DNA of 64,000 bases from Blastocystis sp. Blastoise (Eukaryota; Protista; Bigyra: Opalinata). Below, in pieces: positions 1 through 64,000 of the stretch (position 1 is the stretch's first letter; each line of letters opens with the position of its first letter). The position numbers were made by a program, and so were the translations under genes. The notes under the pieces are model-generated. The model was not told where the DNA came from. It did no database searches and worked only from the letters and a program-made list of their open reading frames with translations. The stretch is from the NCBI GenBank assembly GCA_039096225.1, contig JBBPEB010000007.1, positions 186,001-250,000 on the forward strand, written 5' to 3'.

Positions 1-9826
<9,826 letters not shown>

Positions 9827-11900
9827 ATCCAAAAATTTTTTTTTTCTGTTTCATGTTTTTATTTATTCCTTCATGGATATTTCATATTCATTTTCATAGT
9901 TAGTAAACATTATAAAATATATATTTTTGATTTCAATGCATTATAATTGTTTTGTTGTATCAATAGCAATTTCTATGATATTATAGAAACAAGGAGTTGT
10001 AATAAAATGAATTTGTTAACTCATAAATATTAAACAATATCAGTGCCTTCCCTGGGGCCCTTTTTTTTTGCGGCGCAGCAATTGTCACAAAAATTTGTGA
10101 CACAAAATTGTATTTATGTTAATATCTCTTTCATTTTTGATTTTAAAAATATATAAAAAATATAAGCATATCAACCACATCGTAATTGTTTGAAATAACC
10201 ACTTTTTAGAAAAAAAGACTCGGGTGGTAGCAACATTATTTTTTTAGACATTTAAAACATTTCATCTCTCAATATAGAAATTATTTGAATATTGATAGAA
10301 GTTTTTTAGCATATACAATCAAATATAATCAATATATTTTTAATTCTAACAAATTCACTCAACTCATGTACTTACAAATTGACGACTCAATACTTGATTA
10401 GACATTAAAACTATATTAATTTTATTTTTTTAATTTGAAACACGTCAAAAATGCAACATTTCTCTTTTTTGAATCACAACTTATCTTATAAAATCAAAAA
10501 ATGTTAAGTGTTTTGAATATAAACCTCAGTATTTAAGTCATTCATTATATAATTCCTCAATAGACATAATAATAACAACACGTATACAAAATGATGAAAG
10601 CAATATTATATAAAATTATGTGTCATAGCAATATTCACTACCCATTTTATTCAAAAGAACGTTTAAAATATAATAATAACTAGATAATAGTATTTATACC
10701 AATAAATAGAAAATAAAACAGAAATTTGTATAAAACTTTTTGTTTTTACTTTCGATTTTTAGGTTTTTAAATTTGTTTTTTAATTGCAGAGTCTATAAAT
10801 TAATTAAATATTTTTTTTATATTCTATACACAATATATCTTATAGATATATATATATATTTTAATAAGTATTGTTTATAGTAAATATATTTAAAATAATG
10901 ACAATATACGTATCTCCTTTATATTAAATTAAAAAAGGTAAGTACAAGATTTATTTGGCCGAATGGTCATGCATGTGCTTGGTGTTTTGCCATCCGAAGA
11001 TCGAGTCGCAACGGTGTCTTATTTTTTAATTTACATTTTTGTTTTATAAGAGAATAATTTGAATACTTACTTTTAAAATAAACAGTGTGTATTGTTGCAT
11101 TTTGAAGGGAATAAAAACAGATTATTTTTTTTGTCACACACAGATGTAATTAAGAATTTCTAAGAAAAACAAGTATAAATAGGCTTATTTAAATTATAAA
11201 CTATTCTGCTTTCATTTGTGATATAAAAAGCATACTATTTTCTTTTGTAAGTAAATTTAATTCAAAATAAAAAAGTAATTATTCAGATATATTTTACAAG
11301 AATATAACAATATATTATAAGTTCTTCTATAGTTTAGTTGGATAAGTGTTTGTTGTGGGTTAGATGGATGAAGGATCGAATCTGTCATTTTGCTTTTTTT
11401 TTTTTATAAAACATAAATGTGACATTTTTCTATTTTTCTAAGCATCTAAAAGGATTTGAGCGTTCTTGATCATTTTATGGGTTAAGGAAGTCTGTACCTA
11501 CTAAACATAGTGATATGAGGTCATTTAGAGATTTTTGATACCCGATTAGGTGGATCGCTCATTCAGCGACCTATGAAAAAAAATAGTGCACCAATGGATA
11601 GAGCGCAAGAAAGACCCTTTAGCTGGAATAATGAGACCTATTTAAGAGGAATTAAAGAGAATTTACAATGATTTGATTAAAAAGTATAAACTTTTTCAAA
11701 ATTATCAAAAACAAAATAATGTTTTTTGATCAATATCATTTATTATTACGAATTTGAAGGTTTTAATGAAATTTTAAAAAAATATAAAATAAAATTATAA
11801 TGGGAAAATTCGTAAATTACTGTAAAAAATAAAAAAAATTAATAATAAATAAATTTCTTTTATTACTGTTAATATCTATCATAATTACTCTATATAAGAT

Positions 11901-12722
11901 ATGATAACAGCTTCATTCATTATATATTCACTTCCTATATATGTTAGAGAGTATATTGGACAAACTGATGAAAACTATTTCCATGATACTCATGAAAAAT
12001 ACTATATAAAAGATCTTTTATCAACCACTCATGTATTATTTCAGTTTTTATTAGATTTAAATATATTATATAGAATGGAAGAGCTCAAAAAGTAAGAGAA
12101 TACAAAAATTTCATTGACAAGATTCGTGATTCTGGTTATGATATATTTTTTATTATTGAAGGTATATTATATATATTATATATAAAAAAGTTATAGAAAT
12201 CGAAAAAAAACAGAAACCTTTCTATAATGGTACAACGAAAACTTTAAAAGAAATATCAATAAGTAAGTAATTTAATGATATGATATATGTTTGTTATGAT
12301 TATAGCAAGTGAATCACTTTCAAAACGGATTATAGAAGCTAGAAATGAATTATCATCATTGACAAGAGAAAGAATACAAATAACATGTAGACATGATGGT
12401 TATATATGCAGTATATATATACTATTTTATATATATACTATATATATTGTATTACTTTTGTTTATATACTATAGTAACATCAAAAAAAGAAACCCAAATA
12501 CTAACTAATTTTATTTCAGAAGAAAGAAATACAAATGTAAATGTGATTCCAGTTTTAAATTGTATATATATATATATATAACTATGTTCATTATTACTAC
12601 TAGTATTACTATCGTAAATAATATTACTATCATATATATTCTTCTAGCTAAAAATAGTTCAATAGACACAACAACTGATTTATCAATGGATAAAGATACC
12701 ATAAAGATAACTAACTATTTCC

Positions 12723-12762
<40 letters not shown>

Positions 12763-15700
12763 TCTAAGCAGACTAATAATCCTCTTTCACCTCAAATAAA
12801 TAAATCAAAAGAAGTAACTACTATGAAGTTAATGGCAATTTCTAGGTTTATTTCTGATTCATTTGCTTCTCTTCTTTTAACATCATCAACAACTATTGAT
12901 ACAATAGAAAAAATATATTCTCTTCTTCCATGTCAATATCAGGATTTAACAGTTTCATCTACTTTGGTTAACATAAATCATTCAGTTGAAACTAATCTTC
13001 AACATATAACAGATGAAAATTCTATTACTTCTGAAATTTCTGATAATAGCTTATACAACTACCCTATATTTACAATTAATGCTTCTCTTCATTATAGTGA
13101 TCAACTATTTAATACAATTCAAAATGTTATTGGTAATATATCTATTGATGATAAAAATACTTCTCTTTCTTCTTTAAATGAAAAATGGATAACCTATCTA
13201 AACAGTAACATAAGTACTATTATACAAATGATATCATATATTACTGATGATCTTCTATTTTATGATATAGAAACATATAAAAATCCAACTATTAAGAGTA
13301 TATTAAAACATAATGGAACATATAATAAATTTATATGTTATAATCAAAAGAACAAACGATGGTACTGTATCTCCTGTTTAATCTATTCAAATGATCCAAT
13401 GATACTAGGAAATAACTATACATATTCAACTATACAGAATCATATGAATACTGGTAACCATAGATCCTCAATGAAAATGTTTAGGAAATTATTGGATAAT
13501 TTAAAAAATAATCAAACACTTTTAGTTAGTCCATCAAATAGATGTGTTACTACGGATAATGTACGGATATGGAAATACTTTTTAAAAATATTTTATAATT
13601 GTATGTGTACATGTTTGAGTGATATTCATTCAATATATGGTACTACTACTCTTATATCTTCTCCTCATTGTGGTATGTTTATAACTCTTCTTAAACTTAC
13701 TGCAAAAAATGATCCTATCTTTTATCAGTTTTTGAATGAAAATTCAAAGATTTATCAATCAGTTAGATCAATTCAAAGATGGATTCCTTTAATTGTTTCA
13801 AATATGACTGATGTATTACGAAAAAGAATAGGAAATAATTTATTTAGTATTACTACTGATTCTACTACTTCACAAAATTTAGAAGAACTAGTAATAACTA
13901 TAAGATATACTGGTAAAGATTTTAGTATTCATCAATACTTTTTAAGTATTCTTGAAGAAACGTCACCTTCTGGAATTATTATATCAAGGTCTATTCTTAA
14001 TTGTCTAAAAAATTATAACTTCAATAAAAATAATATGTGTTGTGTATCTTTTGATAATTGTGTTTGTAACACTAGTTTGACAAATGGTATTATTACCAAT
14101 TTGTCATTAACTCCTAATTCTATTATTGGTTATGGCTGTAAGGTTCATCTTTTGAATTTAGCTTTAATAGACTTGCAAAATATATGTGTCGATTCTTCTT
14201 TTTATATTAATACTATTAGTGATGTAGCCTCAAGCTGGTCTCGATGTTCTAGATTACGAGTCATTATAAAAAACAATGGTTATAGTTCACATACACTTCC
14301 TCAAATATCCCAAACACGTTTTACTGCTCGTTATTTTTCTATACTACCTTATATTATATATCCAAAACAAACCCTTTGCAAGATATTTCTACTTTATTTT
14401 TATTCCTATAACAAAAATACTGTCTGTTTTAAAAATTGTGAAAAAATGTTGAAAATTCTTGGTGAAGTATCTTTTCATATTTATATAGAATGTTGGTTCT
14501 ATTTATTAAAAGTAATAAACGAAAGTTCATGTAAGCTTCAATCAGAAACATTAACAGTGTCAGAGGCACTGACTATTATAAACGATATGTTTGATAAACT
14601 ATCTTTACTATCTTCTCCTCAAATTATTTCAAAAATCTATAACAATTCTATAAAGAGAAGAGAGTATATATATAGTAAAATAACTTTATTGATTCATTGT
14701 CTTCAATCATATCATAATGATACAGAAAATAAGGAATGCATTAGTTCTATTCTTGGAGTTATGAAGAATTTTGATGAGTATGATAGTGAGTTTAATATTC
14801 ATATAAAAGATGATATTGATTTATATAATCTTGACGAAGATTCAAGTAATGAACAGGATGATTTATTATCTGATACGGATTCTTTAGATAGTAATATTTC
14901 TCCTGAATCAGATAAAAGCTCTTTCATTCGTACCTCATTATCCATTACTGAATCTATCGCATCCATTCTTAATTATAGAGATGAAACAGAAAGACAAAAC
15001 CTATTAAAAACATCTAAAATAAATGGTGTTGATTTTCCTAAAAGAAAGAAGTATTTATTTATATGTATAACATGATATGTATAAATAGTAATATATATAA
15101 TATAATATATAATATATACAATATAATATAAATATAATATAATATAATATAATATATAATATAATATATAATATAATATATAATATATACAAAATAATAT
15201 AAATATAATATAATATAATATATAATATAATATATAATATAATATATAATATATACAAAATAATATAAATATAATATAATATAATATATAATATAATATA
15301 ATATATAATATAATATATAATATATACATTTTTAGGCTAAAACAGAATGTATTAATAAATCATGATAATGATATTAATATGGCTCCTGTTTGTGATAATT
15401 AATATCCTTAATTTAGTTCATGTAGCGTACGGTGTCTCACACACTTTCACATTTATTGACTTTGTTATTAACTTTTATAAAATAAAAATAACATCATAAA
15501 AACCGGAACACAATTCTGAAAATGACTGTTAAAGAAATTTTTCGAAAACTCTAAATTTCTGGCTAAAAAACGCAAAAAACCATTTTCGCACAAAATTTTA
15601 ACCAAAATTATTGGATTATTTCTATTTTATCCAATATTTTTCATTTTAATAAAAACACTTATTTTTCGTTTTTTATTTTTTATTGTTTTCTTATTTTTTC

Positions 15701-18700
15701 TATATCTACTCACATTCTTTATATTTATTTTTATAAAATTGACTTTTATTGACGGGTTAGTCTAATAAATAGTTTTGACGGGTAAATTTGTTTATATTTA
15801 GAAGTTGACAACATATCAATACACACATCACTAACTATAAACTCTAAAACCATTTTATATGCAATGATACTGACCTCAACTACTCTGAAACAACAATAAT
15901 TCCTTTAAATAACAACAAAAGACAAACTGATATCCAACACATTCCTTCTTTATAAACTTATTTGAGTTTATTCAAGTGATTTTGAATCAATACATGTCAG
16001 AAATATGTCTTTTAGTTGTTTAAAAAGTTTTCATAAGAAAATATTTGATAATAGAAATTTTGATGTTTTGATAGTATAGTTTGTTATTCGTCTTTCTCCT
16101 TGAGTTTTGGGTATTTTTTAAAAATAAAAGTATAATTATAATTAAGATAAGCTATTGCAGATACATATTTTTTATTTTATCTAAATATTGAATATTGACT
16201 GAGAAACATTCATTTATATGAAAAACATAAAAATGAAAATTTTCAAAAAAGGGTATAGTTTGTTATTGTGATTTCTCAATCAATTCTTAATAAAATAAAA
16301 AAGTTAAAACATATTTAGAAACTAGACATGTCATAGCAGATACATATTTTTCATTTTTTTAATTAATTGAAAACTCAGGTGACAAGAGTCAATAGTTGAA
16401 CTCAATAAAAAATGACTTTCAAAAAATTTTCTTAAAAAGTTTTCATTTGTTTTTTGTTTATATTTTCATCATTAACAATTTTATTTGACATTTTACTTTA
16501 TATTTAAAAACTACATACCAAAATAAACATATTTTACAATTTTATTTTGTTTTTAAAAGACTTTAACAACAGATCACCAGACAATGTTAACTCAATAAAC
16601 TCTTAAAACGTTTTAATATGTGTTTAGAACCACTCATAGACACTGAATATGACTTATTTGAAAAAGTTAAGACAACATGTTGAACTGATACAGACAATGT
16701 TTGTTTTAAAAAGTTAGTTATGAGTCTTTATGAGTTGTATATGTCATAAATAAGCTTAAAATAAATAAATAAGTTTTTAATTGTCTTTAATTAGTGAAAT
16801 AAATCGTTTAAAAAAAGAAAACATTTTTGATACTATAGTTTATTTTGACAATTTCTCCATCAATATTAATTTTTAAAAAATAAATAAAACTTATATATAA
16901 ACTAGACAACCTATAGTTTATATATTGATAAAAATCTTATCAAAATATATAATAACTTTTGAGATAAAAAATTATATATGAAAAACATAAAAAAATTATT
17001 TTTTGAAAAAAGGGTATACTTTATAACATTAATTTCTCAGTCAATATTTTATTATTTTATATAATTTTAACAAATAAATACATAGAATAAGATATATTAA
17101 TTATATTATTTTTAATATTTGAAATTAATAAAAAAATGAGTTCAGTAGAGTCAATAGTATAACATGTTAAAAAACTGAAAATTGAAAAATCGTTTTTCTA
17201 AAAATTTTCTGAAAGTTGACAAATCAAATTCATATTTGACAATTAATTTTTACATATTTGAAAACTAGACATTATATGTATTGCATATCTCAAAAAAATG
17301 GTCAAAAGTGGAGTTGACGAGTGAATGAGTATATATAACATGTTGGCTCATAATTTTATAAAAAGTAGTTCAATATGTCCTAAACCACATATTAGGACAA
17401 TTCTATAAATATTATCACTTTATAATGAGTTTAAAGGGTAAAATAATTTTGAATTGTCTGTTTGACTGTCTTAAGTGAAGAGATTCAAGTCACTTTTTGT
17501 AAAAATGAGTATTAGAGTGTTTAATGTTTATAATAATAAAAGAATTGTTTGAAATAAAGGTGGTTGTGTGTTTGACCAAAATGTTAAAATGAGTCTATTT
17601 TAAAAAAATGGTTAGAATAAGAAAGTATTGAGTGTTTTTGGAGTATTTTATATTAAAATCTACAATAAATAAACATTTTAAGTTGTTTAAAAATTTGATT
17701 CTTTAGAATTACAATAGTTAAGTCAAGAGATTCAAGTCACTTTTTATAATAATAATAAATAGACTTATTATAGAATATAAAATATTAAAAATTAGTTTAA
17801 TTAAACATGGTTGACTGTTTGATAGGGAATGTTAGAATGGGTAAAAAGATTTTAATTGTTTCTAAAACAGTATAATACGTTTTTTTGTCACTAAATACAA
17901 AAATATTATTGTTTAAAGAATGTTTTTTATCTTTCAAAAGAACTCATTTTTTGTAATTGTGACTTTAAACAAATGAAATTCAAGTTACTTTTTATAAATT
18001 AAAATAATAAATTAAATATATATGTATATTAGCATAAAATTAGTTAAAATAAAAGTGGATATGTGTATTTCAAAACGTTAAAGTCTTTTAGAGTTTTTTT
18101 AAAATAACTCATTTGTTTTATAAACTATATTTTATGTATGATAGTTACAGTTTTTAAAGTACTAAATCTATTTATGATATAGAATGTAATTTTTGGTTTA
18201 TATTTAGTTTTTCGTTTCATTTAATGAAATGATTTTGAAAACATTATAAAAAATGAATAGATAATTTTTAAAAATAATTCTTTTTTTCTTTTATAAAAGA
18301 AATTCTATATATGATAAATATTTAGAAAGAACTCTATGAGTTATTATCGATTATATAGAATAATATATATATTTTAATTATTAAAAATATATATATATTT
18401 TTTTAAATCCAAATTGAAATAGGAGTAATAAAAAATAATAATATTATAAACATTTGAATCTGATAGTATTAAAATATAGTAACTATTACATATAATTAAA
18501 CATTTATTAATAAGAAAAGGGGTATAATAAAATATTAAATATATATATATAATAGTATATATAAAAAGAAATGATAGAATATAAAAAATCAAATAGAGAT
18601 AAAAATGATAATAATTTAAAATGGAATAAAATAATATATGAGAAAATTTATAAAAGAATAAATAATATTTTTTAGACAAAAGAGTAAGTTCTTTCTCATA

Positions 18701-21296
18701 ATAATAATTATATAGAATAATTAAAAATAAAAAATAAATTCTTAAAGATAAGAAATAACTGATAATAATAAGTTTTAAAAGAAAAAATATTTTATAATCA
18801 TAATAATATTGTTTAAAGTATAAAATATTTATAAAACTAAATGAATTTATAATTACAAAAACAGTTATAAATAAATTAACAAAGAAAAGTGAATTAATAT
18901 AGAAAACTAAAATATAAATTTAAATCTAAATAGAAATCTAAATAGAAATAGAAATAGAAATAGAAATAGAAATCTAAATAGAAATCTAAATAGAAATAGA
19001 AATAGAAATAGAAATAGAAATAGAAATAGAAATAGAAATCTAAATCTAAATCTAAATCTAAATAGAAATAGAAATAGAAATAGAAATAGAAATAGAAATA
19101 GAAATAGAAATAGAAATAGAAATAGAAATAGAAATAGAAATAGAAATAGAAATAGAAATAGAAATAGAAATAGAAATAGAAATAGAAATAGAAATAGAAA
19201 TAGAAATAGAAATAGAAATAGAAATAAAAATAGAAATAGAAATAGAAATAAAAATAGAAATAGAAATAGAAATAGAAATAGAAATAGAAATAGAAATAGA
19301 AATAGAAATAGAAATAGAAATAGAAATAGAAATAGAAATAGAAATAGAAATAGAAATAGAAATAGAAATAGAAATAGAAATAGAAATAGAAATAGAAATA
19401 GAAATAGAAATAGAAATAGAAATAGAAATAGAAATAGAAATAGAAATAGAAATAGAAATAGAAATAGAAATAGAAATAGAAATAGAAATAGAAATTGAAA
19501 TCTAAATTGAAATAGAAATATGAATAAGATTAAAAATAAAATATAAGAGCTAATCAATTATTATTAATAAACAATAAATATATATAATCAATAATAAAAA
19601 TAGCTAAAATGATACTAAATAAAAAAGGAAATACTACTCAAAAAATGTAATATAAAATGTTAAATAGGAATTATCAATAAAGTGTGAATTAAATTATTTA
19701 GAATATACTAAACTAATAACTAAACAATAGAAGATAACAACTAAAACAATTGAAATAATAATTTATAAAATATGAAATAGTCTTCATCCTAAAAATAAAA
19801 AAATAGAAATGAATAACAAAAACATAAAAATAAACATAATATTTAAAAAAAAACCAACATAAAATATAACAATTAAGAGATGACAACTATCAAAACTCAA
19901 GCGTAGGCTGGCGTAGCCAGTCGTGAAACGCTTGTATACATAATAATAATAATATAAACATGAAATGTGTAGCAAATATCAATTGTATTCAATCAAATGA
20001 ATATATCCACCAAATAGAATTAGAAGAAATAGAAAAGAGATTATCTAGTGTTTCATCTTCATCCCAATCAGAAATCAATTTAATAAATCTGGAAATATTT
20101 AATGTAGAAGATAATGATATTGATATATTTTATTCCACGTTAATCAAACTTAAAACTTCATTATATTCTTCTATTACACCAAATGATGACAATAAGAACT
20201 TAACTGATTACTCTGAAGGATCGAATAATTCAGCTTCTTTATCAGATATTATTAAACCAAAAAGATCTAGAGGAAGACCAAGAAAATCACCGGATATTGT
20301 TCAAAACTCTAATAATAATATTTGTGGTAGTAGTACTTCATCATCTGGACAGAAAAGAGTATTAGAAGAACTGAATAATGAAAAAGGACAGAATATTATT
20401 AGTAGTTCATTATTACAGGAGTCTTCAGTTATTTCATTCGAAGATAAAAGGAAACATGTTTATTCTCAATTATCGTCATCATCCTATATGTATATAATAT
20501 TATATATAATATAATATAATATAGAATATATAAATAATATAATATAATATAATATAATATAATATAATATAATATAGAATATATAAATTATATAATATAA
20601 TATAATATAATATAGAATATATAAATTATATAATATAAAATATAATATATAATATAATATATGTATAGAATACAATTTGGAAACAGTAAGGATAATATTT
20701 ATGAGTTTTCAGCAAATATGAATTTGATGGTTTTACGAATAAGACAGAATATAGTTTCAAGATTATATAAAAACATAATAAGGGATTTATCATTATCATT
20801 CTTTATTTCACCCAGTTTAATAGCAGATACAACTGATGATATACAATCATTATATATTCATATATTTTATTCAATGTTCGCTTCAAGACTTCCTGATAAT
20901 TTTAAATTAAGAATTACACCCATTGTAAGATACTTAAAGAAAACAATATCTTCTTTGTCTACATTAAAAGATCTTGTAGCAGTTGTAAAGAAAGAATATC
21001 CAATCGAATCTTCTATCTATGAACTCGTGATAAACCTGAGTTTAACTGTGAATCCAACAAGTATTAAGAGTGAAACGTGTTTTAGCGCGTTAAAAAGAAT
21101 AAAGGATTGCTATCAAGCAAGTATGAAACCAAGTCTACTTCAAGCATATATGTCCAGCACATGTAATTATGATCTTCTTTCTTCTCTAAATAGTACTGAA
21201 ATTGTTGATAAATATATTGAAAGACTTCATTTACCAGTTCTGAGTAATACTCTGAGTAAAAAGGTTCTAAGAAATGAATTACTTAATTGTGAATAG
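11901..21296 (+). CDS. hAT transposase (DUF4371/ZMYM-like N-terminal part, hAT dimerization C-terminus); multi-exon, interrupted by an insertion at ~15402-19934
   Basis: ORF 12823-15075: zinc finger WYCISC...HMNTGNH, FSITTDSTT (D1), VSFDN (D2), GCKVHLLNL (CxxH), SQTRF (TRW-like), LQSE. ORF 19960-20514 has an AT-hook RGRPRK. ORF 20661-21296 has PTSIKSETCFSALKRIK (catalytic-E, ERxFS-like motif). The 5' exons (11901-12760) are tentative. Confidence 0.85.
17470..18230 (+). repeat. ~245-248-bp degenerate tandem repeat anchored by GAGATTCAAGTCACTTTT; also at ~23390/23635/23880, ~25090/25577/25821 and ~29718/29962
   Basis: The anchor motif recurs at ~17479, 17727 and 17975, and at 244-248-bp spacing (or multiples) elsewhere in both elements. 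Confidence 0.7.
18907..19520 (+). repeat. (AATAGA)n hexamer microsatellite, ~600 bp, inside element 1
   Basis: Near-perfect hexamer array with occasional AATCTA variants. Confidence 0.95.
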
Positions 21297-24200
21297 AATT
21301 TTATTATTAATATCCTTAATTTAGTTCATGTAGCGTACGGTGTCTCACACACTTTCACTATTATTGACTTTGTTATTAACTTTTATAAAATAAAAATAAC
21401 ATCATAAAATACGGAACACAATTCTGAAAATGACTGTTAAAGAAATTTTTCGAAAACTCTAAATTTCTGGCTAAAAAATGCAAAAAACCATTTTCGCACA
21501 AAATTTTAACCAAAATTATTGGATTATTTTTATTTTATCCAATATTTTTCATTTTTATAAAAACACTTATTTTTCGTTTTTCATTTTTTATTGTTTTCTT
21601 ATTTTTCCTATATCACTTCACATACTCTATATTTATTTTTATAAAATTGACTTTTATTGACGGGTTAGTCTTATAAATAGTTTTGACGGGTAAATTTGTT
21701 TATATTTACAACTTGACAACATATCAATACACACATCACTAACTATAAACTCTAAAATGGTTTCAGTTGTTATGATACTGACCTCAACTACTCTGAAACC
21801 ACAATAATTCCTTTAAATAACAACAAAAGTCAAACTGATATCCGACACATTCCTTCTTTATAAACTTATTTGAGCTTTAATGTATTTATTTAACTCTGTA
21901 TCCGTCATAAATATGTTTTATATTTTAATAATATGTTTTAATAAGAAAATATTTGATAATAGAAATTTTGATGTTTTGATAGTATAGTTTGTTATTCGTC
22001 TTTCTCCTTGAGTTTTGGGTATTTTTTAAAAATAAAAGTATAATTATAATTAAGATAAGCTATTGCAGATACATATTTTTTATTTCATCTAAATATTTAA
22101 TATTGACTGAGAAACATTCATTTATATGAAAAACATAAAAATGAAAATTTTCAAAAAAGGGTATAGTTTGTTATTGTGATTTCTCAATCAATTCTTAATA
22201 AAATAAAAAAGTTAAAACATATTTAGAAACTAGACATGTCATAGCAGATACATGTTTTTCATTTTTTTAATTAATTGAAAACTCAGGTGACAAGAGTCAA
22301 TAGTTGAACTCAATAAAAAATGACTTTCAAAAAATTTTCTTAAAAAGTTTTCATTTGTTTTTTGTTTATATTTTCATCATTAACAATTTTATTTGACATT
22401 TGACTTTATATTTAAAAACTACATACCAAAATAAACATATTTTACAATTTTATTTTGTTTTTAAAAGACTTTAACAACAGATCACCAGACAATGTTAACT
22501 TAATAAACTCTTAAAACGTTTTAATACGTGTTTAGAATCATTTATGGACACTGAATATGACTTATTTGAAAAAATTAAGACAACATGTTGAACTGATACT
22601 GACAATGTTTGCTTTAAAAAGTCAGTTATGAGTCTTTATGAGTTGTATATGTCATAAATAAGCTTAAAATAAATAAATTTGTTTTTAATTGTCTTTAATT
22701 AGTGAAATAAGTCGTTTAAAAAGAAGAAAGCATTTTGGATACTATAGTTTATTTTGACAATTTCTCCATCAATATTAATTTAAATAAAATAAATAAATCT
22801 TATTTATAAACTAGACAACCTATAGTTTATATATTTATAAAAATATTATCAAAATATAAAATAACTTTTGAGATAAAAAATTATATATGCAAAACATAAA
22901 AAAATTAATTTTTGAAAAAAGGGTATACTTTATAACATTAATTTCTCAGTCAATATTTAATTATTATAAATAATTTTAGCAAATATATATAGAGAATAAT
23001 ATATATTAACGATATAAATTTTAACATTTAAAATTAATTAAGAAATGAGTTCAGTAGAGTCAATAGTATAACATGTTAAAAAACTGAAAATTGAAAAATC
23101 GTTTTTCTAAAAATTTTCCGAAAGTTGACAAATCAAATTCATATTTGACAAATAATTTTTATATATTTGATAACTAGACCTTATATGTATTGCATTTCTC
23201 AAAAAATTAGTCAAAAATAAGTTAGACGAGTGTATGAGTATATGCACATGTTGACTCATAATTTTGAAAAAAGTAGTTAAATATGTCCTAAACCACATAT
23301 CAAAGCAATTCTATAAATATTATCACTTTATAATGAGTTTAAAGGGTAAAATAATTTTGAATTGTCTGTTTGACTGTCTTAAGTGAAGAGATTCAATACA
23401 CTTTTTATAAAAATGAGTATTAGAGTGTTTAATGTTTATAATAATAAAAGAATTGTTTGAAATAAAGGTGGTTGTGTGTTTGACCAAAATGTTAAAATGA
23501 GTCTATTTTTCTAAAATGGTTACAATAAGTATATATTGAGTGTTTTTAGAGTGTTTCATATTAAAATCTACAATAAATAAACATTTTAAGTTGTTTAAAA
23601 AATTATTTTTTTAGAATTACAATAGTTAAGTCAAGAGATTCAAGTCACTTTTTATAAAAATAATAAATAGACTTATTATAGAATATAAAATATTAAAAAT
23701 TAGTTTAATTAAACATGGTTGACTGTTTGATAGGAGTGTTAAAATGGGTAAAAAGATTTTAATTGTTTCTAAAACTGTATAATACGTTTTTATGTCACTA
23801 AATACAAAATTATTATTGTTTAAAGAATGTTTTTTGTCTTTCAAAAGAACTCATTTTTTGTAATTGTGACTTTAAACAAAAGAGATTCAAGTTATTTTTT
23901 ATAAATTAAAATAACAAATTAAATATATGTGTATATGAATATAAAATTAGTTAAAATAAAAGTGAGTATATGTATTTAAAAACGTTTAAATCTTTTAGAG
24001 TTTTTTTATAATAACTTATTTGTTTTATAAACTATATTTTATGTATAATAGGTAAAGTTTCCAAAGTATTTAAATCTATTTAGTTATGAAATGGAATGTA
24101 ATTTTTGTTTTATATTTTAGTTTTTATTTCTTATTTCTAAAATGATTTTGATAACACTATAAAAATTAAATAAATTTGAATTAAGTAATTTAAAATAATG

Positions 24201-26348
24201 AAAAGATAATTTCTCTAAAAATAATCTCTTTTACTTATAACGAATAAATTCTATTAATGATAAATATTAAAATAAGACTCTAATTTTTTTGTTTATTATA
24301 TAAAGTAATAAATATCTTTTAATTATTAAGAGTACTTTTGTATTAATAATTCAAACTAAAATAAGTATAATAAAAGAAAAATTATAATATTTATCAAATA
24401 ATATCAAGATATCATTACTATATATATGAGAATAGGCAAAAAAATTCCCATTGGTCAGTTTTTGGAGAATGCATTTGATTGGCTACTATATACTATAGTT
24501 TGTCGCCGCAACTCCTCTAAACTTACGGGGAGTTAACTTTTGAGTGAAATACAGTTCAATACGATATAACGTGTAGTTGTGCACCGTATATTTAGTTAAG
24601 CGATATTATTTATAACTAAAAAGTTATTAATAAAAGAACAGAAAACATGATTTTTGAGTCGTTTTTGATTGGCTCTTTGGGATGACCCCGATAAAAATTG
24701 TTGACCAGACAATTGGAAAATAAACATGGGGTAAACTTGATTTTTTCTCAATCCCACAATATACGTTATCCGTGTTTATTCTTTATATTTATCTATTTTT
24801 TAATACTTTTTCATATTGAACACGTGAGGCCTTAACGGTCAAATTTAGATTCTTAATTTGACATCATATTCTGATTCAGGAGGTCAGAAAACCTAGGTGT
24901 AGCGATTTTGAGCTCCTGAAGACGATTTTTGAGTGATCGATATTTTCTTCGATCTTCTTATAATCGACTAATATTGTATCATAGTAATCAATAGGTCATC
25001 AAACTACTATAGTAGAAACAGAGTCTTAAAATAATGAGTTTAAGTATGACAATTTTGAAAAATGTGAATTAAGTGGTCTTAGAGTGAGAGATTCAATATA
25101 ATGACTTTTATTTAATAAACTAGAGATAATACTCTATACTATGTTAAAAGAAGAGTCAAAATTATGAAGGTCAAAGTGTATGACCAAATGACAAAATGTG
25201 TCTTAAAAAGAAAAAGGGTTTGCATATGTGTATAGAATGTTAAGTCAAGTTTATTCTATGAATAAGAGCTTTAAATAAATAGTTTAAGGTTGTCAAATTC
25301 AAAAGAATGTGTAAAACATAGTCTTAGACTATGAATAAAAAATTTAGAGATATTAATTAGTGTACAGCTGTAGTAGCTCTACAACATATCAAAAGTACAA
25401 AGAAAATAATTTTTAGAGAGTGGATGTGTGAGGTGTTGTGACTATTATTTAAAATTTATTTTTACTTCAGTTTGAGCAAAATCGTGAATTTCGTGCACTG
25501 TGGAAAAATTGAGTCAAAAGGTCAACTCTAAGGGTCTTAAATTTAAAAAAATGTAAAAATGAGTGACTTAGAGGACGAGATTCAAAATAAGAGCTTTTAT
25601 TCATTAAACTAGAGTGTATGATCTATATTATGTTAAAAGAAGGGACGAAAATATTTTGATCAAAGTGTATGACCAAATGGTAAAGTGTCTTTAAAAGTGT
25701 TATGATGATGACAGTTGTGTTTATATGTCTGAATCAAGTCTATTCTTTAAATATTAGCTTTAACTAATAAGTTAAAGGTTGTCAATTTGTCAAAATGTTT
25801 TAAAGACTATCTTAAACAAAGAGATTCAAGAAGTTGACTTTCATTTTATACATAATATGTCTATATAAACACTTTAACAAAAGAACTTTGGAAAATATTG
25901 TGGATGAGTGTTTTGTCAAATGGTAAAGTTGTATCAAGAGTGAATTGTTTCCATTCCTTTTTGTTTAAATCAATGTTTTATGTCCACTCTATAAAAACTA
26001 TCTTTTAATACTGAGTTTAACGTTTTAAAGTCAACATGTGTGTTTGGTTTGCTTACTTTTGAGAGTTGAAAATCAGTTTAAATTGATAAATTATGTCATA
26101 GACGTCTATATTAATTGATTCAAACAGTTTTGAGATGACTTAGTTGTTTGAGTTAAAATGGATTTGTTCTCATTGTGACTGTTGTTGAGAAGAGGAAGTC
26201 TAAAAAAACTATAAACAGTTAGATATATGTATATAATGTCAAAATTTAAAAGGTATAATCTAAAAGAGATAAAAATAAGTTTAAAAAAAGAGAAAATATA
26301 TATATATATATAATACGTAAAAAATATTAAAGAAAAAGAAAAATAAGA

Positions 26349-26415
26349 CTTCATGTCAGGAATTGAACCTGAAAACAATCTATAATGATTGTTTCTCTCC
26401 TTCTAGAGCATAAAG
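26349..26415 (-). ncRNA. tRNA-like structured RNA, copy A
   Basis: Minus strand: CTTTATG/CTCT-AGAAGG-AGAG/AAACAATC-ATTATA-GATTGTTT/TCAGG-TTCAATT-CCTGA/CATGAAG. Contains B-box GGTTCAATTCC, with an oligo-T shortly downstream. Confidence 0.65.
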
Positions 26416-26461
26416 GGAGTTTATAAATAATAATAATAATAATATATATATATATATATAA

Positions 26462-26875
26462 TAAGGAGGAAGTAGGAAGTAGGAAGTAGGAAGGAAGAAG
26501 GAAGAAGGAAGGAGGAAGTTTAAGAAGGAAGGATGAAGAAGTAAGAAGGAAGGATGAAGAAGAAGGAAGAAAGAAGGATGAGGAAGAAGGAAATAGGAAG
26601 AATCAAGGATGGGGAAGAAGAAAGAAGGAAGAAGGAAGGAGGAAGAAGAATGAAGAACCAAGGTGAAGAAGAAGGGAGAAGTAAGAAGTAAGTACGAAGA
26701 ATGAAGGAAGAATGAGGAAGAAGGAAGAAGGAGGAAGAAGTAAAGAATGAAAAGAAAGAAGGCAGAAAGAAGAAGGAAGAAGGAAGAAGAAGGAAGGAAG
26801 AATGAAGTAAGTAGGAAGGATGAGGAAGAAGGAAGAAGTAAGAAGGAAGAAGAACGAAGATAGAAAGAAGAAAAA
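26462..26875 (+). repeat. Purine-rich (GAA/GGAA) low-complexity tract
   Basis: Almost pure A/G for ~400 bp. Confidence 0.9.
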
Positions 26876-27780
26876 AAAAAACTAAGAAGAATATTAAACC
26901 TATATACAATAAATAAACATAATAAATAAATAAATAAATAAATAAATAATAAACAATAAATATATATATAAATATATATATATATAATTAATAAATAAAT
27001 AAACATATAAAAAAAATGAATAAATAAATAATAAATAAATAAATAAATAATAAAAAAAAATGTAAACAATAAATAATAAAAATAATAAATAAAATATAAA
27101 TATATACCTTTAAAATAACCTTGAACGACAGATTAAAGAAGGAAAATATTTAGCAACGAAGACCACAACACATCCATTGAAGTTTCTTTCCTATAGAATA
27201 AAAATTATTAATAATATATAGAATAAATTATATGTAAAGACTAAATAAATAATATTGATAATAAAAATAATAAATAATAAAAACGAATTAACAAAAAGAA
27301 AAACAGATCTTAAGAAATAAATAATATATTTATATACCTGAAACAAAGTAATCCATTACACACAACCAAGACCACTTCAAGAACCCTTCACTACCACAAC
27401 CAAGACAAATATAAAAGAATCCTATAGAAAAGTGTATTATTTTAAATAAATAAATATATACATACAAATATATATAAAAATAATAACTAAACAATATCAA
27501 ATAAATAAATAAAACATACTCAGTCAATCAATATAATTAAATATTTAAAAAAAGAGTAAAGAACTATGTTTTTTGGGTACCCAAAATGATTTTAAATAAG
27601 AATGACCCAATTATTACTTTAGTAAATAAATCAATGAAAAATTAAGGTTTTTTTTGATTTCTATTATGTTTAAAGAAGCATATTTTGAAAATAGACCCTA
27701 TTATATTTATTAATACAAATGAAATAGGATTCTTAAATACATATTCAAATACTTAATTGTATATTATATTATTAAATAAG

Positions 27781-29100
27781 ATGTCTAAAAACAACAAAAT
27801 GTCATCCAGGAGGAGGTCTGGAAATAAAAAATAATATATATTTCAAAGAAAATCAGGTATATTATATCTATTTGTTATTATTATTCATATTTAGGTTCTT
27901 CTACTCAATAAAATCCAGTTGTGTATGCTCTTGGTCTTGGTGGTACTTGCTATGATGGTCTTTAATGTATATATTTTTCCATTTCTTTTTTTTTTAAATT
28001 ATTTATTATATTATTTTAGGTTCTTCTATGCTATTTGAATTATGCAGTGGTGGTGGTGTTGCCTGTTATGCTAACTGTGAAGGTATGTTGTCAATGATTT
28101 GTTTTTATTTTTTTAACTTTTCTTTATTTATAGGTTCTTCTGTTGTTTTAAATGATGCTAATGGTTCTAATGATGTGATTGTAGGTTCTTCTTATTGTAT
28201 TGAAGGTATGTTGCCAATCATTTAATTTATTTTTATATTTTATTATTATTTTTTTATTATTTCTATATATATATATAGGTTCTTCAGTTGCTGTGCATGT
28301 AAACAGTGGTGTAGATGAAGATATCTGTGTAGTGTTGAAGGTATGTTGTCATTCATTTATTTTTCTTTTTTACTTTTATATATATTTAGGTTCTTCTGAT
28401 GTTTTCAATACTGCTGTTGATGTTGTTGGTGATCAGATAGACTGTTCCTATGGTATTAAAGGTATATATATATATTGTCATTCATTTATTATTATTATTT
28501 TTTTATTTATTATTTGTCTATTACTGTTTCTTTATAGGTTCTTTTATTGTTGTGTGTGTGGTTGCTGAAGGTGTTAATAATTAAGGTATGTCTATTTTTT
28601 TAATTTAATTTAGTTTATTTTTATTTATTATTTATATATAGGTCCTTCTATTCTGATCGAGTCTTCTATTATAGGTAATGAAAGGTATATACTTATTTCT
28701 TCCTTTCTTTTTTTTTTAATTTATTAATTATCTTATCATTATATATAGGTTCTTCAAGTCAGTTATGATATGATACTTATTTTTCTGTTCCTTCTTTAGA
28801 AGGTATATATATTTTTATTGTTTATATATTTTTTATTATTTATTATATATAGGTGTCTTTTCTAATAGGGGATCTTATCACCCTAATGTTGGCTTTTATT
28901 TTAATAATAAAAATATATCTAAAGGTATATATATATATATATATATATAACAAATATTTATATTTCTTTTAATATATATATCTATATATTTTATCTATAT
29001 AGTGATGGTGTAAATAGTTCTTTAATGCTGAAGGTATATATATATATATTTATCTTTTATTTCTATAGGTTCTTCTAATTTGGTTGGCATACTTAACATA
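27781..29100 (+). other. Tandem micro-exon array (11 units, mostly AG|GTTCTTC...AAG|GTAT); degenerate gene or spliced non-coding RNA
   Basis: Exon starts at 27895, 28020, 28134, 28279, 28390, 28538, 28642, 28749, 28853, 29003 and 29069, each between host-style TAG acceptors and GTAT donors. Confidence 0.65.
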
Positions 29101-30492
29101 TTATTTTATTTTTGTTTTGTTTTGTTTTGCTTTGTTTATTATTATTATTTTTTTTTTCACAGATAATATCTTTCTATTATCTGTTTTCTTAGTATTATTT
29201 ATTTATTTTTGTTTTGTTCGTTTTTTATAATTTTTATTGTGCTTACTATTAAGATAATTTTGAAATTAGTTAATGTTATTAGTATGTGGTCCTTAATATT
29301 GTTTTAATTTATAATAACATTCATTTATCACCTAATCTGATATAGACTAGCGATATAATTACATCAATGATTGAGTTATTATTAAGTTTTGTATTCTCCA
29401 CTTTCATTTATATATTTAATTATGTGTAAAATTTTAAGCAATAAGAAATGTGAAAAAATAGGTTATTAAATTAAGAGATTTAAAATTATAGAAATTGTTT
29501 AATATAGAACAACATGTACTCTACAACATATTAAAAAATAAGAGAATTTCATTTTTGACAAGTGAATTAAGAATGCGTTTGAGTTGTTCAGAAATTTTAA
29601 AGAGTAAGTCTATTCTTTTAAAATTGTGTTTTTGTTATACTATGAAAATTTTGACTTTTAAAAACAAGTTTAAAGGGATTATTTTTTTAAAATGTAGAAA
29701 TGAATTATCCAAAGGACGAGATTCAATATAAAACATTTTATTTATCAAACTATTATTTATAGTCTGAATTATATTAAAAGGAGGGACAAAAATACTCTTG
29801 ACAAAGTGTATGACCAAATGAAAAATGTTTATAAAGAGTGTCAAAATGGTAGCTAATGTATTGATAGAGTTATGTTGAGCATAGTGTTAAAATATAAGCT
29901 TTTTAAATTAACTATAAGTGTGTTAACTTTTCAAAATGTATAAAAAAGGGTCTTTAGGTCAGAGATTCAAGACATTCAACTATAAGTAATATATGAAATA
30001 ATGAGATCTATACTATGTGAAAGTTATGTCTAAAACTATTTTGATACACTGGATATCAAAATGGTGAAGTCTCTTTACAAGCGATATTGTTGACACTTTT
30101 ATGTATAGAAATGCTTTTTAGAGTGACTTTATTAATATTAATTCTAAAATTATGTGTTTAAGTCGTTAAAGTGAAAATGAATGTTGACTTTGTTGTGTTA
30201 GATTCGTTTTAGTTTTATGAAATGGTTAAAGAAAGTGTAAACTACCTTATTATAATCTATTTAAAATGATTTTACATAATAATGACTTTCAATACTTAAC
30301 ATTGTGACCCATTTCTAAATTTATTAGCTTTAGAAACTCCATAATAATTAAAGCAGTAACTCAACTATTTATAAATACAAAATATATTTTTAAAATAATA
30401 AATAACAAATATAATGATTCAAAAACGATTTCTTATTTTTTTTAAAGTATTGTTTTTAGTTTTTCAGATACTATTCAAAAGTAAATTTTAAT

Positions 30493-30560
30493 TCTTATAT
30501 CAGGAATTGAACCTGATTACAATCAATATATGATTGTAACTCTCCATATAGAGTATAAGA
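30493..30560 (-). ncRNA. tRNA-like structured RNA, copy B
   Basis: Minus strand: TCTTATA/CTCT-ATATGG-AGAG/TTACAATC-ATATATT-GATTGTAA/TCAGG-TTCAATT-CCTGA/TATAAGA. Confidence 0.68.
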
Positions 30561-30839
30561 AGTGTTAATAAAATACTATATATAATATATAATAAGTAAC
30601 ATATTATAGATAATAAGTAACATATTATAGATAATATTTAATAAATAATATATATTATATAATATATAGTAGATAATAAGGAAAGAAAGTGAATAAAAAC
30701 AAAACACTTATTATTCATTGCAGCCGCGGTCCGGTGCCGTTAGGCCCCGGACCTGCGGCGTGACCCTAGTATATATATATATATATTAATCTTTTAATAA
30801 TTTTTTTTTAATATTAATTCTCCTGATTGAATCAATAGT

Positions 30840-30907
30840 TTCTAGACTGTTCATGGTCAGTAACAATCGTTATTGGATTGTTATCAGGTTCAATTCCTGA
30901 TCTAGGA
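30840..30907 (+). ncRNA. tRNA-like structured RNA, copy C, in the hAT right arm outside element 2
   Basis: TTCTAGA/CTG-TTCATGGT-CAG/TAACAATC-GTTATTG-GATTGTTA/TCAGG-TTCAATT-CCTGA/TCTAGGA. Confidence 0.68.
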
Positions 30908-32581
30908 TCGTTTATTATGCTTATAGAATTTGTTTAGATTTCATACATTTATGTATATATTTTTTGTTCACTTTCTTTATATAATATATAGTGTGTTAAA
31001 CTATATAGTCAACTGTATATATTATAAGTCGTTCTCTTATCATTTCTTGAGATAACATTCTCAATGAGCAATGCATTGAACATTGCATGCACTTGTTACT
31101 GGCAATGTGAAATTCTTTTCATAGACTCATTATTGAGTACAACTACAAGCATAAATAAAATCTTAGTGATTTGAATAAGTTTCGTTATATGAATAAACTT
31201 GAAATCCATTTATAATTATTACATAATGCAAATAAATATAGTCAATTTTAATTTAGAATATGTTAAAACTCAATCAATATAGTCTTGAGTTAATTTTTAA
31301 TGCTTATATAAGTTTTTTAACAATGATCAACATGGTCAACTTCAAAATATGACTCTATCTTTCCATTAAATATTCATTAAATGCACTCTAATGGTTAAGG
31401 CTTAAGAAATGAATAAAATTAACTTTCTAGTTCTGATTCAAAATTAGAAAATGTTCAAATATATATATTTAAATGAAAACGATTTCATTTTTATTCTCAA
31501 TCAATATACATATAATAAGTTAAGCAACACATATATCGTATAATTCTTTAGAATGAAACAATTTAGACAATTGATTCTTTCAAAACTTATGGCATCTATT
31601 ATTCCTAATGATAACACTTCAACTAAGGATTATAAAACAAAGATAATTCAAACAACATTATAAAACACTTGGTTATGTTTATTTGATTTTCAGTCACATT
31701 AATCATGACTTAAAAAAGTGTCACAAAAGTGTCACAGCAAGTGTCACAAACATTCGGGAAGGCACTGAACAATATATATATTTAAAAAAAAAATATTTAT
31801 CATTTTTTTTTAATTTTCTGAAAGAATATATATTTTATAATTCTTCTAAATATATTAATCAAATATTTATTTAAAAAACAATAATGAGTTCAATTTTTAG
31901 TTGTGAATACTTCAGATATCATTTTATTATGGTTAAACCTATGAACTCAGTTCATTATAACATGTGAATTATTTTGTTTAGTAGAAAACGATTCGTTCTT
32001 ATTGTTTTATTATCACTCCAACATGTATAACAAAATCCACAAAATTAAATTACTATTCAAAGATAATAATAACCTGTCTTTTTCAACTATTATCATCTTT
32101 TAAAGGAAATAAATGCTGAAATATACTTCATCGGCTTAAAATTACAACTTAAATCATTTATAACTTTAAATTACACTTGATAGAAAATACTTGCTGAACA
32201 ATTTCTTTTAATTATAAAAAGAAATGTTATATTTTAAAAAAGAGTAATTGTATAAAAAATATTAATGTTCATTACTATTGAAATACTTGATAAAAAAGAA
32301 TCTAAAACGGAATTACTATGATATTTCATCATTTTTTCAGGTTCGTATGATAGTACAACTTTACTCTATATCATCTAATATCTTATATCAGTTTATAACA
32401 CGAACGTCTCAAATTATAAAAGCAAAGATTATTGTTTTAGATTATTTTCATATTTCTACGCAAAACTTTTGTTTAATCGTGTTTATCTCATTTTTTGTTC
32501 TTCAAAAACTCAATTTATATATTTTAATAGAAACTCTTTGAGCTTTTAGATATTTATTCATTTGAGATCTTATTCTAGAAA

Positions 32582-33737
32582 ATGTCAATTCAATGTATGA
32601 TATATACAATGACAATTAATTTTATTATTAGCAATTGTTATTGATAATGGGTCTGGGTTATGTAAGATCGGTTATTCTGGAGATGACGCTCCACGAAAAG
32701 TATTTCCTTGTGTTGTAGGACGTCCAAAGACTCCTGTTTATATGATAGGTATGGATTCAAAGGATCATTTTGTTGGAGATGAAGCTCAAAAAATGAGAGG
32801 TATTCTAGAGATGAGTCATCCTATTGAGCATGGTATGGTAACTAATTGGGATGATATGGAGAAATTATGGTATCATGCATTTTATAATGAGCTTCATGTT
32901 GCTCCTGATGAGCACCCTGTATTAATTACAGAGACTCCTATGAATTCGAAAGCGAATCGTGAGAAAATGACTCAAATTATGTTTGAATCATTTAATGTAC
33001 CTGCATTTTATACTAAAACTCAAGCAGTATTAGCTCTTTATGCTTCTGGACGAACTACTGCATGTGTGGTTGATTCTGGTGAAGGTGTAACACATATAGT
33101 ACCTATATATGAAGGTTATTCTCTTCCTCATGCTATAACACGTATTGATTTTGCTGGTAATGAATTAACAAAATATTTACAGACTTTAATGATTGAAAAA
33201 GGATATAATATGACATCAAATTCTGATATTGAGATTATTCGTGAAGTAAAAGAAAAGCTTTGTTATGTTGCTTTAGATTATTCTCTAGAATTAAAGAAAG
33301 CTTCTGAATCTTCTAATTTAGATAAATCTTATGAAATGCCTGATGGTAATATAGTTACATTAGATGATGAACGATTCCGTGTTCCTGAAATATTATTTAA
33401 TCCATCTCTTATAAATAGTGAATTTTCTGGTATACATAAAGCTACATTTGACTCTATTATTCGATCTGATTTAGATATACGTAGAGATTTATTTAATAAT
33501 GTAGTTTTATCTGGTGGTAATACTATGTTCCAAGGTATGGGTGAACGTATGCAAAAAGAACTTTCTTCTCTTGTTTCTTCTTCATTAAATGTCAAAGTAT
33601 TAGCATCTCCTGAACGTAAATATATGGTTTGGATTGGTGGTTCTATTTTATCTTCTTTATTTACATTTGCTTCTATGTGGATATCAAAAAGTGAATATGA
33701 TGAATCTGGTCCTTCTATTGTTCACAGAAAATGCTAA
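32582..33737 (+). CDS. act: Divergent actin paralog; 2 exons, intron after codon 4
   Basis: MSIQS|[21 protein letters not shown]...VGDEAQ...HPIEHG...EAP-like ETPMN...SIVHRKC*; ORF 32742-33737. Confidence 0.93.
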
Positions 33738-35062
33738 TCAGTTGAATTCATATGTTATTAAACTATTAGGTTCATTTAAATTATTAAATAAATGTATTAT
33801 TAATTATTGTTTTTTTTGTCAACAAACATACTTTTCTTCTTTTTTTGTATAAACAAATTTTTTATTTCTTATATATATTATTATCGTATACAATAGTCAA
33901 ATGTCTTGTTTTTATACTTTTAATTTTTTATTTATATATATATATATTCTATTTGTTTGGTCTTCAATAGTATAGGTATGAATTAGAAAATTTGATTCTA
34001 CAGGAGTCCAATTTCAAAGAGTTTTAAATAGAAAATTATTGGAAGTTTAGATAGTTTCAACACGTGCGTTATTGTATACATATTTAAATACTTTTTGACT
34101 TCTTTTTCTTCATGTTAACAAAGATGAGTATATAAAATAGTGTTTTATCTTATATATTCTAGAGTTTCTAAGTAAATTTGAAACGAAATGGAATTGTATC
34201 GCAACATATGTCTTATTTTTTAAGAATTTGAATAGTAAAATCATGTATAGATGGAGTTGAGTCTATTGTATTTGCTGATTTTAAGTCATTTAATAAATGA
34301 TATACATTTGATCATTCTAATTTGAATAATTTAAACTTGATTCGTATCCTATTTAAAGTTTGCTTAATGTTTATATATTATATATGTTAAAATTATTACA
34401 AAAACTTTATTTTTTTCTTAATCAACTAAAAGAATGTTCTTTATTTATTGGAATAAACTCTTCTTCTTTGCCAAGTATGATTTTGTAAGTGACAGAAATT
34501 AGTTTTTTTAAATAAGCAAAAAAAAAAAGTGAATAAAAATGAATTCATTATTTTAGAAAAGAAAAATTTATTGTTTATTCAATAGATCCCCTAATTTTAT
34601 GTTTAATTTGATATAAAAAAAAGAAAACAACATATGTAAAAGTGATATATAAGAAGGAATATATCCTAATTTTGAGATTTTTCTATGAATCTCAATATGA
34701 ACATGTGATGAGAATTGTCAAGTAGAAAATAATAGAGTTTCAAAATAAAATAAAAAAGAGAGAAATTTCCAGGAAATATAGAAAATACAGAGATTCTTCG
34801 TTATATCTTTTATACCCCCTGGTAAGAATTCATTTTGTATAGAGATTTCTATAATAAAAAGTCAATTTTTCAAGACGAAGACCCCAGGGATAAGGATCCT
34901 GTAAGGTCATTTATCTGTGTTTTTATACTATGATAATAAAGGTGAATAAATGTGTTTATCTTGATCACTAAACAAAAATGATAATAAAAATTAATATTTT
35001 ATCTAAATTTAAATAGGTAGTTCATATATTCTTTAGCCTAGTTTTATAATTTAAGTTCTAAA

Positions 35063-36227
35063 ATGTCTGCTCAAGGTATGTTTATGATGATCTTTTGTAT
35101 ATGATGTTTTTTATATAGCTGTTGTCATTGATAATGGTTCCGGTATGTGTAAGGCCGGTTTTTCTGGAGATGATGCTCCTCGCGCTGTATTCCCCTCTAT
35201 TGTAGGTCGTCCTAAGAACCCTGTATATATGATTGGTATGGAAAATAAGGATCATTTCGTTGGTGATGAAGCTCAACGTATGAGAGGTGTTTTAACTATT
35301 AAATATCCTATTGAACATGGTATCGTTACTAACTGGGATGATATGGAAAAGATTTGGCATCATACTTTCTATAATGAACTTCGTGTTGCTCCTGATGAGC
35401 ATCCTGTTCTTCTTACTGAAGCTCCTATGAATCCTAAGGCTAATCGTGAAAAGATGACTCAAATTATGTTTGAAACTTTCAATGTACCTGCTATGTATGT
35501 ACAAATTCAAGCTATTCTTTCTCTTTATGCTTCTGGTCGTACTACTGGTTGTGTCATGGATTCTGGTGATGGTGTTTCTCACACTGTACCTATTTATGAA
35601 GGTTATTCTCTTCCTCATGCTATTCTTCGTCTTGATCTTGCTGGTCGTGATTTAACTGATTACATGCAAACTATTCTTGCTGAAAGAGGATATACTTTTA
35701 CTACTTCTGCTGAACGTGAAATTGTTCGTGATATGAAAGAAAAACTTTGTTATGTTGCTTTAGATTATCAAGAAGAATTAAAGAAAGCTTCTGAATCTTC
35801 TAGCTTAGAAAAATCTTATGAAATGCCTGATGGTAATATTGTTACTATTGGTGATGAAAGATTCCGTGTTCCTGAAGTATTATTCCAACCTAGTATTATG
35901 GGTCGTGAACTTCGTGGTATTCATACTGCTACTTTTGATACTATTATGAAATCTGATGTTGATATTCGTAAAGATTTATTCGCTAATATTGTTTTATCTG
36001 GTGGTACTACTATGTTCCAAGGTATTGGTGAACGTATGCAAAAAGAACTTTCTTCTCTTGCTCCTGCTACCGTTAAGGTTAATGTTGTTGTTACTCCTGA
36101 ACGTAAATACATGGTTTGGATTGGTGGTTCTTTCTTATGTTCTCTTTCTTCTTTCAATAGTTATTGGATTACTAAGAGTGAATATGATGAATCTGGTCCT
36201 TCTATTGTTCACAGAAAATGCTTCTAA
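35063..36227 (+). CDS. act: Actin; 2 exons, intron after codon 4
   Basis: MSAQA|[31 protein letters not shown]...[20 protein letters not shown]...[10 protein letters not shown]; strong codon bias. Confidence 0.97.
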
Positions 36228-37024
36228 ACAAAGATAATCACAATATAAATTTGCTTGCGATTACAACAGCATTTATATATAATATTATAATAGATTTTTT
36301 ATATATTTAGTTTTATATACACGTTATGTATCATAGTAGTAATAATATATTATAAATTTGTATCAGTGCTTTTTTGATTGCAACATTTCAACCCTATATT
36401 AATAGTTTATTTAGTTAGTAATGCAGCATATCAAACAATAGGTATATATATATAATTTATTTATATAACTATTTGATTTTATTTTAATTTTTTTTTGCGC
36501 TGAACTATGTTTCAAGTCCCTTCTATGCTGTTGTTTTTTCTATTTTGTTTTGTTTTCATATTCTTTTCAATTATATTTCAATACTATTTTTAAATATTTT
36601 CATTTTATTAAACAATCTCTATTTTTTTTTCTCCTTATTACTACATTATTTACTCTTATTTTTCAATAGAATTAGTCACGTTTAATGTAATTATATAATC
36701 CGGTGAAATCATTAACATATTCATTTTTATGTTTTGTTTTATTATTAATTTTAAATACTATATACTCGATAAACAACTTTTAGAATTCAAATTCTTGATT
36801 TTTTTAAATACATTTTTTTTTTATTAAAAAATTTAAAGACAAAATTAATAATCGTGAATATTTAACAGAAATCTGTTGAAGAATTATGTTCTTTTCTTTT
36901 TAATTTAAAAGCCAATTCTTTACTTTATTAGAAGAAAAAATTAATTTCTAAGAAGATTTATACTCAAAATAACTTTCAAAGTTTTGTTTAGAATTGATTC
37001 TTTTGAGTATTCAAGTCCATCATT

Positions 37025-39779
<2,755 letters not shown>

Positions 39780-42357
39780 CGATATTTATTCTATTATATA
39801 GTATTCTATTTCATATATTTTATTTTATTCAGTTATGTTTTTTTATTATTTTTTTTTATCTTTATCTTTTTCTTATCTTATAATTTTATATTATTTTTAA
39901 ATTCATTTCATAGTATATATACTTGCTTAGGGCATATATATTCTATATATATATATTAACTATATATATTCTATCTCTAAAAGATATAACAATATATATA
40001 TATTTCTATAGTATTTCTATTTTCTTTTTTATATTAGTAAAATAATATATATATCTCATTATAATAATATACTTTAAACAATTTTTTTTTTTCATTTGTT
40101 TTCAATATTATATATGTTTTGATTTTTCTAGATATCTATTTTATTTTAATTTTATTTTATTTTCTTCATTTTTGTCATATTATTTGTTAGGTCTATAGTA
40201 TATTTACACTTTTCTTTCTCTAAATCTATATATATTGTTATTTTAACTTTTTCATTTTATTTATATATTTTGTGTACATCTAGTGTTTAAATAATAGTAT
40301 CTATTATTATGTTCTTTTTTATAATATAAGTCAATTCATAGAATCATATTAATATTCTATATATATAATATTTATATAGTATCAAATTCTATTAAATATA
40401 TATATTTTTTAATTATATTTCATTTCATTTCTTTTCATATTCTGTATAGAGTGTGCTATATGTTAGTATTCACTTTTTTTGTTCACTTTTAATAATTTAT
40501 ACTCTATATTATTTAAAAATAGATTCACTATTTAAAAACACTTTAAATACATTTTTTCATCAAACCAAACAAACAACAAACAGGAACACAAAAATCAAAT
40601 TAACGATATGGCTAAGAAATAAACAAAAAACATACAAAACGCACCCGTTACAAAAAAGATAAAAAATAAACTATTGACGAGAAAAGAGAATACTCTTTCT
40701 TTTGAATAATTTGAGAAAGGAAATTGAAACATTTGATGAAAAAAGTAACAGAAACTTATAATTAAATCATAAATGAATAAGAACAATAAAATCTCTACAA
40801 AATAATAGAGAAAATGATGACAAATAATATATTATAATACGAAAAAATATATAAAAAAATTTTATAAAAAAAAATATACAGTTCTTTTAGAATAATTGAC
40901 GATTTTTGTGTTTGCTAGAATGCCTCCTAGGAAACACAACGTGACACGTTGAAAACATGCTCCTACAATACAACTGAATCATCTTGTTCATTTGATTAAG
41001 ATATATATCCTAAAATAACAAAAAATAATATGATCACAATCAAGCAGAGAGCTACACCCAACAAAACAAACAACAACGATATTAAATGAGATATATTCTT
41101 TTCTTTTCTTCTGTTAATTATTTTCTTTGATGCTGACGCCATTCAATATAGATAAAAAAAACTAATAAGTCTCATTTATAAATGAAGAACTAATCGTGCA
41201 CTGTATAATAAAAAATTATCATGATTATTTAAAACTCTTTTTTTTCTTCTTCACTCATTTTTATATACAGTTTTCCTTTGTTTTTATGAAACCTCAATGA
41301 AGAATAAGTGAAGAGAATAAGGATATTTGAATATGAAGTTAAATTAATGTAAATACAATACTGAAATGCATTCTTTTTTTGGATCTTAATGTTAGCAGGT
41401 AATTCAACTACTATCATCATAAGCAAAGGATGAATAATTGAATCAAGTATATATTCAAGTATTTTTGACGATTTCAGATGAATTTTAAGTGAATTCATTT
41501 TTTTAGGTTTTAGACTGCTTGAACCTAACACTTAAATGCATATCCACATGTCTAAAGTAAAACTCACTATTTTAGAAACATAGATTTCATAAATAAGTTA
41601 GAAAATATATACATAGATATGAAGCGTTTTCATAAACCTTTCGAATGTTGTGTTTACAATAAATTCCCACGAAAATGATTCTCTATGTTCTTATTGGTTA
41701 CTCGAAGATTGACAAGTCTACTGGTCATTTCAGAATATCAATTGAATCAAAAATTTTTTGGAAGATATTATATAGACTATCTGCCGACACTAATGTCGGC
41801 TTAAGGCGTAAGAATAAATTCTATTGGGGCATACTCTCTACCTAGCGTATAGTTAGGCGGATTCTTGATTGAGAGTCTCATCGTTGTTAATTTTTTTTTT
41901 TGTAATTTAAATTTTTTTAAAGAACTGTTTGGTGAGTTCTTGATATATTGAAACAATCCATAAACATAGATATAACTTATGACAAGAACTATTCACGAAA
42001 ATAAAACACAAACAACGTTGTTCATCTAGATTTCTCTGTTTTAATATTAGCGTTTGTTTTTCTGTTTTTCTTGGAAATCCTAAAACGACAATAAAATTGT
42101 GGTCAAAAGTATTCCCATGAATTTTTTGACGACTTAGTCTCTAATCAAATGAAATCTTTATGGGAATATTTCTGTAGTTTTTGTTGTTCTATATGTATTT
42201 AACAACCAGTCAAAATGACCGTATTCTTAATAGACTCTTGTTTTCGATTGGTGATTTACCTATGACAGAATCGATGTCATTACAGAATGGTTCTCTTTTT
42301 TTCATCATCTGCTGTTTAGGAAGAATATATTATTTTTGTATTTTACACTAGAATAAA

Positions 42358-43325
42358 ATGAGAACTTTCTTATTCATTCTTCTTGTAACCTTAGCTTTTG
42401 CTCTTCCCTCTGTGGATTGCCAATCAAAACCTCAAGCTGATTACCCCTATTGTAACCCTGAACTTTCTATCGATGAAAGAGTTGATGATCTTGTCAGTAG
42501 AATGACTTTAGAAGAAGCAATTTTCCAAACTTGGTCTGAAGCTCCTGCTATTGAACATTTAGGCATGAAGTATATTTAAAGTATTAAATAAAAATTAATT
42601 AATTTAATATAGAGATTACAATTGGAGAGCTAATTGTCAACATGGTTGGTCTGCTTCTGGTGGTAAATGGTATGATTTAAAGTGGAACAATTTCCCTGCT
42701 CCTATTGGTCTTGGTGCCACTTTTGATATTCCTCTTGTATGCCTTTTTATGTGTTTTTTACAATTATTGATTTTTAATACCTTTTTTTATAGATTAAAAA
42801 GGTAGCTGTTATTACTGCTAATGAAGGTCGTGCTCTTCATAATATTCTTCTTGAAAAGAATAATGGTTCTACTCTTGAAGCTGCTGGTATTAACTGTTTT
42901 TCTCCTAATGTCAATTTATTCAGAGACCCTAGGTATATATTTTTGTTTATGATTTATAGAATATGTTTTAAGTTATATATATGTTCTTTTTAAAATAGTA
43001 TATCTATTTTATGTTTTTTTTTGTTTAAATTAGTTATATATATATAATTTTGAAAAAATTATTTTTTATATGTTTTTTTTTGTTAAAAAATTATATATAT
43101 AATATTATATATATATATATATAGATGGGGTAGAGGTCAGGAAACCTTTGGTGAAGATCCTTATTTGATTTCTATGATTGGAGGTGCTTATACTACTGGT
43201 TTACAAGTATATATATACTTATAATATTTATTAAATATTTTATTTTATTCTATATATATATATATATAGGAACATGACGGTAATTATTATAAGATTGCTG
43301 CTTGTGCTAAACATTTTGCTGTATA

Positions 43326-43403
<78 letters not shown>

Positions 43404-43560
43404 TAGGCTCATAGTGGTCCTGAAGAAATTCGTTATTCATTTACTGTAAATTCATCAGAACATGATTTATATGATACTTTCTTCCCTCAATTTGAAACTC
43501 AAGCTCGTTGTGTCAATGTCCTTCAAATCATGCCTGCTTATACGTATATATATATATATA

Positions 43561-43636
<76 letters not shown>

Positions 43637-43649
43637 ATTGTTATTATTA

Positions 43650-43685
<36 letters not shown>

Positions 43686-44405
43686 ATTGTTATTATTATT
43701 ATATTAATTATATACTTATTAGTTATTATTATTATTATTTTTATTATACTTATTAATTATTATATATATATATAGTGCCTTAAAATCAAAGGAATCTCCT
43801 GAAGGTCGTCCTGATGTAGCTAATAATTTCTTATTAGAAGAAGTACTTCGTAAAAGGTATATATATATATATATATGTATATGTATTCATAATATATACA
43901 TATATATAGATGGAATAGACCTGAAATTAGTATTATGAGTGATAATACTGCTGTTCAATATGTATAATATTTATAATCATTATATATATATAATATATAT
44001 ATATATATAGATTTGGTCAGAGTTTAATTTAACTAATAAAGTAGATGCTACTTGGATTGCTTTTAATGCTACTACGGATATTGATTTAGGTCCTGATAAG
44101 CAATTCGCTACTTATTTAATGGATAACGTTAAGAATGGTCACGTGAAAGAACAACAAATCAGAGATGCTGTTAAGAGAAGGTATATATATATTTATTATT
44201 ATTATTATTATGTTAACTAGTTATATTTCTACATATATATATATTGTTTTATTATTATTATATATTGTTTTATTATATATATATATATAGTATGAGATTA
44301 AGAATGTTAGTCGGTGATTTTGATCCTAAGGATAAAGTTGAATATCAAAATTGGGGCTATGAACATCTTAATACTCCTGAATATAAAGTATATATATATA
44401 TAATA

Positions 44406-44439
<34 letters not shown>

Positions 44440-44651
44440 AACTATACTTTGTATACTACTGAATATTATTATTAATAATACTATTAATATATATATATAT
44501 ATAGGCTGTTAATTTGAAGACTACTCAGGAGTCTCTAGTTCTCCTTCGAAATCGTGCCAATATACTTCCTCTTAATATCAAGAAATATCCTAGAATCGGA
44601 ATTGTTGGTATATATATATTTATTATCTTTTTAGAGTTTTCTTGTATTATT

Positions 44652-44690
<39 letters not shown>

Positions 44691-44766
44691 TAATAATGCA
44701 GATCACGCACGTGCTTATATTTCTATTTATGAAGCTATTCCTGATCATATATTTACAGTTAAAGAA

Positions 44767-44851
<85 letters not shown>

Positions 44852-45153
44852 ATTATTTTTTAAATATATATATATAGTCTATTGAAACTTATGCTAAAGA
44901 ACGTGGTCTTCCTACTCCTCTTTATTCCCCTGGTTGTACTTCGTCATTCTGCCCTAATTATGATGACTTCCCCGCGGTTGTTGATATGGCTAAGGATGTT
45001 GATGTTATTGTTGCTGTATATATATATATTATTATATTTTATTATATATTATTATTATATTTTATTATATATTATTATTATGTATATAGGTACTTGGTTT
45101 AGATGAGAATTTAGAAGATGAAAGACACGATAGACAAATGAAACAATGCAATA

Positions 45154-45200
<47 letters not shown>

Positions 45201-45353
45201 TATATATATATATAGATGTAGATACTCCTATGCTTGGTCTCCCTGGTTGTCAAGCTCATTTCTTACAATATCTTAAGAACTTTACTAGTGTACCTGTTAT
45301 TCTTGTTATGATTCACGGTGCTCCTATTACTATTCCTGATTTTGTGGGTATAT

Positions 45354-45384
<31 letters not shown>

Positions 45385-45446
45385 TATGTATATATATATA
45401 GATACTGCTATTGATGCTTTCTATCCTGGTCAATTTGGTGGAAATG

Positions 45447-45508
<62 letters not shown>

Positions 45509-45801
45509 CTGTTGCTGATATTCTCTTTGGTGATTATAACCCCGCTGGTCGTCTTCCTTATACTATTCTTAAGGACGATAAATATATTCTTCCTAATACT
45601 GTATATATATATATTATTATTTATTAATTATATTCTTTCATTAATAATTAAACTTGATATATATATACATAGGATTATGATTTCATTAGTACTCCTGGTC
45701 GTACCTATAAATATTTTAAGGGAGAAATTCAATTCCCCTTCGGTTATGGTCTCTCTTATTCTACTTTCCAATATACGTATATATATATATTATTATTATT
45801 A

Positions 45802-45860
<59 letters not shown>

Positions 45861-46273
45861 CTTCTGCAAGTGTTTCAAAAGCAATTATATCTCCTTGTGA
45901 TGATATTACTATTAAAGCTACTATTACTAATCTTGGTCCTTTTGATGGTGATGAAGTAATTCAAGTATATGTTTCTTCTCCTCAAACTACCTATGTTACT
46001 CCTATTCATCAACTTATGGGTTTTGAGCGTGTTACTATAAAGAATGGTGATTCTTATGCTTTCTCTTATACATTATCTGGTATTAAATATTCTGTTGTTA
46101 ATTTGGAGGGAAAGAGAGTATTTTTACCTGGAACTTATACCATATATATTGGTGGAGGTCAACCTGGTTCTTCTTCTGGTACTTCAGTTCAATTTAATGT
46201 TATTGGTTCTCAAGAATTTGAATTAACTCAATGTCCTGAACATGTACCTCAATATTTCTGTATGGATTTTTAA
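42358..46273 (+). CDS. Secreted glycoside hydrolase family 3 (beta-xylosidase/BXL-like) with C-terminal Fn3 domain; many exons
   Basis: Signal peptide [15 protein letters not shown]; [14 protein letters not shown]; [24 protein letters not shown]; KHFA; IMSD nucleophile motif; FPFGYGLSY; [16 protein letters not shown]. Confidence 0.93.
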
Positions 46274-46705
46274 ATAATATTGATTTCCTATGAATCTATT
46301 ATCTGTGATTTATAAATTCTTTTTTTATAAATCTATCTAACGAATAAAATGATTTTTAAAAGTCATATTTTATTTTACTTTTTTTTTTGCTTTCTACTCT
46401 ACAATAAATTTATTTTGCTGTATTTTGAGTATTATGCATATTATTTTATTCTTTTGTTCTTTTAACGAAACATTTTTTTTTGTTAAAATTATACTGATTC
46501 AATAAAAATATATAACTTCATCAGCGATAATGATACACTTCTATTTTGGAATATGTAGAAATACTTTATTGAAATATCATTTGTGATTCAATTAAGAAAA
46601 CGGATAAATTAGTAAAAAAAAAACAGGATACTTTTTGAAATAGAGAGTTTTCTTCATTCGTATCATATAAAAGCTCATTTCAATCGTTAAAGATTAACTC
46701 AGTCT

Positions 46706-47254
46706 ATGAAGATTTATTTCTTACTACTCTTTTTGTTATTTATCACAGAATGTGTTGCTATTCGTCGTTCAGTTCTACATACTTCAGAAAATATATTTCG
46801 TAGAGAATCTCAAAACAAGAATTTCTACACAGAAAAGGACGTATTATCGGATTTCACAAGATATACAAGTACATTATTCACAAATATTTCTTTAGATTAT
46901 CAAAAAGAAGAGCTTGATGTATGCTACAAGGTTTAGATATCACTTATATTGTATAGATACTGAATAATAAACAATCAAGAAAACTGACTTCATCAAATTC
47001 TCATTCTTTTGGACAATTTATTACAGTTATAGATCACTCTACAGACATAGCAAACTTATATGATGCTATTAGAAAACATGAAACGCTATTCAAAATGCAT
47101 TTCATCGGAAAATCAGATAGGATCGCTATCATTGAAGGTTACACTGACGATATAGAATCCTATCTTCTCAATAATCATTATATTCAAAAATATATAGAGA
47201 TACCACCTCTTTCAAAAGTATTTTTTTTGATTTATTTATAATGATAATAATAAT

Positions 47255-47293
<39 letters not shown>

Positions 47294-47442
47294 TTAGTAA
47301 CACATTTTCTTCAGATTCATTTAATGGGAATATTACTCTAATTTCATATTTTTCTTCCTTATTAAATATAAAGGATACTATAAAAACATCTGTTGATACG
47401 ATTCAATCATTTATTAATATATCCTGATTTATTTAAGTAATT

Positions 47443-47479
<37 letters not shown>

Positions 47480-47895
47480 ATGTATTTTATTGTATTTGCT
47501 ATTGTAATTATTATTATTATTTATATATATCCTTAATAATATACTCTTTGAGTTCATTATATTTCCCTTCATTTTCTTCTCTTTCTAATGAACTTCATCA
47601 ATATATTACTCTATTTTCCAATAATAATCGCGGGAATATCGTAAACTTATTAAAAGATATATATATTAAAAAACAATCATTTTCAAATTCTTTACATATC
47701 CTTATTATATATAATAATGATAATTATTGTTCGTATTATAAAAATGTATTATATATATATATATATTCCTTTATTTTTTACATCCCTATATATCCATGAC
47801 TTATGAAGGCTTTCATTTAAAAATAACTACAGATTCCCACGGGATTGTTCCTATATTAGCCTATTTGTCCTTACAACCTTATATTATGTCTATTA

Positions 47896-47985
<90 letters not shown>

Positions 47986-48067
47986 ATATATATAGGTAGA
48001 TATGAGCCAATAACCTTTGTTGATGAAATGAAAGAATTAAATAATAATGAAATCGATATAGATAAAC

Positions 48068-48118
<51 letters not shown>

Positions 48119-48242
48119 TATATAATTATATAATTATTTATTATATATATATATATGTAGGAAGACGTTTAAATGATCGTGTAAAGTATATAATAACCGC
48201 GGGACAAACGATAAAATCTGAAATCTATGAAAGAGGACTCAG

Positions 48243-48282
<40 letters not shown>

Positions 48283-48318
48283 GATGGAACTGGTCAAGTA
48301 ATTTGTGTTGCAGATACA

Positions 48319-48368
<50 letters not shown>

Positions 48369-50780
48369 TGTGGACACGAATCATTGTTTATTTTTTGATC
48401 CGTTAAATGACGTTATATATGGGAACACAAATCCAAATACGAAACATAGAAAAGTTATTCTGTATATATATTTATATTACATTTACTTATATATATATAA
48501 ATATACATATAACTATTTATATATATAGATATACTGGATATGCAGATACCACTGAAAGAATGTATAATAACCACGGGACTCATGTTTCTGGGACTGCAGT
48601 TGGATATACCGACGGGGATCAATTTAAATATAACGGTGTCGCATATGGTGCCAAGTTATCTATGTTTGATATAGAAGATTCCCACGGGAATTTACTTATT
48701 CCTAATAATCTTCAAGAATATTATCAATTAGAGTATATATATATAAATAATCTAGTAGTATGTTATTTTTCTTTATATATATAGATATACATTAGGTGTT
48801 CGTATATTATCGAATAGTTGGGGAAAGAAAGAAAGTAATATATATACAGAAGATACTGCTTCTACTGATGAATATATTTATAATCATCCTGATATGGTTA
48901 TTATTTTTGCTGCTGCCAATTCTGGTGCTTCTGGGTATATAAATATATATATATTATTATTATTATTATTATAAAGACCTGGTCACATTAGTACGTTAGC
49001 TATTGGTAAGAATACTATTTCAGTTGGTTCAACGTATAATAGCGGTGAAGTTATTACAGAAGCTAAGTATATATATATACAAATATATATATATATATAT
49101 ATAGTGCATTTAATTATGTTCTTCCATCTTCTTCTTATGGAAATACTCTTGATAATCGAATAAAGCCTGATATATATACAGTCGGATCTCTTCGTTCTGC
49201 TGTCAGTAACTCAGAATGTGAAATTTCCAATAAACAAGGAACATATCCATATATATACATATACATATATATTGATTATATATTTTTTTTCATGTTTCTA
49301 ATTATTATTTTCATTTATTTTTTAAGGAATATATATATATATATATATATATTCCTTAATAGACTACGTCTATGGCGACTCCCGCCATTGCTGGCGCCAT
49401 TGCTATTATTCGACAGTATCTTATGGAGGGATATTATCCTGAAGGTATATATATATATAATATAAATGAATAAACATACAAATATATACATAAGTATTTA
49501 ATTTAAATATATAAAATATGAATTATATAAATAGAAATCTTTATATATTTCAAATTATATATATTTACATATATATTAATAGTAATATTAAACAATAATA
49601 TATATAGGTATTCCATCTTCTTCTTCTTCTCTTTCTCCTTCTGCTTCTCTATTAAAAGCCATGATTATTCACTCGGCAGTACCTCTAAAAGGAAAAGCCA
49701 CAACATATACGGTGAGTCCCGCGGTTATTTCATTTAATAAAACACCGAATTCTATGGGAGGATGGGGACGAGCACAATTAGATAGGTAATTATATATATA
49801 GTAATAATACTTATATATATAATAAAAATAGTATATATAATAATAATATATATAATATATATATAGAGTATTATTTCTTGCTAATTATACGCCATTTAAT
49901 TTATTTCTTGAGGATCAAATTGTTGGAAGAGAAAATGGAACTATTTTGTATACATTAGATATTGATGTATATATATATATATATATATAATATAATTAAA
50001 TATAAAAAGAATTCTTTAAATATAAATATAACATAAATCTATATAAATATAAAGAAATAACATTAAATATATATATATATATATATATATATAGCCTTCT
50101 TATGATTTACGTGTTACGCTCACGTGGACAGACCCCCCTGCGTCATCTCTATCAACCAATAATCTTATTAATGATTTAGATTTATATATCATTATACAAA
50201 ATAATACTCTCTATAGCAATTCGTATATATATATTTATATATATATATATACAATTATCTTTAAATGATTATAATATATATTTACTATAGATATAGTCAC
50301 TATTACAATTATATATAATATATAATACATATTTATTTATATAATTTATATATAGATTACCTTATTTTGATCGTAATAATAATATTGAAACAATTTCTAT
50401 TTTTGCAAATGATTTAAATAAATATATAAATAATAATTCGAATCATGTTAATATAACTATTTATGTAAAAGCATTTATGCTTTCTACTTCTTCACAAGTA
50501 TATAAATATATATATAATAATAAGTATAATAATAATATATTTTCATTAATTTTAAACTTCAATAAGTTATCTGTTCATATTATGTATATATTATATATTA
50601 TAATAATAATACTATACTATTATATAGTCTTACTCAATAGTATTAACAGGTAGATTTGAAAATGGATTTCAGCATTATACTGAACAAACTGAAATTCTAG
50701 ATTTCTCTTATTCTTCAACACTATTTTCTTCTATTCTTCTTATTCTTCTATCCTTTGCTTTCATTTTATTTTCATTCTAG
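46706..50780 (+). CDS. Subtilisin-like S8 serine protease (KP-43/Tag-like) with signal peptide and hydrophobic C-terminus (possible GPI anchor); three AT-AC introns and one GC-AG intron
   Basis: [14 protein letters not shown] (Asp), HGTHVSGT (His), [29 protein letters not shown] (Ser; formed only by AT-AC splicing), [21 protein letters not shown]; ends [17 protein letters not shown]. Confidence 0.92.
47419..47544 (+). other. AT-AC (U12-type) intron 1 of the subtilisin gene
   Basis: 5' ATATCCTG, branch ATCCTTAAT 47529-47537, 3' ATAC; phase 0; removal keeps the frame. Confidence 0.85.
47696..47781 (+). other. AT-AC (U12-type) intron 2 of the subtilisin gene
   Basis: 5' ATATCCTT, branch-like TTCCTTTAT 47766-47774, 3' TTAC; phase 1; joins ORF 47548 to ORF 47796 in frame ([12 protein letters not shown]). 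Confidence 0.85.
49243..49367 (+). other. AT-AC (U12-type) intron 3 of the subtilisin gene
   Basis: 5' ATATCCAT, branch TTCCTTAAT 49352-49360, 3' CTAC; phase 2; removal gives GGA AC|G TCT ATG = GTSM. Confidence 0.92.
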
Positions 50781-51774
50781 TTTTTTAAATATATATATAT
50801 ATACTTTTCATTCTAGTTTTTAATTATATATATATAAATAATATATATCTTTTCAATCTAATCCTATAATCCTATATGAAGAAATAATAAAGATTTTCAT
50901 TCTTATTATATATTTATGTATTTATTTTGTCTTTTATACAAAATAATCTATTTTATTGCTTATTGTTTAATTTTTAATATTTATAAATATACTTAATGTT
51001 AATTAAATCATTTTAAGGATAATTGACTGCATTTTCACTACAAATAAAAATAAAAATGTATTGTTTATGACATTAAAAAATATTATTATTTTAAACATAT
51101 TATGACAAAGTATTATATATGTATTTTATATACACGAATAAATAAATATTAATTGTTCTACAAATAGAATACTTTTATAGTTAACAAATAACATCTCGAC
51201 TGATAAGAATATACTTTTTATTCATAATATTAAAAGACAGTAGCTTTATGAAAATACTATTTTAACAAGAATTTATGAAAATGAATTATTAAACATATTC
51301 TTTTTTAATAATAAACCGTAAAAACATATATGAACACACTCTACATTCTTTCTGAATGCTTTATAATACTCAATTTAAATTATTTTGGTCAGGATTTATA
51401 GTATTAAAAAAATAAAGATATTTTTAATATATGTTAACCAATATATATAATAATATTTTGATATATAATCACTTTCTAATATGATTAGTTTTTTATAGAA
51501 TAATATGTATATATATTTCTATTTATTTGATTATAAATAAAGTATTAAACATATTTATTTACCATTATATAAATATTGAGTAGTAAATATTATATTTTTT
51601 ATGTATTAATATGAATTTATCAAATTCTTTGTTTTAACTCTTTTTTAAATGTAGAAATAATTAAAATGTTATATACATATATAATTATGTTTCATTTGGT
51701 TATCCCGCTAATTCACTCTTATATTTCAAGAAATATCTTTTTTTATTATTGACTTTAAAAATACAGTTTGTCTT

Positions 51775-52695
51775 CATATCATTGCTTCTTTGATTTCTTC
51801 TCTTCCTTTATCACCAAATAATTCAACCATTTCGTTCTCTAATATATCTTTATTAATATCAATTATTTTATTCTTATATATCTATATATCTATTATTTAC
51901 ATATTCTAATGTATTCAATATATTTGTATTCCTTATTCATATCTAAACTATCATCTATATGATTATAATCTATAAATCCATTATCATAATTCATAACATA
52001 TACATTCCATAAACCATTCTTTATCAAATAATCTTTAATTATATCATTCTTATTTCCATTAATAATCAATTCCATTTCATCTCCTTCTTCATCTTCTTCT
52101 TTTTAGTATCTCTTCTTTCTCTACAATTTAATAATTCTATTGGAATTATTAATCCACAAAATTCAAATAAATTCAGTATTTCTAATTGTTCTTCATAAGA
52201 AAATTGATCAAAATTAACTTTCTTTCCATTCAAATAATCTAATAAATAGTAAATAAAAACATCTTTTCCAGGATAATCAAGAAATATAGATCCATCGTTT
52301 GTTCTAAGTTCTTCTTCACATTGCTCTTCAATAAAAGAACCTTTCAAAGAATCTAAAACAGATTTTGATATTTGAAATATTGGACCACTATTCTTAAATC
52401 GTATCAAATCCATATCATCATCATCATTAGTATTCATATTGACATTCATATCTTCGTTATTATTACTTTCATAAACACATTTCTTTTCAAATTCATTTCT
52501 TTCGCCTTCTTTTACAATACATTCATCTCCAATATGTTTAATAAGTCTATTAATCGATATTCCAGAATGTATACCAAGATTGATCACTGATCCAAATACA
52601 TCAACAACATCTTTCATCAATTCTTTATATACATTGATATCCTCCTTCAATCTATTGAATTTATCGATATCAAATAACACTTTTTCTTTCACCAT
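51775..52695 (-). pseudogene. BTB/POZ-like family gene, frameshifted and truncated
   Basis: ORF 52066-52695 (LIRFKNSGPIFQI..GSFIEEQ..DGSIFLDY..YLLDYLNGK) continues in another frame (ORF 51893-52075) after an apparent 1-nt loss near 52090, then runs into stops. Confidence 0.6.
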
Positions 52696-54201
52696 TAACG
52701 AAATAATGCTAATTAAATAAAAATGTATCTTTCCCTTGTTTATTTTTATTCTTTCAATATTTTATTATTTTCTTTATTACTCAATTATTATTTTTTTTTT
52801 ATTTGTAATAATTATGCTGATTGACTAATAGACAATATGATTTGCAAAAATATAATCTAAATTTCTTAAAATAGAATGTTTATTTTGAATCATCGCTTCA
52901 TTTATTACTTAAAATAGCGTATTGAATATTAATTCGAAATATAGAAGATATTGAAAGCAGAGTGGCATGCTTAATTACTTTTTATCTCTTATTTGATTTT
53001 CATTTTGGTCTATATTTTTCTTATTTTATATAGCTACATGATATTCATATTCACATAATATTTACCTATCTGTTTCTGATACCTACTACTAGTTTAAAAT
53101 GTAATTATTATATTTTTCTTGTAAACATTCCTTTTTTCTCTATATTTGAAATTTTTTTAATTCATATATCTTATTTTATAAAATATCTCAGTTCCTCTAG
53201 TATTATCTTTTCTATAGTCTCTTGATTCAGTTACACTCTCTCTAATTCATGGTCTATCTCCTTATTATTACTCAGTTACTTCTTCTTCACACAATTTTTT
53301 TCATTATATTCTACGTAATAACTCAAAGATCATTTTATGTCAATTATAATAATAAATATTATTTGAAATGTAGTCTCAATATATGTGATGAATAACAATT
53401 GCTAGATTCAATTCAATATAATGCTATTGGTAATATGAGTGTATACTATTTATATATATATCCCAAAAAAATATATAAAAATGGCATATCATTAATGAAG
53501 TATACTTTATTTAAACGTAATTATTCAATAATTCTCAATTAATATTGTATGTTAAAATTATTTATTGTAAAAGATGTTATAATAATAAAACACAATAATT
53601 CAAATTATATATATATATATATATATAAATTATGTATAAATTATGATATCACAAATGTGACAACATTATTCAGTGATCTATATAAATAATACAATTTTAT
53701 AATACATATTTTTTAATTATTGAAAAATATATAAAATAAAATTGTATACAACTATTAAGTGATGAACTAGTGTAAAAAATGTCCAATTTTCATCATTCTT
53801 TCAATACATACAGAGAATTGTGTAGCAATATCAAGTATTATTATTCAATCATATCTACTTCTATATATCAACTATCGTTTACAAATAACTTTTATTTATC
53901 TACATTTCAGGATATCATACAATAATGATAGTAATTTATAAATATATTCTTAAAGAGAATACTTAAGGAATACAGTATAAAAATAGATTTCTAATAAATA
54001 TGTTCTAATAGCTAATTATATTATTTAATAGTTGGTATCATGTTTGTATTATATTTATAAAACTCTTTTAAAATACTTTCAAATAAAAATAATTTTATAT
54101 AAAATAAATAGAAATATTAGTAAATAATAAAAAGAACACAAAAACAGAAATCACAATTTAACATAACAGTAGAAATAGAAATAATAAATAACCATAAAAA
54201 A

Positions 54202-58045
<3,844 letters not shown>

Positions 58046-61000
58046 TACTTGAATTCAACTATAATTAGAGAAGGATAATATGTTATTAAGCTTAAAAGAT
58101 ATATCTTTATATAAGTAACTAATAAATACTTTAAGAATTGTTATAATAAATAATAAATGAATGAATTCTAAAAAGGAAAAAAAACTAGATTTTCAAAAAG
58201 GTAGTACTAATGAAAAATTGAAAAATGACTCGATACGATAGCAATTCTCACGGTTTTTATTCAGTCTTTTTCAGATAAACTTATTTGAGATTCATATTAA
58301 ATTTCAGAAACAACACATTATTCACTTTTTTTCAGCAAATAATCTATATTCACTTAAACTGAGATTCTCTTTATGTTTATATTACAGTATAGAATACATT
58401 TATTCTCAATAAAATGAAAAATAATTGTAATTATGTCAATCAAGTTGAAGAAATGGAGTACATACTTTGTTTAGGTTATTGAAATTAATTAGAAAATGTT
58501 ACTGTTATCAAATTATTAATTATTCTTTCAAATACTATATTTTTACAATTCAAATGAATACAAATGAATAATATTTGTCTTAAAATATCATTTAGATATC
58601 TATTAAGATGTGAAACATAGTCTTATATATGAAATGATTATCAAAGGAACATTACTCGTATATTCTGAAGTGGAATCACATTAAATATAACTGCTTTCTT
58701 CAGCAAATCTTATTATTATATTCAGAATTCTCTACTCTTTTCTTTATCAAAATCAAGCTTATTAATTAGTCTTATCTGCCTTGAATCCTTATATTAAATG
58801 AAATACATATAAAGATAAAGACATTATATATGCTATTAATGCATATAATATGAAATACATTTCTTTCTATAGCATTATACAGATATTCAATTTTTTTTTA
58901 TTTAGCTTATTTCTAAAAATCTACTCATTTAGTTCTTTCCATCAAGTATAATCATAAAAACATATTTTAACAATATTTTTAAACATATATTTATATTATA
59001 TTGATTATAATAATTTTCTATGAACTCTATGATAAATAAAATATGTATTTGGATACTTTTTAATATATACAAATAACCTATTAATACTATTACTATGTAT
59101 AAAATATATTTTTAACTTTAACAATAAAAGAAAATGGAATATTTACTCTCTTAATTAATATTAATAAATCTATAAAAAAATATATATAAATAATAATAAT
59201 ATAATAAAAAGAAAACTAACCACACTATCTTAAACAAAACTATTTATCGTTTTCTTGTCATATCACTAGTAAGAATAGCTTCATAGCAATTATCAACAAT
59301 AAAATAATAAAATAGTTGTCTTAGTAATATGATTATATCATTTCTTATTCATAAAAGATAAGTTTAACTGAAAGTGATACTAAAATATAGTCATAAAAGT
59401 GAATAAAGTCTTTGAATATCTTATTAGAATACATAATATAACACATTATTAACTATTTTAACAAAAACATATATAATAGTACCATTTTATTTTTTAAAAA
59501 TAATCATTACTTTAATTGGTGTGAAATATCTGTAAATCTTATAAAATTGAAATTAAGTATATATATTAATACTTATTACTTTCACTTAAATTATTCATAA
59601 AATATAACTATCATAATAAGATATAAATTTAAACTAACAAAACAAAAAATTAAAGTTAAATCTCGAATAGTAAAAAGAATAGATAATTATATAGAAATGG
59701 AAAGATATATATATATATTTTAATATATATATATAAAGATTAGTATCAATATCAAGAAATCTATGAATAGAAAACATAAAAAATTATTAAGTAATACCAG
59801 AAGATATATCAAGAAATAAAAAAGATATATCTATTGTATTTGGGAATAAAAAAAGAATTATGATAATAGTATTAATGATGATATAGTGTTTCTATATGTA
59901 TATAAATAATAGCATAAAATTAGATAATGATTTGAAAAATTATATATGATATAAAGTAATATAAATATAGTCCCAAAATATGAAATAATAAATGAATATC
60001 ATAAAAGCTTAATAAAAATAATAATGTAATAAAATCTCTATTTCAAAAGAAAGTAAATTATGAAAGAGAATAAGAAATAGAACTAAGAGGATGAACAATT
60101 ATAAACAAGTATACATATATATATAATAAAATATTTTTTAAAATAATTGTTTATTATTCACTTTATATACAAAAACTATTGTGTACAGAAGATACATACG
60201 ATAAAAAATGTAATATATAAAATGTTAAATAAAATTCTAGTATATAAGAGTAATTTATGGATTATATTATAAATAATTAAAACTAAATAACAATAGAAAC
60301 ATTAAAGATATAATATAAATAAAGAGATATCTTAAAGAAATAATATCATAGTATGAGTATATATATTGAAAAAAAACTATACATTTATTTTTAAACCAAC
60401 AATAATATTATTCATTTGATAACAATAACATGATTGAGTAAAAGTGTAGTTAAAAGATATAGTTTTCTTTAGTTGATTAGTTAATACATTTTCATTGAAA
60501 TAATTGGAAACAGTGTCATATTCAAATAAAAAATATCAGGTAAATAATGTGAGAAATAATAAGCTTTATATTCTTTATTTAATATATTTGTCTATTATTT
60601 ATTTTTAAAAAAAGTGTTTTTTAATGAAGCAATTCTTTTCATTTAATGAAAAATAGTTCATTTTTTAAATAGAACATATATATGTAAAAATATTAATAAT
60701 AGTTTATAGTAATAAAATCTAATTAAAAGAATAATTTAGACACTATTTACTTTCTATATAGTTTTATACTCTATTTTTTAATATATTTGAAAAATATAAT
60801 TAAAAACTATATTTAAAAATAGAGTTCTTGCATAGATTATAAATAGCTATTTAAAATATGATTAGACATTTATATTATCCTAACTCTTATTTATATATCT
60901 TTTTTATATATAACTAGTGATTTTTGAATAATAAATATATAATTCTATAAGTTTATTGCCTTTTTACTTTTCTCAATTTGTTTTTAATAATGCTATTATG

Positions 61001-61475
61001 TATGTATATATTTAAATAATTAATCATATATATATTCTACTAGTTTTATTATATGATTATATTTTTAAATATTTCTATTAAATATATTAACGATTAGTGT
61101 ATAAAAAATGAATAGTATCATCTGTTAAATTTATGATACTGACATATATTGTTTAATTTATAGAATACTATAAAACAATTAATTATATATATATTTAAAT
61201 TTTATAAAAACTATTTATAAACAAAATTCAATAGAAATCAATCATCTATTAATTATTAATATAGTAAATAAATATATAAAATAATTTAAATAAAAAAAAA
61301 TATTAATAAAATAATCTTATTTATATAATATAATAGTTATAAAATTGTTATAATAATTCATAATATATAAACATGATTTCTTCCTATACTTCATAATCTT
61401 CTATTATAAAAAGATTCACCTTCTATGAACAGCCAATATTTACAAATAAAGAATACTCTTTATTAGTATTTGAAA

Positions 61476-61572
61476 CACTATTAGGCATTTTGACGTTTTA
61501 AGAAAAATGATTGGATTAAAAAGTGAATTCTGCCAATCATTTATTTGAAAAAGTCAAAAGTGCCTAATAGTG
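61476..61572. mobile_element. 97-bp CACTA (CMC/EnSpm)-ended foldback MITE
   Basis: CACTATTAGGCA-TTTTGAC...GTCAAAAG-TGCCTAATAGTG, an inner inverted pair AAATGATTGG/CCAATCATTT, and flanking AAA on both sides (3-bp TSD). Confidence 0.7.
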
Positions 61573-62099
61573 AAATACTAGAATGATTTGCAATACAAGA
61601 ACTTATATTACTATAACAATCCTCTACTATTTCTAATCATCACTCATATAATCAGTATAATATAAATAACAACATATACTACTTTTTTATTACTATTAGT
61701 ATAATCATAGTTCGTTTGAGGAATACCAGGTTCGTTTCTTAAAATAGAAGCTCTATTAAAAATAAATTCCAAACAATATAATATATACTGAATATTCTAT
61801 TAAAATGAAATTTATATATATACTATATGAATTATAACAACTTTGATCTGTATATCTTCCAAATTTATTCATATAATTATCATGATCTAAATGTTTAAGT
61901 CACTGTTACACCTTTATTATCATAATAGTTATAAAAATCATCTTTAGAATACTTATATTCACTTGTTCTTTATAAATAGAATAAAAAAATATTAAATCAC
62001 ACCTAACTAATAATCTCCTTTTCTTTCCCTTATCAAGTCATTTTTGTAATTGATAATCTATATTCTTATCATAAAGAATTGAATTATAAAAAATGAGGT

Positions 62100-62950
62100 T
62101 TTATATTTAAACATAATTCTATTTCTTCTTTTTTCATCAAATATCTCGATCATTTCTTTTTCTAATAACCTTTATTAACAATATTCATTTGTATATACTT
62201 ATAATTCTTATTATGAAATACAAGTATTGTTTATTGTATTTCAAAAATCCATAATCATAATTATTTATATATCTAATCAATAAATCATTCTGTTCTAAAT
62301 AGTTTTGACCTCATTCTTTATTTTCCATTAAAAATCCTATTCATAGCATCTTCTTTCTTATTTCTTCATATATATATCTCTTCTTATTCGATAATCAACT
62401 TATTCCACAAGAATCATCAATACACAAATCTCAAATAATTCTAATAATTCTAACTGATCTTCATATTCTAATGCATCAAAATCAACAATTTCATAATAGG
62501 AATACACATCATTACCCATATAATTAAGGAAAACAGTTCCATCATCAGTTCTATACTCTTCAGAACATTGCTCATCAATAAAAGAACATTTCTAAGTATC
62601 TAATTTTGATATCAAAATTCGAAAAACAGGACCATTATTGTTGAAACGAATCAGATCGGTATCTTCTTTATCACATTCATTATACCCATTCTTTTTATGA
62701 TTTATAGCTGTAGTATTATGATTATTTAGAGTAGTATTTTCATTATATGAGTGTAATATATCTTCTATTTTGCCATAATCATCATTGAAACGCTTCATAA
62801 TATTATTAATAAACATTCTAGAATGAATATCAAGATTTGTTACAGCTGAGAAAACAATTATAACATCTTTCATCAGTTCTTCATATCTATTAATATCTTC
62901 CTTCAATCTATTAAACTTCTTAATATCAAATAACCTATCTTTTTATGCCT
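62100..62950 (-). pseudogene. Degraded paralog of the 52066-52695 BTB-like gene
   Basis: FDIKKFNRLKEDINRYEELMKDV..DLIRFNNNGPVFRI..SFIDEQC..DGTVFL; no start ATG, in-frame stops and frameshifts. Confidence 0.7.
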
Positions 62951-63155
62951 TTCTACGAAATATCAACTATAAAAAGAAAAAACAATTTCATTCATTTTTC
63001 CAGTGTAATTACTGTTTTAGACAGGATATCGATCTATTTTCCATGTTATTTTTTTTAACATTATTATTAAGCATAATTCATTTTCTTTTACGTTTTATCA
63101 GTTAATTATTAGTTAGAATTCGTTAAAATAGTATATTGGATTCAATATCAAAAAT

Positions 63156-64000
63156 ATGTCAGAAATAATAAATGAAATTAAGTGTGATCAAGAAAAACTA
63201 GGTATTCTTCTTATTATTCTATTATATTTGAACTATACATAATTAATATAGTTGATTTTATCTTTCAAGATGAGACTAGAATTAAAATTTCAGTGTCATT
63301 TCTTAATAATTATCCCGAATCATTGCTTTCATTAATCTATTTAAATAAAGCAAATTATTTGAAAGATGAAGATGCATATTTTGTTGATTCTCCTACTCTT
63401 CATATCGATAGAATTGTATTATATATGAAAAACGAACTATCTCTGGATACTTTGTCATTTACAGATATATTAGATCTATATTCTGGATTAAAACATTTCT
63501 TTGCTAGTTCATTTCTTGAATATCAAATGAAAATATATGATTATTTGATTTTAAGTATGCAAGAATTCATTGAACAACATGAATGTGGAATGTAATATAT
63601 ATATGTATATATATGTTATATAATATAATAATTGTGGTGATTTATTTGAATTTGATAAAGAAAAGGAATTAACTATTAATAGTATATTATAGAATTCTTT
63701 TCATTTCTCTATTTTTATAGATATATTTACAGAAGAAAGAAACTTATTATTTCAAAAATATTCAAAACTATTTGAGATTTTTAAAGTTACAACAGTTGTT
63801 TTACAATGTATATATATATTATAATATATGTTTATATATATATAGATGATTTTGATGATAGGACTCCTTATGAATATATATATCCCTCCAATTTACATGA
63901 ATTATTTCCTTCTAAAAATCAATATAAAATAAATAGTATGAATATGTAATATAGTATTATATATATATAGTGTCTTATTATCCTCAGAATAAAACTATAC
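63156..64000 (+). CDS. 5' part of a BTB/POZ-like multi-exon gene, paralog of 54202-58045; runs off the window
   Basis: MSEIINEIKCDQEKL|..LIFQDETRIKISVSFLNNYPESLLS..DAYFVDSP..IVLYM; later exons IFTEERN..FKVTTVVL, DDFDD..IYPSNLHELFPS match the exon pattern of the minus-strand paralog. Confidence 0.72.

Follow-up and report, generated by a model that had tools for sequence, protein, structure and literature searches.

AT-AC introns of minor-spliceosome type in a Blastocystis subtilase gene, and a difference in intron class between lineages of the genus

An S8 subtilase gene (KP-43/TagC-like; 46706–50780, forward strand) in a 64,000-nt stretch of the genome of the tortoise isolate Blastocystis sp. 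Blastoise, hereafter the window, is interrupted by three AT-AC segments that are very likely real minor (U12-type) introns. In other Blastocystis lineages, an AT-AC intron is already present at another site of the same gene (position 16). As a whole, the findings are probably best explained by minor-spliceosome introns that have been present in the gene since the ancestor of the genus, with conversion and loss.

The gene model comprises 19 exons encoding 839 aa and 18 introns, of which 14 are GT-AG, one is GC-AG and three are AT-AC, and a frame check revealed no internal stops. AT-AC intron 1 (gene intron 3; 47419–47544, 126 nt, phase 0) has the donor ATATCCTG and the branch motif TCCTTAAT, AT-AC intron 2 (gene intron 4; 47696–47781, 86 nt, phase 1) has ATATCCTT and TCCTTTAT, and AT-AC intron 3 (gene intron 13; 49243–49367, 125 nt, phase 2) has the weak donor ATATCCAT and again TCCTTAAT. 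All three are on the forward strand, begin with ATATCC and have exactly 5 nt between the branch motif and the terminal AC. The donors fit the U12 consensus RTATCC(T), with that of intron 3 departing from it at +7, and the branch motifs, located near the 3' end and complementary to U12, are of the TCCTTRAY type (TCCTTAAT twice and TCCTTTAT once, with one mismatch). The ATATCCA form of the intron 3 donor is a minority form, found in 7 of 44 introns called in the genome, and this counts against our explanation. The branch region of intron 1 (47527–47544) also reads as a perfect U12 donor (ATATCCTTA), a trait seen in 4 of the 44 called introns, and in principle a new minor intron could result if such a unit were duplicated in tandem. 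A perfect 38-nt palindrome (49322–49359, forward strand) encloses the branch site of intron 3 (intron folding z −3.63). Its second arm mimics the U12 pairing sequence, and its internal AAGG was seen in only one of 44 other called introns.

Retention of any single AT-AC intron truncates the protein early (stop at aa 206, 288 or 663), and removal restores the conserved reading frame. This evidence is strongest for intron 3, which interrupts the Thr codon of the GTSMATP motif. No in-frame GT/GC-AG substitute for intron 1 was found in the sequence, and those available for introns 2 and 3 have poor donors only. The strict AT-AC pattern was found three times in the window (mean 0.16, maximum 4 in 200 triplet shuffles), with no further AT-AC intron in the window outside the protease gene. 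The GC content of the three introns is 8–9%, compared with 17–30% in the upstream exon flanks; across the window, GC ranges from 15 to 29%. In a sequencing run that is probably RNA, 0.45 of the words of the region were present, where 0.485 would be expected if the gene were fully spliced and 0.59 if the AT-AC introns were retained, a weak and indirect indication. An earlier sequence-only reading had placed three AT-AC introns here, in phases 0, 1 and 2, and assigned them to the U12 type. The motifs and the frame confirm the former, and the donors, branch sites, frame and minor snRNA genes (see below) agree with the latter.

The predicted protein includes a signal peptide, a prodomain, a catalytic domain, a C-terminal beta-domain and a hydrophobic C-terminal anchor. 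As judged from its hydrophobic ends, it is predicted to be secreted and anchored at the C-terminus. It matched PF00082 at 119.8 bits (cut-off 21.8) and carries the DTG, HGTH and GTSM catalytic motifs of the S8 family. The closest solved structure is KP-43 (1wmd, E 1e-37), and the alignment spans the WTDPP and NDLDL motifs of the KP-43 C-terminal beta-domain. The Asp/His/Ser triad, SNSWG, FAAAN and the C-terminal WTDPP beta-domain are shared with KP-43/SubHal-type subtilases and protist TagC-like S8 proteins (PF00082; PDB 1wmd, 5fax), but the Blastocystis form is eukaryotic and has a signal peptide, a longer prodomain, a hydrophobic C-terminal anchor (predicted) and 18 introns. The GC-AG intron (48320–48367, forward strand), a major intron within the catalytic Asp motif (DT/G), passed the frame check and is used in the deposited model as well. 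The position of GT-AG intron 14 (49445–49607, phase 1), after GYYP-x, is common to Ectocarpus (L099) and both other Blastocystis, and this is therefore probably an old stramenopile intron. Recent transfer from bacteria was considered and is not supported: in a tree of weak support the protein falls among eukaryote-like S8s (82%), and intron 14 is also present in Ectocarpus. Searches were run with single exons or with the deposited protein, KAK8810483.1, exons being joined only for the frame check. A word search with one exon gave no match, and no S8 paralogue was found in this genome, where the protease was the sole S8 match.

KAK8810483.1 (Blastocystis sp. Blastoise) contains a sequence identical to exon 10, and its junctions coincide with those of the 19-exon model at introns 5–12 and 14–18. 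It starts at Met 47796, 3' of AT-AC intron 2, and lacks 258 N-terminal residues as well as 13 residues before the nucleophile. The latter implies a GC-AG junction at 49199–49362 (forward strand), the sole listed alternative that removes 13 aa, giving GSLRSA-TTSMATP. The context of this donor, GCTGTC, differs from that of the donors of the protease gene. A Gly precedes TSM in 98 of 98 homologues and is restored by the AT-AC junction only, and the spacing from PD to the motif is at least 24 in all but one measured homologue; the AT-AC junction gives 25, KAK8810483.1 gives 12. The AT-AC junction also restores a Cys seven residues before the Gly that is found in 42 of 99 sequences. Because of the conflict with the homologues over the invariant Gly and the PD spacing, the active-site junction of KAK8810483.1 was rejected, and from these sequence comparisons we judge the GC-AG junction to be a prediction error.

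The deposited model is the public annotation and was produced by an RNA-guided pipeline (PMC12129017); its use of junctions other than the AT-AC ones counts against our explanation. The genome is also 77% AT, and the motif scan does give false positives. However, for the deposited model to be correct, with Met 47796 as the start, the GC-AG junction in use and the AT-AC motifs due to chance or unused, the protease would have to be without a signal peptide and most of its prodomain, and to have dropped a segment found in all homologues and broken the invariant Gly through a donor unlike the others in the gene. Upstream exon 2 also aligns weakly with the prodomain of the relatives. We regard this as very improbable. 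The sequence-only reading had held that AT-AC intron 3 is needed to form GTSMATP, in line with the homologues, and that GT-AG predictors would annotate the enzyme as dead. The public model is indeed wrong at the N-terminus and active site, but it keeps the catalytic Ser.

The genome assembly (33.34 Mb, 34 contigs) was scanned for the snRNAs of the minor spliceosome. U6atac (63.8 bits) and U11 (62.9 bits) exceeded the Rfam cut-offs. U12 (46.8 bits, E 5e-7; cut-off 53) and a U4atac candidate (29.7 bits) fell below theirs, and both are full length with the key motifs. The U4atac candidate includes a 12-bp perfect complement to the U6atac of the same genome, and the branch-binding stretch of U12 is complementary to TTTCCTTAC. 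The genome encodes U11, U12 and U6atac, and probably U4atac. The sequence-only reading had proposed to look for these four snRNAs and for pairing of U12 with the branch motif; genes for the four, U4atac as a probable one, and the U12 complementarity were found. The U6atac gene (L002:1501–1617, reverse strand; G000:C21:544821–544937) reads AGCCGAGA, where the Rfam consensus and the human gene have AAAGGAGA. [quoted passage not shown] A second candidate U6atac copy proved to be U6; the two genes are approximately 6.5 kb apart on the same strand (G000:C21:544821–551586).

The abundance of AT-AC introns in Blastocystis is already known. In ST1, 346 U12 introns are spread over 319 genes (PMC5608401), and the statement in the sequence-only reading that minor introns have been reported in the genus agrees with the literature on ST1 and ST7 (PMC5608401; PMC10639083); they are unmentioned in the genome paper of the tortoise isolate (PMC12129017). 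Strict genome-wide patterns with a spacing of 5, 4 or 6–8 gave 62, 38 and 135 matches, respectively, and reversed-pattern controls gave 39, 55 and 80. As antisense TLDc repeats also fit the pattern, the raw numbers of motif matches were not taken as numbers of introns. A 77-nt repeated match, antisense in a large TLDc-domain gene family (L040:1537–1613 and many places in C1–C4) and directly adjoined by PF07534, is a systematic false positive of such scans. Tests for GC contrast and an open frame, applied to 90 retrieved loci, left 44 distinct introns, and extrapolation from these gives an estimate of approximately 130–200 AT-AC introns genome-wide. The tortoise introns share with those of ST1 and ST7 (PMC5608401; PMC10639083) the AT-AC dominance, the ATATCC donor and a TCCTTAAY-type branch site. 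Also common to them are a phase 0 share of about 50% (23 of the 44 called introns; 49% in ST1, PMC10639083), hundreds of introns per genome, some multi-U12 genes and all four minor snRNAs. In contrast, the tortoise introns are 50–240 nt long and rich in (TA)n where those of ST1 are about 40 nt, the branch sites mostly end in T (TCCTTAAT/TCCTTTAT), and GT-AG U12 introns are nearly absent from the genome.

Of 39 anchor loci, 8 had another AT-AC intron on the same strand no more than 1.5 kb away (0.5–1.4 expected). These eight reduce to four independent cases, and two further cases were found besides. Three related membrane-protein genes (L086, L088 and L089; G000:C4) contain two AT-AC introns each, apparently at common positions, which suggests that multi-U12 genes spread by gene duplication too. 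Clustering of U12 introns was reported in all 21 U12-containing genomes studied (PMC7367187). With pairing frequent and the genus rich in AT-AC introns, three in the protease gene is a typical tail case, and not special to this gene as had been supposed. Control of the protease by minor splicing, also put forward in the sequence-only reading, fares no better. Removal of all three introns would be required for an intact protein, and intron 3 combines a weak donor with a branch site buried in a hairpin. However, multi-AT-AC genes are common in this genome, in the relatives a U12 intron persists only at a different site, and U12 introns are reported not to be excised slowly enough for a meaningful effect on expression (PMC7367187). 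A rate-limiting switch specific to the protease appears improbable, and its regulation by minor splicing is speculation.

Orthologues were found in ST7 (L097, CBK21403) and in a second Blastocystis, represented by a genomic contig (L185) and an mRNA contig (L186), that is 60–65% identical to ST7. In a tree, the ST7 and L185 proteins group with KAK8810483.1 at 89%. Metagenome scans gave nothing with KAK8810483.1 and, with the alignment, only a second ST7 isolate. For ST7, too, the deposited protein (CBK21403, 349 aa) is cut short at both ends, and a 10-intron model yields 770 aa (L097:5313–7950). The comparison covers these two relatives, both of intron-poorer lineages, with 7–10 introns in the gene versus 18 in the tortoise isolate. 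Positions 10, 14, 16 and 17 of the tortoise gene are common to both orthologues, position 11 is also found in ST7, and both have an intron one codon off position 6. At position 16 the tortoise isolate has a phase 0 GT-AG intron (49967–50094, forward strand), whereas the intron of ST7 (L097:7437–7490) and that of L185 (1997–2035) are AT-AC, each with a donor and a branch site of canonical form. The 39-nt AT-AC intron of L185 is exactly absent from the mRNA contig. Comparison of intron positions across S8 relatives, as the sequence-only reading had advised, yielded these orthologues and the class switch at position 16 but no paralogues.

A phase 1 GT-AG intron is also present in the prodomain of ST7 (L097:5893–5923) and L185 (562–589), in the latter within approximately three codons of the position of AT-AC intron 2. 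The introns of the relatives are 27 and 37 residues before the LA/LT anchor of the prodomain, and AT-AC intron 2 is 24 residues before it. Although the prodomain alignment alone is not statistically significant, it seems likely that these introns are homologous, and class switches would then have been reciprocal. Conversion is assumed to occur almost only from minor to major (PMC10639083), and the ancestor of the genus therefore probably had a U12 intron at position 16. Other systems with clustered U12 introns and U12-to-U2 conversion (PMC7367187; PMC10639083) likewise have several U12 introns per gene and orthologous sites that differ in class, but in the present case introns of a single gene probably switched class in both directions, between lineages of the same genus.

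Recent gain of U12 introns, as suggested in the sequence-only reading, probably does not apply to intron 2. In the case of introns 1 and 3 gain is possible, and one or both may be real U12 introns born de novo in the tortoise lineage, an origin that deserves serious consideration but is not the one we expect. There is no intron at GT/SM in ST7, in L185 or in seven outgroup genes (from Triparma, Ectocarpus, Cyclotella, Phaeothamnion, Guillardia and Plasmodiophora), but the outgroup genes are intron-poor. Given the few introns in the relatives and the loss from ST7 of 11 of 12 ST1 minor introns (PMC10639083), absence may reflect loss, and gain and loss are inseparable for intron 3. No counterpart of intron 1 was found in ST7 or L185, where the prodomain alignment is weak. 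This intron lies within a prodomain stretch 30–40 residues longer than in the relatives (a segment of 117 aa, versus 78–87 in the relatives and a median of 90 in the outgroups), and exons 3 and 4, each ending at an AT-AC donor, are weakly alike. Intron 1 may have arisen when, long ago, exon 3 was duplicated in tandem together with its AT-AC intron, but this exon-plus-intron duplication is a weak lead: the similarity of the exons has a p of 0.04–0.25, introns 1 and 2 differ in phase, and no common sequence or target-site duplication links the introns. The phase 0 share of about half would also fit de novo origin, having been read in ST1 as possible recent gain (PMC10639083). A transposon-type origin found no support, as none of the 44 introns had a flanking duplication.

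A broader proposal, which we find rather doubtful, is that turnover of minor introns is ongoing in Blastocystis, and that this gene records both reciprocal U12/U2 switches and de novo births of AT-AC introns in the tortoise lineage, one in the catalytic-serine motif and one perhaps by exon-plus-intron duplication. Physarum, with its expansion of minor introns (PMC10639083), is likewise a lineage with suspected minor-intron gain, but Blastocystis has far fewer introns and an insertion signature was not seen.

Under the explanation that we favour, presence since the ancestor with conversion and loss, U11 would bind the ATATCC donor and U12 would pair with the TCCTT(A/T)AT branch site. U6atac/U4atac would form the catalytic core, and the AC that follows the branch motif after 5 nt would be the 3' end. 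Splicing at the three tortoise junctions, which we infer together with the direction of conversion and the homology of intron 2, would produce an mRNA for a secreted, C-terminally anchored KP-43-like subtilase, from a gene within the large AT-AC-dominated minor-intron set of Blastocystis. The gene of the genus ancestor would have had at least one and probably two U12 introns. The tortoise lineage would have converted intron 16 to GT-AG, and ST7-like lineages would probably have converted another U12 intron and lost, or never had, the rest.

This analysis adds a corrected gene model and, with mRNA support in a relative, a U12/U2 class switch within the genus. For the sole S8 subtilase found in this genome, the public model is in error at both the N-terminus and the active site, and the models at many of the other estimated AT-AC sites may be wrong as well. 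In published surveys, evidence of new minor introns outside Physarum is very scarce, and Blastocystis has been named as an open case that needs more genomes (PMC10639083). With four U12 positions in three Blastocystis lineages, one of these positions with DNA/mRNA proof of AT-AC splicing in a relative, the protease gene offers a compact test of gain versus loss and conversion.
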